This document shows, piece after piece, positions 1-64,000 of a stretch of DNA of 64,000 bases. The notes below the pieces were generated by a model that was not told where the DNA came from, did not search any database, and was given only the letters and a program-made list of their open reading frames with translations. The position numbers and the translations under genes were made by a program. Positions within the stretch are counted from its first letter, which is position 1. Each line of letters opens with the position of its first letter. Source of the DNA: a phage; the sequence record QB031383.1; one strand, written 5' to 3'.

Positions 1-1
1 C

Positions 2-154
2 CCAGGTAAGCAACCTAATATGTGGTTGAAATCAGATAAAGAAGGGACCGAAGGAAAATTATGGTTGTATAAATGGGACGATTGGGTTAAAGTAGCTAAA
101 GAGTACGGTGTTTCACCATATATAAGAGATGCAGAAGAGGAGAATGAAGAATGA
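2..154 (+). CDS. 3' end of an upstream CDS running off the window start (hypothetical protein)
   Basis: Open frame from window edge to TGA at 152-154, overlapping the next ATG (ATGA); acidic C-terminus EEENEE. Confidence 0.4.
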   Translation, partial: PGKQPNMWLKSDKEGTEGKLWLYKWDDWVKVAKEYGVSPYIRDAEEENEE

Positions 155-1263
155 CAAGTCCATTTTTAAAAGCAGCTACTGGTGGTCAGAAGAAGCCTGA
201 AATGAGCGTATTTGCTGCAACAACAGATGCAAGTAAATCTGTATTCGCTCCAAGCGTGTTAGATGCCAGTCCTGTTTATGCACCAGCGGCACCGCAAGAA
301 GTTCCAGTTTTGCCTTCTATGACCCGACAAGAGATCGAAGAGATTGGGGCAGAGGCAGGAACAACCTTGCGTTCCTTGAATGCCGAGGTATTAAAACATC
401 AACGTAGTAATCAAGGCGATCAGATGAGTGAACGACTCACAGCTTTGATTAAACAGGCAAAACAACTTGATCCAAACTCTATTAAACAAAGCAAGGGTAT
501 TACTAAACTCATTAAAAAAGTTATGGGTATGAAAGAAGACCTGTTTGGGGAGTTTGATAATGTTAATAACCGTATTGAAGAGTTGGTAAAGAACCTTCAA
601 ATGGATATTCGCAAAGAAGAAGATTCCTTGGTATATCTTGAAAAGCTACATCAAGCTATTGGACAATATGCTGCAAGTTTGAACCGAGATATGCAGCTTC
701 TAACAGCAACCTATGAAAAAGAAGAACAAGCTTTGGCTGCTCTTCCAGAAGATGCAGTAGAACAGCGACAAGTGATCCGAGATACTTTGGATCTTCTGGA
801 GATTCGTATTGCAGATTTAAAAGCATTGCGCCTACTGTGTGTCCAAATGGGACCGCGTGTACAAGGTATGCAAAAAGTTTCTGCAAGCTTAATGCGATCT
901 GCGCGTAACATAGTAAATAATGTTATTCCTGCTTACTCTGCTAACTTCTCAATGTATATTGAGAGCTTACGTCAAATGAAAGCAGCAGAGACGCAGAATA
1001 ACGTTCTTGATGAATTTAACCTGGCAATTAAACTGGGTAGCGATCTTGCCACACAGAATCAGATCGAAGCAGCAGCACTGGCTAACCGTCAAGTGTTGGA
1101 TATTGAAACTCTGCGTCACGATCAGGAAAACTTGGTTAAGATGTTGGAAGAAACTAACCGCATCAATACGGAAGCCCGTGCTGCTCGTGTTGATTATATT
1201 AATGAAGTTCAATCTCTGGAAGACGGGATGGTAGCTGCTGTGAAACGAGGGCTTGGTAAATGA
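151..1263 (+). CDS. telA: TelA-like toxic anion resistance family protein
   Basis: 370 aa ORF, largely helical/coiled-coil composition resembling TelA/KlaA family; stop overlaps next start (ATGA); first gene of a Ter-like cluster. Confidence 0.55.
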   Translation: MTSPFLKAATGGQKKPEMSVFAATTDASKSVFAPSVLDASPVYAPAAPQEVPVLPSMTRQEIEEIGAEAGTTLRSLNAEVLKHQRSNQGDQMSERLTALIKQAKQLDPNSIKQSKGITKLIKKVMGMKEDLFGEFDNVNNRIEELVKNLQMDIRKEEDSLVYLEKLHQAIGQYAASLNRDMQLLTATYEKEEQALAALPEDAVEQRQVIRDTLDLLEIRIADLKALRLLCVQMGPRVQGMQKVSASLMRSARNIVNNVIPAYSANFSMYIESLRQMKAAETQNNVLDEFNLAIKLGSDLATQNQIEAAALANRQVLDIETLRHDQENLVKMLEETNRINTEARAARVDYINEVQSLEDGMVAAVKRGLGK

Positions 1264-1457
1264 GAATCCGTATCTATATAATTGATGAAGACATTGGTGT
1301 CCGTTATGATGACGAAAAACGATTCGCACCGATGGGAGGCATATATCCCCCAAGTGTTCTAGCAGTTTGTCGTGATTGTTATATTTATGAAGGTTGTCGT
1401 AACTTCCGTAAGTTCGAACTGCTTGCAGATATTGACTTCAATGAGGAGGAGGAGTAA
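1260..1457 (+). CDS. hypothetical protein (Cys-rich, acidic C-terminus)
   Basis: 65 aa ORF translationally coupled to the TelA-like gene (ATGA overlap); CxxC-containing. Confidence 0.45.
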   Translation: MRIRIYIIDEDIGVRYDDEKRFAPMGGIYPPSVLAVCRDCYIYEGCRNFRKFELLADIDFNEEEE

Positions 1458-1630
1458 TGAAAATATTACGAGTGAATATTGAAACTGCTTGGTGTGGATG
1501 CAATGAGGTTGTGGATATCGAAATTGAAGATGATATGTCTCAAGAGGATATAGAAGATCTTGCGCACGAAACCTTTCAGGATTATTGTAATTACGGGTTC
1601 CATATTTTAGAGGAGGAAGAAGATGTATAA
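1457..1630 (+). CDS. hypothetical small acidic protein
   Basis: 57 aa ORF not in the track (below 60 aa); ATG overlaps preceding stop (TAATG); ends in EEEEDV. Confidence 0.3.
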   Translation: MKILRVNIETAWCGCNEVVDIEIEDDMSQEDIEDLAHETFQDYCNYGFHILEEEEDV

Positions 1631-2021
1631 TCCAACAGGTATTCTTTTAAAACTTACAGTAACAGACCCTACTCTTTTCACCAAGTTAGCAAGTGGTGAA
1701 GTTTATGAAGTAATGAAAGATGATGACGGTTGGTGTTATCTTTGTGGCTACTTCCTCTGTGATGCAGAAGAGTTAGAATCCATTGTAACTAAAGGTTTTT
1801 ATGAAGAACCAGGGTTCCGTGTGGAAACTACGCAGAAACCTGATACCATTACGTTGACTCGACAAGAACTGATCACAATCATTGAAGATGCTTTTATTGA
1901 TGGCTGGAATACGCAAGATAATGACTGGGGTGGACCCGAAGCTTTTCTGGAACATCATAAAACTTATGGAGACTCTTGTGAAACCACTATAGCTCTTGAT
2001 AATCTGAAGGAGGGTTTGTAA
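1623..2021 (+). CDS. hypothetical protein
   Basis: 132 aa ORF, GGAGG RBS upstream, overlaps neighbours by a few nt as in a coupled operon. Confidence 0.5.
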   Translation: MYNPTGILLKLTVTDPTLFTKLASGEVYEVMKDDDGWCYLCGYFLCDAEELESIVTKGFYEEPGFRVETTQKPDTITLTRQELITIIEDAFIDGWNTQDNDWGGPEAFLEHHKTYGDSCETTIALDNLKEGL

Positions 2022-2584
2022 TGGGTTGTTTTAGCTTTTTGTGCAAAGAATCGGGCAAAGCTGCCCTTTCTACTTCTTTCGACGGATCACCTTGTTATCT
2101 CTTTCTTTTGAAGGACGGTGTTGTTATTGAAGAGATGTATGGCAACTATGATAGTTATGGTTGTGTTTTCTCTGGAAAGGAGGATGAAAACGGCGTTCGT
2201 GAACGGTTCGAATGGGCTATGGATTGGGGTAAGGTTTGTGATTTGATGCATTCCTCAAATCCAAGGGACGGTATCGCTATGGTGCTGGAAGAGTACTTTA
2301 CAGGTGAAATCCCTACAGAACAATCTGACGGAGATCCTAACCAAGGTTGGGGTGATGGTGAAGAAGATCCAGATTGTTTTTTCAGCACAGAAAAGAATAA
2401 GTTTAAACGTGTTGACAACCCTTATCACAAAGTGCATAATACTCTCATTGAAACAGAAGATGACAAGATGGAAATTGAAGAAGATGATCCTCTTGTAACA
2501 CTTCCTATAAGTGAGTTACAAAAGATCACTAAGGAAGCTTACGATTTGGGCTTCAAAATTGGTAGAGGAGGTATGCGTGTTTAG
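2021..2584 (+). CDS. hypothetical protein
   Basis: 187 aa ORF; GAAGGAGG RBS immediately upstream; no recognisable motifs. Confidence 0.5.
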   Translation: MGCFSFLCKESGKAALSTSFDGSPCYLFLLKDGVVIEEMYGNYDSYGCVFSGKEDENGVRERFEWAMDWGKVCDLMHSSNPRDGIAMVLEEYFTGEIPTEQSDGDPNQGWGDGEEDPDCFFSTEKNKFKRVDNPYHKVHNTLIETEDDKMEIEEDDPLVTLPISELQKITKEAYDLGFKIGRGGMRV

Positions 2585-2855
2585 ATTCAATATTCAAGAA
2601 GAAAAAAGTCAGGATTTACCTATTGCTTTCGAAGATCTTGACGTAGGGGCCACATTCATGTATTATGATGCCTATGAAGACGCAGGGTTGGATACCTACC
2701 GTAACTTGGTGTTCATTAAAAATTCCACAAACAGTGCGATTTGTATTAATGGATCACTAGCACAACGAGGCTATACTCATTGCATCCCACCAGATACAAA
2801 TATGGTGGAAGTAGATTTAGAAGTTACCAATATTACACTTAAGAAGGAGAAATAA
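2577..2855 (+). CDS. small protein, paralog A of a duplicated pair
   Basis: GTG start 7 nt after GGAGG; 92 aa; clear similarity to the 3877-4146 product (..DLDVG.TF.Y..A.DE.GLD.. / ..VE.LEVT.ITLK). Confidence 0.5.
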   Translation: MFRFNIQEEKSQDLPIAFEDLDVGATFMYYDAYEDAGLDTYRNLVFIKNSTNSAICINGSLAQRGYTHCIPPDTNMVEVDLEVTNITLKKEK

Positions 2856-2856
2856 T

Positions 2857-3651
2857 ATGTCCGAGAAAATCAGCCTGAAAAAACGTCAAGAAAACCTTGC
2901 TTTCTCTCTGAAAAAGAATAAGAACCTGAATGAAGGTAAGATTGTTCTTCGTGTAGCATGTGCTCTAGATATTTCTGGTAGTATGCATGGTCTATATTCT
3001 AGTGGGGTAGTGAGTGATTTTGTAGGTAAACTGCTTCCTTTTGGTATGCTGTTCGACGATAATCAACAAATTGATATGTGGGCCTTCAATACGAGTTCCC
3101 AAGAGCTTACTCCAGCAACAGCAGATGTTTACGATGACTATGTTGGTAAATGTATGCGTAATGTTCGTATCGGAGGTGGAACAAATTACGCCCCTGTAAT
3201 GGCGGATATCTACGATGAGTATTTTGGCACTGTTACTAAATATATTACCACTAAACAAGTGGTACAAGAGGAGGCTCCAAAGAAAGGCTTCTTTAATCGT
3301 CTGCTTGGTAAAACTGAAACAGTGTCTGTAGAGCGTGAAAAAGTTGTAGCTGTATCTGAACCAGGTGCTGACGTTACCCCTGGTGTTGTATTCTTCCAGA
3401 CGGATGGTGAGAATGGTGATCCTAGTGCTGTTCGTCGTCTTATCGAAGAGAATAAGAATAAACCTATTTATTGGTTCATGGTTGGCGTTGGTAATGAGAA
3501 GTTTGGCTTCCTGAAAGAACTGGCAAATGCTTATGATAATGTTGGTTTTATTGGCATTAAAGATTTAGACTTGACAGATTCAGAGCTTTATGACAAACTC
3601 TTATCTGAAGAGTTCGGAGAGTGGGTTGTTAAAGTAGGTGCTAAAAAATGA
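2857..3651 (+). CDS. vWA domain protein with TerD-like N-terminal start (TerF C-terminal-type vWA)
   Basis: MIDAS motifs present (DISGSM, GGGTNYAPVM, FFQTDGEN); N-terminus MSEKISLKK resembles the TerD-like gene at 4162. Confidence 0.6.
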   Translation: MSEKISLKKRQENLAFSLKKNKNLNEGKIVLRVACALDISGSMHGLYSSGVVSDFVGKLLPFGMLFDDNQQIDMWAFNTSSQELTPATADVYDDYVGKCMRNVRIGGGTNYAPVMADIYDEYFGTVTKYITTKQVVQEEAPKKGFFNRLLGKTETVSVEREKVVAVSEPGADVTPGVVFFQTDGENGDPSAVRRLIEENKNKPIYWFMVGVGNEKFGFLKELANAYDNVGFIGIKDLDLTDSELYDKLLSEEFGEWVVKVGAKK

Positions 3652-3896
3652 TCGACGAGCTTGCCTCTCAAGTCATAGAAAATTATTGGCGCGAGAGAGA
3701 AGCTTTCATTATGCGCAGTCTCAAAGAGTATTTCATTGGGACTGTGCGAATGGAAGATATTGTAAGTAGAGTAGAGATTCATGTATGGCCTGATTATGAA
3801 GAATGGGTTGACAAAGAAAATGAAAATGCTATAATTCTTCGTATATACAAACCGGAGATAACATTAGGAGGAAGAAGTGTTAAACTTCGAAATTGA
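3648..3896 (+). CDS. hypothetical protein
   Basis: 82 aa ORF, start overlaps upstream stop (ATGA). Confidence 0.45.
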   Translation: MIDELASQVIENYWREREAFIMRSLKEYFIGTVRMEDIVSRVEIHVWPDYEEWVDKENENAIILRIYKPEITLGGRSVKLRN

Positions 3897-4146
3897 TGAG
3901 CAAAAAGTAAATAAACGATGCCTTACCATTAAAGATTTGGATGTAGGAGATACTTTCGTCTATGAAAATGCATTTGACGAAAATGGTTTAGACCTTAGTG
4001 AAATCATTGTTTATTTAAAAGTAGATGATGGGGAAAATGATTATTCTGCTGTAGAACTAAACCATCATGCACAATTAGTATCAATCCAAAACACATCTAA
4101 GCTTTTGGAAGTAGAATTGACTGTAACTGGTATTACACTTAAATAA
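3877..4146 (+). CDS. small protein, paralog B of the duplicated pair
   Basis: GTG start after GGAGG; 89 aa; paralogous to 2577-2855. Confidence 0.5.
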   Translation: MLNFEIDEQKVNKRCLTIKDLDVGDTFVYENAFDENGLDLSEIIVYLKVDDGENDYSAVELNHHAQLVSIQNTSKLLEVELTVTGITLK

Positions 4147-4161
4147 TAGAGGAGACAAAAG

Positions 4162-4764
4162 ATGACTGATAAAATTTCCCTGAAAAAAGGCTCTAGCGAA
4201 AAAATTTCCCTGAAGAAAGTTGCTCCGGCTCTGAAAGAACTGCGCCTGGAATTCTCTTGGAAATCTGATTCTAAACTGGATCTGGATGTAAGTGCACTGG
4301 TTTGTCGTCACAATGCCGCTGGCAATCCTGAAATGCTGTCTGCACGTCATCTGGTTTGCTATGCTAACAAGTTTGATCCTGAACGTTCTACCTTCGCTGG
4401 TGACGATGTTCGTGATGGAACTGGCAGCATGGAGCAGATTGATATTACTCTGGCTAAAATCTCTCCTGATGCACAAGAGATTGCCTTTGTTCTGACCATT
4501 GATGATGATACAGGTCTGAAACGTTTTGGTCATGCTTCTGAAGGTATGCTTAAAATCTTCGACTCCGAGCGCAATGTGGAAATTCTGGATTTTGACTTCC
4601 TGGCTCCTGAAGTAGCTGGCAACACAATCTGCCACGTGGCTTCCTTGGTTCGTGAAGATGGGGAATGGAAGCTGAAAGCATATGGTGTAGGTAAAGCTGG
4701 TCTGGATATTTGTGATGTGGTGATGGCCTTCGGTGGTAAAAAAGAATGGTATGAATGTCCATAA
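4162..4764 (+). CDS. terD: TerD-domain stress response protein
   Basis: 200 aa; TerD-like features (N-terminal KISLKKG repeats, LDLDVSALV, GDD..DG acidic Ca-binding-type motifs); strong RBS GAGGAG. Confidence 0.65.
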   Translation: MTDKISLKKGSSEKISLKKVAPALKELRLEFSWKSDSKLDLDVSALVCRHNAAGNPEMLSARHLVCYANKFDPERSTFAGDDVRDGTGSMEQIDITLAKISPDAQEIAFVLTIDDDTGLKRFGHASEGMLKIFDSERNVEILDFDFLAPEVAGNTICHVASLVREDGEWKLKAYGVGKAGLDICDVVMAFGGKKEWYECP

Positions 4765-4782
4765 TAATTAACAAATGATTTT

Positions 4783-4806
4783 GAGGGGGAGAAATCCCCC
4801 TCTTGC
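4783..4806 (+). terminator. stem-loop GAGGGGGA-GAAA-TCCCCCTC after the TerD-like gene (weak U-tract)
   Basis: 8-bp GC-rich perfect stem read directly; T-tract downstream is short, so efficiency uncertain. Confidence 0.45.
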
Positions 4807-4831
4807 AATAAAGCCTCTATCGTGTTATACT
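4803..4831 (+). promoter_or_regulatory. sigma70-like promoter (TTGCAA-17-TATACT)
   Basis: -35 TTGCAA at 4803-4808, -10 TATACT at 4826-4831, upstream of the 4864 gene. Confidence 0.5.
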
Positions 4832-4863
4832 AGAAATTCGTTAACTTAAAAAGGAGGCAAAAT

Positions 4864-5385
4864 TTGCTGATAAAAAACTTTGTAACAGTTGCGTTACTAT
4901 CCTTAACTGCTTTTACATTTACACCTGTTGTGGCGAAAGCCGAAGCTGCAAACGTAAAAACCGCTAAAGTAGTTCACAAATGTACAAAGCAATATAATGA
5001 TAAAATTCTATTAGCTTGTGCAATTTACGCAGAAGGTCGAGGTCTGGGTAAAAAAGGAATGAATGCCGTTGGGAATGTGGTAATCAACAGACGAAATGAT
5101 ACCTACTTCCCTAACACAGTCAGAGGAGTCTTGTTCCAGAAAGGGCAATTCTCATATGCGAAAACTTTTAACGTAACAGAGAAAGATAAGTGGCAGGAAG
5201 CAAAAGCAATAGCGGAGCGTTTACTTTATTTAGAGAAACATTTTCCTGAATTGCGGTCTGTTTTAGATGTTACTAAAGGTGCCCTATACTTCAAGAAACG
5301 GAATATAAGGACAAACTGGGAACGTGATATGCGTCTTGTTTATCGAGATAAAGTGCATGGTTTCTATCTACCAAAGGGGAGTTAA
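4864..5385 (+). CDS. secreted cell wall hydrolase, SleB-like (Hydrolase_2 family); candidate endolysin
   Basis: TTG start after AAAGGAGG; N-terminal signal/SAR-like hydrophobic segment ending AKAEA; SleB-like motifs CAIYAEGRG, VVINRRND, VLFQKGQFSY. Confidence 0.6.
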   Translation: MLIKNFVTVALLSLTAFTFTPVVAKAEAANVKTAKVVHKCTKQYNDKILLACAIYAEGRGLGKKGMNAVGNVVINRRNDTYFPNTVRGVLFQKGQFSYAKTFNVTEKDKWQEAKAIAERLLYLEKHFPELRSVLDVTKGALYFKKRNIRTNWERDMRLVYRDKVHGFYLPKGS

Positions 5386-5386
5386 A

Positions 5387-5671
5387 ATGCAAGAAGATAA
5401 TACTGTTGTTGTAGCAAGTTACCTGGTTGTCGGTCTTACCGAAGAGGACGTATACTACACCCGTAAGCATTTGGAAGCATACGCTACTTTGTTTATGGAA
5501 GATGAAAAGGATGTAGATAAATATAGCATTGATATGATCAACGACAGTATTTATCCTTGTATGGTTCTTAAAGTAGATGCTGTGTTGTGGGAGCGTTTTG
5601 CAAGGACTCATGATGCTGTAGAATGCTCCGCAGTAATGTCTCAAAACAACATTTTAGGGGAGATTCATTGA
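5387..5671 (+). CDS. hypothetical protein
   Basis: ATG at 5387 preceded by AAGGGGAG; track ORF 5324-5671 trimmed to first start with an RBS. Confidence 0.45.
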   Translation: MQEDNTVVVASYLVVGLTEEDVYYTRKHLEAYATLFMEDEKDVDKYSIDMINDSIYPCMVLKVDAVLWERFARTHDAVECSAVMSQNNILGEIH

Positions 5672-5901
5672 TGGGAGAAGTCATTGAAGTCAATTTTCGC
5701 ACTAAACAGAAAGTGCAAAAATATGTCGTTATTAAAAACATTTGCGTTGTCTGCTTCAATACAGTAATATACGACTCACGACGCGGAGAAAACGAAAATG
5801 AACCTTACATTGAAATTTCTAAGAACAAAGGTCAATGTATTTGTAAGAACTGTGCAGTAGCTATTAAGGAGGTTGTAAATGAAAACGCTTGGGACCAATG
5901 A
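5671..5901 (+). CDS. hypothetical Zn-ribbon protein
   Basis: ATG at 5671 overlapping upstream stop; two CxxC pairs (CVVC, CICKNC). Confidence 0.4.
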   Translation: MGEVIEVNFRTKQKVQKYVVIKNICVVCFNTVIYDSRRGENENEPYIEISKNKGQCICKNCAVAIKEVVNENAWDQ

Positions 5902-6070
5902 AACTGGCGAAATCTCTCTTCAAGAAGTGACAAACGACAAGCTGATTAAACTACGGGATGTAGCTCGTGACCATCTCCAAGAATCTTTTAAAGAATATAT
6001 GGAAGCACGAGATCGTGTGATCCAGATTCAACAAGAAATGATTAAACGTGGGATTGTAGCTGACAGTTAA
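5879..6070 (+). CDS. hypothetical protein
   Basis: 63 aa ORF with GGAGG RBS. Confidence 0.4.
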   Translation: MKTLGTNETGEISLQEVTNDKLIKLRDVARDHLQESFKEYMEARDRVIQIQQEMIKRGIVADS

Positions 6071-6086
6071 TATAACGGAGGGGAGA

Positions 6087-6650
6087 ATGATTTATTATAT
6101 TACTCCCTATCTGACAGGAAATATCGGCAAGGCTATCAATGAAGCTATTGCCGTTCTTCCAGATGATAGTTGGGTGTGTTTAAGAGATACCGATACAATG
6201 TTCCTCCTACCTGATCAACCATCTATGCTTGAAGAGCTTGTTATGTCAAACCCGCCTTTTGATGTAATAGGTGCAACTTGTAACAGGTTAGGCAGTGGTT
6301 ATCAGCTTTTCTCTAACCAAATTAACGATGATCCAGATATTCTAAACCATATAGAATATGCTAAGATTGCAAGAGAATATCATAAAGTAAATGTTGAAGA
6401 AGTTCCTTTCGGAACACCTCTGGCAGGTTTCTTTTTGCTTTTTAGAAAATCATTGTGGAATGAAATTCCTTTCGAAGAAAAATCTATCCAATTCGACTTA
6501 ATTTTCTCTCGCGCTTTACATGAAAAAGGAAAGAGGTTAGGATTGATGCGGGGAATGTATCTGTTTCACATTTACAGATTAGGTCAAACAAATCCTCAAC
6601 GGTCTATACATCATTTATTACACTGTCATGATCACAGTAAAACTATTTAG
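6087..6650 (+). CDS. putative glycosyltransferase (GT-A-like)
   Basis: 187 aa; DxD-type motif in CLRDTDTMF; GGAGGGGAG RBS. Confidence 0.4.
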   Translation: MIYYITPYLTGNIGKAINEAIAVLPDDSWVCLRDTDTMFLLPDQPSMLEELVMSNPPFDVIGATCNRLGSGYQLFSNQINDDPDILNHIEYAKIAREYHKVNVEEVPFGTPLAGFFLLFRKSLWNEIPFEEKSIQFDLIFSRALHEKGKRLGLMRGMYLFHIYRLGQTNPQRSIHHLLHCHDHSKTI

Positions 6651-6658
6651 GAGAGAAA

Positions 6659-7342
6659 ATGGAAAATATTAAAATCGGAGTGGGTGTTATCACTGTAGGT
6701 GTCCGTCCGCTTAAAGACTACCTTGTAACAGATCCACGTGCAGATTTTCGAGTATTCAACGATCCAGATCGTAAAGGTGTAGCTTATGCCAGGAATGAAC
6801 TTATGCACCAGTTTTATGAAGAAGGTTATGATTATTGGTTTATTTTTGACGACGATTGCTACCCAGTCATGGAGGGATGGGAAACATATTTTGTAGATCA
6901 AGCTGTCTCTGGAGGATGGGATTTCTTTGGTATGCCGGAGTACTTCAAAGATAAAGTTGTTGGAAGCAAAGGAGAAGTTATTCTCTGGGAACTTGCAATG
7001 TGTCAATTTGCAATGTATTCTCGTGCCGTTGTTGAAAAGATGGGTTATTTCCGTCCTTACACTCACGGTTATGGTTTTGAAGATGCTGAATGGGGACACC
7101 GTTTACAAGCTGCTGGTTTGAATCATGGTATTCAGGCAACACCTTGTCCACTTCGTATCATGGCTTATATCCACCCAGACGATGTTTTTGGCAACAATCC
7201 TATGCCTTTTGCTAACCTGACAAAAGAAGAGAAAGAAGCTGCTATTGGGATTAACTGGGAAGAATATAAAGCATCTTTAGAGGATATTAAAAATGGGAAA
7301 ATCCGAATTTCCTATGAGGAGGCACTAGCACATGTCAAATAA
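6659..7342 (+). CDS. putative glycosyltransferase (GT-A fold, DXD motif)
   Basis: 227 aa; acidic DXD motif WFIFDDDCYP typical of nucleotide-sugar transferases. Confidence 0.5.
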   Translation: MENIKIGVGVITVGVRPLKDYLVTDPRADFRVFNDPDRKGVAYARNELMHQFYEEGYDYWFIFDDDCYPVMEGWETYFVDQAVSGGWDFFGMPEYFKDKVVGSKGEVILWELAMCQFAMYSRAVVEKMGYFRPYTHGYGFEDAEWGHRLQAAGLNHGIQATPCPLRIMAYIHPDDVFGNNPMPFANLTKEEKEAAIGINWEEYKASLEDIKNGKIRISYEEALAHVK

Positions 7343-8279
7343 AAAATGGTCTAAACTAAAAATTGATGCAAAACCTCACAGCGGTTGTGACTATCATCGT
7401 ATTGTTATACCATTTAACAACAATAATATTCAACCTAAGAAAGATGTTGTTGTGTTTAACCGTATCCACTCTAAAGGTGCAGAATACGTTTTATCTTTGA
7501 AACGCCAAGGTGTTAAGATTGTTGTAGACTTAGATGATTTTTACCAACTTAATCCAGAGCATTATTTGGCAAGTTTATACGAGTCAAACACTCATGCTAT
7601 TGTGGCTATGGTTAAGCTTGCTGATGTGGTTATTGTGACTACGGAATACTTGGCATATAAGATCCGTCACTTAAATAGGAATGTTGTTGTGATCCGAAAT
7701 GCACTTCCTTTTGATAGTGGACAATTCACTTTGTCAAATGATCGTTCATCCGGTACCCCTGTTGTATGGGCTGGCGGTGCTAGTCACGAACCCGATTTAC
7801 GACTAGTCTCTAATACTTTCGATGATGAACTTCTTACTATTGCGGGATATGAAGCATCGCAGAGCATCACGGGACAAGAGTGGATTAAGATTCGCAGAAA
7901 TTTACCAAATGCCAAATATAAAGCTGCTGTAAAAGATTTAGATAATTACATGAGTGTTTACGAAAGTCATGCTATTGCTATAGCTCCTTTGGTAGATAAT
8001 GATTTTAATAATTGCAAAAGTAATCTCAAAATCCTGGAAGCTGGGGCAAAAGGTATTCCGATTGTTTGTTCTAAGGTGTTACCTTATTTTAACCCTGTAG
8101 ATGCTCGTGCTGTTGCTTACGCAGAGAATAAAGCAGAATGGCATTACGAAATTGTTAAGCTTCTTCGCAATCCAAACTATCGGGAAGATCGTGGCTTGTT
8201 CTTGGCTGAACATGTTCGAACACATTATAATCTGGCAGATGCAAATGAGTTGCGACGCCAGGTTATTGAAAGTTTGTAG
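7332..8279 (+). CDS. glycosyltransferase-like protein, tandem paralog 1 (possible GT-B C-terminal motif)
   Basis: 315 aa; paralogous to 8287-9231 (CDYHRIVIPF / CDFHRVVLPY; SNLKILEAGAKGIPIVCS / SNLKILEAGAKGLPLICS). Confidence 0.45.
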   Translation: MSNKKWSKLKIDAKPHSGCDYHRIVIPFNNNNIQPKKDVVVFNRIHSKGAEYVLSLKRQGVKIVVDLDDFYQLNPEHYLASLYESNTHAIVAMVKLADVVIVTTEYLAYKIRHLNRNVVVIRNALPFDSGQFTLSNDRSSGTPVVWAGGASHEPDLRLVSNTFDDELLTIAGYEASQSITGQEWIKIRRNLPNAKYKAAVKDLDNYMSVYESHAIAIAPLVDNDFNNCKSNLKILEAGAKGIPIVCSKVLPYFNPVDARAVAYAENKAEWHYEIVKLLRNPNYREDRGLFLAEHVRTHYNLADANELRRQVIESL

Positions 8280-8286
8280 GTGAAGT

Positions 8287-9231
8287 ATGGGACAAATAAT
8301 TCTTGACAATCGTAACGGAATCAATTATAGTGTCTGCGATTTCCATAGGGTAGTGCTGCCTTACTCAAGGCAGTTCTCTTCACAACCTAAACACAACGTT
8401 TTCGTTTTTAACGGAGTGCCAACAAAAGGTAAAGAGGGCTTTTTAGCCCTTAAAAACCTAGGCTTTAAAATGGTTATGGATTTGGATGACTCTTTAGTTA
8501 TTCCAAAAGGACACATGTTAGAAGGTATTTTTGAATCAGGTATTCGTGAACATTTAAAATGGTTTTTAGAGCACAGTGATCTTGTTACAACTACGACACC
8601 TGCCTTGCAAGTTGAACTTTCACAATACAATGATAATGTGCACATAATCCCTAATGGACTTCCTTACGATGAAGGTCAATTTGTGTTGACCCGTGATCGC
8701 TACTCCAAAACTCCATTAGTCTGGGCTGGAAGTGAAACACATAAACAAGATTTGGCTATCTTGCCCGATTTTGGTAAAGATCTTACAATATGTGGTTTTC
8801 GTAGGGATTCTGAAGTTTTAAGTAGTCGTGAATGGTCTGTAATCAGGGAAAATGTAGCACCAACTTGTGTTTATGAAGGTGTAAGACCATATGCCAACTA
8901 CATGGAATCTTACGATGGTCATCAAATCAGTCTTGCGCCATTGATTGATAACGTGTTTAATAATGCAAAAAGCAATCTTAAAATTCTTGAGGCAGGTGCT
9001 AAGGGTTTACCTTTGATCTGTTCTCCTCGTGAGAATTATCATACACAAGAGTTTAAAGATCTGTTATTCTTTGCTGAAACACCTTCCGAGTGGAAAGATA
9101 TTACGGAATACTTATTAAGTGCTCCCGATGTTTGCATGGAGAAAGGATTAGCATTAGCTAAGTATGTCAGGACTCATTATCACATTGATGTGTTGAATGA
9201 GCGTCGTAGACTTTTATTTGAGGAGCTATAA
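8287..9231 (+). CDS. glycosyltransferase-like protein, tandem paralog 2
   Basis: 314 aa; same length and conserved blocks as 7332-8279. Confidence 0.45.
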   Translation: MGQIILDNRNGINYSVCDFHRVVLPYSRQFSSQPKHNVFVFNGVPTKGKEGFLALKNLGFKMVMDLDDSLVIPKGHMLEGIFESGIREHLKWFLEHSDLVTTTTPALQVELSQYNDNVHIIPNGLPYDEGQFVLTRDRYSKTPLVWAGSETHKQDLAILPDFGKDLTICGFRRDSEVLSSREWSVIRENVAPTCVYEGVRPYANYMESYDGHQISLAPLIDNVFNNAKSNLKILEAGAKGLPLICSPRENYHTQEFKDLLFFAETPSEWKDITEYLLSAPDVCMEKGLALAKYVRTHYHIDVLNERRRLLFEEL

Positions 9232-9509
9232 TGATTAACACTTTTGATTTTGAATACACCACTCGTAACGGGAAAGCTTTAGTCGTGGAGGTGGATTACT
9301 ATTATGAAGAGCCTAACCCGCTTTCTCGTGAAAGTGATTGGGATTACCACGGAGGGCTTTTAATTGACGGTATTCGTTTTTACGAAGGCTCTACAGAAGT
9401 TTTTGAAAAAGATTTAAATGTAACTGTAGCAGAAATTGCTTTCCAATTTAGAAAGCACATGGAAGAACTAGAAGCAGAATATATGATGGAGACTAACGAA
9501 CCATTTTAA
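9231..9509 (+). CDS. hypothetical protein
   Basis: 92 aa ORF, ATG overlaps upstream stop (TAATGA). Confidence 0.45.
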   Translation: MINTFDFEYTTRNGKALVVEVDYYYEEPNPLSRESDWDYHGGLLIDGIRFYEGSTEVFEKDLNVTVAEIAFQFRKHMEELEAEYMMETNEPF

Positions 9510-9521
9510 CAGGAGAACAAA

Positions 9522-11300
9522 GTGTCGCACATTATAACTAAATATGGATTTGATGTTGATCTTAGCAAGGAAGGGCATACAGGTTGTCCGCGCTGCATGA
9601 AAAATGGCAAGGATCGCTCTCGTAATAACCTGATGGTTTATGGATTAGATTCTAATGGAGAGCATAAAGGTGCTAAGTGCTTTGCGTGTGAATACACTAT
9701 TCCTAGCGTAGAATGGTTACGAGAAAATGGTGAAGTTTTAGAAGAAGAGGAGGAGATTGTGGGTTCGGAATTTAATAAACAGATTCATCGTAAAATTGTT
9801 CAAGAAACATCAACCAACCCACGTGGTTATCGAGGCATTAAAGAAAAAGTTTCATCTTTCTATGGTGTTCGTTATGAATACCGTCAGGAAGGGGATCAGA
9901 TGGTAGTAGAAAGTTGTTTATATCCAACTACCATCGGTAAAGAACTGGTTGGTTTTAAGCGTCGTATTCATCCTAAAGATTTCAGTAAACCTATTGGTCA
10001 AGTAGGTAAAGATGTAGATCTTTTTGGACAAATTCGTTTTGCAGACCGTTCTCATACTGTTGTAATTACAGGTGGTGAACACGATGCTCTGGCAGCTTAT
10101 CAGATGCTGTCTGAAAACTTGGACAACAAATATGAACTTCCAGCAGTAGTTAGTGGCACAACTGGTGAAACCAGTATGTATAAACAAGTTCAGGCACAAT
10201 ATCCTTTCTTTGAAAAATTTAAGAAGATTATTGTTTGCATGGACAATGACAAAGCGGGTAATGAGGCATTTGAAAATATTGTTAAGGTGCTGCCTCGTAA
10301 CAAAGTCTACCGTATGCAGATGGATCTTAAGGATGCTAATCAGTATCTGGAAGAAGGTCGTGCAAAAGATTTCGTAAAAGCTTTTTGGAGTGCTCGTCTA
10401 TACACCCCAGCAGGTGTTTATGCTTCTAATGTCTTGTATGAAGCTGCATTAGAATGCTTGGAATCCAAGATGATTACCTTGCCTCCTTTTATGCGTGTTG
10501 CTGCAAATATGCTGGGTGGTGGTTTAGTAGAGGAAGAGATTACAGTTATCCTGGCAAAGACCAGTATCGGTAAAACTTTGATGGTGAACGAGATCACCAA
10601 ACATATTATCGTTGCACACCCAGAACATACCCTCGGTATTCTGTCATTGGAAGCAACTTATAAGAAATATTCTCGTAACCTGTTGTCCTCTTTCCTGCAC
10701 ATTCCTCTGCACAGGAAAACACCGGAAGAGAAATTTCAAATCTTGGAAGAGAATAAAGAAAAAATCCTAGATTTTTACGAAAGAGAAGATGGATCACCAC
10801 GTTTTTATGTGTGTGATGATCGTGGAGCAGATGTGGAGTCTATCAAAGAAAAAGTTTTGGAGATGATCATCTATTTTGGAGTAACAATTCTTGTTATCGA
10901 CCCTTATTCTGATTTGCTTTCTGGTATGGATGTTCAAGCCCAGGAAGAGTTAGCAACATGGTTGAAGCGCATCATGAAAGAGTATGCTATAACTATTATC
11001 GTCATCTCACACGTTAAGAAATCGGCTAATGGTGGCAATGAACACTTAACAGAGGACGATGCAATGGGTAGTAGTTTCTTGGCTAAAGGTGCTGGTATTA
11101 CCTTGGCTTTGGAACGAGATAAAGCCGCTGAAGACCCTGTAGAACGAAATACAACTCATTGCTTTATCCTAAAAAACCGTGAGTTCTCGGAAACTGGTCC
11201 GGCAGGGCAGTTTTACTATGACATTAGAACTGCAACTCTGCATGACAAAGAACAGTATTTCAACAATCCTGCTAATTTGCCTACGGATAGCAACTATTAA
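9522..11300 (+). CDS. bifunctional DNA primase/helicase (T7 gp4-like)
   Basis: GTG start after GGAGAA; N-terminal Zn-ribbon (CPRCM...CFACEY), TOPRIM-like middle, C-terminal DnaB/RecA-like ATPase with Walker A AKTSIGKT. Confidence 0.8.
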   Translation: MSHIITKYGFDVDLSKEGHTGCPRCMKNGKDRSRNNLMVYGLDSNGEHKGAKCFACEYTIPSVEWLRENGEVLEEEEEIVGSEFNKQIHRKIVQETSTNPRGYRGIKEKVSSFYGVRYEYRQEGDQMVVESCLYPTTIGKELVGFKRRIHPKDFSKPIGQVGKDVDLFGQIRFADRSHTVVITGGEHDALAAYQMLSENLDNKYELPAVVSGTTGETSMYKQVQAQYPFFEKFKKIIVCMDNDKAGNEAFENIVKVLPRNKVYRMQMDLKDANQYLEEGRAKDFVKAFWSARLYTPAGVYASNVLYEAALECLESKMITLPPFMRVAANMLGGGLVEEEITVILAKTSIGKTLMVNEITKHIIVAHPEHTLGILSLEATYKKYSRNLLSSFLHIPLHRKTPEEKFQILEENKEKILDFYEREDGSPRFYVCDDRGADVESIKEKVLEMIIYFGVTILVIDPYSDLLSGMDVQAQEELATWLKRIMKEYAITIIVISHVKKSANGGNEHLTEDDAMGSSFLAKGAGITLALERDKAAEDPVERNTTHCFILKNREFSETGPAGQFYYDIRTATLHDKEQYFNNPANLPTDSNY

Positions 11301-11320
11301 GGGCTTCGGCCCTTTTATTA
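11299..11320 (+). terminator. rho-independent terminator GGGC-TTCG-GCCC + TTTTATT
   Basis: GC stem with TTCG tetraloop followed by T-run just after the primase-helicase stop. Confidence 0.7.
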
Positions 11321-11330
11321 AAAATACCTG

Positions 11331-11359
11331 TTGACAACTTTACGGAAGGGACTTATACT
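11331..11359 (+). promoter_or_regulatory. sigma70-like promoter (TTGACA-17-TATACT)
   Basis: -35 TTGACA at 11331-11336, -10 TATACT at 11354-11359; followed by RBS and ATG at 11393. Confidence 0.65.
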
Positions 11360-11392
11360 TGTCTCATCAACCAAACAAGAGGAGAAGTAAAA

Positions 11393-11824
11393 ATGCGTAT
11401 GACAATCGATCTGAATGCAAAAATTAAAGCTGCTGGTGCTCTGGGTGCTGGTGTTATTAAACACAAACAAGCGTTGGCATTTGCCATCCCACATATGATT
11501 GTTGAGGATCATCCTGAAGAGTTTGCTGTAAAAGTTGTTGAGAATAATGTCTCTGTTATTGAACATCTTCCAACTGGACGTTCTTACCGTGTTGTTTCTT
11601 CTAAAGGTTTCCGTTTCGATGTAAGCCCTTCTTTCACAAAAGGTGCTGGTCGTAGTAAAGTGGGTATTCTTTCTTACAAATATTATATCGATAAAGTTGC
11701 AGATGGTGTTGCATTCTGTCGTGTAAGTGAAGGTAAAGTAGATATCATCTTTAAAAATACCAAAAACATGGTTATTTCTGACGATGGTAAAGTTGACCTC
11801 ACTATTGAGTTCGCTAACAACTAA
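11393..11824 (+). CDS. hypothetical protein (own promoter, strong RBS)
   Basis: 143 aa ORF, AGAGGAGAAG RBS. Confidence 0.5.
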   Translation: MRMTIDLNAKIKAAGALGAGVIKHKQALAFAIPHMIVEDHPEEFAVKVVENNVSVIEHLPTGRSYRVVSSKGFRFDVSPSFTKGAGRSKVGILSYKYYIDKVADGVAFCRVSEGKVDIIFKNTKNMVISDDGKVDLTIEFANN

Positions 11825-11833
11825 GGAGGACTA

Positions 11834-12628
11834 TTGAGCAAGTTGAACACACTTGATCAATATTACACTAACCCCGCTTATGCGGGGTTCTTATGTGATA
11901 AGATCAAAGAAATTTTTGGAGAGGAAGCTAACTACGTAGAACCATCTGCGGGAGAAGGGGCTTTCTCTTCTTGTTTTAAAAACATAACTTCTTTTGATAT
12001 TGACCCTAAGTTTGAAGATTGTATTGAAGCAGATTTTTTAGCTCAATCTGTTGAGTCTGTTGGTAGTGTAACTGCTTTTGTCGGTAATCCTCCATTTGGA
12101 AAAAATGCTAGTCTTGCCATTAAATTCTTTAACCATTGTGCTGAAATGCTGGATAACGAAGGTGGTATTTGTTTTATCTTGCCTCGCACATTTCAAAAAA
12201 TCTTTTTTGCACACAAACTAAATCCCCATATGCATCTTTTTTACGAAGAAGAATGTCCAAAAGGATCTTTTATTCTTCATGGAGAACCTTGGGATGTTCC
12301 TTGTGTATTCCAGATATGGATTAAACGCAACGAGAAGCGTTCTCCCGTTGTTTTAGGAGAGAATCGACTATTCGTATTAGGTAACAGTAAAGACTACGAT
12401 ATAGCCGTTAGGAGAGCGGGAGCAAGTGCAGGTAAAGTGTTATCAGAAGAAGATTCTTTATCTGAAGCATCTACCTATTTTTTAAAAGCCTTGACTTCTG
12501 ATCTTAAAACGCGTATCATTGAGGCTTACCCGTTACTTAAAGCTGAAGCTAGTAAAACTGCGGGAGTAAGAAGTTTAAGTTTAAAAGAACTTCAGTGGGT
12601 TCTGGAGAACATTAGAAAGGAGGAATAG
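11834..12628 (+). CDS. DNA methyltransferase (probable N6-adenine class; motif I before motif IV)
   Basis: TTG start after AGGAGGA; SAM-binding motif I EPSAGEGAF and catalytic motif IV NPPFG. Confidence 0.6.
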   Translation: MSKLNTLDQYYTNPAYAGFLCDKIKEIFGEEANYVEPSAGEGAFSSCFKNITSFDIDPKFEDCIEADFLAQSVESVGSVTAFVGNPPFGKNASLAIKFFNHCAEMLDNEGGICFILPRTFQKIFFAHKLNPHMHLFYEEECPKGSFILHGEPWDVPCVFQIWIKRNEKRSPVVLGENRLFVLGNSKDYDIAVRRAGASAGKVLSEEDSLSEASTYFLKALTSDLKTRIIEAYPLLKAEASKTAGVRSLSLKELQWVLENIRKEE

Positions 12629-15225
12629 TGAGTAAGTTTACATGGGATATTGAAGCAAACGGATTGTTGAATAATGACACTATCGATTATTTAGCTAGTC
12701 CTTATCGTCTCAAAGACACATTTCAAATGCACTGTATTGTCTTAGAGAACCATGAAACAGGAGAAATAGTAGCTTTCCACGATGGCCCTAAATACATCTT
12801 TGATGGGCGTCCTTATGAAGAGTCAGATGGTAAATACACATATGTTCTTAAAGAGTATGTGGCGCAAGATTACACACATTTTCAACTAAAAGATTTCCCA
12901 GACTTTATTAATCATGAAGGTTATTTTAAAGATAAGCCTGAATATCTGGTTGAAATGGCTGTGGCTCACAACGGTATCAACTATGACTGGTTGGCTACAA
13001 AACTGTTTTATGGCTTAGATTACAGTGTTAAATATAATACGTGGGGCAAAAATAAGGTAAAACTTATTGACTCCTTGATTTTGAGTAAAGTGTTAAACCC
13101 AGATCGAAAGATTGAAGGCAAATCAGGACATAGCTTGGCAGCACTTTCTCGAAAGGCAGGGGGTGATGTAAAAATAGATTTCCGTAAAGAGATTCCAGAA
13201 GAAGATCGATTTAAGACTTTTGCTGCTGATATGCTTTATTACTGTATCTATGACAACAAAGCCAATACGAGCGTATATAATTACCTTATGGAAGAATGGG
13301 GTGATTATGATAAATGGGAAGGTCCATTTGAACTTGAACAACGTGTAGCAGACATTATTACACGCCAGGAACACCGTGGGTTTGCTTTTAACATGAAGCA
13401 AGCAGAAGAGAACCTTGCTTTTTTGGATGCAGAAATGGAGCGTCTTCGTTTACTCGTTGAGCCTATTTTGCCACCTAAACCAGCAACAAAAGGTTATCTT
13501 AAGGCTTTTATTCCACCTAAGTTGCAAATTAAAAAGAACTTAGAGCCAACTAACCATATGATCAATTTTGCTAAGAAACATGATGGTCATTTGGAAGAGA
13601 GGGATGGCGATTGGTGGTTAGTTATGTTGGGGAAAGAGTGGAAACTGCCAGTTGCAGCAGATGAGCCTCTATGTGATCCTAACATTCCTGCAACATTGAA
13701 CGATACAACCCATATTAAAAACTGGCTTGTAGGATTAGGTTGGGTACCGTCTGAATATAAAGATAAAGACTTGACTCTTAAATCTGGCACCAAGATTAAA
13801 AAGAGCGAGGAAGAACTTCAGAAAGGTATTCGAGCTTACGTTGAGCAAACTCTATCTTCTAATTTTTGTCAGGATCGTTGTGATCATCTGGAGTGCACAC
13901 CGGAAACCTTGGAAAGGAAGATTCAAGAGCGTATAGCAAAAGGTAAAGGTCGCGGTCTTAAAGTATTGACTAACCCGTGTTTTACCAAAGGTCAGGAAAA
14001 AGAAATTTGTCCTAACCTGCAAGCTTTGGGTGAGAAGTTTCCTTATGCTACACAGATTGTAGAATACTTAACGTATAAGCATCGTAGGAACTCTATTTTA
14101 GGTGGCGGTGCTGATTGGGAAGAAGATGAAGAAGATCAAGAATACGATAAAGGTTTCTTAGCCGCAGTAAGGGCTGATGGGCGTATTCCTACCCCAGCCG
14201 CTACATGTGATGCTGCAACCTCTCGTATGAAGCATAGATCTGTAGCTAATATTCCTCGTGTCACATCTTTGTTTGGATGGGAGATGCGTAACTTGTTTGG
14301 TGTAGAGGTTCCTAAATACTTCCAGATCGGCTACGACTTCGACTCTTTGGAAGCAAAAATTGAATCACACTACTGTTGGCGGTACGAGCCGGAGCCACAC
14401 GAATATTGTAACGCTCTGTTGTTAGAGAAACCTAACGATGTTCACACAATGATGGCAAAACGTATCACTGAAACTATTGGACGTAAATTTGAACGTAGTC
14501 CTGCTAAATCTGTTAAGTATGGTATTACCTATGGTGCACAAGCCGACAAGGTTGCTAAAACAATTGGTAGCGATAAGTTTACAGGTCAATTGGTGTTTGA
14601 TGCTTTCTGGGAAGCTGCATTCCCATTGGCGCGTCTTAAAGAACGTTTAAACGATTTTTGGGTTAAGACTGGTAAACAATATGTTTTGGGTATTGACGGT
14701 CGTAAGGTTCCTACTCGTTCTGCTCACGCGATTCTTAACTCTCTGTTCCAAAGTGGTGGGGTTATCTGTGCTAAACGTGCAATGGTTATTTATGACGACA
14801 TGATCGAAGAAGAAGGACTAAGTGTTGACTTCTTTAAAGATGACTGGAAGAATAAAGATTTCGTGCAACAAATGATTGCATATCACGATGAAGCCCAGCT
14901 TGAAGTTTCTCGTAACCTTGTAGAATTTAAATGGTTTTCACCTGAATCATTAGGTTGGAAGAAAGTAGACGATCCTGAAGAACAAAAGAAAATTGATAAA
15001 GAATGCCTTGCTAAAGTCGAAGAATGGAAGCATAATAAGGAAAAAGAGACAGGGCAAATTTGGGCTAACATTCATGAATCTCCCAAAGGTGGATGGTTTA
15101 CAGCCTATAGTCGGGCAGGTGAACTTGCTGCTTTAGCTGTTACTAAGGCTGGAGAATTTTACAATCTTAACGTTCAGCTTACTGCCGGATATGATGTGGG
15201 TAATTCCTGGGCCACATGTCACTAA
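12628..15225 (+). CDS. DNA polymerase, family A, with N-terminal 3'-5' exonuclease
   Basis: GTG start; Exo I motif WDIEANG; Pol I-type motifs: motif B-like KSVKYGITYGAQ, motif C AYHDEAQLEV. Confidence 0.85.
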   Translation: MSKFTWDIEANGLLNNDTIDYLASPYRLKDTFQMHCIVLENHETGEIVAFHDGPKYIFDGRPYEESDGKYTYVLKEYVAQDYTHFQLKDFPDFINHEGYFKDKPEYLVEMAVAHNGINYDWLATKLFYGLDYSVKYNTWGKNKVKLIDSLILSKVLNPDRKIEGKSGHSLAALSRKAGGDVKIDFRKEIPEEDRFKTFAADMLYYCIYDNKANTSVYNYLMEEWGDYDKWEGPFELEQRVADIITRQEHRGFAFNMKQAEENLAFLDAEMERLRLLVEPILPPKPATKGYLKAFIPPKLQIKKNLEPTNHMINFAKKHDGHLEERDGDWWLVMLGKEWKLPVAADEPLCDPNIPATLNDTTHIKNWLVGLGWVPSEYKDKDLTLKSGTKIKKSEEELQKGIRAYVEQTLSSNFCQDRCDHLECTPETLERKIQERIAKGKGRGLKVLTNPCFTKGQEKEICPNLQALGEKFPYATQIVEYLTYKHRRNSILGGGADWEEDEEDQEYDKGFLAAVRADGRIPTPAATCDAATSRMKHRSVANIPRVTSLFGWEMRNLFGVEVPKYFQIGYDFDSLEAKIESHYCWRYEPEPHEYCNALLLEKPNDVHTMMAKRITETIGRKFERSPAKSVKYGITYGAQADKVAKTIGSDKFTGQLVFDAFWEAAFPLARLKERLNDFWVKTGKQYVLGIDGRKVPTRSAHAILNSLFQSGGVICAKRAMVIYDDMIEEEGLSVDFFKDDWKNKDFVQQMIAYHDEAQLEVSRNLVEFKWFSPESLGWKKVDDPEEQKKIDKECLAKVEEWKHNKEKETGQIWANIHESPKGGWFTAYSRAGELAALAVTKAGEFYNLNVQLTAGYDVGNSWATCH

Positions 15226-15242
15226 TTAACTCATTGTTTTAT

Positions 15243-15263
15243 AAGGGGCTTCTGCCCCTTTAT
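15243..15263 (+). terminator. stem-loop AGGGGC-TTCT-GCCCCT after the DNA polymerase gene
   Basis: 6-bp GC stem followed by TTTAT; directly downstream of the stop. Confidence 0.5.
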
Positions 15264-15273
15264 AGGAGGAGAT

Positions 15274-15465
15274 ATGCATTACGATTTAGATTGTCTTGGT
15301 ATGCCTTACCTACCAGATGAATTTGAAGGTGAAGAAGAACGTGAATGGGACGATGGGGATATCCGTTGTTGGTCTTGTGGTAAAGATATGTCTTATGAAC
15401 AACATATGCACAATGATGGTTTCTGCATACATTGTTACAATGAAATTGATCTGGAGGAAGATTAA
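15274..15465 (+). CDS. hypothetical Zn-ribbon protein
   Basis: 63 aa, AGGAGGAG RBS; CWSCG...CIHCY. Confidence 0.4.
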   Translation: MHYDLDCLGMPYLPDEFEGEEEREWDDGDIRCWSCGKDMSYEQHMHNDGFCIHCYNEIDLEED

Positions 15466-15632
15466 TGGGAAATGGTATCATGATTTGCTATAAAATTGTG
15501 CGTATTGTCGGAGACGAAGTTACCACTCGGTATTTTATGATAGAGTCTCAAGCCGATGAGGTTTACAATGACTGGCTTGAAAAAGGTGGATACGATTTTG
15601 TATCTAAAGAAACTTTCCGTTTAGAAGTATAA
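15465..15632 (+). CDS. hypothetical small protein
   Basis: 55 aa ORF not in track; ATG overlaps upstream stop (TAATGG). Confidence 0.3.
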   Translation: MGNGIMICYKIVRIVGDEVTTRYFMIESQADEVYNDWLEKGGYDFVSKETFRLEV

Positions 15633-15642
15633 GGAGAAAACA

Positions 15643-15861
15643 ATGCGTAAATTAGTGAGCTTTAATGTTTCAATTCTTGTTGATGAACAAAATGAAGATG
15701 TTATTAAAGGTCTTGCAAATAAGATTGCAGGTGGAATGACGGAAGCTGAAGTGTGGGAAGAATGTGCTCGACTTTATGAGGAAGGTGTTATTGAGGTCTT
15801 GGGGGATGAGATTAATATGGACGATGTTGTAAAAGTAACTGTGGAGCGTATCAATGACTAA
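15643..15861 (+). CDS. hypothetical protein
   Basis: 72 aa ORF; AAGGAGAAAACA RBS. Confidence 0.45.
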   Translation: MRKLVSFNVSILVDEQNEDVIKGLANKIAGGMTEAEVWEECARLYEEGVIEVLGDEINMDDVVKVTVERIND

Positions 15862-16447
15862 ATCAAAACAAATCAATATTGCCAAAGAAATTCTTACCGT
15901 ATTAAAGATCGCTGATCCTAATTCTGTCTTGGCTGGCGGTGCTGTTCGTGATTGGCGTATTCTTGATATTGCTGGACGTGATCTGGATTTCTATACGTCC
16001 CTTCCTGCACATCGGACTGAAGAACAAATACAAGGATTAATTGCATCTGCTTTAATGGGAACCAATATTCGTAAACTAGGAAACAAAGAGGCTTCTGACA
16101 ATTATGAAGGTGTTACTGGTCTTAAACACGTTTTTGAGTTTGAACGTGATGGTCAGCTTTGCAACCTTATGATTATGGAACCAAGCGTAATGACAACCTT
16201 TCTAAATGAGTTCGATCTGTCCATCTGCCAGGCTGCATTTGATGGGAAGGATTGTTATTATTCTAAAGATTTTGAAACAACCTTGGAAACAGGGATCTGC
16301 TTCTTGCACAAAGACGTTAGAGAAGATGCCAAACACGTTATTAAAATTGCTACACGTTTCCCATATCTTCGTTTTGTGAAAGAGGTTAAGGTTCCACGTC
16401 CACCTCAAGTAGATACCAGATTGGAAGAAGATGATATTCCTTGGTAA
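15854..16447 (+). CDS. small nucleotidyltransferase with CCA-adding-enzyme-like head motif and acidic C-terminal tail
   Basis: 197 aa; Pol-beta NTase signature LAGGAVRD...DLDF as in tRNA nucleotidyltransferases; C-terminus EEDDIPW resembles SSB tips. Confidence 0.5.
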   Translation: MTKSKQINIAKEILTVLKIADPNSVLAGGAVRDWRILDIAGRDLDFYTSLPAHRTEEQIQGLIASALMGTNIRKLGNKEASDNYEGVTGLKHVFEFERDGQLCNLMIMEPSVMTTFLNEFDLSICQAAFDGKDCYYSKDFETTLETGICFLHKDVREDAKHVIKIATRFPYLRFVKEVKVPRPPQVDTRLEEDDIPW

Positions 16448-16454
16448 TTAAAGC

Positions 16455-16484
16455 TTGACAATATTAAACATTTTATGATAGGAT
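16455..16484 (+). promoter_or_regulatory. promoter-like element (TTGACA, -10-like TAGGAT) upstream of the 16493 gene
   Basis: TTGACA at 16455-16460; TATGA/TAGGAT block resembles the -10 region of the tRNA-array promoter motif. Confidence 0.4.
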
Positions 16485-16492
16485 AGCATTCA

Positions 16493-16885
16493 ATGACTGA
16501 ACGTTCTAAGATAGCTGTTGAAACTGTTTATGGAAACTATACCAGTTTGACACTAGTTGAGAAAAATGTTGTAGGTCTTGACAACTCTTTTTATTTTCAA
16601 ATTTTGGTTATTCAAGGTGGAAACAAGAAGCTAACTGCTCGTGTTGAAAAATCTGAAATAATTGAAACCACTGTTACAAACAAAGAATTCATTTCACTGC
16701 AAGATACAATCCGAAACGTTATAGACGAAGAAGGCAAAGCTGCCACAATTAAACTCGGAGGTTTCCCAGTGCAAATAGTTCATTTTCCTAATGGTGAAAT
16801 TGGAGTTGGAATAGGTAAAGGTAAATACCTGTTAGAGCAAGATGATATGGAAAGACTCCGTTCTTTCTGTGCAAAATTAATGTAA
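16493..16885 (+). CDS. hypothetical protein
   Basis: 130 aa ORF; start lies very close to the predicted promoter (short or no leader). Confidence 0.45.
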   Translation: MTERSKIAVETVYGNYTSLTLVEKNVVGLDNSFYFQILVIQGGNKKLTARVEKSEIIETTVTNKEFISLQDTIRNVIDEEGKAATIKLGGFPVQIVHFPNGEIGVGIGKGKYLLEQDDMERLRSFCAKLM

Positions 16886-16901
16886 TGTAGAGGAGATAAT
16901 A

Positions 16902-17789
16902 ATGTCCGTAATTAATACTGAAACTGATCGTAAAGGCAAAACCGTAACTTATGCAACTGGTATCGTAGACTACGTTAAACTGGATAAATTCGCTGAACCT
17001 AAAACTTTTCATTGGGAAGGAAAAACGATTGTTTCAACTCACCGAGCTTCTCTTGTTCTGAAAGAGAAAGGTGCTAAACCAGATGAGAAAGGTGTTTGGA
17101 TTTCTCTTGGTGACATTGAACTGAAAGAAGGTTATGAAAACCTGCAAGTCAAAGAAGGTGATAATTGGATCACTATTGAAAAAGGTGTAGAAGTAAGTAT
17201 TGATATTGATCGCGTTGATAATAAAGGCGGTAAAACTTACTACAATACTAAAAAATCTCGTATTACAGTATTGTCTACCGATGGTGTTCAGAAGTCTAAC
17301 AAATCTTCTGGCAATAAAGGTTCCAACGATGCTGCTCCTAAGCAATCCTATAAAAAACGTGATACTGTAGGTCTGGAAACTGGTCACGCAGTAAATGGTG
17401 CACTGGAACTGATTCGTAATGGTGTTAAAGGCGATGCTTTCGATATCGCTGGGGTTGTTCAATCTGCAACTGTCACGCTGAAATCGGAAATTGCTGAATC
17501 TCGTGGCGTTGATATTAATGATTATGATCTTGGGGCATCTGTTGGTCACGCTATTCTTAATGCTTGTAAAGACCATACCATTAAGACTGTATCTGTAGAA
17601 GATCTGATTGACTCTGCTCGTAAAGTTCTAGCTCTGTCTGATAAAGTTGCTGCTGCCATTCGTGGTTCCGCAGAACAACCTAAGAAAGAAGAGAAGAAAG
17701 AAGTTAAAAAGCCTGAACCACAACCAGAACCAACTCCAAGCAATCAAGAAGAACCTCCAATGGACTTCGATGATGATATTCCATTCTGA
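16902..17789 (+). CDS. ssb: single-stranded DNA-binding protein
   Basis: 295 aa; C-terminal acidic tip MDFDDDIPF identical in style to bacterial/phage SSB tails; GGAGA RBS. Confidence 0.6.
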   Translation: MSVINTETDRKGKTVTYATGIVDYVKLDKFAEPKTFHWEGKTIVSTHRASLVLKEKGAKPDEKGVWISLGDIELKEGYENLQVKEGDNWITIEKGVEVSIDIDRVDNKGGKTYYNTKKSRITVLSTDGVQKSNKSSGNKGSNDAAPKQSYKKRDTVGLETGHAVNGALELIRNGVKGDAFDIAGVVQSATVTLKSEIAESRGVDINDYDLGASVGHAILNACKDHTIKTVSVEDLIDSARKVLALSDKVAAAIRGSAEQPKKEEKKEVKKPEPQPEPTPSNQEEPPMDFDDDIPF

Positions 17790-17825
17790 TCTTATTGATT
17801 TATAAAGAGTTTTTATAAAAGAAAA

Positions 17826-17852
17826 GGGAACCTTTGCGGGTTCCCTTTTTTA
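17826..17852. terminator. bidirectional rho-independent terminator between convergent plus and minus gene blocks
   Basis: GGGAACC-TTTGCG-GGTTCCC stem-loop flanked by A-run upstream and T-run downstream. Confidence 0.75.
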
Positions 17853-20528
17853 TTAGTCGTAATATTTCAAACCTGTAATGAACTTCGATCCCCAATCCGC
17901 ACTTGCGGCGGTGAACGTCAACATCCAAGTTGTAGCTGTACCAGTGAAGACCTCTCGTTGCACAGTACCATCAGTGTGGTAAATGTCCACGCCAGTATGT
18001 CCATTCTTAGGAATAGTGAAGGTAACAGCACTGGTAGTGTCTCGTGCATAAGAACAAACAAATGGTGTCCCCGCCCAAACTGGATTTGTCATATCACCCA
18101 TCTCAAGCTGTGGAACCCAAGCAATAAGACCTGCCGTACCATCTCCTGCGAAAGTGTCTGATCCACTTGCATTCAAAGCTATAATCTCATAGGTTATAGA
18201 TGCTTGTTTGGCAACTGTCACTTTGTGTAGAATTACACGATACCAACCGTTCCCCATATCGATTATGTTTGCATCTGCACCTGTAAATGTTCCAGCTACA
18301 AGATCATAAGTCCCTTCGTTAATCTCATCTCCTGAAGTCAATTTGAGTTTCACTTTAGTGATCCCGTCTGGCTTCAAGAATACGGATGCCGCCCAGTGCT
18401 TACCTGCTGTAATATCAGAAGCTGTATTCACTGCTGATAAAATATGTTGTCCTGAAGTTGTAGAAGGTGTTAACTTGTAAGTGTTAGCCGTAGTTCCAAC
18501 CGGAGAGTTGATTGTTGATGCTGTGACTGTCAAGTTCGTCTTCAACCACGGGGAAGCTGTTGTCAAGTTATTGTTGATAAAGATATGTGTACGGTTGGCT
18601 GCTACAACACGTCTACCTTGTGGAGTTGTACCAACATATTCTAAAGGTGCTACGGGAGCAGAACTCTCTGTAGGTACAAGGATATCTCCAGAAGCCCTGG
18701 CATAACGGTTACTCCTGTTGACCTTTACATCCGCCGGAATAGTTTCTTGCGTCAAATCATAGTCCATCACAATGACCACAGCATTCACTGTGAGATAAGA
18801 ACTATCTTCGGCAGTTACCACACCTTGATAAGTTGCTCTACAACCGATACGACAACCTCCATCAGCAACCGCTGTAATAACGCCTGTAACGGGGTCAACT
18901 GTTGCTACCGTAGGGTCATTAGAGAAATACTCAACAACCATACCAGGTAAGCTTGCTGCTCCTGTTGGCGTTATTTCTGCTACCATTGTTTGTGTTGTTC
19001 CTACATCCATCGCAGATAAGCTAGGAGTGTAAACGCTCAATGTTGAAGCATATCCTCCAGAGGTATCTGATAAAGTTGTTCCTTCAGCGTTTAAGGCTGT
19101 CATACCTGCATCAAAACCACCTTCTGCATGGAAAGTCATTAAACCAGTAGATGATATTGTCATGTTTGCAGGGGCAGAAGAAGTGTATTTAATATTGAAA
19201 AGTTTACCTCCTTCTGGGCTAACAGAATGTGTCAACTGTTTAGTTCCACCTACAATACAAATTCCTAAAGAATCTGTAGTTAAGCCAGTTGCCAGAATAT
19301 CACCCGTAATCACGGAGCTTGCTATTGGTGTGAATTTATTATAGTTTAGACCACTATTGAACAGATACGAGGCTTTCCCATCTTTCCAAATACCGGAATA
19401 ATACATATCCCCGTTATAAACGAAAAAGGTTCCTTGATAACCTAATTGGTTAGTAATATCCATATTCAGCGTATGAACGCTTGTGAGCTTGTTTATATCC
19501 CAGGAACCCACTCCTTCAGGTTTAACTGGTTTTCCCACTTGGAGTGGATCTCCGCTCGCAGAATCATACCCCAAACCTAAGTTTGCAGTGTAGTTCTTAC
19601 CAATAGCCCACAAGGAATTGTTGATCCCAACGAAAAAAGAGTGGCGGCTTGGTGGAAATTTCCATGTTGAGAAACCTGCTGCAAAGGTATCCAGTTTAGT
19701 GTAGGTTGTTTCTGTATTAGACCTGACATATAAGTAGTTTACCGTGCCCGTACCACCGGAGGTATCTCCTACAACTATTGTCTGGGAAACTGTATTGATG
19801 TAATCTTTGACATACACTGTTTCAGTAGTGGATATCGTGGCATTGACAAAAGCGGTTGTTGTGTTATTATTACCTGCTAAACCTTTACTAGCTCCACAAA
19901 CACGCAAGGTTCCCACATTGTTGACATAAGAGCATTGGTTGTAACCTGCATCAAAAGCAACTGCTGAACTTGTTATCTGACGAGGAGTAGAAACTTCGTT
20001 AGTAGTGCTTGCACCTAAACTACCTACTGTGTTTTGACCCGATCCATAAAGAACACCACTATTCATTAACCAGAGAGTATTGTTATACCCTCCTTTAACC
20101 TCTTTAAGATTGGCTAAAGAAATAGTCCCTGTTATTACAGATGGAAAGCTGGTCCAAGTAGTTACACATGCATCCGTACCACCTGCTGCTATAGATCCTA
20201 CCAACCCTGCTGTCAATCCTGAATATTGCCATCCCCCACTGTTAGTTTTAATAACAAAACAACGATCTGCGGTAAACACATCCGCTACTACAGTAGAAGC
20301 TAAGTGGAAATTATTGAATCGTGCACTACGAGTTCCATCTGCAATCTCACCAAAGAGGTTTGCGCCTTGAGTAAACAATCTACCATCATTAAGCAAAATT
20401 GCCAAACTGCTGTTAGAATTACCAGCGTTATCTGGGTAATCTAAAGTAATTACTTTTTTAACAATACCTGCTGGCAGAGGAACGACACCAGTGCTGGTCA
20501 TAATAGTAAATATTGGAATTGGAAACAT
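17853..20528 (-). CDS. tail fiber / receptor-binding protein
   Basis: 891 aa, Gly/Thr/Ser/Asn-rich, last gene of the late operon; AGGGTTTAA RBS then ATG. Confidence 0.55.
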   Translation of the reverse strand: MFPIPIFTIMTSTGVVPLPAGIVKKVITLDYPDNAGNSNSSLAILLNDGRLFTQGANLFGEIADGTRSARFNNFHLASTVVADVFTADRCFVIKTNSGGWQYSGLTAGLVGSIAAGGTDACVTTWTSFPSVITGTISLANLKEVKGGYNNTLWLMNSGVLYGSGQNTVGSLGASTTNEVSTPRQITSSAVAFDAGYNQCSYVNNVGTLRVCGASKGLAGNNNTTTAFVNATISTTETVYVKDYINTVSQTIVVGDTSGGTGTVNYLYVRSNTETTYTKLDTFAAGFSTWKFPPSRHSFFVGINNSLWAIGKNYTANLGLGYDSASGDPLQVGKPVKPEGVGSWDINKLTSVHTLNMDITNQLGYQGTFFVYNGDMYYSGIWKDGKASYLFNSGLNYNKFTPIASSVITGDILATGLTTDSLGICIVGGTKQLTHSVSPEGGKLFNIKYTSSAPANMTISSTGLMTFHAEGGFDAGMTALNAEGTTLSDTSGGYASTLSVYTPSLSAMDVGTTQTMVAEITPTGAASLPGMVVEYFSNDPTVATVDPVTGVITAVADGGCRIGCRATYQGVVTAEDSSYLTVNAVVIVMDYDLTQETIPADVKVNRSNRYARASGDILVPTESSAPVAPLEYVGTTPQGRRVVAANRTHIFINNNLTTASPWLKTNLTVTASTINSPVGTTANTYKLTPSTTSGQHILSAVNTASDITAGKHWAASVFLKPDGITKVKLKLTSGDEINEGTYDLVAGTFTGADANIIDMGNGWYRVILHKVTVAKQASITYEIIALNASGSDTFAGDGTAGLIAWVPQLEMGDMTNPVWAGTPFVCSYARDTTSAVTFTIPKNGHTGVDIYHTDGTVQREVFTGTATTWMLTFTAASADWGSKFITGLKYYD

Positions 20529-20540
20529 TTAAACCCTCCA

Positions 20541-20566
20541 TAAAAAGAAAGCCCCTTTCGGGGCTT
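20541..20566 (-). terminator. rho-independent terminator (AAGCCCC-GAAA-GGGGCTT + T-run on minus strand)
   Basis: Perfect 7-bp stem read directly; U-run follows on the transcribed (minus) strand. Confidence 0.65.
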
Positions 20567-20569
20567 CTG

Positions 20570-22594
20570 TTATCGTGTTACAACAACCATGTCCACGATA
20601 TTACCCACACCAGGATACGTTAATTGCAAAATTGTTACTGCGTTAGCAGTAGTTGCTATTTCTGTATCATTCAGTGCTCCATAAGACGCATCTAGTGTAA
20701 CCGTGTGTCCCGTTGTATCTTGAATCAAATAAATCATTGCTGAAAATGCTTTAGGTTTTGTAGATCCAGTGACACCAGGCCATGCTCCAACTGTCAGAGC
20801 GTCAGTTACTGTAACAACATACATATTGGAAGTTCCAGAAGGAGTCCAAGATGCTCCAGAGTTGGCAGTAGTTGTTTCAAGTTCCATGAAACCTGCTGTA
20901 ACTTTAGTTGGTGTTATAGCTTCTGTAGGATCTGATCCTGATATTTCGATCCAGTTCCCATCAGAACGACCATACGTCAAGCCGTCTTGAGGTGCTTCTG
21001 GTATACTAGGAAGAGTTCCTATAAGTGTCCACGTAGAAGAATCTGTTTTCTTGAACACTGCTCCAGTGGTAGTATTGAAGGCGTAATCATTGATAACACC
21101 ATCTCCTGCAACTGGATTAGTTGTTGCTACAAACCACTGTGCGCCGTCCTTACCGTTGGTCCCATCTGTACCGTTGGTTCCGTTTGTTCCAGGATCACCC
21201 TTATCTCCTTTATCCCCTTTTTCACCTTTGTCGCCTTTAATACTTCCCATGTCAACAAAAGATGCGGAATTGGTGTCTTGATCGTAGGTATAGATGTAAA
21301 GATTACTAGTATCTTCAGTTAAGTAGGCATCACCATAGTTATTATAAACAGGGAGAGCTTCACTGTTCGGAACATGACCTTTAGCTGTAATTGATGTTCC
21401 TCCAAGACTGCCAACATTCATCCATTCTGTAGCATCTTGAACCCAAACATACAAATCATTATTAATTTTATATGCATCACCTACTTCTCCAGTAGGAGGA
21501 AGTTCAGCTTCACTGTTCAGAACCCCGATAATCTCTAAGCCTGATCCTGTTGCACCCACTGGTCCTTGTGGACCTAGTTCACCTTGTGGACCTCGCTCTC
21601 CTTGATCACCCTTGTCTCCTTTTGGACCTTTAAGTGAGGCAATAAAATCTACTTCTGTCCCTTCATTACCAGCATCCAGCCAACTTTGATATGCAGATTT
21701 CCCTTCATCTCCATCTGTTCCATCAAGACCGTCTTTACCTGCCTCACCTTGTGGACCTTGAGGACCAACAATATTACCCATGTTGACCCAAGCTGTCCCA
21801 TTAGAGACATAAAGATTACCATTGATAGAATAAGCTTGGCTTACGTTTTCAGAGTTAGGTTGTGGTAAGTTACTTGTAGAAGGTAAATCCCCACGATAAT
21901 CAAAACCGTTGGCGTTAACACCAGGTGCTCCCTGTGGCCCTGTAGGACCAACATCACCTTTATCACCTTTTATAGAGGTAAGAAAGTCATAAACAGATCC
22001 TGTATTACCATCTGCCAACCATACCTCATAAGCTGATTTCCCTTCTGGTCCAAGAGAAGAAATAAGTTTCCAAACAGAACCATCCCAAGCATAGATTACA
22101 TCGCCTACGATATAACCGTCCCCTGCAACGTTACCTGTAGATGGTAGCTCACTAGTGCTTGCTAATGATCCTTTAATATTAAGTTGAGCACCAGTATCTC
22201 CTTTCAAAGAAGCAAGCCATTGTGCTTCTGTTCCAACAAAACCATTATCAAGTGCGATCTGATAAGCTGATTTACCAGCTTCAGGTATTGTTTCCGACAG
22301 ATCATCGATCTGTTGCTGCACTGCCGTAAACTTGGCATTGATAATTGCTATATCATCAGCGGTCCCAACATTTTGCCATGCAAGGGAAGAAATACCACCT
22401 GTGGTGGCTGGTGTAGAGTTTGCTGGAACTACTTTAGGAAAAGTTCCTTTCCATTGGTAATAATTCCCTTCTGCTGCTAACAGCAAAACTTCACGGGAAT
22501 TACGTAATGTAAAACCTGCCTCAAAGCTGCGACGTTTTCGATAAGTAGCTTCTACCAGATCGGCTATCGCACTATTAGGTCTTGTTAAATTCAT
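20570..22594 (-). CDS. tail fiber protein with collagen-like Gly-X-Y repeats
   Basis: 674 aa; runs GDKGDVGPTGPQGAPG, GPKGDKGDQGERGPQGELGPQGPVG, KGDKGEKGDKGDKGDPGTNGTNGTDG; three ~30-aa GKSAY..L..G....F..S[IL]KG repeats. Confidence 0.7.
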   Translation of the reverse strand: MNLTRPNSAIADLVEATYRKRRSFEAGFTLRNSREVLLLAAEGNYYQWKGTFPKVVPANSTPATTGGISSLAWQNVGTADDIAIINAKFTAVQQQIDDLSETIPEAGKSAYQIALDNGFVGTEAQWLASLKGDTGAQLNIKGSLASTSELPSTGNVAGDGYIVGDVIYAWDGSVWKLISSLGPEGKSAYEVWLADGNTGSVYDFLTSIKGDKGDVGPTGPQGAPGVNANGFDYRGDLPSTSNLPQPNSENVSQAYSINGNLYVSNGTAWVNMGNIVGPQGPQGEAGKDGLDGTDGDEGKSAYQSWLDAGNEGTEVDFIASLKGPKGDKGDQGERGPQGELGPQGPVGATGSGLEIIGVLNSEAELPPTGEVGDAYKINNDLYVWVQDATEWMNVGSLGGTSITAKGHVPNSEALPVYNNYGDAYLTEDTSNLYIYTYDQDTNSASFVDMGSIKGDKGEKGDKGDKGDPGTNGTNGTDGTNGKDGAQWFVATTNPVAGDGVINDYAFNTTTGAVFKKTDSSTWTLIGTLPSIPEAPQDGLTYGRSDGNWIEISGSDPTEAITPTKVTAGFMELETTTANSGASWTPSGTSNMYVVTVTDALTVGAWPGVTGSTKPKAFSAMIYLIQDTTGHTVTLDASYGALNDTEIATTANAVTILQLTYPGVGNIVDMVVVTR
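21170..22280 (-). repeat. coding repeat region: collagen-like GXY tracts interleaved with GKSAYQ-type repeats
   Basis: Repeats visible in the translation; opposite-strand track ORF 21090-21281 (SPLSPLSPFSPLSPL) is their shadow. Confidence 0.65.
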
Positions 22595-22630
22595 TTATCT
22601 CTCCTATCATTAGACCATTCTATTGGAAGA

Positions 22631-22649
22631 AGAGGGGGAATCCCCCTCT
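22631..22649 (-). other. GC-rich hairpin AGAGGGGGA-A-TCCCCCTCT between two tail fiber genes
   Basis: Near-perfect palindrome; same GAGGGGGA/TCCCCCTC arms as the hairpin at 4783; no clear U-run. Confidence 0.4.
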
Positions 22650-22655
22650 ATTCCA

Positions 22656-25600
22656 TTAGGTTGTTGGCACATCTACTACTGGCGTTGGGCGAATAACCGC
22701 AGTATTACCTACAGAAACATTACTGGAATCATTAGGTATGGTTTTAATTCTAACTCCAGCACTTGTAGGCGTTACAATTGGATCTGCAATGTCTATTTTA
22801 ACTGGGTTAGTCCACGTATCATTATCTTGATAAGGTGCACGAGTAATAACTGTGTCCAAATCTGCTCCACCTACGCCAGCACCAGGAATACGGATACGTG
22901 TCCCTGCTGACAGAGGGTAATGATACAACCAAGAAGCATTTGTTGCTGTCCCGTTAGGAGTCAAGTTCTGTGTCAGGAAGGTATCTCCTGCCTGTGTAGC
23001 TCGAATACCGAAAGCTGGGATATCTGGAATATATGCCCCACTTGTTGTTACAAGGAAGAACGTATTATCCGCCTTGACTATCATATCACCTTTGTCAAAC
23101 TCTTTCCCTGTTGGGAAATGCATTCCATCAATGTTTCGACTAGGATTAGGCTCTAAGTAATAAACTTTGCCCGTTGTCCCTACAATAGCTCCAATACCAC
23201 CTGCGATATTGGTATACATATTAGCTTCAACATTACAGTTGACACGATGAATATCCGAGTAACGGCAACGGCTCCACTGTGGACGACCAGTAACCATCGT
23301 CTTGCCATCTGGGTAACAGTTTACGTTAACCATTTCAAGAACAGATTTTTCTCTACGGAAGAATCCATCATAAAATGTCCCTGGACCAGATTCAGGTTGA
23401 CCAACACAATCGAAGATATTACAGGTGATGTTAGACATTGAAAGCCAAGAAGCTATACCGAACAACTGCAATGCAGCGCAACGAATATTTTCAAAGCTAA
23501 CTCTGTTTTCATAACCTGGCCCAGCGGAAACTCCCGCAAAAACACGCCCAGTTTTGGTGTGAATGTTACGAACAGAATAGTTAAAACATGGATTTGAAGG
23601 TCTGCCCTGTGCCGGAACTACCGGATTACCCTCTTCATCCAGAACTGCGTTAGTTCCCCACTCCAAATAAATCATACGGATATTACTTGCAAGTGTGCTA
23701 CCGTCTGTTTTAGGCTCTCCATAAACACCGTCAATCGTAAAATCTTTACTTCCGTACATTACAACTGCGCCAGTTGCCAAACCTGTCCCAACAGATACAG
23801 TCTGATCTGGATCGCCATGAATGTTTTCGATAGAGATATTACGACCAACTTCTACGTGGACAATCTGACGACAACGTTTTGCAAAAACGTTACGAATTGT
23901 AATATTCTTGCAATATTGATCATCAGGGATTCCGTAACCATATGGTCCTTTACCAGCTACACCGATACCGATACCCCAGTTGGACAGAGGAATAGGAGCG
24001 TTAGTCCCATCGATATTAGACAGGTAAATATTCTCAATCACACAACCATCGTCATAATGTTTATTGATGACGTTCAGTTCTATTGCATCACCTTGCATGT
24101 CCATGAAGGTAAGGTTACGGAAGACACCACGTGTTACTGGTTCCCCTGTTCCTTGTTGAAGGATGCCATACAACCCGTTTTTAAAAGTACAGTTATCAAT
24201 TTCAAAAGTACCTGATATTGGGTTGCCTTGGAATACCAAGCTACCAACTTGACCTGCGCGAGGAGCACCGTCCCACAAACAATCGAACATGCGCACAGCA
24301 CCACCCCAATACATAACACGAGAGTTACGGAAAGTTGTGCCTTCTACTGTAGCATTTTGCACACGATAGTCGCGTTGACCACGGAACACACCCCCACGCA
24401 AAGTGATACCTTGAATATCAAAAGAGCTTGTCGTGAAAGTCATATCGCAACCGTAAGCATCGAGAATCTTGCTTTTCGAAGCTTTTGCTGCTAACAGTGC
24501 CGCTTGGAAAGCTGCTTCTGGTGTGGTATAGGTAGTTGTATTGTTAGCAAATTCGGACAAGTAGACAACATCGAATAAATCGTTGTATGTTCCACCACGA
24601 GGGGTTAACAGTCCTTCTGTATTAGTCAGAACCCATGCATTTGGACCTAATCCTCCGCTCGTCTCCAAGGTATCGGAAGCCAAAATACTTTTTGGTAAAC
24701 TTCCAGCCCAACGATAACGACCAGCGCCACGTCCAATCGTCTGATTTTTAGCTGTCAGAGTTACATTATTACCAAAGCTTGTAGGCAAATGAACAAACTG
24801 TCCACGCTCAACAGCCAGTGCAGAAAGGTCTACAGATCCTCCAGAATAAGTCATTACTCCAGAAACAGACAAGGATGTTAAAGTGCCTGTAATGTTAGGA
24901 GGTAATGTGTAGGAAGACTGCGCTACCGGATCATACAGAGCTTTAATCCCTGTTAACGATTGACCTGCTGTTGCGTAAGCCACCTCATCATCTAACAAAC
25001 CATACTTACGAGCAATAGTTTGCAGAGGGACTTTATCCATGCTTTCTGTTAGTTCTTCCGTTTTTGTTTCTAAACTAACAAGACGGTTCTCTAGATTAGG
25101 ATCTGTATCTGCTGAAGCTACGATTTTACCAATATAAGCAAAAAGCTTGTTTGGTAGTCCTGTTGCAGGATCGTGTCCCAAAGGTTCAGATAAGATGATC
25201 TTACTATCTTCTATACGGAAAGCTTCCCCCAGAACCTGAATAACACCATTGATCGTAACAATAGCACTATCAAAGATGTAAGGAGGACTAATTACTGTTT
25301 CATAACCCGTTGCACCAGAGTATACCCACGGGGTGACTTCTGTTGCTAATTGTTCTGTTTTCAGTCCCCACAATACCCAGTTGTTATCTCCTACTGGAGT
25401 CCCTTGCATAGGGATTGGGTTAACCAATGTAGCGTTAGGGGCATAGTAATAACCGCTCAATACTCCATTCTGGAAATAACGAAGTTGGTTAAAAACTGTT
25501 TCGTTTGTGCCTTGCGCCCAATCCAATGGGCTTTTAAAGAAAAAGTTGTCAACAAGGGCTTTTCTCAGGGTTGGTATCAACCCTGATTCTGTTTCAATAC

Positions 25601-25709
25601 TCTCTGTAGCACTTCCATTAATAACATCATGGAGTTGGTTAGATGAGAAAATAACCAGGTCTACGCCCTGTTCGAGAGACGTTGCTGGATATGTTGGGAA
25701 TGTTGCCAT
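22656..25709 (-). CDS. tailspike-like protein with probable right-handed beta-helix (depolymerase-type) domain
   Basis: 1017 aa; central region with periodic N/G/I/V-rich repeats typical of parallel beta-helix tailspikes. Confidence 0.5.
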   Translation of the reverse strand: MATFPTYPATSLEQGVDLVIFSSNQLHDVINGSATESIETESGLIPTLRKALVDNFFFKSPLDWAQGTNETVFNQLRYFQNGVLSGYYYAPNATLVNPIPMQGTPVGDNNWVLWGLKTEQLATEVTPWVYSGATGYETVISPPYIFDSAIVTINGVIQVLGEAFRIEDSKIILSEPLGHDPATGLPNKLFAYIGKIVASADTDPNLENRLVSLETKTEELTESMDKVPLQTIARKYGLLDDEVAYATAGQSLTGIKALYDPVAQSSYTLPPNITGTLTSLSVSGVMTYSGGSVDLSALAVERGQFVHLPTSFGNNVTLTAKNQTIGRGAGRYRWAGSLPKSILASDTLETSGGLGPNAWVLTNTEGLLTPRGGTYNDLFDVVYLSEFANNTTTYTTPEAAFQAALLAAKASKSKILDAYGCDMTFTTSSFDIQGITLRGGVFRGQRDYRVQNATVEGTTFRNSRVMYWGGAVRMFDCLWDGAPRAGQVGSLVFQGNPISGTFEIDNCTFKNGLYGILQQGTGEPVTRGVFRNLTFMDMQGDAIELNVINKHYDDGCVIENIYLSNIDGTNAPIPLSNWGIGIGVAGKGPYGYGIPDDQYCKNITIRNVFAKRCRQIVHVEVGRNISIENIHGDPDQTVSVGTGLATGAVVMYGSKDFTIDGVYGEPKTDGSTLASNIRMIYLEWGTNAVLDEEGNPVVPAQGRPSNPCFNYSVRNIHTKTGRVFAGVSAGPGYENRVSFENIRCAALQLFGIASWLSMSNITCNIFDCVGQPESGPGTFYDGFFRREKSVLEMVNVNCYPDGKTMVTGRPQWSRCRYSDIHRVNCNVEANMYTNIAGGIGAIVGTTGKVYYLEPNPSRNIDGMHFPTGKEFDKGDMIVKADNTFFLVTTSGAYIPDIPAFGIRATQAGDTFLTQNLTPNGTATNASWLYHYPLSAGTRIRIPGAGVGGADLDTVITRAPYQDNDTWTNPVKIDIADPIVTPTSAGVRIKTIPNDSSNVSVGNTAVIRPTPVVDVPTT

Positions 25710-25712
25710 TAA

Positions 25713-26048
25713 TTACCCCTTATTCTGTGTACGTTTAACTATGTCATCTAGCATCATTTGGATAGTCGCATTCTTGAGGTCCATAATCTTTTCAATTTTT
25801 TGCTCAAGGGTGTTATTATTTGCCATTAATGTAGAGTTAATTTGATTTAGCATCTGGGTAAGTTCGGCTTTAGTTGCATAAGTTGATTCAACAAAGACCA
25901 ACTTCTTCTCTAGCTCTCGACTTTTCTCCTCCATTTCCTCAAGATCAGAGCCGAATTTATCCATTTTTTGTTTGAAAAAGAACCAGATGACTCCGATTAA
26001 AGGGATTATTGCATCCTTTGCAAGTCCCCATGCTTCTTGAAATTCCAT
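25713..26048 (-). CDS. small protein with N-terminal hydrophobic segment and coiled coil
   Basis: 111 aa; hydrophobic stretch IIPLIGVIWFFF followed by charged helical region. Confidence 0.4.
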   Translation of the reverse strand: MEFQEAWGLAKDAIIPLIGVIWFFFKQKMDKFGSDLEEMEEKSRELEKKLVFVESTYATKAELTQMLNQINSTLMANNNTLEQKIEKIMDLKNATIQMMLDDIVKRTQNKG

Positions 26049-26057
26049 AGTGATCCC

Positions 26058-26603
26058 TTATTCTGTCGGTAATGTAGGCCAATCTATAGCGTAAGGATAG
26101 TCTTTTTGAAGCGGAACACGATTTAGTTTAACTACATAAACTTGAAGATTTTTAAGATAAGCTAATTCGTCTTCAGTAGCCATTTCTAAATCTTTAGCAT
26201 ACTGTAAAGGTGTTATAAGTGCTACCGCTGTTTCTTGTAAAGAGCGAATTTTTGCACTAGCTTGTGTCATCAACTCTTCACGGGAATACTCTTTATCCTT
26301 AAGAGTTAAGGTTTCTAAATCCAGAACCTTGTTCCTAATATCCTCAAAAGTATCTATATTAAAATCTACTTGTGCTATAGAAAGATCTTCAGGGCAAAGT
26401 AGTGTAGGATCAGTATTCCAAAACACAATACGATTTTGATCATCAAAAACGACTTTCATTTTATCGTTATTGAATTCTGTGCTACGTAAATCATACCAGT
26501 CGTAACCTTGATCGCAACGAAGAAAAAGAATGTTCTCTGCTTCTACCAATTCTTTTAGTTCAGGGTCTTCAGGAATATATTTTTTAAAGTTTGTAAATAT
26601 CAT
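26058..26603 (-). CDS. hypothetical protein (tail fiber assembly region)
   Basis: 181 aa ORF in the structural operon. Confidence 0.4.
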   Translation of the reverse strand: MIFTNFKKYIPEDPELKELVEAENILFLRCDQGYDWYDLRSTEFNNDKMKVVFDDQNRIVFWNTDPTLLCPEDLSIAQVDFNIDTFEDIRNKVLDLETLTLKDKEYSREELMTQASAKIRSLQETAVALITPLQYAKDLEMATEDELAYLKNLQVYVVKLNRVPLQKDYPYAIDWPTLPTE

Positions 26604-27665
26604 TTAGCCTCCAATATCGTACCAGTTTCCGTTAACGTTGCGCTGGAGGCGTTTGAAGTAAACCCCACCGATGTTATCCGCAGAGCTACGTCCTGTTTCC
26701 TGTACGATAATACCAGAAAGAACATAACCAGAAGAACAGATATAAGTCCAAGAAACCTCGTTCCCTGGTGGATAATACACACCTTGGCTAGTATAACGAA
26801 TATCTCTTACAAAGGTTCCGTTAGCATAGTTGTAGTTATTTGTAATCTGACTTTGATGATTACTTTCTACATTGTTTATACGAGAAGAGAGGTTGTTGTT
26901 AACATTATTCAAGTTGTTTTGAACAGTGTTAATATTCGTCTGCAATGTGTTCTGAAGGGAAGTCAAACGAGAGTTCAGATAATCTAAACGAACTAAAGCA
27001 TTTCCGTTAGAAGTATCTTGTCCACTGTTCGATCTTGGATTATCTATTAGAACATAACCTGCATCATATAAACGAACACCTGCCGATACACTACCTGTGC
27101 TAGGATTTCTACGATAGATGTAAAGCTGACCTCCGCTTTGATACTCGGCAGAAATCTCACCATTTGTTTGTCCTGCAAAGTTTTTGAAGAACAGTGTTGC
27201 AGGATCTGTTGTGGAAGTACCGTTAACATAAACATCGCCACCATAAATAGCACCACCCGCATCACGTTTTACCAACACGTTTGGTGTTACTGTTGAACTA
27301 GTAGCATCTGTAATGTTTGCTGACAAGTGATTATGACTGTTATCTTGAACTTGGATAGATAAAGTAACTTCTTTGTTACCGTTCCAAGTGGCCTCACCAG
27401 TAGCATCACCTGCCACTGTAATCTTAGTTCCCACTAAAGGCAAGTAGGTATTAGGTAAAGTTGGAAGAAAATCATCCACCAAATAGCGAATCCATAAACC
27501 GATATTATTAAGAATCCAGTTCATTTCTTCGCAAGTCATGATTTGACCATAATCCATACCAACTGTGCGGATGGTTTCTTTAGGTCTAATTTTGTTTGTG
27601 TTTAAAGTTCCTGGGAGCGTTACAGTTTGTGTAGCCCAGTCAGGATAATATATTGGCTTCGCCAT
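26604..27665 (-). CDS. tail fiber-like protein
   Basis: 353 aa; N/Q-rich coiled segment (NTLQTNINTVQNNLNNVNNNL) and Gly/Ser/Thr-rich C-terminus. Confidence 0.45.
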   Translation of the reverse strand: MAKPIYYPDWATQTVTLPGTLNTNKIRPKETIRTVGMDYGQIMTCEEMNWILNNIGLWIRYLVDDFLPTLPNTYLPLVGTKITVAGDATGEATWNGNKEVTLSIQVQDNSHNHLSANITDATSSTVTPNVLVKRDAGGAIYGGDVYVNGTSTTDPATLFFKNFAGQTNGEISAEYQSGGQLYIYRRNPSTGSVSAGVRLYDAGYVLIDNPRSNSGQDTSNGNALVRLDYLNSRLTSLQNTLQTNINTVQNNLNNVNNNLSSRINNVESNHQSQITNNYNYANGTFVRDIRYTSQGVYYPPGNEVSWTYICSSGYVLSGIIVQETGRSSADNIGGVYFKRLQRNVNGNWYDIGG

Positions 27666-27674
27666 TTAAACTCC

Positions 27675-28304
27675 TTAATCTATTTGCTTGAGAAGCGTAC
27701 ACATGCGTCCTGTTTCATCCCCAGTAGATTCCATGTACAGGGAACCTAAACCACCAATACCATGAGGCGGTTTGGTAGCATAATAAGAACTAAAACCAAA
27801 AGCTGATCCTGCTTTTGCTCCAAGACGGTAGCTACTAATAATAGGGAAAACACTTAGCAACTGCTCTAAAGCTTGATCAGATTGAAGACACAGGTTGTAG
27901 AAAAACACATCAAAGGTTTTATTCAAACCTACGTAAGTATTAAGCGTTTCACGCTCTGTTCCTGTGAAACGGGCGAAGATATCAATTATGTCACCACGAG
28001 TCCCCGACGAGGCTACGCGGTAAGCCCTGATTTTTAATATTGTTCTATACTCTTCATCATCAGAGCCATTACGTTCGATCCCCATTTCTTCCCCTAGAAT
28101 ATCTAGGTATTTGCCTGTGGCTGTAGAGATCAAGCGGTGTTTAGCAAGATAGATCATTGCCTGATCTATCTTTTGCTTTTCACTGGATACGATGTAGAGG
28201 AGCTTGACAATGTTAGGAGAAGATTTAAAATCTTCAATCAGAAGGTTTTTAACATCTTCATTGATACTGGCCCAAGTTGTTACATGGTCAACACTCACTG
28301 CCAT
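27675..28304 (-). CDS. baseplate/tail protein
   Basis: 209 aa ORF adjacent to baseplate J-like gene. Confidence 0.4.
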   Translation of the reverse strand: MAVSVDHVTTWASINEDVKNLLIEDFKSSPNIVKLLYIVSSEKQKIDQAMIYLAKHRLISTATGKYLDILGEEMGIERNGSDDEEYRTILKIRAYRVASSGTRGDIIDIFARFTGTERETLNTYVGLNKTFDVFFYNLCLQSDQALEQLLSVFPIISSYRLGAKAGSAFGFSSYYATKPPHGIGGLGSLYMESTGDETGRMCTLLKQID

Positions 28305-28306
28305 TT

Positions 28307-29794
28307 TTACACTCCATACTCGTAAGAAATGTTATCAAGGTCAAAAGAAGGGACAACATTATAAGCAGGAATTATATTATTCTCTGTATATTTACTGTCA
28401 TCCTCAGTATTAAGTTTAACATAAACACGAAGAGAAGTCAAGCGTCCAAAAGCAAGTGCTGCATAAATAACACCTTTGATTTGATCGTTCGTTACTGAAG
28501 AACCTAACTCAAAGTAAGCTTGCAGGTTTTGTAAAGCTTCTACGATGTTTTGTTTTTCTGTTCCACTTAAAGTTGTTCCGTTGACAGTTTGATAAACAAG
28601 TTTTACGGAATACATAGCAGAAGCACCAGGAGAGAAGCGAATAATTTCTTGTCCTCCATCTTCTGTTGTAACTGTTATGTTAGTTGTTCCGTGTGTCAAA
28701 GTGTTGATTGGTTTGGTTTTATAGATAACATTTGCAATTTCTTCTGCACTGCCACCATAAACTATAGTCTGGAAAGTCATAGCTGGAGCATGTTCTTGAT
28801 CATGTAATGTAGGGTTATCATAAATCTTCACCTTAGTAACACCATCTGTAAGTAGCAGGGCTTTCACAATAGCTGCTCGTGTCCCTGCGTTAGCTTCATC
28901 AACGTTGTCATTGAAACGAGAGCGGAATTCTGCGTCTGTCTCAACATCCCGACCAGGAGAAAATGAATAAAAGTTACCACTGTCAAGATAACCTGTAAAG
29001 GTAGAAGATATCCCTGTAATAGACTCCACACCAACAGGATTGTATCCTTTCTCTGCTGCAACTACTGGAATTTCACTCCATTTGGTTCCAACTGGAACAC
29101 TGGCATAAAATTTGATAGGAGTTACTAGTCCCACTGGAGTATCGCTGGTTAAAGAAGTAAAACCAATTGATAAGTTACCTGAATCAGAAAATACAAGACT
29201 ACGATCAGCTTCTGTTAAATTCGCCTTGATAAAAGTTTCAAGATCGGTTATAAATGTAGAAGAACCAGGTGCAAGTGTTTTACTGTTTAGTCCTCCATCC
29301 ACCGCACTTTGTGCATAAAAAGTAATATTTGGAACACCTGTAGCAGTTGCATTAGCACGAGAGATTTGATAAGCTGCAATCTTAGCATTCAACATAGTTG
29401 GTGTGCTAACATAGTAATTCATATCACTATCAGAGTTGAAGTAAATATCCGTGCCTAACTCATAAGTCCAAGCTGCTTTGTTATTACTCTTAACATAGGC
29501 ATAACCTGTACTTGCTGCTGCCCCTGCTCGATAGAAACCGCGTTTAGAAAAGATTTCGTCAAGATAAATACCTTCTGCACCATCCAGTGTTTGAGTATTA
29601 TAAACACCTTGCATACCTTCCCACAATGTGTAATCTGTGTATGCAATTATTCTAAACAGTTGTCCGATCACAGTATCTTCCGAAGTGGCTGCATCTGCAC
29701 CAAATGTGTTTTTTACTGCTGTCATATAATTGTTTAGAACATCGTCAAAAGTCGGGATTACAAATCCCGCATCTGTCAAACCATATTCGTCCAT
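28307..29794 (-). CDS. baseplate protein (J-like)
   Basis: 495 aa; position and N-terminus typical of baseplate J-family proteins (similarity judged by eye only). Confidence 0.45.
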   Translation of the reverse strand: MDEYGLTDAGFVIPTFDDVLNNYMTAVKNTFGADAATSEDTVIGQLFRIIAYTDYTLWEGMQGVYNTQTLDGAEGIYLDEIFSKRGFYRAGAAASTGYAYVKSNNKAAWTYELGTDIYFNSDSDMNYYVSTPTMLNAKIAAYQISRANATATGVPNITFYAQSAVDGGLNSKTLAPGSSTFITDLETFIKANLTEADRSLVFSDSGNLSIGFTSLTSDTPVGLVTPIKFYASVPVGTKWSEIPVVAAEKGYNPVGVESITGISSTFTGYLDSGNFYSFSPGRDVETDAEFRSRFNDNVDEANAGTRAAIVKALLLTDGVTKVKIYDNPTLHDQEHAPAMTFQTIVYGGSAEEIANVIYKTKPINTLTHGTTNITVTTEDGGQEIIRFSPGASAMYSVKLVYQTVNGTTLSGTEKQNIVEALQNLQAYFELGSSVTNDQIKGVIYAALAFGRLTSLRVYVKLNTEDDSKYTENNIIPAYNVVPSFDLDNISYEYGV

Positions 29795-30036
29795 TAGTCA
29801 TCCTCTTTGGTAGATTGTGATCTGCCCCAACGTAAATCAATAAGATTTTTCATGAGGCGAGAAGGGGTTATCATGAAAACAAAAGCCCAACCCATCCATT
29901 CAGGAATTTCTTTTTCTATTCCTAAAAAGATAAACATGCCTGTCATAACAGACATGCCTACAGCGTTCCAAACTTTAGTAGAACTAACCTTATTCTCAGG
30001 ATATGTACAAAACATCCCACGTAAAAATTTTTTCAT
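29794..30036 (-). CDS. small membrane protein (two predicted TM segments)
   Basis: 80 aa; hydrophobic stretches VMTGMFIFLGI and WMGWAFVFMI; charged C-terminus. Confidence 0.4.
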   Translation of the reverse strand: MKKFLRGMFCTYPENKVSSTKVWNAVGMSVMTGMFIFLGIEKEIPEWMGWAFVFMITPSRLMKNLIDLRWGRSQSTKEDD

Positions 30037-30038
30037 AG

Positions 30039-31634
30039 TTACACCGAAGGTGCATAAACACCGTTAAAGTTAATTGAAATACCGGAAGATTGTAGGTTAG
30101 CAGGAGTAATTAGCAAATCTTTAAGTGTAACAACCACCCAAGGGTTATTGTCCGCTTTATCACAATAAACTCTTGTCACTGTGTCAGACGGAGCATTCAC
30201 AGATACACTTGCTACAGTCATTGATCCATCATTGGAAGCGTAGTATGTAGCAGACGGCATTGACCTGGTGCGCCCATGTGTTATCTCGACGGCCCCAGGT
30301 TTGATAACAGAAACAGAGATATTATTACTCATCCATGCTGGGGGAACAGCACCGGATATAGGAGGTCTTCCATAACGGATCTCACCTGTGGTAGTATTAA
30401 CAAGGAAAGAAACGTCAGCATACGCAGTAATTTTTAATGTGAATGCATTTCCAACTTTAAGCGGCTCCGCGTAAGCTCTAACCCCTGTTAGAGATGTAAC
30501 CCTATCGACACCAGCGGTAGCATAGAACCAGTTTTCTGCATTGTCTGCAATTTCTACAGAAAAATACTCCTCGGAATCAGCAACAACTAACTTATGAGCA
30601 TTGGATATTTTCCATTCACTGTTTGTGTCTTTAGATAAAAGAACCCATTTAGCTTTATCATTACTGTATTTAATAGTACCAGCGACTAATTTTGATCTTG
30701 TCCAAGGCGGGGCAAAATTTGAATATTGCGCTAAATCGGTTGAGGTTTTATTACTCGCCCCTCCTTTGACTATAGACCATAACCCCCTAGCACCTTCTCG
30801 CCCCATCGTATTGTAACCACGTTGTGTATAATGGACGCCTCCATCGTAAGTGCCAATATTGCCATCACCTTTTAAAAATGAAGGACAACCATCAAATACT
30901 GTCACAGCCTCAGTTTTGTTATTACAAACCCATCTTTGTGCATTTTGAATAGCAGCCCATGATTCTTCCGTTCGGTTCCCAGGGCAACCAACGGTAAAAT
31001 TACCAAATAAATCAAAATTAATATCGGCTTTCAGGTCATCTATCAAAGCTATAAAGCGATCTCTATAAGCATTGTATGTGGTTCCTGATGACATATCCGT
31101 CTCACCCTGATGGAACAATACGTATGTTTTACCGACAGTCAGACCAGCGGCAACCATTGCCTGTTTAGCTGCTACTACAGCGTCCACCAACAGCGAGTAA
31201 TATGTTGTCCCTTTTGATAGCTGTGTTATCGACGTTGCGCCACGGCCACAATGAACAACAACAGAACCTCTCCCACTAAGAGCATACCATTCGTTAGTAA
31301 AAGCGCCCCATGCATGACCAGAAGATGCAACTCCAGAAGAACTTACAATAGCTTGTATGATTGGTTTTATTGTCTTATCCCCAAAGTCATACATACGAGA
31401 CATGGGGGAGGCTGCTGGAAAACCTGAAACATCTCCAGACAACACAGCCTCACCTGCGCTATTGGATTGCCCGTAAGTGACAAACACGTCATATACAACA
31501 TCTTGTATTAAACCTTGATCCTTTAGAAGAGATTTGACAGATGTTTTAACCGTTTGTGAAGGTTGCTCCACAATTAAGTAATCTGTATCAGCCACTTTCG
31601 TGGCTGTTGGTAATGCAGAAATAGTCTTGGACAT
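30039..31634 (-). CDS. tail fiber/tailspike with SGNH-hydrolase (sialate-O-acetylesterase-like) domain
   Basis: 531 aa; SGNH block I VTYGQSNSAGE and block V DGGVHYT; N-terminus resembles tail-fiber attachment region. Confidence 0.5.
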   Translation of the reverse strand: MSKTISALPTATKVADTDYLIVEQPSQTVKTSVKSLLKDQGLIQDVVYDVFVTYGQSNSAGEAVLSGDVSGFPAASPMSRMYDFGDKTIKPIIQAIVSSSGVASSGHAWGAFTNEWYALSGRGSVVVHCGRGATSITQLSKGTTYYSLLVDAVVAAKQAMVAAGLTVGKTYVLFHQGETDMSSGTTYNAYRDRFIALIDDLKADINFDLFGNFTVGCPGNRTEESWAAIQNAQRWVCNNKTEAVTVFDGCPSFLKGDGNIGTYDGGVHYTQRGYNTMGREGARGLWSIVKGGASNKTSTDLAQYSNFAPPWTRSKLVAGTIKYSNDKAKWVLLSKDTNSEWKISNAHKLVVADSEEYFSVEIADNAENWFYATAGVDRVTSLTGVRAYAEPLKVGNAFTLKITAYADVSFLVNTTTGEIRYGRPPISGAVPPAWMSNNISVSVIKPGAVEITHGRTRSMPSATYYASNDGSMTVASVSVNAPSDTVTRVYCDKADNNPWVVVTLKDLLITPANLQSSGISINFNGVYAPSV

Positions 31635-31643
31635 TGGGACTCC

Positions 31644-33806
31644 TTAATCATAATATTTTTGAAGTGTAACAATACTCTCACCAGATAGGGTAAGAATATC
31701 TTCGTTGCTTAGAGTAACTAGTTGTTGTTGGGTTGGGGCATCCCCATTCCAAACCGTATCTTGTAAATAAACGTTCAAAGGCACGTTACCCATATAGAAA
31801 ACTTGGGATTGAGAATTAACTACCGTGATGGAATCGTGCATTATTTGAGGATAGGCCCATATATATTGTGTAAGTCCATTGAACTTATTGGCGTTCAACA
31901 CTATGTTACCTATAATCATCTTCCAAAGATATGTGCGGTAGTTTGATTCAGGATCAAAGCCATACAAAGGTGCAAGAGTAGCATCTGGAACAAAACCTGA
32001 AAGGTAGTGAATATCAGAATATTCAAAGCCTAATTTTTCATGTGGTATGGTAATTGCATCAAATGCTTTCATCATTTTACCTTCCAGAAGCCAGTCGTAA
32101 CACTCTGAACAATAAAAATCAAAAGTTTCAGGAATGTAGTAATCAGACGGAAAGTTAACTTTCTCCATCAAACCGTTGCCGATAATTGATGGTAAGAACG
32201 GAAGCAATGTTACTTTAGCTCCAGGATAAGTTGCTCTGGTGTCTGTTGCAAACTTTGTAACTCTTAACCCTAGTTTACGAGACAAAAATGCATAATATTC
32301 GTCAAATGGTGTTCCTGTTTTATAATTATCTATTGTTCCTGCATCTTGTGCAAATAAGCCTGTTTCTGTATTGAATGCTAGTTTGGTAGTGTAATCATAT
32401 ATACAAGGCATTTTACTTGCTGTATTATACCACCACCAAGGTTCACCAATTTGAATGACGACTGGAATATTGTTAGCTTGAGAAATAGATGCTATTTTGT
32501 TAATAACATTTTGCAAATATTCCATACCTTCATCAATTGTTGGAGATAACACATAACTAGGCGGCTCATAACCTGTTGCTGCAAGAGCATCGTTCCAATC
32601 ATGTTGAACCCATTCTACAGGACAAACTGTGCTCATCAACTCAAAACTCAAAGAGTTCATTATTGTGTAGCCATTTTCATTAGCTATAGAATGGAAACTG
32701 TTAAGCCAAGCTTCTGTAGCCGGATTCAGGAAAACAGATCTATTTAAAGCCCAAGATGTTCCGTTCCATGAGAACTCATAATAGTGAGACATTCCGTTGT
32801 AATGGTTAATCATTCCACGATAACCTAGTGCATATGTATTATAAATAACTCTCTCTGGAGTCAGGTTATACATATCATCATAAGATGTGCACATGCGAAT
32901 ATCATGTTCAGGCTGGACAAGGTTGCTGACTTTCATCATACTATAACCAGAGGTAGGTTCAAGAAGAGTGAAAGTAAACCAAGCCTCTTGACTGTCAATA
33001 GGTACAACCTCTTCTATTTCTTCATACCTTGCTGTAATCAAAGAGAAGAAAATATTATCTACAGCACTCATATCCAAAGGAATATCATTATTAGGGCCAG
33101 AAAAGATATTACCAAAATCTAACTTGATTGTAGCTGTTTTACCATCTTCTGAAATATCCGAAGCGTAGAATCCTAAACTGACATAATGAACACTTTTATC
33201 CAGGAGAGTTACAGTCAAAGTCGGCACCAAAGGTTCTTCTTTAAAACCTGGCATGTTTTGACTAATTTCCATTTTAAACCAAAGTTTCTCTGAACTTAAA
33301 TCTGTGTGGGGCAAATACCCAACACCTTTATGGTCATATTTGTCAACTGTGCTCCAGATAACCCCTGCCAAACCTGCTGTTGTTCTGTTTACAAATCTTG
33401 CAGTAAAAGAGTCTCCATGAGATACAATAGAACAACTTTCCGTTGCTTGAGAATCTATTGTCCAATACATAGGAGAGAACATTTTAACGTCTTTTGTAGT
33501 CCAAGTTATTGGAGTGGTATTTTCTTGGATAGTAGTTATAATACAATTGATGGTTGTTTCAACCATCATATTATTTTGACTAATCCCTGAAACTTGGAGG
33601 GAGAAGTTAAGATCTATTGAGTTCTTTGGTCGTTCAAATACTTCAACCACAATGGTAGCAGAATCAGCATCATCAGGGAACACAAGTGTTCCCGATTTTG
33701 CTATATAATCTCTACCAGCGACTGCTGTTCCATCAACAGTCGTGTAGTTAAATGAACTCGCATTTACTCTCTTGTCTCGCGTGACAGTAAATATAGCTTG
33801 TTTCAT
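31644..33806 (-). CDS. large tail-associated protein
   Basis: 720 aa ORF in tail fiber block. Confidence 0.45.
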   Translation of the reverse strand: MKQAIFTVTRDKRVNASSFNYTTVDGTAVAGRDYIAKSGTLVFPDDADSATIVVEVFERPKNSIDLNFSLQVSGISQNNMMVETTINCIITTIQENTTPITWTTKDVKMFSPMYWTIDSQATESCSIVSHGDSFTARFVNRTTAGLAGVIWSTVDKYDHKGVGYLPHTDLSSEKLWFKMEISQNMPGFKEEPLVPTLTVTLLDKSVHYVSLGFYASDISEDGKTATIKLDFGNIFSGPNNDIPLDMSAVDNIFFSLITARYEEIEEVVPIDSQEAWFTFTLLEPTSGYSMMKVSNLVQPEHDIRMCTSYDDMYNLTPERVIYNTYALGYRGMINHYNGMSHYYEFSWNGTSWALNRSVFLNPATEAWLNSFHSIANENGYTIMNSLSFELMSTVCPVEWVQHDWNDALAATGYEPPSYVLSPTIDEGMEYLQNVINKIASISQANNIPVVIQIGEPWWWYNTASKMPCIYDYTTKLAFNTETGLFAQDAGTIDNYKTGTPFDEYYAFLSRKLGLRVTKFATDTRATYPGAKVTLLPFLPSIIGNGLMEKVNFPSDYYIPETFDFYCSECYDWLLEGKMMKAFDAITIPHEKLGFEYSDIHYLSGFVPDATLAPLYGFDPESNYRTYLWKMIIGNIVLNANKFNGLTQYIWAYPQIMHDSITVVNSQSQVFYMGNVPLNVYLQDTVWNGDAPTQQQLVTLSNEDILTLSGESIVTLQKYYD

Positions 33807-33814
33807 TTTACCCC

Positions 33815-36691
33815 TTACTCGGTAACGTCCACACTAATGTTTGCCATTGTCAAAACAGTAAGTGCAGGAATATTGCTCGAATCCAAAACAGGTAATGCAT
33901 TTTGGGGATTAAGTTTTTTGTATAAGGCATACAACCCAAAACCACGTAACAACTCTCCAGCGTGGAAGCCAAAGAAGACTCCGTTATCACTGTCTGGTCT
34001 AGGAGCAGCACTCCAACAACCATTCATAACGTGATTAGGACCAAGAACAATATAATTTTCCTGAATAAGTTCAAAACAGCGATCTGCTACTATTTTAATG
34101 TTAGGAATTTCTGAATCATATCCAGCCATCCCCATTATAGCACATCCCGCCATAAAGAGCGCAGACATGTGACTTGTAAAGTCATCTACAGGCGCAGCCA
34201 CTTCTCCATTGGGATAAAATATTGTTGGTGTTCTTCCTTCGTTGTTGTCTTGGAACCACTTCAGATAGTTGATCCAGTTTTTACAAACTGTTAAAAGTTT
34301 TTCAGGAACTTCTGCTCCTCGTTGTTTCAGTTCGTATACTGTATGACACGCACAGAAGAATGCTCGTGCTTCATAACCATCCCAAGCTTTATCGTTCCAA
34401 TGATACATTGTGAACTCATTCTTGTTTCCGTATTTATGAGCATCCCAACGATCCCAAACATAAGCTTGTGCCATTGGCCCAGGCATCACAGGGGCAAACT
34501 TATTATAAAACCACATTTGTGAATCATATAAAAAGTCTATACTGTTGTTCATACGAACCCAGTCAATATCTCTCCCTTTAAAACAATATAAGGATGGGTA
34601 TTGATAACCTGGGTAAGGAATACCACGCCAACCATCATATAATGCTGTATTAGGATCGCTGATATTGGAAAATGGAATGATTCCTGGAGTATAATTCAAA
34701 CTATCAAGTTTGTAGTCCAGTATCGTACAATCTCCAAGTTTTGCTGTATAAGGCTTTTCAGATGAAACTGTAACCCTGAAGTACATTGTGTAATCATCGC
34801 CAGTGGCTGAAGAATACAAAGATGGGATATCGTTAACGCAATAAAAGTCGATTGCCCCTGTCAAACCATTTGTAGGTTCAGAATCCAATGCAATGTTAAT
34901 CTGATCAACAGCAGTCAGGTTTATTGACGAAGGTTTTGTCTCTGTGTCATTGTGATTAGGTTGCCAAGTACTTAATTTGAAATCAGCAGGACTTAAAGCT
35001 TTAGTAACCCATGCAGAATTTGTTTTTTCTAACATGGCCCACCATCTCCAACCTGCGGAATCCGTAATAGTGATGTTAAAATCATCTGCGTATGAACGAT
35101 ATGTAATAGATTTTAAATTGGTTGTTTTAGTTGGTGTTAACCAAAATCCAATAGTAAAACCACCATCTGAATCCATATTGGCAGAAACTATCTGATCACT
35201 ATTTGTCCCAGCAATACCAGTTGCATATTTATATTGTATCACAGTATTGCTTCCCCAGTCAACAATGATTCTAGGTTCAGCAATAATATATACACCACCT
35301 CCAGGAGGTTCAGTGCGCATAAAACTGGATAAAGGTATATCCATCTTAGTCATATTAGCTGCACCAAGAGGTAAGCCACAACGATATGTCACTGTGTCTG
35401 TTTCACTCTTAGTCTTGCTTAATTCTAACTCTGGACGGAAAAGAACACCTTCCCCTGCATCATCTACACCTTGAAACTCAATACGCAGTTTTGAATTCTG
35501 ATCCACTCTGAACCAAACTGCCTGTTGTTCTAGAGTTGTTTGTGCTGCAACATCTTGGCGAATTACTGTGTATCCTAACTCGTCACGAGAATATTTAGGT
35601 ATTGCTGTAGATGGGTATGAGTAATCATATGAGATACCATCTGTAAAAGGAATTATTGCTGTCGTAGATCTACGGAAGAATTTATCAAACATATCGATGT
35701 TTGAGTAGTCTTGACACAACAATAAAGAAGATTGCCAGCAAAGCCAGTATTTTCTCTCTCCTGTGATCTGATACATCAAGTAGTTTGCATCACACCACCA
35801 CGTTTCAGCATCGGAAGCATTATCTTGATAACCTAACTCTACCGGAACGTTTACAGGACGGTTATGCCACATCTCATTACGTTTAAGTAGATACCCACCG
35901 TGTTCTACAGGGTTGCATGTAGCGTAGTTGAATTTATAGTCACCGTTCACAGAAGCGTTTTTAAGTTGCACTGTTCCATATTCTGCAAAGCTATGACCAG
36001 TAGATAAAATGTTACCATCCCAGTCAACTTTACGTCCTAGACGATCTATAATCCATTCAACGTCCCACTGATCTCCATATTCTTTCCAGTTGGTTGAACC
36101 ATCTGGGTTAGTTGCATACACTGTTGCGTTAACAGAGTTCCAACCAAGATTACCATTGAAAGCAAACCAAGCTTTATCTAAGTATTCTCCCCAGTGTGGC
36201 GCACCTTTAGGAATAACAGTCCTTCCGTTAATCCAAGTCATCATGCTACCTTTGAACCCACCGTGCGTAGGATACCCATCATCTGTGAGAGGGTAGTGTG
36301 CTAAACGTGGTTCTTTACCATTGATGATCCAGTTGGGACGATACTTAGCTGGAGGATCAGGAATAGGTTGGCCCCCGAAGAAGTGATCTATATAGGCTTG
36401 CCAATACTTCTCGGCAGATTCAAGATATTTTTTATCCCCTGTAGCCAAATATGCATAAGCAAAACCAGTGATAAGCACAGATTGACCTTCGGTAGTAGCG
36501 TCACCGTTTGGTTGCCCTTCCTGCGCTGTCCAGTTAATAAAGTGTCTGTTGTTCGCCAATACGTTTTGTGGGTTGATAATGTAATGCTGAACCGTAGGAT
36601 CTATGGTAAGCCCAGTATTTCTTTCCAAAAACTGAACCAACCCTTCAATCAACTGAAACGTGTTGTCAATATTGTGCTTAACTCTTGACAT
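33815..36691 (-). CDS. large tail-associated protein, possibly glycoside-hydrolase-like
   Basis: 958 aa; Trp/Tyr-rich segments suggestive of an alpha/alpha-toroid carbohydrate-active fold (weak). Confidence 0.4.
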   Translation of the reverse strand: MSRVKHNIDNTFQLIEGLVQFLERNTGLTIDPTVQHYIINPQNVLANNRHFINWTAQEGQPNGDATTEGQSVLITGFAYAYLATGDKKYLESAEKYWQAYIDHFFGGQPIPDPPAKYRPNWIINGKEPRLAHYPLTDDGYPTHGGFKGSMMTWINGRTVIPKGAPHWGEYLDKAWFAFNGNLGWNSVNATVYATNPDGSTNWKEYGDQWDVEWIIDRLGRKVDWDGNILSTGHSFAEYGTVQLKNASVNGDYKFNYATCNPVEHGGYLLKRNEMWHNRPVNVPVELGYQDNASDAETWWCDANYLMYQITGERKYWLCWQSSLLLCQDYSNIDMFDKFFRRSTTAIIPFTDGISYDYSYPSTAIPKYSRDELGYTVIRQDVAAQTTLEQQAVWFRVDQNSKLRIEFQGVDDAGEGVLFRPELELSKTKSETDTVTYRCGLPLGAANMTKMDIPLSSFMRTEPPGGGVYIIAEPRIIVDWGSNTVIQYKYATGIAGTNSDQIVSANMDSDGGFTIGFWLTPTKTTNLKSITYRSYADDFNITITDSAGWRWWAMLEKTNSAWVTKALSPADFKLSTWQPNHNDTETKPSSINLTAVDQINIALDSEPTNGLTGAIDFYCVNDIPSLYSSATGDDYTMYFRVTVSSEKPYTAKLGDCTILDYKLDSLNYTPGIIPFSNISDPNTALYDGWRGIPYPGYQYPSLYCFKGRDIDWVRMNNSIDFLYDSQMWFYNKFAPVMPGPMAQAYVWDRWDAHKYGNKNEFTMYHWNDKAWDGYEARAFFCACHTVYELKQRGAEVPEKLLTVCKNWINYLKWFQDNNEGRTPTIFYPNGEVAAPVDDFTSHMSALFMAGCAIMGMAGYDSEIPNIKIVADRCFELIQENYIVLGPNHVMNGCWSAAPRPDSDNGVFFGFHAGELLRGFGLYALYKKLNPQNALPVLDSSNIPALTVLTMANISVDVTE

Positions 36692-37164
36692 TAAATAACT
36701 CCTGCTAAAACTAAGCTACCTGTCCAAGTTGCACCATTATCATAACTGATAAACTCAAAAGTGTCTGTTGCACCTTGACGATAACTTAAAACTGGGGAAC
36801 GACCAAAACTCCATTTTACAGAAGAAGGCCATACGACTTTATTTGCACCACTTCCTTGACGCAAAGCTAAAGTAAAGTTTAAAACTGCATTTGTTGCTAC
36901 TGGAATATTAGTAAAACTAATTGTGCACGTTGCAGAAGATAAAGTTGCTGAAAAATATTCTGCTGAACTAATATCTAATGCCAGGGTGCTAGTTACTGTT
37001 CCCCGTGCATTCAAACGGTTTCTAGTTACTCCTGCACCACTCAACAGCACTTTCAAAGAAGTTTTCTTTGTTATTCCAGCCTGATCTGTTACAAAGAAAT
37101 CTGTATCAGACACAGAGGTTGTTTGTGTAAGATCAGAAACTTTGATCGTAGTTAAATCTGCCAT
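36691..37164 (-). CDS. hypothetical structural protein
   Basis: 157 aa ORF, stop/start overlap with neighbours. Confidence 0.4.
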   Translation of the reverse strand: MADLTTIKVSDLTQTTSVSDTDFFVTDQAGITKKTSLKVLLSGAGVTRNRLNARGTVTSTLALDISSAEYFSATLSSATCTISFTNIPVATNAVLNFTLALRQGSGANKVVWPSSVKWSFGRSPVLSYRQGATDTFEFISYDNGATWTGSLVLAGVI

Positions 37165-37790
37165 TACTCTTCTACTCCTGTCATAGCTGTTATACCGAAA
37201 TTATTGTTTGTAGCTAATGCATCACCTTTTTCGTTAACCATGATTCTTTCCACTGCTGACTCTGTAGACCATTCATTCCACCAAGTAGAGTAGGTATCAC
37301 GTGGCAAACCAACAAAGTTGATAAAGCGATAAAGTCTATTCGAATTCTCAACAATACTGTAAGCTTCGCAAGTGATCGCTGCATTGTCTTCACCAGCTTC
37401 AGGGTAAATAAACTCTTCAGAAGGTTGAGTATTGAATATAGATGTTACTGTATCTGCTCCAACTGTGACCATAACTGTCATTGAGTAATAACGTTGGTCC
37501 ATGTCATAAGCAGATTTATAACTGTTTATTGTATCAATGTAAACGTTTTTGGCAATCTCTGCTAAAAATATTCTGTCTACAATATCTTTCTTTCTGGCAA
37601 CACCAATAATCTCTTGTAAGTAAGGAACACCGAAGTTAGTATTTAAAAACCACTCCCCACGATACGTGTTCAGAGTTATCCCAAGAGTTTGTGCTGCAAT
37701 TTCTGTTCTGGTTGTGGTGAGGACCAAATCCCCATCATCCATGATGAGGTCGTTGTTTGGCCCAAGTTTTAAGTCAAAAGGGATTCCCAT
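37164..37790 (-). CDS. baseplate protein
   Basis: 208 aa; block GEWFLNTNFGVPY resembles conserved baseplate-protein motifs. Confidence 0.45.
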   Translation of the reverse strand: MGIPFDLKLGPNNDLIMDDGDLVLTTTRTEIAAQTLGITLNTYRGEWFLNTNFGVPYLQEIIGVARKKDIVDRIFLAEIAKNVYIDTINSYKSAYDMDQRYYSMTVMVTVGADTVTSIFNTQPSEEFIYPEAGEDNAAITCEAYSIVENSNRLYRFINFVGLPRDTYSTWWNEWSTESAVERIMVNEKGDALATNNNFGITAMTGVEE

Positions 37791-37791
37791 G

Positions 37792-38526
37792 TTAGGCTCC
37801 TGTTGGTTTTAAGGACTCGGCACTTGAGTTACCGCTCTGAATGTTACGAACCGTGTGCGTGTGAGTATGGAATCCGATGCCATTGCCATCTGTCATCAAA
37901 CCGTTCTGATCTATTTTAAGACCATTGATATCTGCTACGCCGCCTTTGAAAGTTAAATTACCACCTTTTAGATCCAAAGTCCCTGTGCCATCTGTAATAG
38001 TAATACCGGAGGTAGTAATGTCTATTTTCATCCCTTGACTATTCCATATTGAAATATTACCTGTAGGGTCGAAAGAAGCGTACGTGTTTTTGTTATTAGA
38101 AATAACTACCTTTTCAGAATCTACAGCTTCTGTTGAATCTGTTCCTGTAGCTATTTTGGGAATAAAACAAATAGGGTATAATCCACAAGGCTGCATAAAA
38201 GTAGATGATGAAGAGGTTTCTCCACTAGTTTGCAGTGCATTAGAAGGATCTCTTTCAGAAAATATAACAGTTCCTAAATCGCCAGCTTTAATAGGGAATG
38301 AGATTCTTCCTGTCCCACCCCCATTAACCATAAAAGGAACATCTTCAAAAGTAGGATAATCTATTTCATCTTCACTAGATCGTGTGTTTTTAACAATAGA
38401 TTCTAAAGTGACAGTTTTAGCACCATAATTAACGCCAGTCACACGGACTGGCAGGGCTGTATGGACTTCTGCTAATTGTTCTGTCATTAAGCCACGCATT
38501 GCTGTGACAAAATTCAATGCATCCAT
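37792..38526 (-). CDS. baseplate spike/hub protein (gpV-like)
   Basis: 244 aa; N-terminal OB-fold-like region (LPVRVTGVNYGAKTVTLES...IKAGDLGTVIFSERD) as in baseplate assembly protein V. Confidence 0.5.
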   Translation of the reverse strand: MDALNFVTAMRGLMTEQLAEVHTALPVRVTGVNYGAKTVTLESIVKNTRSSEDEIDYPTFEDVPFMVNGGGTGRISFPIKAGDLGTVIFSERDPSNALQTSGETSSSSTFMQPCGLYPICFIPKIATGTDSTEAVDSEKVVISNNKNTYASFDPTGNISIWNSQGMKIDITTSGITITDGTGTLDLKGGNLTFKGGVADINGLKIDQNGLMTDGNGIGFHTHTHTVRNIQSGNSSAESLKPTGA

Positions 38527-39536
38527 TATTTCTCCTTAGTCATTATTTCAGACACGGATACACATTCCACTTCAGTAACCCACTCTTTACCTTCTTTATC
38601 TCCGTTGTGAGAAACAGAAACTACTTTAAATGGACCATCATAATCTCGGCTTTTTAACCAGATTGTTTTTTCTGGTAATATTGCACCATTCATTTGGCAT
38701 TTGAATTTAACACCATCTGTAGGTTTCTTTGCCTTCTTAGAAGACTTGGTAACTTTTTTAGTAGGTTTTATATCGTTGTGGAATGGTTCTGGACTTCCTA
38801 TCAGACCAGTTTCAGGGCTAATATAGGCGCTACGTGCACTAGACATTTGTGAACGAGGAGTGACATAAACAGATCCATCTTGTATTGACACATTGTGATC
38901 AATACTTTTACAAATATGTTCTAGGTAATGTGAAGTGTTTCCACACATAGCTGTTGCTGAAGATAAGGTTTGATCATTATCTACATGTATATTACCTTCT
39001 GTAGTTCCTAAATCCTTTACCAAATCTGTCACAACACGTTTGATTTTAGTTCCTTTAGGATAACTGCGGCTTGTTCTTGCTTCTGCAATGTTAATACCAC
39101 CATCCAAACAGTGTAAAGTGGTTTTCCTGTCTACCGAGTCAAAAGTATCACTAACCCACTGGATAGTTCCTTTGAAGATCATAACCAACTCTTCACCTTC
39201 GTATCCTACCGCTAAAGCAACAGCCAAGTTATTTCGGATACCACGGTTTATATAGTTAACAGTATCATCTGAAAGGTTATAAACTACAATCTCTGCTTGG
39301 TTAGGATCTTTGTTATTATCTTTCTTAATACTGAAGGTTATTTGATGGTCTTGCAACAAATACAAATTAGAAGAGGATTTTTCTGTTGTCCCTAACTTGG
39401 TATCCAAATCTACTGTAGATTTAAATGCCGAGTTCTTAGTTCTCTTCTGTATTGTGTTTGTGGCAGAACCAATTAATAATTTGTATGCCCTGTTTAAATT
39501 AGGGGCAGGAGCTTTTGTATACTCTCTTTCTGCCAT
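38526..39536 (-). CDS. baseplate/tail protein
   Basis: 336 aa ORF, translationally coupled. Confidence 0.4.
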   Translation of the reverse strand: MAEREYTKAPAPNLNRAYKLLIGSATNTIQKRTKNSAFKSTVDLDTKLGTTEKSSSNLYLLQDHQITFSIKKDNNKDPNQAEIVVYNLSDDTVNYINRGIRNNLAVALAVGYEGEELVMIFKGTIQWVSDTFDSVDRKTTLHCLDGGINIAEARTSRSYPKGTKIKRVVTDLVKDLGTTEGNIHVDNDQTLSSATAMCGNTSHYLEHICKSIDHNVSIQDGSVYVTPRSQMSSARSAYISPETGLIGSPEPFHNDIKPTKKVTKSSKKAKKPTDGVKFKCQMNGAILPEKTIWLKSRDYDGPFKVVSVSHNGDKEGKEWVTEVECVSVSEIMTKEK

Positions 39537-39545
39537 ATTATCTCC

Positions 39546-39959
39546 TTACGCCTGATTAGGTTTGTTATCAATATAAACCAATACAAAACGTTTATCTCGA
39601 CCTGTAGTTGTATACCCAGGACGACCATTAATCTTAACTGTATCTACTATATACAATTGACCATCTGGTACACTTTCAAGATATTTATAAGGTTTAAGAA
39701 GATCTAAACCATTTGTAACTTTGAAACTTATACTCGGATCATCTCCAGATAATCCCATTTGACATTGCCAAGATTCGTCCCTAGTGTTCCACCTTAAACG
39801 AATGTCATAATCAACTCCATCCAATGTAACTGTATATGTTTGATCAGGGTACTCTTCAGTTTTCAGATACCATGCAAAATAAGTAGAATGGTCCTCCAGA
39901 TAAACTGCACTGTAGCCAGTATTACTTGTAGACCTTGTTGTTTTAGAATAAGTTGTCAC
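39546..39959 (-). CDS. hypothetical tail protein
   Basis: 137 aa ORF with GGAGA RBS. Confidence 0.4.
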   Translation of the reverse strand: MTTYSKTTRSTSNTGYSAVYLEDHSTYFAWYLKTEEYPDQTYTVTLDGVDYDIRLRWNTRDESWQCQMGLSGDDPSISFKVTNGLDLLKPYKYLESVPDGQLYIVDTVKINGRPGYTTTGRDKRFVLVYIDNKPNQA

Positions 39960-39961
39960 TA

Positions 39962-40663
39962 TTAACCTCCATTGTTTGTTGGGGTATTAGTAGCTTCAGC
40001 AGTTCTTACTGTAATATCTGACTTAGGACCATTAGAAGCAACTTGACCTTTCACATCACCACCAGTTGACTTATTTGGTGCTGTTTTTACAGCAATAGCG
40101 TTAGTAGTGGCCTTAGAAACGAGACGGATTTGTTCAAACTCTAAATCAAATTGCATAGCAAATTCAGATTTATAATCATACGAATAACCTTTGAGAATAA
40201 CATTTTCAAAAGTTCTGTGTTCTGTCAAAAGAACTATTGGTTGTCTTGACTCAAATATTTGATCTAGATACTCTATTGCTTGAGAAATCCTAGCCCCATT
40301 TACACCTGCACTGTATAATTGATCTCGCATAAGCCGAATTGGTGTTTCGGTAATTATACCTGAAAGTTTAAATCTGTTGTTTTTTATTTGAACGTGGTCA
40401 CTTACATCCGATCCTGATTCTACTGGAAAACTTGTAACATCTGCCTCACGAGTTACACCTATTTCAGGGACTGAATCGAAAGTAATTGCTTTAAAGTTTT
40501 GAATGTATTGATCACTTGAACTATTATAAACACTTGCTAAAATGCAGAAACCATTATCACCCTTTACAGTAGATGCCGAGGTATTTTTATTCTCGGTAGA
40601 GTTGATTTCCTGTTCTGCCTTATAGACGGCTCTCACCGACTGTTGTGGAGTCATTGCTGCCAT
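39962..40663 (-). CDS. tail protein downstream of the tape measure gene
   Basis: 233 aa ORF; GAGG RBS. Confidence 0.4.
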   Translation of the reverse strand: MAAMTPQQSVRAVYKAEQEINSTENKNTSASTVKGDNGFCILASVYNSSSDQYIQNFKAITFDSVPEIGVTREADVTSFPVESGSDVSDHVQIKNNRFKLSGIITETPIRLMRDQLYSAGVNGARISQAIEYLDQIFESRQPIVLLTEHRTFENVILKGYSYDYKSEFAMQFDLEFEQIRLVSKATTNAIAVKTAPNKSTGGDVKGQVASNGPKSDITVRTAEATNTPTNNGG

Positions 40664-40721
40664 GATAACCTCGTAGTAATGATAATGCCAAAAGGAAGAT
40701 GCAAGATCTTCCCATATTGAT

Positions 40722-40752
40722 TATTGTAACACATATAGAAACTTCGTGTCAA
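40722..40752 (-). promoter_or_regulatory. sigma70-like promoter on the minus strand (TTGACA ~18 nt TTACAAT)
   Basis: Read on the reverse complement immediately downstream of the tape-measure terminator. Confidence 0.45.
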
Positions 40753-40756
40753 GGGA

Positions 40757-40784
40757 AACGAAAAAACCCCGCCGAAGCGAGGTA
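40757..40784 (-). terminator. rho-independent terminator after the tape measure gene
   Basis: Minus strand CCUCGC-UUCG-GCGGGG (one G-U pair) followed by UUUUUU. Confidence 0.65.
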
Positions 40785-40789
40785 TTTTA

Positions 40790-42778
40790 TTAACCACCAG
40801 TGTTAGATTGTCCACTTAGAGTTGAAAGAGACAAACGTTGGAAAATGCTATTTCCGCTATTTTGAATTCTTGCATCAAGAATATTTCCAAACTCGGAAGA
40901 AGGACTGATCGTAACTTTGATAAGATCACTTGGTATTGCTACCGTATTCTCAACAACAGGTTGATTACGAGCCAAACTTACGTTAGGTGTATAGGCTGAT
41001 TCACGTAAATCTTCAAGAGGATTACCAAATCCAAAAGCACGTGTCCTTGTTTGTTCTCCTCTCCACATACGACCAATATCTTGTGTATCAATACCTGTTA
41101 AATTGTACAACCAATCTGCTACAGGATTGCTGTCTCCACTTTGCGTTGCCTCGTATGCTTTTTGTGCCATAGATTTATTAGGATCTGTGTTGTCTCCGAA
41201 TGTATCTGGGAATGTTTCTTTAAGCCAATTGGTAAAAGATCCGAAACCATCTCCCAATTCTTTAGCAAAACCTCCTAATTGAACTGTTGTCTTACCGAGT
41301 TCTTCACCTAAATCTTTGGCAAACTGATCTAGCACTTTAACGTTATCCAACCAAGAATCATCTTTAGGTAACGCTTTCACAAAACCCTCTAAGAAGTGGT
41401 TCTGCATACCTTGACCTACAAGCTGAACTGTTGCAGCAAAACGAGTAAACTCCTTAGAAGCATCTATTTGTTCCTGAGTTAATGTTGCACCTGTTCTTTG
41501 AAGCATTTTCAATACTTCATTGTATCCTTCGCCGTTTTTACTAAACATTCGTTGGTAGTGCATAAGGTCGTCACCAAGGTTTTCAAGAAGTCGCCCGATT
41601 TGAGCAGAGTTCATACCTCGACGTTCACCTTCATTAACAGTAGCCTGAATAAAAGCTAAAGGATCGTTCTGTAAAGGTTTAAGCTGTTCTGGATTCCATC
41701 CAAACAAGTTCATAATGTCATTTATGCCATTATCACCGCCTTTCCACTTCCCTTCTTTCTCATTCCATTTTGAGGCTAAAACTGTATTACCAAGACGTTC
41801 ACGAACGTCTTTAATATTATCTATTGACTTAATAATATTTGCAGAGTCTACACCGTTCTGTTCACCCCAAGCTGTCATTGCCAAAATAGCGTTGGCGTTT
41901 GTCTGAACGTTTTCAGCACCACGACTTACAAGTTTAATTCTTTCGTTAGTATTCATCAACGTGTTACCAACTACAGAACCACCTGCAAACAGCCCAGCAC
42001 CTATTAAAGAGGATGCAATCATGCGTGGATTAAGACCTGCTGCACCTTCTTTTAATTGTCCATATCGACGATCACGATCACGTTTTTGTTGAGCTAATTC
42101 ACGCTTACGGTTGCGTTCTATATCTCTAAGTTCACGATTTCGCATACGTATACGCATTTTAGCTTCTGCTTCTAGCTCTCTACGAATACGGCGACGACCG
42201 CGAACCTCGTCTTCTATTTCAGCATTCTTTTCACGATGAGATCTGCGTAAAGCATCCAACTGGTGAGCAAGAGCTTGGTTCATACGTTGAAGAGTTATTT
42301 CACCCTTTTTGTATTGCTCTACAGCTTTACCCATAACGTCCCTAGCTTCTTGCATAGCCCCAGGACTGGCTTTACTAAACGCTCTTGCTCTGTAGTTAAA
42401 GTTCTGCAAACGAAGATTACCTAAATCTTCCCTACGTGCTGCTGCTTTAGCTTCGCGTTCAGCAGCTTTACGAGCTTTTTCTTCTTCTCTTCCTTGCGGG
42501 GTTTTAGGAGTTCTAGGTCTGCCAGATCCGCCTACAGGAGCACCCGCTCCAGCGGGAGTAGGTGCTCGCATAGGTTTTTGACTTTGAGTTTGAGCTTTCT
42601 TAAGTTCACGCTCAATCTCTTTCATTTGTTGTCTAAACTTGGTCATGTTCATAGTGGGTTGCATTTTATTTGCAAACTTCTGAACACTCAACACGGCATC
42701 TTTTGCTTCCTTGAGACTGTTCTTGTCCACCTTAAACGTAACCACGTTACTAATTTTGGAGGCGTTAATTTCTAACAA
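40790..42778 (-). CDS. tail tape measure protein
   Basis: 662 aa; N-terminal highly charged coiled-coil, hydrophobic Gly-rich segment, downstream of chaperone pair. Confidence 0.7.
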   Translation of the reverse strand: MLEINASKISNVVTFKVDKNSLKEAKDAVLSVQKFANKMQPTMNMTKFRQQMKEIERELKKAQTQSQKPMRAPTPAGAGAPVGGSGRPRTPKTPQGREEEKARKAAEREAKAAARREDLGNLRLQNFNYRARAFSKASPGAMQEARDVMGKAVEQYKKGEITLQRMNQALAHQLDALRRSHREKNAEIEDEVRGRRRIRRELEAEAKMRIRMRNRELRDIERNRKRELAQQKRDRDRRYGQLKEGAAGLNPRMIASSLIGAGLFAGGSVVGNTLMNTNERIKLVSRGAENVQTNANAILAMTAWGEQNGVDSANIIKSIDNIKDVRERLGNTVLASKWNEKEGKWKGGDNGINDIMNLFGWNPEQLKPLQNDPLAFIQATVNEGERRGMNSAQIGRLLENLGDDLMHYQRMFSKNGEGYNEVLKMLQRTGATLTQEQIDASKEFTRFAATVQLVGQGMQNHFLEGFVKALPKDDSWLDNVKVLDQFAKDLGEELGKTTVQLGGFAKELGDGFGSFTNWLKETFPDTFGDNTDPNKSMAQKAYEATQSGDSNPVADWLYNLTGIDTQDIGRMWRGEQTRTRAFGFGNPLEDLRESAYTPNVSLARNQPVVENTVAIPSDLIKVTISPSSEFGNILDARIQNSGNSIFQRLSLSTLSGQSNTGG

Positions 42779-42798
42779 AGTATGTTCCTCGTGTTGGA

Positions 42799-43017
42799 TT
42801 AAACAAGTTTCTTAAACAAATCTGACATTTTATTTGTCTGGTTTTGATGTTTTCTCTTTATTGAAGTGTCTTTAACATACATGGCTTCAACATACTCTTC
42901 GTATGTTAAATACTCATATAGTTTTAAAAGATAATCTACACCGTAGTTATCCAATGTTTTCAGTGTTTCCGAGGTATCTTTAACGACTTTGCAAAGAATA
43001 ACCTCATACCACTTCAA
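42799..43017 (-). CDS. frameshift extension (T-like part) of the tail assembly chaperone
   Basis: ORF is in the -1 frame relative to 43065-43547 and is open back to the slippery site at 43128-43134. Confidence 0.5.
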   Translation of the reverse strand: MKWYEVILCKVVKDTSETLKTLDNYGVDYLLKLYEYLTYEEYVEAMYVKDTSIKRKHQNQTNKMSDLFKKLV

Positions 43018-43064
43018 AGTAAGGGTTTTCGTTGCTGTGTCGATAGCATGTTCAATCGCAGGTG

Positions 43065-43547
43065 TTAATTTGCTGCTAAACTCGTCATCGCCTGAAGCTG
43101 TGTGAACAGTTTTCCGAAACCTCGTTTGAAAAAAGGGCCGTAGTTTACCTCCAGAACTTTAGCAGTAAGATCTAACACTAGTTCTGGGTGAGCCATAAAT
43201 AATTCATCAAAATTTTCTGCAACGTTATAACCGTCTTGAGTATAAACCTCATCTAAAATTTTACGCAAAAAGACAGTTAAATTCTTTTCTTCCAAACCTG
43301 CAAAAAGTTGGATTAGTGCCATAGCAATACGTGACTCAAGGTCTTCGTCTGCGGACATTGTTGCTGTGCTATACATAGTCATAGGAACAACCAGAACACT
43401 ACCCAATTCTGGAATCCTGTCAAACACTTTAGATGGACTCCACTTCATAATACGGAAAGTAACAGATCTGTTTCCATCTAACGGAATCTCAACTACTTCT
43501 TCTGGTCGAGCATATTTTTGAATTGTGTTATCTTGTTCTTGTGACAT
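43065..43547 (-). CDS. tail assembly chaperone (G-like)
   Basis: 160 aa ORF immediately upstream of the tape measure gene; contains slippery heptamer near its 3' end. Confidence 0.5.
   Translation of the reverse strand: MSQEQDNTIQKYARPEEVVEIPLDGNRSVTFRIMKWSPSKVFDRIPELGSVLVVPMTMYSTATMSADEDLESRIAMALIQLFAGLEEKNLTVFLRKILDEVYTQDGYNVAENFDELFMAHPELVLDLTAKVLEVNYGPFFKRGFGKLFTQLQAMTSLAAN
43128..43134 (-). other. -1 programmed ribosomal frameshift slippery site U_UUU_UUC
   Basis: Minus-strand codons CCU UUU UUC; the -1 frame from here reads without stops into the 42799-43017 ORF. Confidence 0.55.
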
Positions 43548-43561
43548 ATTTTCCTCTCTAA

Positions 43562-43586
43562 TGATAAAAAGGGCATTTCTGCCCTT
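43562..43586 (-). terminator. rho-independent terminator after the tail tube gene
   Basis: Minus strand AAGGGCA-GAAA-UGCCCUU followed by UUUUUAU. Confidence 0.7.
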
Positions 43587-43592
43587 TATTTA

Positions 43593-44072
43593 TTATTGAA
43601 TTGTCAGAGCAGAGATTGAGTTAAGGGTGCTCAAACCTACACCAACTTCATTACGCAGAAGGCTTGCATCTTTAAGACCAATAACCCATTGGTTCTCTGT
43701 AATCATTTCGCCAATAGTATCTTCAGGCTGACTTTGAATCCATCCAATCGTGCTAATGTAATAGCCACGTGGGTCTTCCAAGTAAACGCTGAATGCTACT
43801 TGACGAGTAGAATACATTGTTTGTGCATATGTTGCAAGTACTTCGTTAGCTGGAGATGTGCGTTGCAAAGACATTGTGAGTGTTCCCAAGCGGTTACGAC
43901 TCAAAGCTAGTGAAACGTCTCCATCAGTCCCTGAATAAGGGTTGATAATATCGTTAGATTTAGCAATAACGATTTTAGTATCAGCCGCAAAACCCCACGG
44001 TTCCCAACCACCTAATGAAAGGATAACTTGAGATGGGTCGTAGGCCATTACGCCAGTAAGCATTTTATCCAT
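43593..44072 (-). CDS. tail tube protein
   Basis: 159 aa ORF directly downstream of the sheath-like gene, followed by a strong terminator. Confidence 0.5.
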   Translation of the reverse strand: MDKMLTGVMAYDPSQVILSLGGWEPWGFAADTKIVIAKSNDIINPYSGTDGDVSLALSRNRLGTLTMSLQRTSPANEVLATYAQTMYSTRQVAFSVYLEDPRGYYISTIGWIQSQPEDTIGEMITENQWVIGLKDASLLRNEVGVGLSTLNSISALTIQ

Positions 44073-44118
44073 TATAGATCCTCTTTATTTTGATAACGGG
44101 GGCTTAACCCCCGCCGTA

Positions 44119-45492
44119 TTAGTTTGCAGTACGGTTAGTCAGGACGTTGACCTGAACTTTAACGTAATGGAAGAAGCCAGCGTAAACATATTCAATCTTC
44201 ATCCCATCGACCAGACGAGCATTGATTTGCGCATCAGTCATATCGGCACGAGAAGGAATATAAACAATAGGTTTCAGATCGACACGCAAACCAGTCTCTT
44301 CAGAAGTAACAACTTCATTAGCGATGGAACCGTTGAGGATACCTACTTGGATCGGGTTAGCCAGAACAGCTTGTCGAATCAAAGCCAGACCGTTTGAAGT
44401 AGCACGAACACCGCCACCCAGCATAGACTGTTGTTTAAACAGTGTAAACAGTGATTCTTCTGTGCGAGCTTTAAACCACAAAGCATGAACAACATAGTCA
44501 ACAAAGAAACCGCTAACCATCAATCCATCACGATAGAACAGAGTTCCATGCTCTTTACGATAGATGTTACCGTTCTGTTGAACAATATTGTTTTCCGAAG
44601 TCTGATCCAGTTTCTCGATCTCTACACCTACCAGTGTTTTACCGTGAAGAGTAGTTAAACCAGGTTGACGAGAACAGATTGCACCAACAACTGCTGCTTC
44701 TGGGAATACAGAATCTGCATCGGTCATCCACAAAGCAAAGCAAGTGTTATTATAACCGAGGTCATTCAGTCGTTCCAGAACGTTATCTTCTGCTTTCGTT
44801 TTAATTCCAGGTTCAGAGCTAGAGAAGAAGTAAACTTTATCATTCTCTTCTACCCATGCAGCCAAAGCTAGAACATCTTCTGTTTCATGGGAATCTGAAA
44901 GGGTCCAGAACCAGCTACTATCAATATCATGCAGAGCAGCAATATCTTCCGTAATAGCATTAGCATAGACAGTTTCTTGAGTGAAACCTGTGCTGTCAAT
45001 AGAACCAAACTTACCTTCTACTGGAGTGAAAGTCATTGCAGCGCCGTTGTTAGCTACTGTAAACAGTGGGCCATAAACGAGATCTGCATTGATCATTTCA
45101 GTCAGACCAACTACAATCTCTTGTGCAGTTGCAGTGTCATCAGCAATGAATTTAAATTCTTTTTTCTTGGTACCATTTTTGATGGTAATTGTGTAAGTTG
45201 CACTATCTTCTACGATTGGAGTTAGAGTAAAGTTTGTAACTTCACGCTTACCAACCATAACTTGATCTGGTGGGAACAAACCGTTGAACAGTTTGACTGC
45301 CATAATATACGCTGGATCATTTAATCCATAACCTGCTTCCAAAAGTGCATCGGAAGAAGAGTAATATTGAATCGCTTCGCCAGTTACGTTCTGACCTGTA
45401 AGGATCAGGGGAATATCGAACTGGGTTTCACGAATTGATGTAGCACCATACAGTAAAGTTACGGTTGCTACCTTTTCACGAAAAGTTGCCAT
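44119..45492 (-). CDS. tail sheath protein
   Basis: 457 aa; size and position (before tube, chaperones, tape measure) as in contractile tails. Confidence 0.55.
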   Translation of the reverse strand: MATFREKVATVTLLYGATSIRETQFDIPLILTGQNVTGEAIQYYSSSDALLEAGYGLNDPAYIMAVKLFNGLFPPDQVMVGKREVTNFTLTPIVEDSATYTITIKNGTKKKEFKFIADDTATAQEIVVGLTEMINADLVYGPLFTVANNGAAMTFTPVEGKFGSIDSTGFTQETVYANAITEDIAALHDIDSSWFWTLSDSHETEDVLALAAWVEENDKVYFFSSSEPGIKTKAEDNVLERLNDLGYNNTCFALWMTDADSVFPEAAVVGAICSRQPGLTTLHGKTLVGVEIEKLDQTSENNIVQQNGNIYRKEHGTLFYRDGLMVSGFFVDYVVHALWFKARTEESLFTLFKQQSMLGGGVRATSNGLALIRQAVLANPIQVGILNGSIANEVVTSEETGLRVDLKPIVYIPSRADMTDAQINARLVDGMKIEYVYAGFFHYVKVQVNVLTNRTAN

Positions 45493-45526
45493 TTATGCTC
45501 CTGTTAGAAACTTAATTCCAATGAGT

Positions 45527-46186
45527 TTATTCGGTAGGGTTGTTAAATAATGATCCATTTTGATTAACTGACGAGTATTCGCCTGGAACCAAAGTAATTG
45601 CATAAACCCTGTTTAGAATTAAATCTAAAGGGATAGGATCATTGTAACTATCTCTGAATGAACGGATGTGCATGTTGATTGCTTCTATTGGTGTAGTAGC
45701 AATATCTTCAATACTCATACGAGTGTTGAACGTCATAACCATACGCGCTCTTAATTCAGTCTTATCTCCGTCTACAATCGTATTGGCTTGAGCTATATTA
45801 GAGGCTCCTAAAAAACCAAGACCTTTAGAATAGAGATGTTTGTATTTTAATTCCTCTGCACCACGGAGAGCAGCCAGAACATAGCTCATCAAAGTGGTAG
45901 GTCTTCCACGATAGGCTACAAGTTCAATCTCGTAGGTATTATCCATCTCGTAGGAATACATATCATTTTGAATAGAGCTTCGGTAAGACCAACCTCCAGA
46001 ATCGCTGGAAGTGATAATACGTAGTGCTAGGTAAGGAGTATCCGGTTTAATGAATGGCTTATCCATAACATAGACTGGCAACCCCACTAATTCTTGAAGG
46101 AAGCCACCTATATTTAAGTAGATGGCATTTTCGTATGCTTCTATTTGTTGGTAAATATTAGCCAAAGTTTCCTCCTTCTGTTCCAT
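45527..46186 (-). CDS. structural protein (head-tail joining region)
   Basis: 219 aa ORF; overlaps upstream gene by 29 nt. Confidence 0.4.
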   Translation of the reverse strand: MEQKEETLANIYQQIEAYENAIYLNIGGFLQELVGLPVYVMDKPFIKPDTPYLALRIITSSDSGGWSYRSSIQNDMYSYEMDNTYEIELVAYRGRPTTLMSYVLAALRGAEELKYKHLYSKGLGFLGASNIAQANTIVDGDKTELRARMVMTFNTRMSIEDIATTPIEAINMHIRSFRDSYNDPIPLDLILNRVYAITLVPGEYSSVNQNGSLFNNPTE

Positions 46187-46607
46187 AAGACCAGGAGTTG
46201 TTTTGATCGTCTAATATCGCAACACAGTGATGATGGACTAAGAAAGATGTTCTGGTCCAATCTTTAAGGGAATAAACAGAATACCATTTACCATCTATCA
46301 ATATCTGATCTGATAACTGTTCTGTTCCTTGTTGTAACCCCTTCATTTCTGTTTTAGTCCAGAAACTATATTGAGCCTTAGATCTGTAACCTTCAGGTAG
46401 TGCATTCAGTGTTTTACCAGATATCGGTTGTAAGCTTGCCGCTTCAATAGTAAATGGTTCATATTCTACACTACTTTCTAAGTTAGCAATAACTGAACCA
46501 ACTGCCTCTTTGTAGACTCGTCTACGACCTTGGTATTCAGTTAGATCAAGGAGAGTAAATTGATCTAGTAACACTTGTATCTCCTTTTTAGTATACATCA
46601 AAAACAA
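46158..46607 (-). CDS. head-tail connector/completion protein
   Basis: 149 aa ORF in the head-tail joining block. Confidence 0.4.
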   Translation of the reverse strand: MFLMYTKKEIQVLLDQFTLLDLTEYQGRRRVYKEAVGSVIANLESSVEYEPFTIEAASLQPISGKTLNALPEGYRSKAQYSFWTKTEMKGLQQGTEQLSDQILIDGKWYSVYSLKDWTRTSFLVHHHCVAILDDQNNSWSYGTEGGNFG

Positions 46608-46619
46608 AGTTTATGCAAG

Positions 46620-47108
46620 TTATTTTTTAGACTTGCTTTTTGTGATTTTTGTTTCGATTGCATTTATCATATATGCCGTATCTATTAAGATATGATTAGA
46701 ATAGTTGCCTTTATCTTGTCGTATCTTAATTGTCACAGGAGATAAAGGACGATAACGTTGCATTGCAATCGCTTGAGCTATTCCTTCTCTAGAGGCTCTC
46801 GCTATAGGCTCAAAAACAGCCAACCCAACATTGTTCATTAGGTAATTTGCAAAAACCTGCTTCATCTTTTTAGCGATATTGTTCTGTGAGATAACAGCAC
46901 CATCTGTTATAAAAGGGCGAGCAGGTATGTTGTTTGTTTCATTACCATATTGTTGAATAGCTGCTATTGCAGGAATAGTGAGATCTGATTCAGGATGCCT
47001 TTTGTTTGTTAAAAAACCAGCTTCGATTTGAACTTGTTCAAGATCCATCATCTTTTTGATAATGGTTTCCCAATCTGTATCGTCACCTGGTAAGATCTCA
47101 CTTTCCAT
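46620..47108 (-). CDS. head-tail connector/completion protein
   Basis: 162 aa ORF. Confidence 0.4.
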   Translation of the reverse strand: MESEILPGDDTDWETIIKKMMDLEQVQIEAGFLTNKRHPESDLTIPAIAAIQQYGNETNNIPARPFITDGAVISQNNIAKKMKQVFANYLMNNVGLAVFEPIARASREGIAQAIAMQRYRPLSPVTIKIRQDKGNYSNHILIDTAYMINAIETKITKSKSKK

Positions 47109-47656
47109 TATTTGTCCCTACGATAAAAAGAAACAGGTCCGTAATTTCGCAAATAATTAACGTTGCGGGTATTACGATCAACACTTGCAACATTACCAAG
47201 ACCATTCACAGAGTTAGGATCGCTGTTTACTCGATCAATCTCACGAGCATCAACACCGCCAATAAGAACTTTACTGGTTGCTCCTCGTCCTGCCGTGCAC
47301 CCAGGAATGACCATAAGACCATTTAAATAGTTATGATAGATATCTTCCCACGGAGACTTATAAGTTACTTGACCGTTGTTAAATTTAACTTCAACTTCGA
47401 CTTCACCCATCTTTTCTCTGCGGGACATAGCTCCTCCTGTTTGAGTACTGTTGTTAAGAACATCGTTGTTCCATAGATACTCTAAAACAGAAATCAAGCT
47501 GTTCCACAATACTGCACACTTATCCTTATCTTCATTCCCTATAATATCAATCCAAGTTTGGATGATCTGAATCAGCATTGCATCTGGCAATACTTCTTGA
47601 GAAGGGTTATAAACAAGAATTCGGATCAGTGGTGCCAACTCTACCGCATTCAGCAT
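47108..47656 (-). CDS. head completion protein
   Basis: 182 aa ORF, start/stop overlap. Confidence 0.4.
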   Translation of the reverse strand: MLNAVELAPLIRILVYNPSQEVLPDAMLIQIIQTWIDIIGNEDKDKCAVLWNSLISVLEYLWNNDVLNNSTQTGGAMSRREKMGEVEVEVKFNNGQVTYKSPWEDIYHNYLNGLMVIPGCTAGRGATSKVLIGGVDAREIDRVNSDPNSVNGLGNVASVDRNTRNVNYLRNYGPVSFYRRDK

Positions 47657-47665
47657 AAGCCCACC

Positions 47666-48010
47666 TTATTTTTTACGAAGGGAACGTTTTTTAGCTGGAG
47701 TGTCTACCGCTTCTACTTTTAAAACTTCTTCTTTGATTTTTACAGGTGCATAGTCTTCGTAACTTACAAGATAGTAACCCATGTGTTCTTCACTTGCAAA
47801 AGGATGCACAAGAATACCTGTTTCTTCTCTCAAACGCGTGAGGAAGTGAATGAAGTTTCCACCTAATGCAATACGACCATCTTTCAGATAGAAAGACATT
47901 GGTGGCGCAGATACTAATGTTTTATCAGCATCGATCAGTGGTGAAAGCGATTCAAAATCACGAATCATTTCGTGATAACTAAAGTAACGTTTCAATTCTG
48001 GGTTTGACAT
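47666..48010 (-). CDS. hypothetical structural protein
   Basis: Start chosen at ATG 48010 (GAGGAG RBS); the longer track ORF to 48064 would overlap the capsid terminator hairpin. Confidence 0.4.
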   Translation of the reverse strand: MSNPELKRYFSYHEMIRDFESLSPLIDADKTLVSAPPMSFYLKDGRIALGGNFIHFLTRLREETGILVHPFASEEHMGYYLVSYEDYAPVKIKEEVLKVEAVDTPAKKRSLRKK

Positions 48011-48040
48011 ATCAATCTCCTCGTTGTAAACTCTTATTGT

Positions 48041-48074
48041 AAACAGAAAAGGCTCGCCCATCACGGACGAGCCT
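48041..48074 (-). terminator. rho-independent terminator after the major capsid gene
   Basis: Minus strand GGCUCG...CGAGCC stem followed by UUUUCUGUUU. Confidence 0.6.
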
Positions 48075-48094
48075 CTAATCTTAACAGAGTTCTA

Positions 48095-49096
48095 TTAAGC
48101 CGTAGTCAGTTTAACTACCAGTTCTGGACGGGTGTTAACTGCGAGCAGAGAGAATTCAGACTGAAGCTGAATAGTGCGGTGCTGGCTGATCATGAAGGTA
48201 TACAGTTCACGAGCCTGGGTGTTAGCCAGTTCTGGAGTATCCGCAGGAGCGTAGTGCGCCTGGAACATACCTTCGATACCCATAGGCAGAACATATGCTT
48301 CACCAGCAGGGATGTTACCGTGGATATCTTCAATGTAAGTTACACCGTTCCATTCGAACACCTGAACATCCATGTTACCGCTAAGGCGGTCACGCAGAAG
48401 GTTAGGAGTTCCCTGGAAATACTGATATGCCTGGCGAACAAATGGAGAGTTAACCAGAGATGCGAAAAATTCACGAGAACACAGAGCTACGATACGAGTA
48501 GCGGTAGAGCCATCTTGTTTAGTATCGATGATGTAAGCACGAGCTTCTTTCTCGATAGTGGCTGCTGGAGAAACAGTGGTAGAAGCAAAGTCTACAGCAA
48601 CAGATTTCTGGGTAGCACCCCATTCGGTATACCAGTTGTATGCAGAGTTAGCTGCACCACCTACGCCGTTATAGGCACGACCCATAACTGCTTCTGCAAA
48701 GATTTTCTCTTTGGTTTTTGCTACGTCACGCAGAATCTGGGACATATAGCGGTTAACAACTTCAGCGTCTGTGCGCAGAGAGTCATTGATTCCTGCCATT
48801 GCAAAGCTACGGAAAGATTGAATATCTTGAGCTTTGATGTTTTTATCCAGAGGGAAGAACGGAATGCGGAACGCTTTCAGTTCTGGATTTTTCATGCTCA
48901 GGAAGTTACGCTCACCACCACGCTCACGAGCGGAGATCAGAGCATCTTCAGCTTTTTCTTTACCGATTTCAATAGCGGTAGTTGAATGATAGTCAACACT
49001 GAACAGATTCAGGCTGGCAATCAGTGTATCAGGGGAATCCTGAAGTTCGATCATAGGGCTGAAATCTACAACCTGATCTAAAATTACTGCTGGCAT
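48095..49096 (-). CDS. major capsid protein (lambda gpE-like family)
   Basis: 333 aa; C-terminal NTQAR block and length match the E-type capsid family; preceded by a small decoration-like gene. Confidence 0.6.
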   Translation of the reverse strand: MPAVILDQVVDFSPMIELQDSPDTLIASLNLFSVDYHSTTAIEIGKEKAEDALISARERGGERNFLSMKNPELKAFRIPFFPLDKNIKAQDIQSFRSFAMAGINDSLRTDAEVVNRYMSQILRDVAKTKEKIFAEAVMGRAYNGVGGAANSAYNWYTEWGATQKSVAVDFASTTVSPAATIEKEARAYIIDTKQDGSTATRIVALCSREFFASLVNSPFVRQAYQYFQGTPNLLRDRLSGNMDVQVFEWNGVTYIEDIHGNIPAGEAYVLPMGIEGMFQAHYAPADTPELANTQARELYTFMISQHRTIQLQSEFSLLAVNTRPELVVKLTTA

Positions 49097-49117
49097 TATA
49101 TTAATCTCCTATTAAAA

Positions 49118-49516
49118 TTAAGAAGTGAAAACGACTTTTTCGGTCAGTTTCAGATCATGTGTTTCCAGTGCTGCTACGCCAGCGTCATCTACCAGGGAGC
49201 CATCTTTGTAGTATACTGCAAAGCGGTTCAGAGTAAGATCACGTACGCCAACAACTGCGGTGAAAGTGTCACCTACTGCTACATCGTCAATACCGAACAG
49301 AGCATCAGTCCAAATCAGAACTTTAGCAGCGTCGGCAGCTTCAGCTTTAGCAGCTTCAGTGTTGTCAGCTTTCAGGATAGAACCAATTTTCATGGTTGCT
49401 GTTTTAACCAGGTTAACTTCACGCACACAGTGTCCAAGGTCAGAGCTAAACACTCCACCCAGAACCAGGTGTCCGAATTCCTGGCGAGAGTTAGATAAAG
49501 TAATTCCTTTAGCCAT
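49118..49516 (-). CDS. head decoration-like protein
   Basis: 132 aa, Ala/Val/Asp-rich, immediately upstream of the capsid gene. Confidence 0.4.
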   Translation of the reverse strand: MAKGITLSNSRQEFGHLVLGGVFSSDLGHCVREVNLVKTATMKIGSILKADNTEAAKAEAADAAKVLIWTDALFGIDDVAVGDTFTAVVGVRDLTLNRFAVYYKDGSLVDDAGVAALETHDLKLTEKVVFTS

Positions 49517-49535
49517 TTAATTTAATCTCCTAAGA

Positions 49536-50651
49536 TTATTGTTTCTGGGCTTTTTTAAGTTCAGCAGCTTTCTGACTAATCAGTTCAGAAGAAGATTTAG
49601 CTACAGGTTGAGTATTGATCACGTCAACACCACGTTCTGTTCCAAATTCTTTCTTAACTGCGTCCACTTCTGCACGTGCTTTTTCGAATGCTTTGACGAT
49701 AGTTTCAGCGATATCTTTATTGTCTACCAGATATTTAACGAGAGCTTCAACTTTGTCTTCTTCTACGAAAGAATAGGATTTAACAACAGTTGTATATTCT
49801 TCTTCGATACGAGCTTGTTCAGCTTTACGAAGTTCTTCTGCTTCCTGTTCTGCCTTAGCGATTTTTTCCTGTGCTTCAAGTTCTGCGGCTGCACGTGCAT
49901 CTGCGGCTGCTTTTTCTACAGCTTCAGCGATCTGTGCTTTCATCAGTTCTTGGAATTCAGCAGATTTCAGGAATTCTTCTTTGTTGATATTTTCCAAAGG
50001 GGTTTCTCCTTTATTGATTCCAGTTGTGTTTGCAGATTTATCACCTGCGGGGTTAGCCTCTGCATCCACAGAGTTTGTATTAGCTTTAGCGTGAGCTTTC
50101 ACTAAATAATCTTTAACTTGACTTTGTTTCAAGGAACTCTTAACGAGATTACTCAAAGCATCGTCTAAAACGTCCTCAAAGAAATCAATGGAGATCATTA
50201 CATCACCATCAACAACTTGATAATCAGTAACACGAACAACAGGTTTAGCAACCTCTTCAACTTCAACATTCAGTCCGTCAACTTTAAAGCCAACAGAGAA
50301 CATACCGTTATCTGAACAGAAAATTGCAACGTTCGCATCGAAGTCAGCATCAATAACGTAAACCCAATCCCAACCAGCTTCAAATTTTTCACGCACTTTT
50401 TCAGAAATGCGATCCATCACTTGTTGAATATAGCTTTTACGTAACTCTGTAACATCTTCTCCCATTTTAGTGAGAGCTTCTAACTTTTCAAAAGTTATGT
50501 CTGGAGATCCGTCTGACTTAAATAAAAGGGGGGTATTATAACCAGATGCCGCTCCACCTTGAAAATCAAAAGTGTAAGCAATATGAGCACCTAGTGACTC
50601 TTCCGTAGCTTTTCCTGAAAAGTCTACGTTAGTTAAATATGTATTTGCCAC
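49536..50651 (-). CDS. head scaffolding protein
   Basis: 371 aa; long Ala/Glu/Lys-rich coiled-coil (AAELEAQEKIAKAEQEAEELRKAEQ). Confidence 0.5.
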   Translation of the reverse strand: MANTYLTNVDFSGKATEESLGAHIAYTFDFQGGAASGYNTPLLFKSDGSPDITFEKLEALTKMGEDVTELRKSYIQQVMDRISEKVREKFEAGWDWVYVIDADFDANVAIFCSDNGMFSVGFKVDGLNVEVEEVAKPVVRVTDYQVVDGDVMISIDFFEDVLDDALSNLVKSSLKQSQVKDYLVKAHAKANTNSVDAEANPAGDKSANTTGINKGETPLENINKEEFLKSAEFQELMKAQIAEAVEKAAADARAAAELEAQEKIAKAEQEAEELRKAEQARIEEEYTTVVKSYSFVEEDKVEALVKYLVDNKDIAETIVKAFEKARAEVDAVKKEFGTERGVDVINTQPVAKSSSELISQKAAELKKAQKQ

Positions 50652-50653
50652 GA

Positions 50654-51133
50654 TTAGTCCTTCTTGACTTTAACGCCCATTGCGCCTATACTCAAACCTT
50701 TAAGAACGCCGTCTTTACGAGCTTGATATAATTCAGGGTCGTTGAATTGGATTTTAACGAGGGGAGTTCCTTCCACAACGAGTTCGTCACCAATGTAACA
50801 ATCGACTTCATTTACCCAAGCTTTAATTGGAGCAAACTTATCGGTGTTCTTCATGTGACCAAGATTACCACTAATGTTGGTAATATTCTCATTGAAGTTG
50901 TCAACCATCTTCCTGATTTCCAAATCAGACATGCGCTCTCCGTGGAGATCGTCTTCTTCAGGTGGACAATACAAGACCTCAATAACCTGCATCTTTTCTT
51001 CATCAAATTTATTTTGTTTGACTAGAGTTTCAGGTTTTTGAGATGGTATAGAATCTTGTTGGGATTCAGAATTCTCTTTAAAACCAGCGAAGGTTTTGAA
51101 GAGTTCCCACAGTGTATCTTTATTGAGTTCCAT
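50654..51133 (-). CDS. head assembly protein (possible prohead protease)
   Basis: 159 aa ORF between portal and scaffold genes; own promoter-like element upstream. Confidence 0.35.
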   Translation of the reverse strand: MELNKDTLWELFKTFAGFKENSESQQDSIPSQKPETLVKQNKFDEEKMQVIEVLYCPPEEDDLHGERMSDLEIRKMVDNFNENITNISGNLGHMKNTDKFAPIKAWVNEVDCYIGDELVVEGTPLVKIQFNDPELYQARKDGVLKGLSIGAMGVKVKKD

Positions 51134-51169
51134 TTGAAACCTCTTAAAAACAGATATCCCATAAATCTT

Positions 51170-51198
51170 AGTCTACAGGATATTTGTTGTTTTGTCAA
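51170..51198 (-). promoter_or_regulatory. promoter-like element (CTATTGACAA motif, -10-like TAGACT)
   Basis: Third minus-strand copy of the aCTATTGACAa motif, between the portal and 51133 genes. Confidence 0.45.
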
Positions 51199-51226
51199 TA
51201 GAAAAATTAAAAAATATTAAATATTT

Positions 51227-52792
51227 TTAATTCGACAGGTTTTGTGCTGAAGGATCTAAAGCAGAAACAGTATCAGACGTTCCAGTTCCCGCTGTAGCTA
51301 AACCATCTCCTGATCGTGAAGTTTTGTCAGGCATATAGTTATCCATGAATTCAAAGAATTTCTCTTTATTGGCAACAATATCGTCAGGGATGCGATATTC
51401 AAAACCAATTTTTTCAAGGAACTCGTTAATAACTTCTGGGGTTAAAGGTATTGCACCAGAGGCTACCAACTGCTGAATAGCTTTAGCATTTACTTCAATA
51501 TCAGGATCACCCATTTCACCACTGACAAACTTAGGCATATCTTCATCAGAAAGGAAGATATTGTTTAGTCGTAGTGTTTGAGGGATCAGTTGAGAGTTTA
51601 TAGCTTCTACAACAATATCTACATCTCGCTCAATAAAATGAGACAATAGTGTTTGTTTGTTGTCAGAAAGCGCAAAACTTCCTGCATCACCATCACCCAT
51701 AATCAACACACCCGCACCAAAGCGGTTATAAATATCTAGCTTGCGTTGTTTGATTAGTGCTTGAGTGTCAAACTGTTTACCCGTGCCATCAACACCTTGG
51801 AATACAAGATCGTATTGACGCATCACTGTGCCTTCATAAACGTCTGAAGGCAATACCATGTAGGCTTGTTCACCAGAGTGTAGGTTAGCGATGTTGGCTT
51901 GGAGAACTCGAAGAGATTGTGCTTCATCCCCAGCAGGATCTAAAGATGCCCTGTTTAGAATGTCACTTGGAACCTTAAGAACTGGCATACCGCCTAAATC
52001 TTTAGATACCCCAATAACCTCAAATTCCTGAATAAGAGATTTTTCACGCCAGCTACGATATACAGCTAACAGCGGACTAACTCCTAATGGGTTATTCTCT
52101 GTAATGTTGCTACCAACAAATAAAACTTTACTGAAAGGAATTTCTTTAATACCCGTTTCTAAAGTTGTATTACCTGGAGCTAACATCGTATTGGTGATAT
52201 TCTGGTTAACAGATAGAATAGAACGTCCGTCTGCCGAATATGTAAAAGGTTGAGCCATGTGAAGAGTATCTTGTGGTCTAAAAGCCAGTTTGGTCAATCG
52301 CCAATACCCAAAGTAAGGACTTTTAGGATCTTCATCCAACTCATAAACTTTCTCTGCGAATGCAAAACCATATTGCTTATATGTCAAAAGTGATCTAACA
52401 TATTGACGTAGAGGGGCTTGCATATTGCGCAACATGTAATCAATAAACTTAGCAGCTTTTCTTGACTTTGCCGAGTTTACATTGTATTTTATCTTGAAAT
52501 CAAAGAATGCTCTATCTACAAAGATATATGTAGCGTCAAGAGCAGTAGCTACATCAGGGTCTTCACCCATCTCTTTAAAAGTGCGAATACATTCTGGGAA
52601 ACGAGTCTCATAGGGTTGCATGAAATTCGTAAATGCTTTGATTGAGTTTAATCCGATCGTTCCTATTTCAGGTGACAGGAGTAACGTTTTCTCTTTCTCT
52701 GCCTCTTTTGTTGGAGAGAGAGCAGCTTTATTTGCAGCACCTTTGTCCCAGTATTCTGACTTTTTAGTGTACGTTCTTTTTCCTGTTGACAC
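51227..52792 (-). CDS. portal protein
   Basis: 521 aa; GTG start after GGAGGA; immediately downstream of the terminase large subunit. Confidence 0.65.
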   Translation of the reverse strand: MSTGKRTYTKKSEYWDKGAANKAALSPTKEAEKEKTLLLSPEIGTIGLNSIKAFTNFMQPYETRFPECIRTFKEMGEDPDVATALDATYIFVDRAFFDFKIKYNVNSAKSRKAAKFIDYMLRNMQAPLRQYVRSLLTYKQYGFAFAEKVYELDEDPKSPYFGYWRLTKLAFRPQDTLHMAQPFTYSADGRSILSVNQNITNTMLAPGNTTLETGIKEIPFSKVLFVGSNITENNPLGVSPLLAVYRSWREKSLIQEFEVIGVSKDLGGMPVLKVPSDILNRASLDPAGDEAQSLRVLQANIANLHSGEQAYMVLPSDVYEGTVMRQYDLVFQGVDGTGKQFDTQALIKQRKLDIYNRFGAGVLIMGDGDAGSFALSDNKQTLLSHFIERDVDIVVEAINSQLIPQTLRLNNIFLSDEDMPKFVSGEMGDPDIEVNAKAIQQLVASGAIPLTPEVINEFLEKIGFEYRIPDDIVANKEKFFEFMDNYMPDKTSRSGDGLATAGTGTSDTVSALDPSAQNLSN

Positions 52793-52861
52793 TTGTTCCT
52801 CCAGTCAGGTATAAAATCGTTAAGGCAAGGCTGTATTATATACAACCTCACCTATCTAGTT

Positions 52862-52890
52862 ATAATACACTTTAAAGTGACTTTTGTCAA
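52862..52890 (-). promoter_or_regulatory. sigma70-like promoter (TTGACA-17-TATTAT) upstream of portal
   Basis: Read on the reverse complement in the terminase-portal intergenic region. Confidence 0.55.
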
Positions 52891-52893
52891 CAA

Positions 52894-54969
52894 TTATCTT
52901 TTACGGACACTATACGGTTGGTGAAATCCGCTGTTCATTCTACTGTATCCTGTAGGAGCATTTGTTGTTGTAGGGATAGCTACTGCCTTGAAAGTATTCT
53001 CTTTTGACAGAGTATTAAAACAAGAGGCAGCAGCATCGGGAATGTCATCTTTAATAGTGGCTGTAGATCTTTCACCATTGAAAGATTCCAATTCTTTATA
53101 AAAGTGGGTTAAAGTTTCCACATTAGGGAAAGAATCTTCAACAATATAAACAAAACCGTTTTGACACGCACTACTAAAAGGCATAAAACGCTGAAGCTTT
53201 TTCTTGTTGCCTGGCATAGCATCTGGTTTAACAACAAAACCTTCCAGAATAAGTTTCTTTGCAGACTCTGTATATTCTATTGTCCCAGCACCAGATGGGT
53301 CTTTAGGAAGAACTACTGTAACTTCTGGTCCATCGATCTTACATTGATTTAGAATCAGGTTATCCCTTTCCCCAGGTAGTCTTCGAAACCTTCCAAAAAT
53401 TTTACTTTTCTCATCCACAGCATCATAATCATAGTCGCCAAAGATGTAGATATTACCATCTTGGTCTTTACCCATTTTGACAGATGTTGTATAGTCTGGA
53501 TAACGGTAAGTTTCTGTAGGAACTGAAACAGCTTTATCCCATGCTCGCATTAGTTTAAGATTGTTAGGAACATCTTTATAAGATATTTTATGTAACCATT
53601 CACGTTGAAAGAAAGATTCTTTCTGAATACGTGCAAACCAACAACCGTCCAGAAGCTGTGCTCTTTTAATCGCTGTTTGTGATTTAAGCTGTGCTAAGTA
53701 ATTAGGGTTAAGCCTAATGAGTTCTGGGTTATCAAATATTGTCCCACCAATAAATACGAAAGTTTGTGGTTCAATAACAACTGTCTCCCCTGTATTAGGG
53801 TTTTCCATGAAACAGTTTTCTGGATATTTTTCTTTCAGTTCTTCAGGTGTGTCAGCAAAAACAGGTTCATCGTTAACAATGATGAAATATTTTTGTTTAC
53901 CACACATATCTTCTCTAGGATAACCACCCTCATCAAGATAAGGTAACACCCAATTCAAAACCCAACTATCTGCGTCAGGGTTACATGTGCACAACATGAA
54001 ACTTGTTTCTGACTCTGAACGCATACGTCCCAGAAGATAGAGCATTTCATATTGTGTGAAGTGGGTTAACTCGTCAAAACCTACCATTGAATACTGTGTA
54101 CCCTGATGGTTTGTTTCTGCTGTTACGTTATCATTTTCCAAATGGTCAAATTTGAGGGTTCCACCACCAGTGGCTTCAAAAATGATATCCATTGTACTTT
54201 CTTTTACGTGCGGTTGTAAAGGAAGATACAAACGTTTTGCTTCTGTAAACAGACCACCTGGTTTACGGTGAGCAGTGGTGTTCTTACGGAAAAGTATTCC
54301 ACCAAACAAAGGGTCTTTGTAGGCGTATTTTAAAGCTTTCAGCAATAGCAGACGAGACTTGCCGCTATTCCCAGTAACGAAGCAGTGATCGCCACGTCTA
54401 AAGACAATATAGCTGCTTGGAGTCTCAAAACAATATTTCTTATCATCTGTTGAAATAACCTCGTGTATTTTTAAGTAAGTGCTCTTTTTACCAGGTATGT
54501 TAAAAGGAACACGTTTACCGAATGGATTTTCTACATAACCTTGCAGGGGTTTTCCTATTTGCTGTAATGCAATAAGATCTCCTACAAGAATCTCGAAATG
54601 TTTCTTTGATTTCTTTTTCTTATAGAATACAAAACGGTGTTCCATACTAAGTTCTTGGAACAATCCTACACCATTTGTTATTCTGTATAGGTTATCTCCA
54701 TTTAAATCGTATTCTACAAAATAAGGTGTTACCAATTCTAAACGCTTATTCTTAGGATTGTATTGGTAAATATCCTCTCCAGAATATTCACTAATCTGTC
54801 TCCAACCATCTTTTGTAAGATATTCTGTTTCAGCAGAAACACATCCAGCGGCACCACCATAAATCATAACTTCTGGCATTAAATCCATTGCAAGAGTCTG
54901 TTTACCTGGTTGAGCCTTTACTTCAATATCTACTCCAGCTAAACTACCTGCTGCCTTTTTCTTTGCCAC
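52894..54969 (-). CDS. terminase large subunit interrupted by a mini-intein
   Basis: 691 aa; Walker A split as GGAAG | intein | SGKS; Walker B VGFDELTHF; the intein-free size (~532 aa) is typical. Confidence 0.8.
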   Translation of the reverse strand: MAKKKAAGSLAGVDIEVKAQPGKQTLAMDLMPEVMIYGGAAGCVSAETEYLTKDGWRQISEYSGEDIYQYNPKNKRLELVTPYFVEYDLNGDNLYRITNGVGLFQELSMEHRFVFYKKKKSKKHFEILVGDLIALQQIGKPLQGYVENPFGKRVPFNIPGKKSTYLKIHEVISTDDKKYCFETPSSYIVFRRGDHCFVTGNSGKSRLLLLKALKYAYKDPLFGGILFRKNTTAHRKPGGLFTEAKRLYLPLQPHVKESTMDIIFEATGGGTLKFDHLENDNVTAETNHQGTQYSMVGFDELTHFTQYEMLYLLGRMRSESETSFMLCTCNPDADSWVLNWVLPYLDEGGYPREDMCGKQKYFIIVNDEPVFADTPEELKEKYPENCFMENPNTGETVVIEPQTFVFIGGTIFDNPELIRLNPNYLAQLKSQTAIKRAQLLDGCWFARIQKESFFQREWLHKISYKDVPNNLKLMRAWDKAVSVPTETYRYPDYTTSVKMGKDQDGNIYIFGDYDYDAVDEKSKIFGRFRRLPGERDNLILNQCKIDGPEVTVVLPKDPSGAGTIEYTESAKKLILEGFVVKPDAMPGNKKKLQRFMPFSSACQNGFVYIVEDSFPNVETLTHFYKELESFNGERSTATIKDDIPDAAASCFNTLSKENTFKAVAIPTTTNAPTGYSRMNSGFHQPYSVRKR
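54367..54843 (-). other. mini-intein (~159 aa) inserted in the terminase Walker A motif
   Basis: Begins with Cys (CVSAETEYLTKDG), has block B-like TxxH (SMEHRF), ends ...FVTGN followed by Ser; no homing endonuclease domain. Confidence 0.6.
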
Positions 54970-54978
54970 ATTCCCTCC

Positions 54979-55323
54979 TTATTCAGCAATAATACCTTTT
55001 TCTTGCAGTGTTTTAATATATGTTTGTAAACCTAGAACCTTTCGTCTATCTTGCTCCCAAAGAGCATTGTTTTGAGTTTGGTTGTTAACAACTTCAGATC
55101 TACTAACCCCTTTTGCAATTTGATTTTTAGTGTATGGCACAGGTGTCGATACTTTATCCATCAAGTCCGAATCTGGACCTTTAACCTTTTCTATGGCTAC
55201 AGCCTTACACTCATCAATAAGAACTGGGGAAACTTTTGTTGATGATGAACAACCCGTCATCATTAGGGGCAAAGCAAGACATACTGCCAGAATTAGTTTT
55301 TGCATAATTCGTTGTATCCTCAT
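54979..55323 (-). CDS. o-spanin (outer-membrane lipoprotein, Rz1-like)
   Basis: Signal peptide with lipobox LMMTGC; embedded out of frame in the 3' part of the i-spanin gene. Confidence 0.55.
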   Translation of the reverse strand: MRIQRIMQKLILAVCLALPLMMTGCSSSTKVSPVLIDECKAVAIEKVKGPDSDLMDKVSTPVPYTKNQIAKGVSRSEVVNNQTQNNALWEQDRRKVLGLQTYIKTLQEKGIIAE

Positions 55324-55606
55324 TGATCGTTTGTTTCTTCTTCTCTAAATCTGCTTTTAATTGTGCATTGTTTTTAGACAAGTTGTTTATTTGAGTATTT
55401 AATAATGCTCTTTCTTCATCCGCTCTTTTTTGAAGAACATCGAAATCTTGTTTTGCTTTTGCTTGGGCTGCTTGATATACTTGCGTTTGATAGGCAACAC
55501 CATCTTTGTAGCCAGACTCACGTATCTTGTTATAAGCAAACATTCCGGCAAGAATAAGAACAACAATTAAAACAAAACTTAATACAGTTTTAGTCTTTAG
55601 ATTCAT
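55214..55606 (-). CDS. i-spanin (Rz-like)
   Basis: 130 aa; N-terminal TM helix (VLSFVLIVVLILAGMF) followed by coiled-coil periplasmic domain. Confidence 0.55.
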   Translation of the reverse strand: MNLKTKTVLSFVLIVVLILAGMFAYNKIRESGYKDGVAYQTQVYQAAQAKAKQDFDVLQKRADEERALLNTQINNLSKNNAQLKADLEKKKQTINEDTTNYAKTNSGSMSCFAPNDDGLFIINKSFPSSY

Positions 55607-55650
55607 TATCTTCTACTTCCTCATAAAATTTTATTTTAGGAAGAGAAGGG

Positions 55651-55821
55651 GCGTTGTTAACTATCTTCTTCACTTCCATTGGTTGAGCCTCCGCTAGGAT
55701 CTCTTCCCAAGTCTTCTCTGTCATCATAAAGTTCTTCCTCCAAGTTCCAAACCCGTGTGTAATCATTCTTTTTATCTTTATGATAAGAAGAACGGTTAAA
55801 ATCATTTTTAACTACAAAATT
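55651..55821 (-). CDS. hypothetical small protein (alternative overlapping frame 55590-55805 also possible)
   Basis: 56 aa ORF with GAGGAGG RBS; the overlapping 71-aa frame also has a GGAGGAAG RBS, so the true frame is unresolved. Confidence 0.3.
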
Positions 55822-55881
55822 GCGCATATTTTATCCTCCTCATATCTGATCTTATCACAAAATGATATACAATTGCAAGCA

Positions 55882-55918
55882 TTAAAAATAAAAAAGCCCC
55901 TAACCTTTCGGAGAGGGG
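55882..55918 (-). terminator. rho-independent terminator after the 55968-56264 gene
   Basis: Minus strand CCCCUCUCC-GAAA-GGUUAGGGG followed by a long U-run. Confidence 0.6.
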
Positions 55919-55967
55919 TGTTAAAAATAACAAGGAGGAGGGGCAAAGCCCCAAGAGAGGAGAGGGA

Positions 55968-56264
55968 TTAGATTACGATCTTTTTAGGAACGTCATCTGT
56001 ATTCTGCACGGCAGGGGTTTCTTCTTCCATAGCTTCATAATGTTCTTCTAACCATTCTTCTACTTGCTCTTTAATAGCTTTAGCTGCTTGGAAGCGGAGA
56101 GGTTTTGCTGCATCCTTATCATTAACAAGTTCAACAATATATCGCATAGCTTCTAAATAATGCTCTGCAAATAATTCTTTTACACTTGCTTGCGCCGCAT
56201 CCATTGCGTAGATCTGTTGCATTTCGGCTGTTGGTCTTCCACGACCACGTTTTAGTTTAGGCAT
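55968..56264 (-). CDS. hypothetical protein
   Basis: 98 aa; AGGAGGATTT RBS; basic N-terminus KLKRGRGRP. Confidence 0.45.
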   Translation of the reverse strand: MPKLKRGRGRPTAEMQQIYAMDAAQASVKELFAEHYLEAMRYIVELVNDKDAAKPLRFQAAKAIKEQVEEWLEEHYEAMEEETPAVQNTDDVPKKIVI

Positions 56265-56329
56265 AATAAAATCCTCCTAAACTTTATCTTAACATATAAA
56301 AAATAATAAGTCAAGTTTTATTCAATAGA

Positions 56330-56356
56330 TAGCAAAAAGCCTCCAATAAGGAGGCT
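56330..56356 (-). terminator. rho-independent terminator at the downstream end of the tRNA array
   Basis: Minus strand AGCCUCC-UUAUU-GGAGGCU followed by UUUUUGCU. Confidence 0.7.
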
Positions 56357-56471
56357 AATAAATACTGTTAATTTGAAATGCTTTATTATAATTGTGCGTT
56401 AAGGAGTCGCACCCCTCCATCTTAGAAGGAACCAGGCAAGGTCTTCAAAGATACCGCTGGCAAGCGATATT

Positions 56472-56550
56472 TGGAGGCGGGAATCGGATTTGAACCGATG
56501 ATCTCCAGCATATGAAACTGGCGAGGACGACCAGACTCCTCTATCCCGCT
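56472..56550 (-). tRNA. tRNA-Met (anticodon CAT)
   Basis: Hand-folded cloverleaf: T-arm ATCGG-TTCAAAT-CCGAT, anticodon loop TTCATAT, CCA encoded; 1-72 position appears mismatched (A/C). Confidence 0.55.
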
Positions 56551-56552
56551 AT

Positions 56553-56627
56553 TATGTATCCCGTGCTGGATTCGAACCAGCATCACAATAAGCTGTGGAA
56601 CTCTTATCCTGTAAGTCTAACGGGAAA
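56553..56627 (-). ncRNA. tRNA-like element, anticodon arm not resolvable (possible pseudo-tRNA)
   Basis: Canonical T-arm GCTGG-TTCGAAT-CCAGC and 6-bp acceptor, packed between two tRNAs, but no standard D/anticodon arms. Confidence 0.3.
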
Positions 56628-56628
56628 C

Positions 56629-56702
56629 TGGTTGTTTCGACAAGAATCGAACTTGTGTCTCACGATTATCAGTCGTGGGTTCTACCATTGAACTACGAAA
56701 CA
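56629..56702 (-). tRNA. tRNA-Ile (anticodon GAT)
   Basis: Acceptor TGTTTCG/CGAAACA, D-arm GTTC-AATGGTA-GAAC, anticodon stem CACGA/TCGTG with loop CTGATAA, T-loop TTCGATT, CCA encoded. Confidence 0.7.
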
Positions 56703-56708
56703 TTTGAT

Positions 56709-56785
56709 TGGTCGGAATTGCAGGATTCGAACCTGCGACCCTACGCTCCCAAAGCGTATGCTCTACCAAACTGAGCTAAATTCCG
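56709..56785 (-). tRNA. tRNA-Pro (anticodon TGG)
   Basis: Acceptor CGGAATT/AATTCCG, D-arm GCTC-AGTTTGGTA-GAGC, anticodon loop TTTGGGA, T-arm GCAGG-TTCGAAT-CCTGC, CCA encoded. Confidence 0.75.
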
Positions 56786-56790
56786 TTATA

Positions 56791-56866
56791 TGGCTGGTCT
56801 GTCTGGATTTGAACCAAACCTACGACAGTCAAAGTGTCGTGTGCTACCGGACTACACTACAAACCA
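56791..56866 (-). tRNA. tRNA-Gln (anticodon TTG)
   Basis: Acceptor with U1-A72, anticodon stem CGACA/TGTCG with loop CTTTGAC, T-loop TTCAAAT, discriminator G, CCA encoded. Confidence 0.7.
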
Positions 56867-56964
56867 ATAAATCATTTAATGAAGGGCAACCAGAAGAGGT
56901 GTGAGAGAAGGAGAAAACCATGAGTAAAAGAGAAAGTTTTCTGGCAACCCTTTATTAAATAATT

Positions 56965-57038
56965 TGGAGCGTTCTACGAGGATCGAACTCGTGCCGCCGA
57001 CTTGGAAGGACGGAATGCTACCGCTACACCAAGAACGC
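56965..57038 (-). tRNA. tRNA-Gly (anticodon TCC)
   Basis: Acceptor GCGTTCT/AGAACGC, anticodon loop CTTCCAA, T-arm ACGAG-TTCGATC-CTCGT, discriminator U, CCA encoded. Confidence 0.6.
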
Positions 57039-57049
57039 CCTACATCTTT

Positions 57050-57079
57050 ACTATACTACATTTTACTATTGGTTGTCAA
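57050..57079 (-). promoter_or_regulatory. promoter-like element (aCTATTGACAa, -10-like TATAGT) directly upstream of tRNA-Gly
   Basis: Minus strand TTGACA-18-TATAGT; one of four copies of the same -35-containing motif. Confidence 0.5.
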
Positions 57080-57352
57080 TAGTTTTATTGAGCGGGACAG
57101 TGACGAGTATCCCATTGGGTGACTAGCCCTACGTTCGGTAAGCTAACTTAAAATAATACAAAACCAAAGTCAAATATTATTCTTCGTTGCTGTCGATGGG
57201 AGAGCCGCTTCTTCTTTTGCCCCATCCAACCCTACTCCGGTCAAGTTTCAGGTAACTCTTTTTGTGATCAACACAATACTAAGAACACTGTCTTTCGAGC
57301 AGACCTTGTGCACAGGATACGACGATCAATCACAGTGCTCTTAATGTTGTGT

Positions 57353-57427
57353 TGGTGCTCCCACTCTGAATCGAACAGAGATCCACGGATTACAAAACCG
57401 TTGTAATAGCCATTATACTATAGGAGC
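57353..57427 (-). tRNA. tRNA-Thr (anticodon TGT)
   Basis: Acceptor GCTCCTA/TGGGAGC (one G-U), anticodon loop TTTGTAA, T-arm CTCTG-TTCGATT-CAGAG, CCA encoded. Confidence 0.6.
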
Positions 57428-57433
57428 AAAGCT

Positions 57434-57511
57434 GGGACTCGGCAGGATTCGATACCTGCAATTCCAGAAGCCTCTTGGCGACTGGGGGGTTTACCTTAAC
57501 TCTACAAGTCC
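57434..57511 (-). ncRNA. tRNA-like element with 8-nt T-loop and no recognisable anticodon arm (possible pseudo-tRNA)
   Basis: 7-bp acceptor GGACTTG/CGAGTCC and T-arm GCAGG-TATCGAAT-CCTGC; internal region forms a long imperfect hairpin instead. Confidence 0.3.
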
Positions 57512-57518
57512 ATAATTC

Positions 57519-57604
57519 TGGCGATGAGTATAGGATTTGAACCTATATCGTTCTTTCGAACACGGATTAACAGTCCGCCGCTTAAACCATTCAGCCAACT
57601 CATC
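57519..57604 (-). tRNA. tRNA-Asn (anticodon GTT) with an unusually long variable arm
   Basis: Perfect acceptor GATGAGT/ACTCATC, Asn-type anticodon arm GCGGA-CTGTTAA-TCCGT, discriminator G, CCA encoded; 15-nt variable region GTTC-GAAA-GAAC. Confidence 0.55.
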
Positions 57605-57610
57605 TTAATT

Positions 57611-57698
57611 TGGTGGTGAGTGATGGAGTCGAACCACCCGAATCGCAATGATAACAGATTTACAGTCTGCCCCGCTACCCCTACGGAATTAACTCACC
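57611..57698 (-). tRNA. tRNA-Tyr (anticodon GTA), type II
   Basis: Acceptor GGTGAGT/ACTCACC, anticodon arm GCAGA-CTGTAAA-TCTGT, long variable arm, T-loop TTCGACT, CCA encoded. Confidence 0.65.
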
Positions 57699-57828
57699 TA
57701 AATACTAATATTTAAATTCTTTTTAAAATAGCCAGTGTTCACACCACTAACTATGAGTTATCGGTAAAGTGGTTACCGCCACTTGCCGAAGATTTACTCT
57801 GCTAAAGTAAGCTATATTAAAAAGAACT

Positions 57829-57914
57829 TGGCGGTAGATGTAGGACTCGAACCTACACGCCGTTTCCGACTACAGTTTAGCAAACTGTCGTGGCTACCAT
57901 TTCACCAATCTACC
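57829..57914 (-). tRNA. tRNA-Ser (anticodon GCT), type II
   Basis: Acceptor GGTAGAT/ATCTACC, anticodon stem ACAGT/ACTGT with loop TTGCTAA, long variable arm, T-arm GTAGG-TTCGAGT-CCTAC, CCA encoded. Confidence 0.7.
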
Positions 57915-57918
57915 AATC

Positions 57919-58009
57919 TGGCGGAAGGAGGGAGAGTCGAACTCCCAAGGCTCTTTCAAGCTCGGCGGTTTTCAAGACCGTTTTCGTCGCCACGTCGATT
58001 TGCCCTTCC
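57919..58009 (-). tRNA. tRNA-Ser (anticodon TGA), type II
   Basis: Acceptor GGAAGGG/TCCTTCC, anticodon loop CTTGAAA, long variable arm, T-arm GGGAG-TTCGACT-CTCCC, CCA encoded; D-arm atypical. Confidence 0.55.
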
Positions 58010-58018
58010 ATACTTATA

Positions 58019-58047
58019 ATCTAACATAAAATAATGTTAGTTGTCAA
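58019..58047 (-). promoter_or_regulatory. promoter-like element (aCTATTGACAa, -10-like TTAGAT) upstream of tRNA-Ser
   Basis: Minus strand TTGACA-17-TTAGAT; shares the TATG-TTAG block with the 58605 copy. Confidence 0.5.
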
Positions 58048-58243
58048 TAGTTTTTTAAAACATTTTACCATGAATGGTGACTCCACCAACCCCCGTTCTC
58101 AACGAACGGTGCTCTTCGAGCATTTATGTCTTCTAATATAACCGTGGCCTTTGTTTATAATGTCTGACATACTTGCCTCATTCTCTGCCACCATGATCAG
58201 TAGTGGGTTCAAATCACTTGAGCTAATTCATGTTAAAATGTTC

Positions 58244-58318
58244 TGGTGTCTTTACAAGGAATCGAACCTTGACTAAGAGTTTAGAAGACTCCTGTGCTAT
58301 CCATTACACCATAAAGAC
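58244..58318 (-). tRNA. tRNA-Arg (anticodon TCT)
   Basis: Acceptor GTCTTTA/TAAAGAC, D-arm GTGT-AATGGATA-GCAC, anticodon loop CTTCTAA, T-arm CAAGG-TTCGATT-CCTTG, CCA encoded. Confidence 0.7.
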
Positions 58319-58320
58319 GT

Positions 58321-58395
58321 TGGTGGCCCTGGCTGGTTTCGATCCAGCTACCTATCGGTTATGAGCCGACAGCTCTCCCATTGAGCTACAGGGCC
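58321..58395 (-). tRNA. tRNA with CAT anticodon (Met or lysidine-type Ile2)
   Basis: Acceptor GGCCCTG/CAGGGCC, D-arm GCTC-AATGGGA-GAGC, anticodon loop CTCATAA, non-canonical T-loop ATCGAAA, CCA encoded. Confidence 0.6.
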
Positions 58396-58604
58396 ATAAA
58401 TGTGGTAACAGAGACGCTGACGATTGTAGAGAACCGCTACATTCTCTAAGACCAAGCCCAACTTTCAGCGTAAAAGTTCTTGAGCCGAGACTATTCCTTT
58501 TCCTCTTTGGTAGCTAACCTCTGAAGAAGTAGTCTCTAACACTACCGCAGTGCAAGCCCCTCTTAACAAAAGTCAACGACCCTGTTACCACACTTGATGA
58601 ACGT

Positions 58605-58633
58605 ATCCTAACATATGAAGGATACGTTTGTCA
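58605..58633 (-). promoter_or_regulatory. promoter-like element (aCTATTGACAa, -10-like TTAGGA) at the upstream end of the tRNA array
   Basis: Minus strand TTGACA-17-TTAGGA; would transcribe the structured spacer and the tRNAs. Confidence 0.45.
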
Positions 58634-58641
58634 ATAGTTAT

Positions 58642-58890
58642 TTAAGCATATTCTGCTACTTCTTCACTATCTTTCTTTTCCAGAAGAGCAACAACCAAAG
58701 CTTCTGCGTTAAAAGTATTAATTTCAAGATCCATCTCTCGCATCAGAGCCAAGAAATCAATAACTTTAACATCTTTAGTGATTACAATAGAAGTTGTACC
58801 ATTGTTTTCAGATGTGTATTTTTCTGGATGGAAAAGAAAAACTGCATTGCCGTTACCATCTTCAAACACGTGTTTTTCTAATAGAGACAT
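58642..58890 (-). CDS. hypothetical protein
   Basis: Start set at the internal ATG preceded by AGGAGGAAC (82 aa) rather than the longer track ORF. Confidence 0.4.
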   Translation of the reverse strand: MSLLEKHVFEDGNGNAVFLFHPEKYTSENNGTTSIVITKDVKVIDFLALMREMDLEINTFNAEALVVALLEKKDSEEVAEYA

Positions 58891-58898
58891 TGTTCCTC

Positions 58899-59150
58899 CT
58901 AATCTGTTAGTTGTTCGTCCTCTACCAAGTTTGACACGAGAACGTCTGTTATACATTGATGCTGATAAACCCTTTCGGGACTATCATCAAAAGCCAAACC
59001 TGTGCAAATAGAACAGAGGTCTGATTCCTTGATGACTCCATTTTTATCACGTCTGGAGTGGTTTGTCAAATGCCTATTACAAGCACGGCACCTAAAATAA
59101 AAGCTATTTTGCATATATCCTTCGAACCCCAAATGGGGAGTGATCGGCAT
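58899..59150 (-). CDS. hypothetical Zn-finger protein
   Basis: 83 aa; CRACN...CSIC cysteine pairs. Confidence 0.4.
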   Translation of the reverse strand: MPITPHLGFEGYMQNSFYFRCRACNRHLTNHSRRDKNGVIKESDLCSICTGLAFDDSPERVYQHQCITDVLVSNLVEDEQLTD

Positions 59151-59187
59151 CTCCTCACTTCTAGTTTAGCACGAAGGATATCTTAAG

Positions 59188-59373
59188 TCAACTAGGAATA
59201 ATTTTATCCTTTTTGGTTTCATAACCAGTCCAATCTAAATCCTCCCAGCCTTCATCATCGTCTAACACATTGTCATCATCATAAGATGCAATGTTATAAA
59301 TAGAACGTGGATTACAAGACATACAATCTTTAATAGGCACATGATGCCATTTGCACGGATTCTCGCTAATCAT
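59188..59373 (-). CDS. hypothetical small acidic protein
   Basis: 61 aa; GGAGGTG RBS; first gene of the leftward unit leaving the divergent region. Confidence 0.45.
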   Translation of the reverse strand: MISENPCKWHHVPIKDCMSCNPRSIYNIASYDDDNVLDDDEGWEDLDWTGYETKKDKIIPS

Positions 59374-59405
59374 TGCACACCTCCATTCTTGTTAAGATGT
59401 TCCGT

Positions 59406-59434
59406 ACTGTACTTCATACTGATCTATAGATCAA
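59406..59434 (-). promoter_or_regulatory. leftward promoter candidate (TTGATC-17-TACAGT) in the divergent control region
   Basis: Read on the reverse complement; spacer contains the palindrome GATCTATAGATC. Confidence 0.45.
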
Positions 59435-59781
59435 GTATTATTTATAATAATTTATTATTTTATTTTTAATTGATAGAAGTTGATCTGTACGTACCAGTTC
59501 TGATACACTGTACCTGTTTGTTAGATCTAATAATTATTTATTATTAATATTTAATAATTATTAATCTAGTACGGAGTACAGTACTTGAGTACAGAGTACT
59601 ACATCAACAACCTAAAACCTTAACTCGCTGCGCTCGTTAATAGATTTCTAGGGTAGCATACTTCGAACACAAAAGTCAAGAGTTTTATTAAAAATTATTT
59701 TCTGTGTGCAAAAACCTTGCTTAAACAGGTAGCAATAGTATAGCCTATAACATAAGCTTCATAAGAGGCTCGTAGAGCAAG

Positions 59782-59810
59782 TTTACTTACTAGGTAAGGT
59801 GATTTATCAT
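59782..59810 (+). promoter_or_regulatory. rightward promoter candidate (TTTACT-17-TATCAT)
   Basis: Upstream of the first plus-strand small gene (RBS AGGAGG, ATG 59855). Confidence 0.35.
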
Positions 59811-59854
59811 CTTATATATAAAAAGTGAGTCAGAGACGCGTTTAGGAGGCTAGA

Positions 59855-60178
59855 ATGAGATTTACAAGACAAGAGGTAGTTGTGCTGGACGAAGCAATGA
59901 CAATGATCGTCTTTTACTATGAGGATATCTTCTGTGCAGCATATCATTTAAATGACATTCAGATTGAATGGCAGCAGATAGCATTCCTGTTGGACAAGAG
60001 TAATCATTTGGATGGCTTTGAGTATTTGGAGTGGGATGGTGCAAAGGAAGTTAAAATTGTAGGGTTAAATCACGATCAGATTGTTGACATGCAATGTAAG
60101 TTGTGTCATTATCAGTTCTCAAACAAAGTCAAACTCGAAAGGCAATTGGAGGTGGTTAAAGATGATAGCACTAATTAG
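59855..60178 (+). CDS. hypothetical protein
   Basis: 107 aa ORF with TAGGAGG RBS. Confidence 0.45.
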   Translation: MRFTRQEVVVLDEAMTMIVFYYEDIFCAAYHLNDIQIEWQQIAFLLDKSNHLDGFEYLEWDGAKEVKIVGLNHDQIVDMQCKLCHYQFSNKVKLERQLEVVKDDSTN

Positions 60179-60274
60179 TGAGAATCCAGTCCTGACAACA
60201 ATTGTTCTGATTTTTGCCATGTGTGTGGTTCACGATATTCTGGTAAGTTATTTTGACAACAAAGGAGGTAAGAA

Positions 60275-60469
60275 ATGAAAGACGTTATTCAAATGGTATT
60301 CCGTGTAACTCTAGATGGTATACACGTTGTTAAAGGCACACAGAACTACACAGAAGCGAAAGAATACTTCTTAGAGTGGATTGATACACTGAAGACACAA
60401 GATGTGTCCTACAGCCGTGTTACGCTTACTGGCGACCATACCCCAATCATGGAGTACGTAAAGAAATGA
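60275..60469 (+). CDS. hypothetical protein
   Basis: 64 aa; AAAGGAGG RBS. Confidence 0.4.
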   Translation: MKDVIQMVFRVTLDGIHVVKGTQNYTEAKEYFLEWIDTLKTQDVSYSRVTLTGDHTPIMEYVKK

Positions 60470-60705
60470 GCAACTATCCAATTACAGGCGTAACCTATTC
60501 TTGTGTATCAAAAGGTGGTTTATATACAGTAGTGGAATTTCCAAAACCTGCCGGAATATCTAAAGTGTTTGATCCTGTGGTTATCTATGAAGATCTTAGA
60601 ACAGGTCAACGTTACTGGAGATTTGTGAATGACTTTTTAGATCGTATGGAGGTAGTAAGTGGCGAAAACACCGAAGAAGTTATCAAAGCCAAAGAACGTT
60701 ACTAA
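60466..60705 (+). CDS. hypothetical protein
   Basis: 79 aa; ATG overlaps upstream stop (ATGA). Confidence 0.4.
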   Translation: MSNYPITGVTYSCVSKGGLYTVVEFPKPAGISKVFDPVVIYEDLRTGQRYWRFVNDFLDRMEVVSGENTEEVIKAKERY

Positions 60706-61012
60706 GAAACCGAAAAACGAGGTTCTCAAAGTAGCTAAATCAGTTCCTAAGAAAGATAAATTTGATACGGAGGCATTCGTCTTTGACACACCAATCGAGA
60801 AGATTGAAGAAGCGTTGCAACGTCTTGAGGAGCAGGAGGCAGATCCAATGGCTGAACCACTCACGGCAGACCAAATTTATTGGTGGGGAATATGGACTTT
60901 GCAACTGCCAGAAGCAAAAAGAAGAGGAATGACTTCAGTTCCTACTTGTGCAAAAGAAGCGGCTGTGTTAGGTTTGTATGAGAAATCTAAAAAGAGGAGC
61001 AAAAAGAAATGA
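60659..61012 (+). CDS. hypothetical lysine-rich protein
   Basis: GTG start after GGAGG; KKxK-rich N- and C-termini (possible nucleic-acid binding). Confidence 0.4.
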   Translation: MAKTPKKLSKPKNVTKKPKNEVLKVAKSVPKKDKFDTEAFVFDTPIEKIEEALQRLEEQEADPMAEPLTADQIYWWGIWTLQLPEAKRRGMTSVPTCAKEAAVLGLYEKSKKRSKKK

Positions 61013-61290
61013 TCAAGACTTTTCTGAAGTGTGTAAAAGCAACAGATAATGAGTGGTACTCTGGATTATTCACTGCTGGCAAGAAATACGAGATCCTCAA
61101 CGGGACAGGCAAGAAGTTTTCTCTCGTTGTAAACGATGAAGGCACGAAGCAAATGGTATTTGCTGAAAGTTCTGTTTATGGTATTTTTGAAGTAGTGCAA
61201 GAAGGCTCTCCAATGATTCTGGAGTATCATGGCACTAATAAACCATATACTGCTATGGATGTTATCAACAACAAGAGGAATGCAAAATGA
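61009..61290 (+). CDS. hypothetical protein
   Basis: 93 aa; overlapping start/stop. Confidence 0.45.
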   Translation: MIKTFLKCVKATDNEWYSGLFTAGKKYEILNGTGKKFSLVVNDEGTKQMVFAESSVYGIFEVVQEGSPMILEYHGTNKPYTAMDVINNKRNAK

Positions 61291-61469
61291 TTTTACTATA
61301 TTCCGGTAAGGCAAAATACATGCAAGGTGTTAAACGTGTAGAGGTTACTAAGACAGTAACAATCGGGAAATCTTTTATCGTTTATTATTTCCTTGTTAAT
61401 GGGAAGGAGTATGCTGTAGCAAAGACCTTGGTTGATAAGGGTAAAACGTGGAAAGTGGAGGCACTATGA
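61287..61469 (+). CDS. hypothetical protein
   Basis: 60 aa; coupled to neighbours. Confidence 0.35.
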   Translation: MILLYSGKAKYMQGVKRVEVTKTVTIGKSFIVYYFLVNGKEYAVAKTLVDKGKTWKVEAL

Positions 61470-61672
61470 TCCCTATAGCTGGGTGGGTGGTATTGGCAAC
61501 ACTTAATGGGAATGTTACTGTGGAGACTAAAACCATCTTCAAAGCACCAGAAGATTGCTATAACTCCTTGGTAACTTGGCCTCGTGATGAGGATGATAAG
61601 TCAGAGTATCAGTGTTTTTACATTGAGGGTAATCCTGTAGAATTTGAGGTTAAAGTGAAGGAGGAAAAATGA
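61448..61672 (+). CDS. hypothetical protein
   Basis: 74 aa; GGAGG RBS. Confidence 0.4.
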   Translation: MESGGTMIPIAGWVVLATLNGNVTVETKTIFKAPEDCYNSLVTWPRDEDDKSEYQCFYIEGNPVEFEVKVKEEK

Positions 61673-62139
61673 GAATTAAAGTAACTAAAGCTTACGATGA
61701 TAACCCGAAGTTTATCTCTTTGAATAAGAGTTATGGTGTAGAAAACGGCGATGAGTTCGAGGTTATCGATCTTTTTGAGGATCACGGGTATATTGTCAAA
61801 GCCCCAATCACAGAGCAGGCTATTATCATCTTACGCACAGAGGCTGTTGAGGTAGGTTCTGATGAGCCTCAATATGACAGCCCATACATGACAGAGTGGA
61901 TCGTAGCTGTGGATGTTGGAGGTATGGTTTCTGTACTGGAAGCTCCTAATCTCCATCCTGGTTTTACAGAGAACGGTAAGACAGCTTTGGATTATGGGTT
62001 GCCAGAAGATGTTGAGAATACACCGCCAGGTATGTACCGTTGGATTTGCTCTTTCCATGAAGAGAAGGATTGGGAATCAGGACTTGTTGATGATTGGCAT
62101 TTTGAAGTGGAAAGTTCTTTTTTGATCATGCCAGCTTAA
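61669..62139 (+). CDS. hypothetical protein
   Basis: 156 aa; AAGGAGGAAAA RBS. Confidence 0.45.
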   Translation: MRIKVTKAYDDNPKFISLNKSYGVENGDEFEVIDLFEDHGYIVKAPITEQAIIILRTEAVEVGSDEPQYDSPYMTEWIVAVDVGGMVSVLEAPNLHPGFTENGKTALDYGLPEDVENTPPGMYRWICSFHEEKDWESGLVDDWHFEVESSFLIMPA

Positions 62140-62149
62140 AGGAGGTTAT

Positions 62150-62494
62150 ATGAAAGTTTGGATAGATGATATGCGGAACCCAGCCGACTATGGACAGGAA
62201 GATGCAATTTGGTTTAAAACGTCACAAGAAGCTATGGCCTTTCTCAATGATCCTGCTAAACTGTATCGAAGAGTAACCGAGTGGTCTTTTGACAATGATT
62301 TAGGTATGGAGTCAGACCAAGATGGGTATGATGTTTTCCTGCACCTGGAAGAACTTCTGGCGTTTGGTAAACCTTGCTTTGGTTCACCTACCATTTTCGT
62401 GCATACTTCTAATCCCGCCGCTGGGGATAAATTCATGCTTGCAAAAGAATCCATGCAGCGTTATGGTATTAAAATGATTCGTGTGCACTACTAA
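62150..62494 (+). CDS. hypothetical protein
   Basis: 114 aa; AAGGAGG RBS. Confidence 0.45.
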   Translation: MKVWIDDMRNPADYGQEDAIWFKTSQEAMAFLNDPAKLYRRVTEWSFDNDLGMESDQDGYDVFLHLEELLAFGKPCFGSPTIFVHTSNPAAGDKFMLAKESMQRYGIKMIRVHY

Positions 62495-62653
62495 GGAGAG
62501 AACATGCATCATTCGGTTTGGTCGGAACAAGAAGAGGACGAAGGTTACTTTATCTACAGAGAAGAAGAGGATTGGCCCGACACAAGCAATGATCTTTTAC
62601 TTCCAGATACTAGTTTTTTCGAGGATAATTTAAGAGAGGAGGATTAGGAAACA

Positions 62654-63010
62654 ATGAGTGGTATTGAAAACAACATTTGTTACCAACCTCTTACCTGGAT
62701 GGGTGAGGGTCATTATGCGCAACGTGTTATCGTCTGTGCTGCAAATAAGTATATTTTGAATAATGGTGAAGAATTAATTATTCCTTGTGTTCGACATGCA
62801 AATCCTGTACTATATGCACAGTTAAACGTGTTGAAAGAAGCAGGTGTAATCAACAAAACTTTGTGCACACCAGATAATCAAGGCTTTATCGATCAGTATT
62901 ACAATTGGTGGAGTCGTGCGGATGCTTACATCATCGCGGAAAATGCTGACCAGATCGACCATGAGCGTAATGGTCACGACCATGAATTATTTAGCGAGGG
63001 ATTATACTAA
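62654..63010 (+). CDS. hypothetical protein
   Basis: 118 aa; GAGAGGAGGA RBS; several Cys/His. Confidence 0.45.
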   Translation: MSGIENNICYQPLTWMGEGHYAQRVIVCAANKYILNNGEELIIPCVRHANPVLYAQLNVLKEAGVINKTLCTPDNQGFIDQYYNWWSRADAYIIAENADQIDHERNGHDHELFSEGLY

Positions 63011-63561
63011 TGTTTATTACAAGCGATTTGCATTTTATGCATAAACGTATTCGAGAGTTTGCTCCTGAATATCGTCCGTGGGAAGATATGGACCACATGA
63101 CAGAAGCCTTGATCGAAGCATGGAACAAATGTGCTACTACTCCTGGTGTTAAGATGTGGCATTTGGGCGACTTCTGTTTCGGAACTGAAGAAGATACCCG
63201 TAAAATTGCTTCCCGTCTCCAAGGAGATATCACCTACTGTGTTGGGAACCATGACTACAGCAAACACCGAGAAGTGCTTGCAGAGTATGGAGAAGTGGTG
63301 TATTATGACGAAGTGAAATATCAGAAGCTGTTCTTCGTCTTAAGCCATTACCCTATGGCCTCCTGGAATAAACAAGGTCGTGGATCAATCATGCTACACG
63401 GGCATTCCCACGGATCTTTCCCTGATGAAGCTTATGGTAAAATGTTAGATGTGGGTTGGGATGCACACGGAAAAATCTTGCATTTTGATGAGATAATTTC
63501 TATGATGAGTAAACGAGATATCGTGACTGTAGACCATCACAAAATAATCAAAGGAGAGTAA
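63010..63561 (+). CDS. metallophosphoesterase (calcineurin-like phosphatase family)
   Basis: 183 aa; ordered metal-binding motifs DLHF.H, GDFCFG, GNHD, HGHSHG. Confidence 0.65.
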   Translation: MFITSDLHFMHKRIREFAPEYRPWEDMDHMTEALIEAWNKCATTPGVKMWHLGDFCFGTEEDTRKIASRLQGDITYCVGNHDYSKHREVLAEYGEVVYYDEVKYQKLFFVLSHYPMASWNKQGRGSIMLHGHSHGSFPDEAYGKMLDVGWDAHGKILHFDEIISMMSKRDIVTVDHHKIIKGE

Positions 63562-63562
63562 T

Positions 63563-64000
63563 GTGGCTAAATTTAATTGCGACGATTTGGTTGAAAAAGG
63601 TTTAGTTCATAAGAAAACATATAAAGAAGGAGAGTATTCTGGTCTATCTGTTCTTAAGTATAAGAACAAAGTTTTCTGGGATAACTTATGGAGCATTGAT
63701 TCTCGTCTTCTAGAATGTCGAGGAATCGTTGTTGATGCGGATGACAATGTTGTTATTTGGCCTTTCACTAAGATTTTTAATCGTTTTGAGAATGGCACAG
63801 ACCTACCAGAGGATGAATTTGTAGATGTGGTTCGTAAAGTAAATGGTTTTATGGCCTCTGTGGGTGTATATAAAGGTCAACTTATTGTATCGACAACAGG
63901 AAGCCTTGAATCAGATTTTGCAAGTATTGCAAAGAATCGTATTGTTTCAGAGTGTGATGACATAGAACATTTCATCAAATGGACAGAGAGTGCAAAAGCA
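63563..64000 (+). CDS. RNA ligase, T4 Rnl1-like (N-terminal part; continues beyond window)
   Basis: GTG start after AAGGAGAG; LECRGI block and motif I-like lysine KVNG (T4 Rnl1 has KEDG), STTGS block; open to the window end. Confidence 0.55.
   Translation, partial: MAKFNCDDLVEKGLVHKKTYKEGEYSGLSVLKYKNKVFWDNLWSIDSRLLECRGIVVDADDNVVIWPFTKIFNRFENGTDLPEDEFVDVVRKVNGFMASVGVYKGQLIVSTTGSLESDFASIAKNRIVSECDDIEHFIKWTESAKA

Follow-up and report, generated by a model that had tools for sequence, protein, structure and literature searches.

A likely early-promoter region between divergent gene blocks of a phAPEC8-like myovirus

In phage rV5, all predicted promoters are sigma-70-like, including bidirectional promoters between the divergent genes 10 and 11, and no promoters were located at the other expected site, genes 81/82 (PMC3606486). 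We searched the literature for mapped transcription starts or replication origins in the Stephanstirmvirinae and found none. In phage T4, oriF and oriG consist of a middle promoter and a downstream DNA-unwinding element at which an R-loop forms, and the primary origin of phage T7 combines the promoters phi1.1A/B with an AT-rich tract. The nutL/nutR sites of lambda and the putL/putR sites of HK022 are promoter-proximal RNA hairpins that occur twice per genome and modify RNA polymerase. Here, we analyzed an intergenic region within a window of 64,000 nucleotides of phage DNA (sequence record QB031383.1). Like the divergent sigma-70 early regions of large lytic coliphages, it has predicted promoters arranged back-to-back between opposed gene blocks.

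The divergent gene junction

The window belongs to a Phapecoctavirus genome with 99.6% identity to Escherichia phage Mt1B1_P17, and the same intergenic region was found in 71 phage records. The initial annotation had noticed an ORF-less gap between a leftward and a rightward gene block; this gap is real and spans 59374-59854 (481 bp). It contains only spurious ORFs of 25-46 aa, and a search for credible small ORFs between these positions found none. On the left flank, a minus-strand gene of 61 aa (59188-59373) is followed by further small ORFs, and 10 tRNAs (56472-58395) lie within the leftward block. To the right, plus-strand genes start at 59855; they are small and without known function, and the rightward block continues for about 34 kb with such genes before genes of DNA metabolism are reached. 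The genes on either side of the gap are short and have no known function, and a domain search of the ten flanking proteins gave no DNA-binding domain. No initiator gene adjoins the gap, and more than 40 kb separate it from the replication genes.

A scan of 58300-60300 against Rfam 15 at E ≤ 1 returned just tRNA and chance-level matches, with nothing within 59374-59809. The sole match touching the gap, to CsrC (59810-59914), was at chance level, scoring 15.2 bits where the gathering score is 279, and was discarded. No intrinsic terminators were found in the region. A search of IMG/VR for loci related to the first rightward protein gave no matches, and a Seunavirus locus reached via the 61-aa protein is not the divergent junction and was left out of the comparison.

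Predicted promoters and their conservation

Overlapping divergent promoters had been proposed for this gap, and comparative footprinting supports the proposal. We compared the window lineage with phiWec188, phi92, Klebsiella KP13-26 and Citrobacter Tr1, and aligned eight genomes within the phAPEC8 clade. Sigma-70-like -35/-10 pairs with correct spacing are syntenic in these five diverged lineages, and the sequence between the promoter-like sites has diverged. The conserved layout comprises two predicted promoters directed leftward and one or two directed rightward, each with an A+T-rich upstream tract. The four sites named P_L1, P_R1, P_L0 and P_R3 each match the consensus hexamers at 8-9 of 12 positions and have 17-18-nt spacers, and P_L0 and P_R1 additionally carry an extended TG. 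P_L1 and P_L0 are conserved in 5/5 lineages, P_R1 also in 5/5 and P_R3 in 4/5. Prediction from the single sequence is weak, because a simple consensus scan of the region found 9 sites against 5.6 ± 2.1 in shuffles and the hexamers are imperfect; the case therefore rests on conservation. The analysis shows the sequence features with their statistics and conservation, and the polarity of P_L0; promoter activity, start sites and expression timing are inferred.

P_L1 (59406-59434, minus strand) adjoins the first leftward gene and consists of the -35 TTGATC (59434-59429), a 17-nt spacer and the -10 TACAGT (59411-59406). Its syntenic equivalents are TTGACT-18-TAGAGT in phiWec188, TTGACT-17-TAGAGT in phi92, TTGACC-17-TACACT in KP13-26 and TTGACC-17-TAGTAT in Tr1. 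The TCAA of the -35 is invariant in the alignment, the 22 nt upstream are 73-95% A+T, and in BI-EHEC the -10 reads TACAAT. AT block 1 (59436-59471), 36 nt composed solely of A/T, separates P_L1 from the back-to-back P_R1 and is likely a shared UP element or an easily melted tract. An AT block is found at this position in 5/5 lineages, and its length differs in BI-EHEC, phAPEC8 and dw-ec. P_R1 (59480-59509, plus strand) converges on P_L0 and has the -35 TTGATC (59480-85), an 18-nt spacer, the extended TG at 59501-02 and the -10 TACACT (59504-09). The analogues in the four other lineages are TTGATC-18-TGtTACTAT (phiWec188), TTGTTA-17-TGtTAGTAT (phi92), TTGATT-17-TATAGT (KP13-26) and TTGTAA-17-TGtTAGTAT (Tr1). 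P_R1 is weaker than the other predicted promoters, with a 2-nt insertion that gives a 20-nt spacer in BI-EHEC.

The best-conserved element is P_L0 (59650-59702, minus strand), a predicted leftward promoter present in all lineages. It has the -35 TTGACT (59679-74), an 18-nt spacer, the extended TG at 59658-57, the -10 TACCCT (59655-50) and an A+T-rich UP-like tract at 59680-59702. All lineages share the pattern TTGAC(A/T)-N17/18-TGnTACCCTA, and among the eight phAPEC8-clade genomes P_L0 is invariant save for one change in EP57. P_R3 (59782-59810, plus strand; TTTACT-17-TATCAT) adjoins the first rightward gene and is followed by the Shine-Dalgarno sequence AGGAGG (59844-49) and the ATG at 59855. 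Its equivalents are TTGACA-17-TATCAT in KP13-26 (11/12 matches), TTGACT-17-TACCAT in Tr1 and TTGACT-17-TATCTT in L023; the GGTGATTTATCATC block at P_R3 is conserved in the alignment, and the equivalent in phi92 is poor. In addition, a probable relic promoter, TTGCTT-16-TATAGC (59717-59744, plus strand), aligns with a good extended -10 promoter of the phiWec188 lineage that drives an extra 70-aa ORF, which is missing here.

We consider it likely that the 481-bp region serves a phAPEC8-like myovirus as a compound, bidirectional set of early promoters at which the host sigma-70 RNA polymerase acts. Leftward transcription would enter the small ORFs and the tRNA cluster from two tandem promoters, the distal P_L0 and the proximal P_L1, and rightward transcription would start from P_R3 and probably from P_R1, which would fire back-to-back with P_L1 across AT block 1 and converge on P_L0. 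The AT blocks would serve as UP-type tracts upstream of promoters, and the A+T-rich upstream tracts resemble those of the UP-element type at E. coli rrnB P1. Tandem promoters before stable-RNA (tRNA) genes are likewise a feature of known sigma-70 early regions. Host-type hexamers, 17-18-nt spacers and the extended -10 TG are also shared with such regions, of which the rV5 gene 10/11 junction is an example (PMC3606486). However, the region differs from them in having four to five predicted sites within 481 bp, including the convergent pair P_R1/P_L0, in the invariant TACCCT of the P_L0 -10, and in a lineage-specific inverted duplication between the convergent promoters. A plain sigma-70 promoter leaves unexplained the invariant CCC of the P_L0 -10 and the invariant hairpin that follows it, and the extreme duplex instability of the region fits an origin equally well.

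Repeats, palindromes and GTAC sites

The palindromes and repeats that had drawn attention to the gap mostly proved to be where they had been placed. GATCTATAGATC lies at 59421-59432, and the first copy of GTACTGTACT at 59404-59413; its inverted counterpart is AGTACAGTAC at 59575-59584 and not at 59581-59590, which actually reads GTACTTGAGT. The AT-rich reiterated tract is an A/T-only run (59528-59565) with periods of 17 and 7 in Tandem Repeats Finder. GTAC-containing repeats are strongly clustered, with 10 sites in 59404-59599 against 0.40 expected (P ~2e-11), and AGTAC/GTACT occurs 9 times in the region (0.19 expected). The window as a whole is depleted of GTAC (62 sites against 229 expected), the observed/expected ratio in the genome is 0.27-0.31, and in the complete genome of the nearest relative no other GTAC cluster exists. 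Perfect 12-bp palindromes are not enriched across the window (19 against 20 ± 4 in shuffles), and inside the region there are 2 against 0.14 expected, together with 7 palindromes of 8 bp (1.3 expected). Single-strand DNA folding of 59400-59605 gives z = -4.8.

The eye-catching palindromes appear to be mostly promoter anatomy, as they overlap promoter hexamers or spacers: GATCTATAGATC overlaps the -35 and spacer of P_L1, GTACTGTACT overlaps its -10, and the palindrome GTACGTAC (59487-94) sits in the P_R1 spacer. AT block 2 (59522-59568) is an imperfect AT-rich palindrome, consisting only of A/T between 59528 and 59565, with the 12-bp palindrome TAATAATTATTA inside it at 59552. Its hairpin has a DNA fold of -7.8 kcal/mol (z = -4.1). 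Five AGTAC units follow (59568-59599; starts 59568, 59575, 59580, 59588 and 59595) at irregular spacings of 7, 5, 8 and 7 nt. A short unit, CCTAAAACCTTAA (59611-59623), varies in copy number among isolates; anhysbys and UP17 have one extra copy of its unit CCTTAAAA. Three GenBank records annotate a 'repeat_region', a bare 55-bp feature without a note; it apparently marks the two copies of the AT-rich repeat and says nothing about function.

AT block 2 is specific to the phAPEC8 clade and is missing from the other four lineages in the alignment. The segment 59529-59584 is an inverted quasi-copy of 59404-59459 (score 40; shuffles 18.5 ± 3.2), and, judged by sequence, AT block 2 and the AGTAC repeats together form an inverted quasi-duplicate of the P_L1 core that is confined to this lineage and would be recent and plastic. 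In dw-ec, 15 nt of the AGTAC array (two units) are absent. In BI-EHEC, all five AGTAC units are altered to GTAT/ATAC and 9/10 of the GTAC sites in the region are gone, compared with 17/44 elsewhere (P = 0.004); the GTAC motif itself is therefore dispensable. BI-EHEC nevertheless retains the dyad symmetries despite this loss, which hints at constraint or at a templated mutation process, neither of which the promoter model needs.

It is plausible, if somewhat improbable, that AT block 2 and the AGTAC array have no function and arose when the P_L1 core was recently duplicated in inverted orientation and then altered by slippage, changes that non-coding DNA would tolerate, with the GTAC richness a by-product of copying the GTAC-containing -10 region. 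The detected quasi-copy and its absence from other lineages agree with this, as do the differences in copy number and length among isolates more than 95% identical and the lack, judged by eye, of an acceptable promoter spacing in the copied arm. The readier loss of GTAC sites in this part of BI-EHEC is likewise what would be expected if the sites were unconstrained. However, the 10 clustered sites persist in 7/8 aligned clade genomes despite clear anti-GTAC pressure, the complementarity between the arms is kept in BI-EHEC, and the segment is placed exactly between the convergent promoters.

Duplex instability, the P_L0 hairpin and alternative functions

The P_L0 transcript or its non-template strand would begin with a very stable GNA-loop hairpin, TTAA-C-GA-GC-GCA-GC-GA-G-TTAA (59620-59640, minus strand as the RNA-like strand). 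Around a GCGNAGC 'mini-hairpin' core, in which a GC/GC stem closes a G-N(N)-A loop, it has tandem G.A pairs and an outer stem that varies. The 13-mer CGAGCG(A/C)AGCGAG is invariant across lineages, and variation is confined to the loop N, which is C, A or, in the second Mt1B1 copy, AT (cores GCGCAGC here, GCGAAGC in relatives and GCGATAGC in that copy). In three lineages, the promoter-plus-hairpin module occurs twice per genome; the second copies, in Mt1B1 (~22,960), L025 and L020, precede same-strand genes by about 100-120 nt in all three genomes, which fixes the polarity of P_L0. In the more distantly related contig L062, two TACCCTA promoters stand in tandem, and a GNA mini-hairpin follows each of them.

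The flanks of the hairpin covary: 0/500 shuffles reached the observed score and slid controls were lower, and since the count took in unrelated IMG/VR contigs, it tests the hairpin and not the promoter. These contigs (L009, L010, L015, L021, L030, L035 and L041) contain the box plus TAGGGTA and were not counted as module members; they have no TTGAC -35, and their number is close to a rough chance estimate. Many of them also have a stem around the box.

Mini-hairpins with the DNA consensus GCGNAGC/GCGNNAGC have been reported in the complementary-strand origins of phages G4, St-1 and alpha3, in ssiA of RSF1010 and in the N4 early promoters (PMC13037366, a review by Kimoto & Hirao). Like them, the hairpin at P_L0, which is predicted from sequence, is strand-specific, lying on the purine-rich strand, and it is extended here by a covarying stem. 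Unlike the G4/N4 type, it follows a sigma-70-type promoter and belongs to a dsDNA myovirus without a known virion RNA polymerase, and its core is flanked by tandem G.A pairs.

The region might also be an internal transcription-primed origin, in which P_L0 and/or P_R1 transcribe into the unstable AT blocks and a persistent RNA-DNA hybrid primes DNA synthesis, perhaps helped by the mini-hairpin on the displaced strand. We regard this as unlikely, and it is compatible with the promoter function favored above. Nowhere in the 151-kb genome is the duplex less stable than at the AT blocks, whether measured over 50, 100 or 200 bp: at 50 bp they reach -45.1 and -46.3 kcal/mol against a mean of -64.3 ± 3.8, and at 200 bp -216 against -257 ± 8.7 kcal/mol. 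The least stable 50-bp duplex of the genome is AT block 2, and AT block 1 is 97.5% A+T in 40 bp. A strong predicted promoter, P_L0, lies 80-210 nt upstream and is aimed into the AT blocks, and both P_L0 and P_R1 face AT block 2; dyad symmetry in the region is significant, and the literature reports mini-hairpins of the GCGNAGC type at priming sites of phages and plasmids (PMC13037366). Furthermore, an internal origin is required somewhere in the genome because the genome is linear with 329-bp terminal repeats, identical at both ends of the Schickermooser record (328 bp as reported in PMC6563267). The same 329-bp sequence bounds the Mt1B1_P17 record, and about 54 kb separate the region from the nearer end.

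The resemblance to T4 oriF/oriG and the T7 primary origin, drawn from sequence alone, lies in a promoter aimed at the most easily melted DNA of the genome and in an internal position within a linear, terminally repetitive genome. However, the promoter here is host-type, and the AT tracts do not directly adjoin P_L0 but lie about 80-210 nt downstream. A second copy of this promoter module sits at another genomic site that has no such AT tract, which means that the module is not specific to an origin, and strong promoters are in any case commonly preceded by AT tracts. The cumulative GC skew, which had been suggested as a check, has a local minimum at the region, but 4/4 turns match gene-strand switches and the global minimum is at ~19-20 kb; since the skew appears to track gene strand, we set it aside as an origin marker, the same negative conclusion as that of the authors of the rV5 genome (PMC3606486). 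The window has 8 DnaA boxes where 10 are expected, which is no enrichment; one relaxed box falls in the region at 59705-59713, and no match to the IHF consensus was found. The AGTAC units do not behave as initiator-type repeats, being irregular, unconserved and variable in number. AT block 2 and the array are missing from other lineages and variable within the clade, and the replication genes are distant. The part that looks most origin-like is the least conserved part.

More speculatively, TTGAC(A/T)-N17/18-TGnTACCCTA together with the covarying C-GA-GC-GNA-GC-GA-G stem could be an undescribed, dedicated cis-element of Stephanstirmvirinae early operons. In this rather doubtful proposal, the ultra-stable GNA hairpin, formed either by the nascent RNA or by the non-template strand once displaced, would confer termination resistance or transcript stability in the manner of nut and put sites, or would hold open an R-loop. 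At this locus, where the module faces the least stable duplex of the genome, such an R-loop would prime replication. As with nut/put, there are two copies per genome, each just past a strong predicted promoter of a long operon, and a conserved loop is combined with a variable, covarying stem; one of the operons here has about 2 kb of untranslated tRNA genes, which would be exposed to Rho. In contrast to nut/put, the hairpin has no sequence similarity to boxA, boxB or put, and no N-like protein was identified.

It is quite unlikely that a dimeric or multimeric regulator, from the phage or the host, turns the early promoters off or on by using the GTAC/AGTAY repeats, the palindromes GATCTATAGATC and GTACGTAC and the long-range pair GTACTGTACT/AGTACAGTAC as operators. 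These repeats and palindromes are far above chance and overlap promoter cores, where operators act. BI-EHEC alters the sequence yet holds the symmetry: in place of GTACGTAC it has the 10-bp palindrome GTATGCATAC, and of the right-arm sites, the two paired with the left arm change to ATAC and the three unpaired ones to GTAT. However, templated correction between the arms of a quasi-palindrome can preserve symmetry without selection. The motif is not conserved beyond the phAPEC8 clade, the AGTAC spacing is irregular, and the deletion of two units in dw-ec and the loss of 9/10 GTAC sites in BI-EHEC came with no obvious loss of viability; the absence of a detected DNA-binding domain from the ten flanking proteins also argues against operators. 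Separately, possible resemblances to LexA, CRP, Fur and TrpR operators were considered by eye and dropped; parts of the region look like TrpR half-sites (GNACT/CTAG) or AT palindromes of the Fur type, but with misfitting spacing and no conservation.

A packaging (pac) site or physical genome end, brought to mind by the GenBank record nieznany, which opens inside the region, and by a loose likeness to the P1 pac site, where clustered short repeats flank an AT tract, is effectively refuted by the terminal repeat that bounds the Schickermooser and Mt1B1_P17 records far from this locus.

Phapecoctaviruses and their relatives (phi92 and rV5-like phages) are widely isolated therapeutic candidates, and the analysis gives exact positions for the promoters at which transcription of both early operons probably starts, together with a promoter-plus-mini-hairpin module that is conserved across genera. 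It also gives direct evidence of ongoing selection against GTAC: one isolate, BI-EHEC, has purged about half of its sites, which, with deamination of methyl-cytosine as the alternative, points to GTAC-specific restriction pressure on these phages.

Genomic setting of the gap

The window derives from a phAPEC8-like Phapecoctavirus genome (Stephanstirmvirinae). The 1.5 kb around the gap was 99.6% identical to Escherichia phage Mt1B1_P17, and 63 of the 71 phage records that matched contained it at ≥95% identity. The complete Mt1B1_P17 genome (151,202 bp) was assembled; its position 97,110 corresponds to window position 59374. There, the gap separates a minus-strand block (57,288-97,109) of structural genes, the terminase, 10-11 tRNAs and three small ORFs from a plus-strand block (97,591-131,768) of small genes of unknown function followed by ligase, exonuclease and ribonucleotide reductases. 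The PHROG matches of the ten gap-flanking proteins were to families of unknown function only, and their only Pfam match was cREC_REC (cyclic-phosphate processing receiver domain; E = 6.5e-17) in a 114-aa gene at 62150-62494 (plus strand). The first leftward gene (59188-59373, minus strand) encodes a 61-aa protein, free of family annotation, with a Cys/His-rich N-terminus (C7, H10, H11, C17 and C20) and a C-terminal half that is strongly acidic; Salmonella Seunavirus phages showed similarity to its N-terminus. Downstream of the predicted leftward promoters lie ten tRNAs (56472-58395, minus strand: two Met, Ile, Pro, Gln, Gly, Thr, Asn, Ser and Arg), whose untranslated RNA of ~2 kb would be open to Rho-dependent termination.

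Promoter-like sites in diverged lineages

The gap probably serves as a compound promoter region of sigma-70 type, active in both directions, in a phage genus that is already known. We compared the syntenic gap, located via the first rightward protein (42-94% identity), in four diverged lineages: phiWec188/179, phi92 (Justusliebigvirus), Klebsiella phage KP13-26 and Citrobacter phage Tr1. The gap sequence has mostly diverged, and promoter-like sites with correct geometry persist, which backs the divergent promoters proposed in the initial annotation. P_L1 (59406-59434, minus strand), the predicted promoter adjoining the left gene, combined TTGATC, TTGACT or TTGACC with TACAGT, TAGAGT, TACACT or TAGTAT at 17-18 nt, with 73-95% A+T upstream; GATCTATAGATC is its -35 plus spacer, and GTACTGTACT spans its -10. 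On the far side of its AT block (59436-59471), the predicted P_R1 (59480-59509, plus strand) combined TTGATC, TTGTTA, TTGATT or TTGTAA with TACACT, TACTAT, TAGTAT or TATAGT, also at 17-18 nt and mostly with an extended TG; GTACGTAC sits in its spacer. The predicted P_L0 (59650-59702, minus strand) read TTGAC(A/T)-N17/18-TGnTACCCT in every lineage. Adjoining the right gene, the predicted P_R3 (59782-59810, plus strand) combined TTTACT, TTGACA or TTGACT with TATCAT or TACCAT at 17 nt, within the conserved block GGTGATTTATCATC. In the related phage rV5, predicted promoters are all sigma-70-like; bidirectional ones lie between divergent genes 10 and 11, and none was located at the other expected site, genes 81/82 (PMC3606486).

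Between P_L0 and P_R3, the phiWec188/179 lineage has an additional ORF of 70 aa with an extended -10 promoter of its own (L004, 2601-2871); window 59686-59790 lacks the ORF and retains the promoter only as a degraded remnant (TTGCTT-16-TATAGC). GATC was noted in the segments 59429-59434, 59480-59485, 59421-59432 and 59524-59527; in phi92, phiWec188, Tr1 and KP13-26, the corresponding regions again contain AGATCT/GATCT, and the genome shows no depletion of GATC (observed/expected 1.2). TTGATC is the -35 element of P_L1 and of P_R1 alike, so each holds a Dam site, and it is conceivable that promoter activity there is sensitive to methylation.

A proposed promoter-plus-mini-hairpin module

The most conserved non-coding sequence was P_L0 with the 13-mer box of the mini-hairpin downstream of it (hairpin with outer stem, 59620-59640); promoter and box together read TTGACT-N18-aTGcTACCCTA-N12-CGAGCGCAGCGAG on the minus strand (59679 down to 59624). 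Second copies of this module (TTGACT-N17-TGCTACCCTA plus mini-hairpin) were found in Mt1B1_P17 at about 22,960-23,060, outside the window, and in IMG/VR contigs that are phi92-like (L025, 10317-10372) and Klebsiella-phage-like (L020, 4703-4758). All three lie 100-120 nt upstream of same-strand genes, which establishes in which direction the module points as a promoter, leftward in the window; the Mt1B1_P17 copy, whose loop is GATA (GCGATAGC), precedes a block with helicase, ribonucleotide reductases and DNA polymerase. When the -35 was required, the module was confined to Stephanstirmvirinae-like contigs. At a divergent junction of a distant contig (L062, IMG/VR 3300031133_000010, 6457-6610), two tandem TTGACT-N17-TACCCTA promoters each precede a different GNA mini-hairpin, GAGCGAAGCGA and CCGAAGG.

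The box was invariant save at its centre (C, A or AT) and fits the published mini-hairpin consensus GCGNAGC/GCGNNAGC, which varies at N only (PMC13037366). Its purine-rich strand folds as C-G, tandem G.A/A.G, G-C and C-G around a GNA loop. The stem is lengthened by the flanking bases, which covary: the window has TTAA/TTAA, Tr1 has UUGCC/GGUAA, L025 has UGAC/GUUA and L062 has, over 6 bp outside GAGCGAAGCGA, AGTATG/CATACT. A count that took in 17 distinct sequences showed pairing in 75.7% of cells and gave a covariation score of 0.33, compared with 0.16 ± 0.04 in shuffles (0 of 500 reached 0.33) and 0.10-0.20 in slid controls. Because seven of the 17 come from unrelated contigs that have the box and lack the TTGAC -35, in a number about that expected by chance (rough estimate), this covariation backs the hairpin and not a wider promoter family.

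Repeats, origin and GTAC loss

The repeats described in the initial annotation were mostly correct. The ORF-free gap spans 481 bp (59374-59854), palindrome GATCTATAGATC lies at 59421-59432 as claimed, and the reiterated AT-rich tract contains an A/T-only stretch at 59528-59565; of the inverted pair, GTACTGTACT is at 59404-59413, and its partner AGTACAGTAC sits at 59575-59584, not 59581-59590. Ten GTAC sites fall within 59404-59599 (0.40 expected, P about 2e-11), the only such cluster in the 151-kb genome, and the gap region holds nine AGTAC/GTACT (0.19 expected), two 12-bp palindromes (0.14 expected; no enrichment over the whole window) and seven 8-bp palindromes (1.3 expected). The single-stranded DNA fold of the region reached z = -4.8. 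Segment 59529-59584, comprising AT block 2 (59522-59568) and the first units of the AGTAC array (59568-59599), is an inverted quasi-copy of 59404-59459, which holds the P_L1 -10, spacer and -35 and AT block 1 (local alignment score 40, against 18.5 ± 3.2 in shuffles), which accounts for the long-range inverted repeat.

We consider it unlikely that the region is a replication origin. Some findings favour one. Nowhere else in the genome does A+T content over 40 bp match that of the two AT blocks (97.5%), and duplex stability over 50, 100 and 200 bp is lowest there (by roughly 4-5 SD); P_L0 and the converging P_R1 are predicted to read into AT block 2, and mini-hairpins have been linked to priming sites (PMC13037366). 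An internal origin is also required, as the genome is linear with short terminal repeats: the Schickermooser repeat, reported as 328 bp (PMC6563267), was an identical 329-bp direct repeat at both record ends, and its homologue in Mt1B1_P17 (1-322 and 150,874-151,196) lies within about 1.8 kb of non-coding DNA. Other results are neutral or speak against an origin. In the full-genome GC-skew check proposed initially, the cumulative skew turned four times, always at a gene-strand switch, with its global minimum at 19-20 kb, and the rV5 authors concluded the same on GC skew for their phage (PMC3606486). DnaA boxes were not enriched, the IHF consensus had no match, and the P_L0 module also occurs outside the gap locus. 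Moreover, the most origin-like parts are variable and clade-specific. Neither the GTAC cluster nor AT block 2 was found in the four diverged lineages, and among eight clade members (>94% identical) length changes affected AT tracts and a CCTTAAAA unit, with 15 nt, two AGTAC units, missing in dw-ec. Outside the gap, A+T content over 100 and 200 bp peaks in 816 bp without annotated genes at Mt1B1_P17 13,042-13,858 (outside the window), which makes this stretch another candidate for an origin or a different cis-element. That the region holds operator sites appears quite improbable. The region is ruled out as a terminus or pac site, the terminal repeat bounding the Mt1B1_P17 record ~54 kb from the gap.

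Across the genome as a whole, GTAC is rare (62 against 229 expected in the window; 143 in the full genome against 534 under a mononucleotide or 457 under a trinucleotide Markov model, about 3-4-fold under-represented). In BI-EHEC, 26 of 54 sites were lost over 49 kb of aligned genome, against about 2.6 expected at 1.2% divergence (P about 2e-20), nearly always by transitions to GTAT or ATAC. Losses were more frequent in the cluster (9/10) than elsewhere (17/44, P = 0.004), so the GTAC motif itself is not needed there. Dyad symmetries were retained: GTACGTAC turned into a perfect palindrome of 10 bp, GTATGCATAC; of the right-arm sites, the two pairing with the left arm changed to ATAC (one by G-to-A, one by TA insertion) and the three unpaired ones to GTAT. 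Either selection for pairing or templated correction from one quasi-palindrome arm to the other could underlie this. The promoter-plus-mini-hairpin module and this purge are the only features beyond the ordinary. The losses imply active counter-selection on GTAC or methylation-linked decay, and the sequence comparison suggests that a GTAC-specific restriction system, or such decay, may act on the genus.

Follow-up and report, generated by a model that had tools for sequence, protein, structure and literature searches.

The eleven small genes at 59855–62647 of the analysed DNA, a window of 64,000 nucleotides, probably form the promoter-proximal end of a long non-structural unit, built as a three-part mosaic that opens a predicted RNA-repair module. 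The window belongs to a Phapecoctavirus genome (a phAPEC8-like E. coli myovirus) that is 99.3% identical to phage ECO340P1, and 65 records cover at least 80% of the region. The mosaic consists of conserved genes (ORF1, ORF3, ORF4 and ORF5), replaceable accessory genes (ORF2 and ORF6–9) and the pair ORF10 and ORF11, with which the RNA-repair module begins. As ORF1–9 carry no functional assignment, this explanation is anatomical and not mechanistic for nine of the eleven genes. The block is otherwise ordinary and already catalogued: public records list each ORF as a hypothetical protein, and none appears to be novel.

The block is filled by co-oriented, translationally coupled plus-strand ORFs of 38–156 aa. 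Six of their junctions are 4-nt ATGA overlaps, two are longer overlaps (17 and 47 nt), and the remaining two are gaps of 10 and 9 nt. Coordinates, junctions, ribosome-binding sites and a predominance of third-position substitutions bear out the original prediction of a tightly coupled block of eleven small rightward genes, except that its size range of 47–156 aa starts too high, the smallest ORF being ORF2 with 38 aa. Strong ribosome-binding sites had been expected for most genes; Shine-Dalgarno matches of at least 5 nt, scored at −18 to −5 from the start, indeed precede 9 of 11 block starts compared with 4% of all ATG and GTG codons in the window, and matches of at least 4 nt precede all eleven compared with 15%. 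Relative to phiWec190 and phi92-like orthologues, substitutions in ORF1 and ORF3–10 fall mostly at third codon positions, and the codon-position counts indicate purifying selection on these genes. ORF2 is the exception: in each of the other ten ORFs, comparison with one or more relatives shows third-position bias. A 481-bp divergent intergenic region, predicted as the control region from which the block starts, lies directly to its left and separates it from the first leftward gene (59188–59373). The GC skew changes sign at this divergent region, and no terminator-like sites occur within 58400–64000.

A candidate sigma-70 promoter (TTTACT-17 nt-TATCAT; plus strand, 59782–59810; 9 of 12 matches in a promoter scan) sits 45 nt upstream of ORF1. 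Its −10 element TATCAT is kept in phiWec190, tuntematon and FKP3, the last of which has a perfect TTGACA-17-TATCAT at the corresponding position; promoter-like sites as a class are not enriched across the region (15 found vs. 15.9 expected from shuffled sequence). Downstream, the rightward unit headed by the block continues with genes for RNA ligase, DNA ligase, exonucleases, thymidylate synthase and ribonucleotide reductase. The opposite, leftward unit holds tRNA, lysis and morphogenesis genes; the ten tRNA genes of this phage lie close by, on the other side of the divergent region. One polycistronic mRNA would probably be read from the host-type promoter at ~59782–59810 and be translated by coupling. 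Because a literature search found no transcriptome of any Stephanstirmvirinae phage, we infer both the single transcript and early timing, the latter from the conserved sigma-70-like promoter and the operon content. A more typical early-looking region is present elsewhere in the relatives' genomes (L028, 5.9–17.3 kb of tuntematon), where many small ORFs each lie behind their own spacer of ~80–90 nt.

Relatives used in the analysis include ESCO37 (98.6% DNA identity over the region) and phiWec190 (85%). The distribution of the genes among relatives separates the parts of the mosaic. ORF1, 3, 4, 5, 10 and 11 are conserved throughout the subfamily Stephanstirmvirinae, and the variable cassette comprises ORF2 and ORF6–9. 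Judged from its sequence distribution, the conservation of ORF1, 3, 4 and 5 is the pattern of core genes and not that of fast-turnover effectors. ORF1 (59855–60178, 107 aa; PHROG 14390) is acidic (pI 4.7) and follows an AGGAGG ribosome-binding site. Its orthologues in phi92-like phages and FKP3 are 41–48% identical. Its counts of substitutions at the first, second and third codon positions are 6/1/23, and since C27 and C81 are its only invariant cysteines there is no conserved zinc site. ORF3 (60275–60469, 64 aa; PHROG 15683; ribosome-binding site AAGGAGGT) has codon-position counts of 7/4/19 and is 48% identical to its orthologues in phi92-like phages and FKP3, and ORF4 (60466–60705, 79 aa; PHROG 12584) shows 74–75% identity across the subfamily. 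Sequence searches of the PDB gave no match for ORF1 or ORF3 and no significant match for ORF4. A resemblance of ORF4 to DUF1653 (PF07866; E = 0.099) was rejected, as its 13.5 bits lie below the gathering cut-off of 23.5 and thus place it outside the family by Pfam's rule.

ORF2 (60162–60278; 38 aa from ATG, 65 aa from an upstream TTG) is the weakest gene call, with counts of 9/2/5 and no third-position excess. It has a GGAGGT ribosome-binding site and is probably a single-helix membrane peptide, as suggested by a Kyte-Doolittle maximum of 2.28 over 17 residues. In phiWec190 the frame is open, of equal length and hydrophobic, though unannotated. Its distribution is restricted to Phapecoctavirus, and tblastn against phi92-like phages and FKP3 returned no match at E ≤ 1e-3.

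The Lys-rich ORF5 (60659–61012, 117 aa) starts with GTG behind a GGAGGT ribosome-binding site and overlaps ORF4 by 47 nt. A variable Lys/Pro-rich N-terminal tail, whose first residues MAKTPKK are conserved among homologues, is followed by a conserved core (KFDTEAFVF...YWWG.W...PTCAKE) and a basic C-terminal tail. The core is present in 338 phage records with 62–67% identity between lineages, a distribution that marks ORF5 as core to the rV5/PVP-SE1/phi92 supergroup as a whole. In PVP-SE1-like phages, the homologue lies immediately upstream of genes for phosphoesterase, Rnl1, cREC and kinase, which are followed by Sir2 and DNA ligase; gene order thus indicates that ORF5 travels with RNA-repair genes, adjoining them even in distant relatives. 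The arrangement of basic tails around a conserved core makes the protein a likely nucleic-acid binder. Its public label as a transposase was rejected: no Pfam match (E ≤ 1), and hence no transposase or integrase domain, was found in ORF5, precomputed Pfam domains occur in none of 61 homologues, and a PDB sequence search found nothing.

Within the variable cassette, ORF6 (61009–61290, 93 aa) and the basic ORF7 (61287–61469, 60 aa; pI 9.8) occur in Phapecoctavirus and phi92-like phages and are replaced in tuntematon and FKP3. The best PHROG for ORF6 is 10169 (E = 2.8e-42), and tblastn places it in Stephanstirmvirinae only, apart from a C-terminal motif of 27 residues that also occurs in podophages of ~75 kb. 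ORF7 has the strongest codon-position bias in the block (1/2/21). In one source it is called 'Modifier of suppressor tRNAs', a name that is unsupported because no T4-type match appears. ORF8 (61466–61672, 68 aa; PHROG 15821) is acidic with a hydrophobic N-terminus, is confined to Phapecoctavirus and has no match in a PDB sequence search. ORF9 (61669–62139, 156 aa) combines an N-terminal SH3-like beta-barrel (residues 1–62) with a C-terminal DUF8046 domain (about 58–153). All 67 close homologues carry PF26219, and 90 representative clusters align to residues of about 58–153. By sequence the domain is an ordinary DUF8046 member; it differs from DUF8046 alone in its fusion to the barrel, for which Phapecoctavirus supplied the only examples. 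DUF8046 homologues also sit among small uncharacterised genes in the pre-replicative regions of T4-like phages.

ORF10 (62150–62494, 114 aa) matches the Pfam family cREC_REC (PF20274; E = 6.5e-17, profile positions 1–83 of 88) with a score of 62.4 bits (cut-off, 27), and its tuntematon orthologue reaches 53.6 bits. Together with DUF8046 in the ORF9 homologues, this overturns the earlier view that the Lys-rich protein aside, none of the products has a recognisable motif. cREC, the cyclic-phosphate processing receiver domain, has a predicted role only (PMC7824862, PMC9503650) and was found in 350 phage records; the UniRef name for ORF10 is already cREC. Residues D6, D7, D48, D50, T86, S87, K94 and K99 are invariant among five orthologues (48–95% identity), and the receiver-type site with its acidic pair, Asp, T/S and Lys is intact. 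By analogy with receiver domains, the acidic pair would follow strand 1 and the Asp strand 3. ORF10 is therewith a predicted 2',3'-cyclic phosphodiesterase. The public label 'RNA ligase and tail attachment protein' on this gene is misleading, its product being cREC. Association with RNA-repair genes is evident here, where the Rnl1 gene starts 1.07 kb downstream and is followed by a kinase gene, and in PVP-SE1-like phages, where Rnl1 adjoins cREC. ORF11 (62504–62647, 47 aa; AAGGAG ribosome-binding site) is very acidic, with 17 D+E and 2 K+R residues. In the subfamily it always lies between cREC and the PF26092 gene, in two sequence variants that share W..E.(E/D)G.(F/Y)(I/V)Y...WPD. Identity amounts to 82% in phi92-like phages and 30% in tuntematon and FKP3, and tblastn found no match in phiWec190. 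Third-position bias is seen against the phi92-like phage Paula only (6/5/16) and not against tuntematon (12/17/24) or FKP3 (13/16/24). ORF11 probably belongs to the predicted RNA-repair, counter-nuclease module.

Three plus-strand genes outside the block continue this module within the window. ORF12 (62654–63010, 118 aa) is by sequence an ordinary member of PF26092, has enzyme-like invariant polar residues and gave a confident model, for which a fold search found no structural relative in the PDB. As no characterised anti-restriction protein or nuclease resembles it, its public label 'anti-restriction nuclease' was rejected. ORF13 (63010–63561, 183 aa) is a calcineurin-like metallophosphoesterase (PF00149, E = 3e-5, 24.9 bits vs. 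a cut-off of 21.5; PHROG 547 phosphoesterase, E = 6.5e-56). The 5' part of an Rnl1-type RNA ligase gene (63563–64000), cut by the window end, encodes 145 residues, of which 3 differ from ESCO37, and includes the KxNG motif-I lysine (RKVNG); the full 310-aa ESCO37 orthologue matches PF09511 (RNA_lig_T4_1) with E = 3.8e-15. In ESCO37 the next gene, which here would lie beyond the window end, encodes a P-loop kinase of 134 aa (AAA_33, E = 2.7e-10; PHROG polynucleotide kinase, E = 8e-8; best PHROG, a generic 'ATPase').

From the domain identities and this order (cREC, ORF11, PF26092 protein, metallophosphoesterase, Rnl1, P-loop kinase) we infer the enzyme activities and substrates of a predicted pathway of RNA end healing and sealing. 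A tRNA cut by a host anticodon nuclease or another metal-independent RNase would carry a 2',3'-cyclic phosphate and a 5'-OH. cREC would open the cyclic phosphate, the metallophosphoesterase would then take off the remaining phosphate, and after phosphorylation of the 5' end by the kinase Rnl1 could reseal the RNA. In T4, Pnkp and Rnl1 repair tRNA and thereby counter the PrrC anticodon nuclease, Pnkp being a single protein with both kinase and DxDxT (HAD-type) phosphatase. The present module resembles that system in having an Rnl1-family ligase, a putative 5'-kinase and predicted 3'-end healing in a tRNA-carrying myovirus, but differs in its stand-alone 134-aa kinase without a fused DxDxT phosphatase and in the predicted split of healing between cREC and the calcineurin-like metallophosphoesterase. 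It is thus predicted to work like the T4 system without a T4-type Pnkp.

A closer counterpart is the rV5/Mydo-type neighbourhood of sirtuin, T4-like tRNA ligase, cREC, nucleotide kinase, MazG and calcineurin-like phosphoesterase (Iyer, Burroughs, Anantharaman, Aravind 2022, PMC9503650), whose RNA-repair scheme is itself a computational prediction. As in that neighbourhood, the genes for cREC, Rnl1, P-loop kinase and calcineurin-like phosphoesterase share a strand and a span of 2.5 kb, and Sir2 and a MazG-clan gene are found further along the rightward unit in the congener tuntematon. The layout departs from it in that ORF11, the PF26092 protein and the phosphoesterase separate cREC from Rnl1, Sir2 is not adjacent but ~30 kb away, and some congeners have lost Rnl1 and the kinase.

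Clusters of small early genes next to a promoter are familiar from lytic coliphages, as in the class I genes of T7 and the early ORF clusters of T4. The present block shares with them short, overlapping, RBS-rich and partly variable ORFs behind a host-type candidate promoter; it differs in that six of its eleven genes (ORF1, 3, 4, 5, 10, 11) are subfamily-conserved and that none matches a characterised takeover protein. The original prediction that such a block holds host-takeover or anti-defence proteins can therefore be kept in part. ORF10, and probably ORF11, lie in a predicted RNA-repair module, which is anti-defence in a broad sense, and ORF2 and ORF6–9 vary like accessory genes, but the conservation of ORF1, 3, 4 and 5 does not fit, nor does any ORF resemble a known anti-defence or takeover protein. 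Pfam, PHROGs, NCBIfam and PDB sequence searches, with fold searches for ORF9 and ORF12 only, gave no such resemblance, which in general libraries of this kind is absence of evidence. The proposed structural comparison with anti-defence proteins, as run, yielded no known inhibitor for ORF9, and solved structures of known function gave no match to any block ORF. That most or all eleven proteins are early effectors, each of which blocks a protein or an immune system of the host, appears unlikely. Small size, a place at the head of a non-structural unit behind a host-type candidate promoter, the extreme charge of ORF5 and of ORF11 (DNA-mimic-like) and the DUF8046 homologues of T4-like pre-replicative regions would suit such proteins, as would the gain, loss or replacement of ORF2 and ORF6–9 among close relatives and the HNH endonuclease genes inserted at this locus in tuntematon, FKP3 and ESCO5-type phages. 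Against this stand the missing similarity to characterised inhibitors and the core-gene conservation, above all that of ORF5, which is unlike that of fast-evolving effectors. It is highly improbable that the block includes late or virion proteins, or small ORFs that are not genes at all. ORF6 does match PHROG 14592 'virion structural protein' weakly (E = 7.5e-6, 52 residues), yet its best PHROG has no assigned function, and the block lies on the strand opposite to the morphogenesis unit, in a unit shared with DNA metabolism genes. The lack of synonymous excess and of annotation in phiWec190 for ORF2 is likewise offset by its intact hydrophobic frame at 85% DNA identity, and the remaining ten ORFs show third-position bias behind ribosome-binding sites that are present in all eleven.

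RNA repair itself has to be weighed against the loss of its sealing enzymes. At 4 of 17 related loci (phiWec190, tuntematon, L013 and L022), cREC and the phosphoesterase are kept while Rnl1 and the kinase are absent from the locus, and neither was found anywhere in 149.8 of 150.5 kb of tuntematon, where cREC, the PF26092 protein and the phosphoesterase all appear to be under purifying selection. The healing enzymes are therefore not strictly dependent on a phage ligase, which leaves room for a role outside RNA repair. One such role would be a self-sufficient cassette of cREC, ORF11, PF26092 protein and metallophosphoesterase that destroys cyclic-phosphate small molecules, namely ADP-ribose-derived or cyclic-nucleotide immune signals or ADPr>P by-products, instead of healing RNA. 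The papers that defined cREC propose processing of cADPr or 1''-2'' cADPr as an alternative and note fusions to Nudix (PMC7824862, PMC9503650); in phi92-like phages the corresponding divergent region is flanked by the NAD-salvage genes Nampt and PRPP synthetase, and the rightward unit includes Sir2. We nonetheless regard this role as improbable, since in most lineages cREC, Rnl1 and the kinase form one contiguous group, with the cREC and Rnl1 genes even overlapping by 20 nt in Salmonella phage SEW_6S, and ligase loss could be mere decay of a module whose remaining parts retain residual use. More speculative, and quite improbable, is a stand-alone counter-defence cassette of the same four proteins, degrading cyclic-phosphate immune signals or ADP-ribose derivatives and not healing RNA, in which PF26092 would represent an enzyme fold absent from solved structures and ORF5 would serve as a nucleic-acid- or nucleotide-binding partner.

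With the promoter-proximal mosaic opening an RNA-repair module as the preferred reading, the block matters little as found: dozens of sequenced phAPEC8-like phages carry it nearly unchanged, public records already contain its genes, and its one assignable gene, cREC, agrees with a published computational prediction. The phAPEC8-like group has entered therapy cocktails and defence-system screens, and three public labels in it, 'transposase-like' for ORF5, 'anti-restriction nuclease' for ORF12 and 'RNA ligase and tail attachment protein' for the cREC gene, can now be corrected. Three by-products offer starting points for experiments in this group: ORF5, which is strongly conserved as a partner of the RNA-repair locus in about 340 phage genomes, the PF26092 protein with its confident model, which combines invariant polar residues with an apparent lack of structural relatives in the PDB, and natural phages that retain cREC and phosphoesterase without any RNA ligase.

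The block occupies 59855–62647 on the plus strand and consists of 11 ORFs with next to no non-coding sequence between them. Adjacent ORFs meet in six ATGA overlaps and two longer ones (17 nt and 47 nt), and 9–10 nt separate them at the other two junctions. Shine-Dalgarno matches are 5 nt or longer at nine of the 11 starts, compared with 4% of all ATG/GTG codons in the window (4 nt or longer: 11 of 11 vs. 15%). The original prediction of 11 tightly packed small ORFs with strong ribosome-binding sites is thus borne out, except for the minimum size, which is 38 aa (ORF2, 60162–60278) and not 47 aa. In comparisons with phiWec190 (85% identical) and the phi92-like phage Paula, substitutions in ORF1 and ORF3–10 fall predominantly in third codon positions (1/2/21 by codon position in ORF7), which points to genes under purifying selection. 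ORF11 (62504–62647) displays this bias relative to Paula only (6/5/16); tblastn did not find it in phiWec190, and the comparisons with tuntematon and FKP3 show no clear codon-position bias. ORF2 lacks the third-position signature and is the weakest gene call of the block. It is unannotated in phiWec190, yet the frame there is open, of the same length and strongly hydrophobic, and ORF2 probably encodes a small membrane peptide.

A gap of 481 bp separates the block from the first leftward gene, and the GC skew switches sign at the block's start, in agreement with its predicted position beside a divergent control region. The leftward unit on the opposite strand starts with three small ORFs and ten tRNA genes (56472–58395) and continues with spanin, terminase, head and tail genes. 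To the right, the plus strand encodes a PF26092 protein, a metallophosphoesterase, an Rnl1-type RNA ligase, a P-loop kinase and DNA ligase, followed by exonucleases, thymidylate synthase and ribonucleotide reductase. Given these rightward non-structural genes, the block makes up the opening 2.8 kb of the non-structural unit; no terminator-like sites were found within 58400–64000. A candidate sigma-70-like promoter (TTTACT-17-TATCAT, 59782–59810) lies 45 nt upstream of ORF1. Its −10 element is kept in relatives despite diverged flanks, and Klebsiella phage FKP3 carries a perfect TTGACA-17-TATCAT at the equivalent position. From this promoter we infer that the block could be transcribed early by unmodified host polymerase. 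We found no published transcriptome for Stephanstirmvirinae or the phAPEC8-like group, and the T4-type late motif TATAAATA is uninformative (6 occurrences vs. 4.6 expected).

The divergent region (59374–59854) contains two AT-rich blocks of ~39 nt, each starting with GATCTA (59421–59459 and 59524–59562), near-perfect AT palindromes (59528–59565) and a run of GTAC-containing repeats (~59568–59603). In tuntematon this region carries a repeat_region annotation, and the anhysbys record also has one beneath the matched stretch of 4.2 kb; the repeats may represent an origin or an array with regulatory function. Despite divergence on either side, tuntematon, phi92-like phages and FKP3 have all kept an element of ~45 nt (59623–59662 in the window, CTCGCTGCGCT...TAGGGTAGCATACTT); in phiWec190 it is not conserved. 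It folds no better than shuffled sequences (z = −0.56) and has no Rfam match; a tRNA was the single find in an Rfam scan of 58300–63000. In phi92-like phages, genes for nicotinamide phosphoribosyltransferase and PRPP synthetase (NAD salvage) replace the tRNA cluster to the left of the divergent region (1–1938 in loci L004 and L007, 1–1814 in L008). Phage AV125 has a tRNA-Tyr annotated between tRNA-Asn and tRNA-Ser (locus L002, 714–798); at the homologous site of the window (57614–57698, minus strand) ARAGORN called no tRNA.

The 4.2 kb around the block are 99.3% identical to Escherichia phage ECO340P1, and 65 phage records, nearly all Phapecoctavirus, cover at least 80% of this region. The window therefore derives from a well-sampled genus of phAPEC8-like myoviruses (~150 kb, subfamily Stephanstirmvirinae). 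Exact sequences of all 11 ORFs are already public under the name 'hypothetical protein', and each falls in a PHROG family of unknown function. PADLOC and NCBIfam scans of ten of the ORFs yielded nothing beyond noise, and PDB searches gave no significant match, either with single sequences (ORF3, 4, 6, 8, 10 and 12) or with profiles (ORF1, 5, 9 and 12).

Conservation was compared across phiWec190, tuntematon, two phi92-like phages, FKP3 and IMG/VR loci. ORF1, 3, 4, 5, 10, 11, 12 and 13 occur throughout Stephanstirmvirinae. ORF6 and ORF7 are found in Phapecoctavirus and phi92-like phages and are replaced by other genes and an HNH endonuclease in tuntematon and FKP3, while ORF2, ORF8 and ORF9 are limited to part of Phapecoctavirus. 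This distribution indicates that the framework of the block is conserved, whereas the genes between ORF5 and the gene for the cyclic-phosphate processing receiver domain (cREC, ORF10) form an exchangeable cassette. In L006 (3103–3774), L008 (3681–4352) and the ESCO5, REC and EF1-1 records, the interval from ORF5 to cREC has gained HNH homing-endonuclease genes, at the site where the ORF6–9 cassette is exchanged. In vB_EcoM_EP57 (L009, 130.7 kb; 3916–5132), fragments of ORF1–5 are fused directly to the DNA ligase gene, and most of the block appears to be lost together with the repair module. This loss is either an assembly artefact or a large natural deletion; an assembly or deletion artefact is likely, and we do not take the record as showing that the block is dispensable.

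Among the block's proteins without known function, the Lys-rich ORF5 (60659–61012), which had originally been singled out, is the best conserved. Its core (KFDTEAFVF...YWWG.W...RRG...PTCAKE) and basic C-terminal tail are well conserved, and its N-terminal Lys/Pro/Ser/Thr tail varies in length between homologues. The core occurs in 338 phage records, close to the 350 for cREC, spanning Stephanstirmvirinae, rV5-like Vequintavirinae, PVP-SE1-like phages, and Erwinia and Aeromonas phages. The PVP-SE1-like homologue is 62% identical (hhalign E=5e-44) and is followed directly by phosphoesterase, Rnl1, cREC, kinase, Sir2 and DNA ligase; ORF1, 3, 4, 6–9, 11 and 12 are all absent from that locus. Judging from its basic tails and its constant place next to the repair enzymes, ORF5 may bind nucleic acids in connection with them. 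A public 'transposase-like' label is an inherited mislabel, since none of the homologues has a Pfam domain and ORF5 has no PDB match. The Stephanstirmvirinae proteins carry an N-terminal extension whose coding sequence runs, in a different frame, across the final 47 nt of ORF4 (60659–60705). This extension is missing from the PVP-SE1-like homologues, whose overlap with the gene upstream is just 4 nt; the Lys-rich tail therefore looks like a lineage-specific, overprinted addition.

The C-terminal ~95 residues of ORF9 (61669–62139) form a DUF8046 domain, which is mostly found as a stand-alone protein of 100–130 aa. The domain occurs in 277 phage records. These include T4-like phages, where it lies amid pre-replicative genes (KP15_26 is located between helicase and primase genes). 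Among DUF8046 proteins with extra domains, the Pfam scan returned only DUF551 and a weak zinc ribbon, and the gene context of two homologues consisted of further unknown small genes. ORF4 (60466–60705) has a sub-threshold resemblance to DUF1653. A zinc finger in ORF1 (C27/H31, C81/C84/H86) was ruled out, as just C27 and C81 are invariant, and so was ORF7 as a 'modifier of suppressor tRNAs', as its homologues occur in Stephanstirmvirinae alone. Searches with ORF3, ORF6, ORF7 and ORF8 gave no informative match.

At the right end, the supposed lack of recognizable motifs did not hold: ORF10 (62150–62494) matches Pfam PF20274 (cREC) at 62.4 bits (cut-off 27), and its cluster already carries that name in UniRef. 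Residues D6, D7, D48, D50, T86, S87, K94 and K99 are invariant in five orthologues (48–95% identity), consistent with the acidic pair, aspartate, T/S and lysine expected of a receiver-type active site. In several GenBank records the gene goes under 'putative RNA ligase and tail attachment protein', a label apparently transferred from Rnl1 nearby. Predicted to open RNA 2′,3′-cyclic phosphates or 1″-2″ cyclic ADP-ribose phosphate, cREC is experimentally uncharacterized, as its describers stress, and in rV5-type phages it neighbors a sirtuin, T4-like tRNA ligase, nucleotide kinase, MazG and sometimes a calcineurin-like phosphoesterase (PMC7824862, PMC9503650). The present locus shares with that neighborhood cREC, the metallophosphoesterase (ORF13, PF00149, 63010–63561), Rnl1 (PF09511 at E=3.8e-15 on the full-length ESCO37 orthologue; the first 145 residues, including the KxNG motif, lie in the window from 63563) and the P-loop kinase (AAA_33 at E=2.7e-10; PHROG polynucleotide kinase at E=8e-8). 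In tuntematon a MazG-clan gene follows DNA ligase, and Sir2 is encoded ~30 kb further along the same unit. The best-supported reading is that the block's right end opens a predicted tRNA/RNA end-healing and sealing module. Elsewhere in the window, the plus-strand gene at 15854–16447 corresponds to an orthologue that ESCO37 and tuntematon label 'tRNA nucleotidyl transferase / poly(A) polymerase', but its own product matches no Pfam family at E≤0.001.

However, some relatives cut against a simple RNA-repair reading. An IMG/VR scan for cREC yielded only 12 loci. In 4 of 17 related loci (phiWec190, tuntematon, L013 and L022), Rnl1 and the kinase are absent from this site while cREC and the phosphoesterase are kept. 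The relatives that retain cREC, PF26092 and the metallophosphoesterase after losing the ligase and the kinase are represented by L006, L028, L029 and L030 (tuntematon) and by L005, L013 and L022. Screening of 149.8 of the 150.5 kb of tuntematon revealed no Rnl1 or kinase homologue (E<1), and its cREC, PF26092 and phosphoesterase genes are all intact, with cREC divergence still third-position-biased. This retention suggests that these enzymes either are useful without a phage ligase or have a substrate that is not broken RNA. The latter option is compatible with published work on cREC (PMC7824862, PMC9503650), and in phi92-like phages the same divergent region is flanked by NAD-salvage genes.

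ORF11 (47 aa, 17 acidic vs. 2 basic residues) always lies between cREC and the PF26092 gene within Stephanstirmvirinae and occurs in two sequence variants with the common motif W..E.(E/D)G.(F/Y)(I/V)Y...WPD. The PF26092 member ORF12 (62654–63010), just beyond the block, has invariant V27, A29, A30, R47, H48, Q76, G77, F78, R88, L112, S114, E115 and Y118 in an alignment of 52 sequences. Its 'anti-restriction nuclease' label in many records is without support, and a 118-aa gene beside the phosphoesterase in PVP-SE1-like phages proved unrelated to ORF12 (hhalign probability 0.04%).

Overall, the block is an ordinary, already catalogued feature that was correctly described, best explained as the probably polycistronic and early head of a non-structural operon, with lineage-core and accessory small proteins in its left and middle parts. 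The suggested anti-defense function gains partial support for ORF10–11 through the predicted repair module, may apply to the variable ORF2 and ORF6–9, and has little likelihood for ORF5 in view of its strong conservation. As a source of host-takeover proteins, a run of ~35 small leftward ORFs in tuntematon (L028, 5891–17348), with a spacer of ~80–90 nt before each, is the stronger candidate and resembles a classical multi-promoter early region no less than the block does. All features of the block are near known kinds of system, and the testable leads it offers are ORF5, PF26092 and cREC without a ligase.

Follow-up and report, generated by a model that had tools for sequence, protein, structure and literature searches.

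A probable split RNA end-healing and end-sealing module in a phAPEC8-like coliphage

Results

Genes at the 3' end of the window

The window, meaning the whole 64,000-nucleotide stretch of DNA analysed here, comes from a Phapecoctavirus, a phAPEC8-like coliphage with a genome of ~150 kb. Its last genes run in the order cREC, a 47-aa ORF, a Y16D-like protein, a metallophosphoesterase (MPE) and an Rnl1-type ligase, followed past the window by a Pnk-type kinase. We propose that the window closes partway through a split module for the healing and sealing of RNA ends, of which it holds the front half. Sequence past the window edge was supplied by ECO340P1, a 99.4%-identical genome; ligase motifs III-V and the kinase were read there and are attributed to the window on the strength of near-identical genomes. 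The features are as follows.

62150..62494, + strand: cREC domain protein, 114 aa (Pfam PF20274 cREC_REC, E = 6.5e-17, 62.4 bits against a cut-off of 27)
62504..62647, + strand: 47-aa ORF (PHROG 18323, E = 9e-35), co-linear with the module
62654..63010, + strand: 118-aa protein of the T4 Y16D family (PF26092; PHROG 839, E = 4e-47)
63010..63561, + strand: stand-alone binuclear MPE of the aq_1665-like clade, 183 aa (Pfam Metallophos, PHROG 547, motif set)
63563..64000, + strand: Rnl1-family ATP-dependent RNA ligase, codons 1-146 of 310, GTG start, with ~495 nt beyond the window
63710..63727, + strand: LECRGI block of the ligase, aligned to T4 LECRGI, with R53 (= T4 Rnl1 Arg54) and G54 invariant
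63836..63847, + strand: ligase motif I, K92-V-N-G, aligned to T4 Rnl1 motif I KEDG
63890-63904, + strand: STTGS block of the ligase

The genes are tightly packed. The stop codon of the Y16D-like ORF overlaps the MPE start codon (TAATG), the GTG of the ligase at 63563 sits one base past the MPE stop with a GGAG at 63553-63556, and the ligase frame stays open for 146 codons to the window end. When positions 58300-64000 were scanned for promoters and terminators, promoter-like sites occurred at chance level and no terminators were found.

The 47-aa ORF, present in the closest relatives only, is co-linear with the module and at most a candidate member of it. The Y16D-like gene adjoins the module in few relatives only, hence its link to the module is weak. 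Precomputed PF26092 annotation was found on all 120 of its homologs among the matches listed. The GenBank label of this protein, "anti-restriction nuclease", is unsupported here, as is a role as nuclease or repair factor for a Y16D family member so rarely linked to the module.

An Rnl1-family RNA ligase

A sequence-only reading of the window had named a calcineurin-type metallophosphoesterase with an adjoining Rnl1-family ligase, and both assignments are borne out by Pfam, by the MPE motif set and by profile comparison with T4 Rnl1. The LECRGI block, the KVNG motif I lysine and the STTGS block that it had aligned by eye are all present and do align to T4 Rnl1. The full-length ligase of ECO340P1 (310 aa) carries motifs I, III, IV and V, so that the motifs which the same reading had sought past the window are present in a near-identical genome. 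On this full-length protein from the 99.4%-identical genome, Pfam RNA_lig_T4_1 (PF09511) scores 56.6 bits (cut-off 28.3; E = 4e-15) over profile positions 1-227 of 227, and a profile of 25 ligase homologs matches T4 Rnl1 (PDB 2C5U) with E = 3.7e-10, placing K92 on the T4 motif I lysine. The single ligase sequence searched against the PDB gave no match, and the 25-sequence profile was needed. By these sequence comparisons, the block alignment to T4 Rnl1 far exceeds chance.

Residues conserved in the ligase family (R53, K70, F72, K92, G95, E151, E222-G223, K238 and K240) have their equivalents in T4 Rnl1 R54, K75, F77, K99, G102, E159, E227, G228, K240 and K242, respectively. K92, N94 and G95 are invariant in the 25 homologs, and K92 would by homology be the adenylylated lysine. 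Motifs III (E151), IV (E222-G223) and V (K238/K240), which lie past the window end and are taken from ECO340P1, are likewise invariant. Mutagenesis of T4 Rnl1 has placed Arg54, Lys75, Phe77 and Lys119 among its essential residues; at the position of Lys119 the phage ligase has an invariant Thr (T112).

A structure model of the ligase (pLDDT 91.4) was compared with known folds by Foldseek. Trl1-LIG and T4 Rnl1 match with E ~1e-13, as against 3e-10 or weaker for Rnl3, 6.5e-7 or weaker for Rnl2 and 1e-5 or weaker for Rnl5; the predicted fold therefore appears nearest to Rnl1/Trl1, not to Rnl2, Rnl3 or Rnl5. Within that family, NCBIfam TIGR02308 (the T4 RnlA equivalog) scores 23.2 bits against a cut-off of 242 and ~66 residues follow motif V, compared with ~125 in T4 Rnl1, so we regard the ligase as a family member and not as a T4 RnlA ortholog. 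In T4 Rnl1 it is the region after motif V that confers tRNA specificity, and the shortness of this region in the phage ligase leaves tRNA targeting uncertain.

It might be argued that the ligase is mainly a tail-fibre attachment factor, after the second activity of T4 gp63 (= Rnl1), and that its neighbours are irrelevant. This would agree with PHROG 562, "RNA ligase and tail fiber protein attachment catalyst", and with several GenBank names. However, the gene lies in an early/nucleotide-metabolism block and not among tail genes, its catalytic residues are all invariant across the family, its C-terminus is much shorter than that of T4, and kinase fusions occur in several lineages, including cellular genomes without tail fibres. 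We consider this explanation extremely improbable. The tail-fibre labels on the ligase were transferred from T4.

A Pnk-type kinase just past the window

The sequence-only reading had seen no kinase, which is true within the window, but the window simply stops short of it: directly behind the ligase, with no intergenic gap, a gene outside the window (L002:10897-11301) encodes a 134-aa P-loop kinase. The variant pathway lacking a kinase that had been suggested on this ground is thus contradicted by near-identical genomes, Pfam, profiles and the annotation of phage Bas60. Pfam returns AAA_33 and related P-loop matches only. Profile comparison matches T4 Pnk (1LY1; 6e-8), C. gingivalis Pnkp1 (1e-7), the stand-alone Rhizopus kinase 9D8A (E = 3.5e-7), mammalian PNKP (2e-6) and CthPnk (4GP7; 3.5e-6), with T4 Pnk, Pnkp1, PNKP and CthPnk as the best full-domain matches. 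Invariant residues comprise G9-x-x-G12-x-G14-K15-S-T and D33, the latter aligned to T4 Asp35. These profiles place the protein, in all likelihood, in the polynucleotide 5'-hydroxyl kinase clade (T4 Pnk, CthPnk, PNKP).

A metallophosphoesterase of the aq_1665 clade

With Pfam Metallophos (PF00149) the MPE scores 24.9 bits (E = 3e-5), above the cut-off of 21.5, and its match to PHROG 547, "phosphoesterase", has E = 6.5e-56. The full binuclear motif set is present (DxH, GD, GNH(D/E), H, GH, GHxH), with D6, H8, G53-D54, G79-N80-H81, H113, G131-H132 and H134 invariant in 36 sequences. The nearest structures to its fold model (pLDDT 95.4) are aq_1665, LpxH, YfcE and MJ0936, with a P. putida nuclease MPE also among the neighbours and lambda phosphatase as a distant match. 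LpxH, YfcE and MJ0936 are small-molecule or generic phosphodiesterases. The clade is that of aq_1665, outside the Pnkp/lambda-phosphatase clade of RNA end-healing MPEs, and >500 phage homologs of this type are found among the matches listed.

Two other identities were tried for the MPE and rejected. The signatures of PPP Ser/Thr protein phosphatases are GDxVDRG and GNHE; here the MPE reads GDFCFG and GNHD, and its nearest structures are not protein phosphatases. The sequence-only reading had allowed for a protein phosphatase, and these signatures are absent. An identity as PdeM, the ligase-associated DNA-damage nuclease, was set aside at 16.8 bits against a cut-off of 150.

We propose that the MPE acts in 3'-end healing, as a putative RNA 2',3'-cyclic phosphodiesterase and 3'-phosphatase, on the basis of gene linkage only and by analogy to CthPnkp (PMC2190708). 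In CthPnkp, RNA 2',3'-cyclic phosphate ends are healed by an MPE domain; for lambda phosphatase, too, a 2',3'-cyclic phosphodiesterase activity has been measured, with nucleotides as substrates (PMC2190708, PMC3675462). The end-healing metallophosphoesterase of the sequence-only reading has a precedent in bacterial Pnkp (PMC2190708, PMC3675462).

A cREC gene upstream

Also at this locus is a gene for cREC, a receiver-like domain predicted to process cyclic phosphates. This gene is a likely fourth member of the module that the sequence-only reading left unmentioned. The acidic residues D6, D7, D48 and D50 of the receiver fold do not vary among 14 homologs, nor do S87 and K94, and in relatives the gene adjoins the module or sits between ligase and kinase. 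The cREC domain has been predicted to resolve 2',3'-cyclic ends beside RNA ligases (Iyer, Anantharaman, Krishnan, Burroughs & Aravind 2021, PMC7824862), in a paper which also remarks that phage RNA repair is occasionally served by calcineurin-like phosphatases. From domain assignment and gene position, cREC is likely to be an accessory component for 2',3'-cyclic phosphate processing.

Conserved linkage, gene orders and fusions

In 113 of 122 related phage genomes, the genes for MPE, ligase and kinase form one uninterrupted block. Across 80 diverse viral ligase loci (40-87% identity), the MPE lies within 6 kb in 65 and the kinase in 73, and all six possible orders of the trio were found across the ligase-side and MPE-side surveys. 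Kinase-ligase fusion proteins occur at 12 viral loci. In Cardiobacteriaceae, such a fusion stands in a cellular context with a phage-type MPE adjacent, and in Leptolyngbyaceae a single ~710-aa protein contains kinase, Metallophos and Rnl1 domains, the first two of which match the CthPnkp kinase (2e-11) and phosphatase (6.5e-26). An RtcB gene lies near the kinase-MPE-ligase fusion in PCC 7375. The annotators of Bas60 independently labelled the trio phosphoesterase, RNA ligase and polynucleotide kinase. Comparative genomics thus supports a joint heal-and-seal function of MPE and ligase, in line with the healing-and-sealing module that the sequence-only reading had suggested.

Might the repair function be confined to ligase and kinase, with the MPE an unrelated early-gene enzyme (a second-messenger or small-phosphoester phosphodiesterase, say, or a protein phosphatase) that happens to lie close by in a densely packed early region? 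At 38 of 80 phage loci with this MPE family, neither this ligase nor the kinase is found within 6 kb; the neighbours are mixed replication genes, and the search for a shared partner at these stand-alone loci brought out none, only replication genes and one RtcB. The MPE family is thus not dedicated to the repair module. Phage fusions moreover join kinase and ligase, never the aq_1665-like MPE clade, and the nearest structures named above are also consistent with a separate role. On the other hand, the MPE is kept with ligase and kinase in all six orders down to ~40% ligase identity, it stands beside the Cardiobacteriaceae fusion outside any phage early region, and the same slot is held by an MPE domain in the cyanobacterial triple fusion and in CthPnkp. 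As for a protein phosphatase, the PPP signatures are lacking and lambda phosphatase is a distant match. On balance, an unrelated MPE seems unlikely.

A further alternative is a role in DNA repair or replication: an ATP-dependent DNA ligase is encoded four genes downstream, and kinase and MPE might prepare DNA ends with 5'-OH and 3'-phosphate for it. T4 Pnkp acts on DNA ends too. Here and in many relatives, the distance from the kinase or kinase-ligase gene down to such a DNA ligase gene is 0.8-2.4 kb, and the MPE has a nuclease MPE (P. putida) among its structural neighbours and weakly matches PdeM (E = 0.003). However, that match falls far below the PdeM cut-off, the fusions found in other genomes link the kinase with the RNA ligase and not with the DNA ligase, and the ligase has the Rnl1/Trl1 fold, where the enzymes characterised so far work on RNA. 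We judge DNA ends to be a very unlikely target.

A link to the phage's own tRNA set, which the sequence-only reading had entertained, is not upheld: the tRNA cluster lies 5.2 kb away on the other strand, and tRNA genes occur within 6 kb in 14 of 60 related loci.

Discussion

Proposed function

Here, we propose that the locus encodes a heal-and-seal module for RNA repair, split over separate proteins and comparable in function to T4 Pnkp plus Rnl1 or bacterial Pnkp, a reading to which we give a probability of roughly 0.7. Domain identities, catalytic residues, conserved linkage and fusions are direct observations. Within such a module, the 134-aa P-loop kinase would phosphorylate the 5'-OH, and the MPE, as an Mn2+/Ni2+-type enzyme, would open the cyclic phosphate and remove the remaining phosphate to leave a 3'-OH; cREC might assist in this step or deal with some of the ends. 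From its adenylylated K92 the ligase would then pass AMP to the 5'-phosphate and close the break. We infer the chemistry of each of these steps, together with RNA (not DNA) as the substrate and tRNA as the target. Many bacterial defence systems block phages by cleaving tRNA or mRNA, and phage RNA repair is a classic countermeasure. Mending RNAs that host defence nucleases have cleaved is the most likely task of the module.

Might the healing step itself be new? That the aq_1665-type MPE is a dedicated RNA 2',3'-end-healing enzyme, forming with cREC a route distinct from those of T4 and Pnkp, we hold to be distinctly unlikely. One form that such a route could take is Trl1-like: cREC or the MPE would leave a 2'-phosphate, the Trl1-like ligase would seal, and host KptA/Tpt1 would remove the 2'-phosphate with NAD+. 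If true, this version would supply a natural substrate for bacterial KptA, and would explain the NAD+ salvage and Macro genes that flank the module in more distant relatives. No homolog of the NAD+ salvage, Macro and SIR2 genes in those flanks was found in the window.

What would an active module offer? To our knowledge, phage RNA repair has been studied almost solely in T4, and the proposed heal-and-seal module, if active, would be a second, compositionally different model for it. It would also give the orphan aq_1665 MPEs a function, serve as a test bed for the predicted cREC activity, and could yield a compact stand-alone kinase, phosphatase and ligase for RNA work. The module is carried by >100 sequenced coliphage genomes, among them that of Bas60, a phage of the BASEL collection that lends itself to manipulation. 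A literature search on phAPEC8-like RNA ligases found no experimental work.

Comparison with known systems

The module resembles T4 Pnkp plus Rnl1, which repairs PrrC-cleaved tRNA-Lys, in combining an Rnl1-family ligase with a Pnk-clade P-loop kinase. In T4 a single polypeptide carries the kinase and a phosphatase domain of the HAD/DxDxT type (PMC3592404), whereas the phage kinase is a bare 134-aa domain without the HAD phosphatase, and the phosphoesterase is a separate MPE. The ligases differ as well, with 310 aa compared with 374 in T4 Rnl1, the short region after motif V and a T in place of Lys119.

A second parallel is the bacterial Pnkp-Hen1 system (Clostridium thermocellum Pnkp): the three activities proposed for the phage trio are all found there, the 2',3'-phosphoesterase again being an MPE and the kinase again of Pnk type. 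No Hen1 methyltransferase gene is annotated within 9 kb either side of the module in ESCO5, ECO340P1 or Bas60. In contrast to both T4 and CthPnkp, the phage trio consists of three separate small proteins. All three predicted activities meet in one polypeptide in the Leptolyngbyaceae fusion, encoded in cyanobacterial chromosomes, which is the nearest cellular relative of the phage ligase (30-35% identity); its MPE is CthPnkp-type (4J6O, E = 6.5e-26), not aq_1665-type. The cellular protein aq_1665 itself (Aquifex aeolicus, PDB 1XM7) is a structural-genomics MPE with no known partner or substrate, and compared with it the phage MPE carries a conserved C-terminal D-H-H tail.

Fungal and plant Trl1, including the split Mucorales enzymes, are also similar: the ligase model matches 9QW7, 6N0V and 6N67 (E ~1e-13, TMq 0.60-0.67). 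The Trl1 motif I is KxNG, as it is in the phage ligase. However, profile search with the ligase detects T4 Rnl1 only and not Trl1. Healing by Trl1 relies on a 2H phosphodiesterase, its sealing step requires a 2'-phosphate, which is left behind, and Tpt1 must follow; neither a 2H nor a Tpt1 gene was seen at the phage module.

Finally, the window carries exactly such a cREC-RNA ligase neighbourhood as was described in a purely computational survey of jumbo phages, defined by that survey's own genome-size criterion (PMC7824862), here in a 150-kb phage. What is added here to that survey is the specific MPE clade, the shuffled gene order and the series of fusions. The pathway logic, the MPE-based healing and the gene labels had all been foreshadowed, in published work or in a single public annotation (Bas60). 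The module would overturn no concept and, compared with these known systems, would be a genuine but mostly foreseen variant of an established route of repair.

A complete set of module genes

The gene order reported by the sequence-only reading, a metallophosphoesterase (MPE) directly followed by an Rnl1-like RNA ligase, is borne out by domain, motif and profile analysis. The finding is real and that reading, a possible tRNA healing-and-sealing module, was correct in outline. The features considered here are as follows.

Features of the module and its surroundings
56472-58395, minus strand: cluster of 10 tRNA genes (Met x2, Ile, Pro, Gln, Gly, Thr, Asn, Ser, Arg)
62150-62494, plus strand: gene for a cREC domain (cyclic-phosphate-processing receiver-like; Pfam cREC_REC, E 6.5e-17; acidic residues invariant)
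62654-63010, plus strand: T4 Y16D family protein (PF26092), 118 aa, its stop overlapping the MPE start (TAATG)
63010-63561, plus strand: MPE, 183-aa ORF
63563-64000, plus strand: 5' part of the Rnl1-family ligase, GTG start, 146 codons, open to the window end
63710-63727, plus strand: LECRGI block, aligned with the T4 Rnl1 block
63836-63847, plus strand: KVNG motif I block, K92 on the T4 motif I lysine
63890-63904, plus strand: STTGS block, aligned with the T4 Rnl1 block
L002:10897-11301 (ECO340P1 locus), directly after the ligase stop: Pnk-type P-loop kinase, 134 aa

Nucleotide comparison gives window 62600-64000 an identity of 99.4% with Escherichia phage ECO340P1 (OP172791.1); across 63000-64000 the two differ by 8 substitutions and no indels. 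We therefore read the sequence past the window end from ECO340P1 (L002) and RefSeq ESCO5 (L001). At 80% identity or more, window 62600-64000 matches 122 phage records. Nearly all are E. coli myoviruses of ~150 kb from the Stephanstirmvirinae (Phapecoctavirus, Justusliebigvirus), and the MPE-ligase-kinase block is contiguous, at coverage of at least 80%, in 113 of the 122. Five GenBank records named as Campylobacter jejuni phages (including MG065650.1 and MG065645.1) also match this E. coli phage region, "Campylobacter phage" B15 at 98.9% and A145 at ~88% identity, and their host label looks doubtful. The ESCO5 early block carries an inserted HNH endonuclease gene (L001:6845-7450, corresponding to window ~61000) that neither the window nor ECO340P1 contains.

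The ligase GTG at 63563 lies one base after the MPE stop and is preceded by GGAG at 63553-63556; the ORF lister left this frame out because it runs off the window. A 25-homolog profile places the LECRGI, KVNG and STTGS blocks, previously aligned by eye, on their T4 RNA ligase 1 counterparts (PDB 2C5U, E 3.7e-10). The complete ligase in ECO340P1 (310 aa) aligns with the whole length of Pfam RNA_lig_T4_1 (E 4e-15) and holds the remaining nucleotidyltransferase motifs, whose lack would have refuted the sequence-only reading: R53, K70, F72, K92 and G95 align with T4 Rnl1 Arg54, Lys75, Phe77, Lys99 and Gly102, and E151, E222-G223, K238 and K240 with Glu159, Glu227-Gly228, Lys240 and Lys242, all of them T4 residues important by mutagenesis. 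These positions show little or no variation within the family, the sole mismatch to the T4 set being T112 in place of Lys119. That the ligase is instead a tail-fibre attachment factor, a role copied from the annotation of T4 gp63, is hardly credible given these invariant catalytic residues and the fusion of the ligase family to a kinase in cellular genomes. The folds closest to an AlphaFold model (pLDDT 91.4) are those of T4 Rnl1 and the ligase domains of fungal Trl1 (E ~1e-13, TMq 0.60-0.67), followed by Rnl3, with Rnl2 and Rnl5 far behind. The ligase scores only 23 bits against NCBIfam TIGR02308 (equivalog cut-off 242); we place it in the Rnl1 family but not among the T4 orthologs.

The window stops 0.5 kb short of the kinase gene. 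Its product has a match to Pfam AAA_33 and a weaker one to PHROG 505 "polynucleotide kinase", and the best full-domain PDB hits of its profile (23 sequences) are T4 polynucleotide kinase (1LY1, E 6e-8), Capnocytophaga Pnkp1 (1e-7), mammalian PNKP (2e-6) and the kinase domain of Clostridium thermocellum Pnkp (CthPnkp, 3.5e-6). The P-loop (G9, G12, G14, K15) is invariant, as is D33, which falls on the T4 Pnk catalytic Asp35. Hence the earlier remark that no kinase is visible holds for the window itself, while the pathway is not kinase-less, since a Pnk-type gene directly follows the ligase.

The metallophosphoesterase

The MPE scores above the Pfam Metallophos gathering score and matches PHROG 547 "phosphoesterase" (E 6.5e-56). 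In 36 aligned homologs, the most divergent at 35% identity, every classical binuclear MPE residue is invariant (D6, H8, G53-D54, G79-N80-H81, H113, G131-H132, H134). PPP protein-phosphatase signatures are absent from this alignment and structure comparison matches protein phosphatases only distantly, leaving a protein-phosphatase role, which the sequence-only reading had named as grounds for refutation, without specific support. The Pnkp phosphatase module removes phosphate from RNA 2',3'-cyclic phosphate ends, and on nucleotide substrates both CthPnkp and lambda phosphatase act as 2',3'-cyclic phosphodiesterases (PMC2190708, PMC3675462). The phage MPE is not a homolog by descent of the RNA-healing MPE known so far; it represents another superfamily branch in the same slot. 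By analogy, RNA end-healing chemistry is plausible for the phage clade.

Linkage, gene order and fusions

We surveyed 80 viral contigs carrying ligase relatives (40-87% identity), using HMMs of the module proteins over six-frame ORFs. Within 6 kb of the ligase, the MPE family was found in 65 and the kinase family in 73 of the 80, most commonly in the orders MPE-ligase-kinase and kinase-ligase-MPE. The reciprocal survey of 80 MPE-family loci (32-95% identity) found the ligase family nearby in 33, the kinase only in 9, and neither in 38; all six orders of the three genes occur in the pooled surveys. Kinase and ligase are fused in one ~430-aa protein in 12 viral loci (Pfam-confirmed in L068). The ligase family takes two forms in bacterial genomes. 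In Cardiobacteriaceae (L173, L190, L200, L202), a kinase-Rnl1 fusion gene is followed by a gene for a phage-type (aq_1665-like) MPE, in L173, the only one with neighbours scanned, among cellular genes (MscS channel, EamA transporter). Leptolyngbyaceae cyanobacteria encode a ~710-aa protein with the domain order AAA_33, Metallophos, RNA_lig_T4_1, which matches CthPnkp in its kinase (4GP6, 2e-11) and phosphatase (4J6O, 6.5e-26) domains and appears to be a Pnkp-like architecture. Genes that change order yet stay close, and that form double and triple fusions, are the standard comparative-genomic sign of one shared pathway, and we regard this as strong comparative evidence that MPE, ligase and kinase probably act together.

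The triple fusion is found at L189:3768-5906 (Leptolyngbya sp. PCC 7375) and, within L174-L205, at ~27 further loci from cyanobacteria. No Hen1 gene turned up within 5 kb of it, and PCC 7375 has an RtcB gene 1.6 kb downstream. Three viral contigs with the kinase-ligase fusion also encode a tmRNA ~5 kb downstream (L067:6273-6675, L068:12177-12579, L070:10399-10801; tag AANDANYGDYALAA).

Could the MPE be functionally unrelated to the ligase-kinase pair? The 38 MPE-family loci with neither partner, whose mixed neighbours include DnaB, polymerases, primase and one RtcB, speak for this and keep alive a broader or different substrate, but the MPE is kept through all gene orders and a phage-type MPE stands beside the Cardiobacteriaceae fusion, so we consider it unlikely. 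An ATP-dependent DNA ligase gene lies ~2.5 kb past the window end (L002:12056-13171), and its location a few genes past the RNA ligase and kinase is conserved in this phage and many distant relatives. That the module heals DNA ends for this enzyme draws on that conservation, yet it is the RNA ligase to which the kinase is fused, and the MPE match to PdeM is far below cut-off, making this very unlikely.

Neighbouring genes and the tRNA question

Between 58300 and 64000 no terminator-like sites interrupt the plus-strand genes, which abut or overlap from 62654 onward, consistent with co-transcription of the module genes. The cREC gene lies three genes upstream of the MPE, and in relatives either upstream of it or between ligase and kinase. 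Iyer et al. 2021 (PMC7824862), who defined this domain, predicted that it processes cyclic phosphates, reported its operonic linkage with RNA ligases, and remarked that RNA repair in phages occasionally draws its phosphatase from calcineurin-like domains. We count the cREC protein as a likely fourth module component. RefSeq ESCO5 names its ortholog "putative RNA ligase and tail attachment protein", apparently by an annotation slip. The Y16D-family protein is rarely linked to the module in either survey, and its "anti-restriction nuclease" label in several GenBank records is unsupported. In the relatives L003, L007, L008 and L011 (49-54% ligase identity), the module is bordered by genes for NAD+ salvage (NAPRTase, PRPP synthetase-like), with a Macro domain gene also in L003 and L008 and a SIR2 gene in L007; the window holds no homologs of these.

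The suggested tie to the phage's own tRNAs is not supported: the tRNA cluster lies 5.2 kb upstream on the opposite strand, divergent from the early-gene block holding the module, and of 60 related ligase loci only 14 have any tRNA gene within 6 kb. The tRNA specificity of T4 Rnl1 is conferred by its C-terminal domain, and the phage ligase has ~66 residues after motif V against ~125 in T4, so tRNA targeting cannot be assumed. By analogy with T4, the targets could be tRNA anticodon loops.

Proposed mechanism and comparison with known systems

From the domain identities, catalytic residues, linkage and fusions found here, we propose three enzymatic steps: the kinase would make a 5'-phosphate, the MPE, perhaps with cREC, would yield a 3'-OH, and the ligase would seal the break via K92-AMP. 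A Trl1-like route through a 2'-phosphate, dependent on host KptA and NAD+, is hinted at by a fold similarity to Trl1 equal to that to T4 Rnl1, and by NAD+ salvage and Macro genes beside the module in more distant relatives; the window lacks those genes, at the sequence-profile level Trl1 is not detected, the ligase profile finding T4 Rnl1 only, and we hold this route to be quite unlikely.

The trio has already been recognised: BASEL phage Bas60 (PaulScherrer, MZ501100.1) annotates a "putative phosphoesterase", "RNA ligase" and "polynucleotide kinase", and surveys by the Aravind group anticipate such neighbourhoods. A literature search found no experimental study of the module proteins. The novelty is modest, and the pathway is complete once the adjoining kinase is counted. 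Judged from its genes, the module, drawn from the Rnl1 ligase family, the Pnk kinase clade and the MPE superfamily, would work like T4 Pnkp plus Rnl1 and like bacterial Pnkp. It differs from T4 in a ligase that is not an RnlA ortholog and in lacking a HAD phosphatase, and from bacterial Pnkp in an MPE that is not Pnkp-type and in having no Hen1 partner. What is new here is the combination: the enzymes are three small proteins encoded separately, the MPE is of the aq_1665 clade, the Rnl1 is short, and cREC goes with them.
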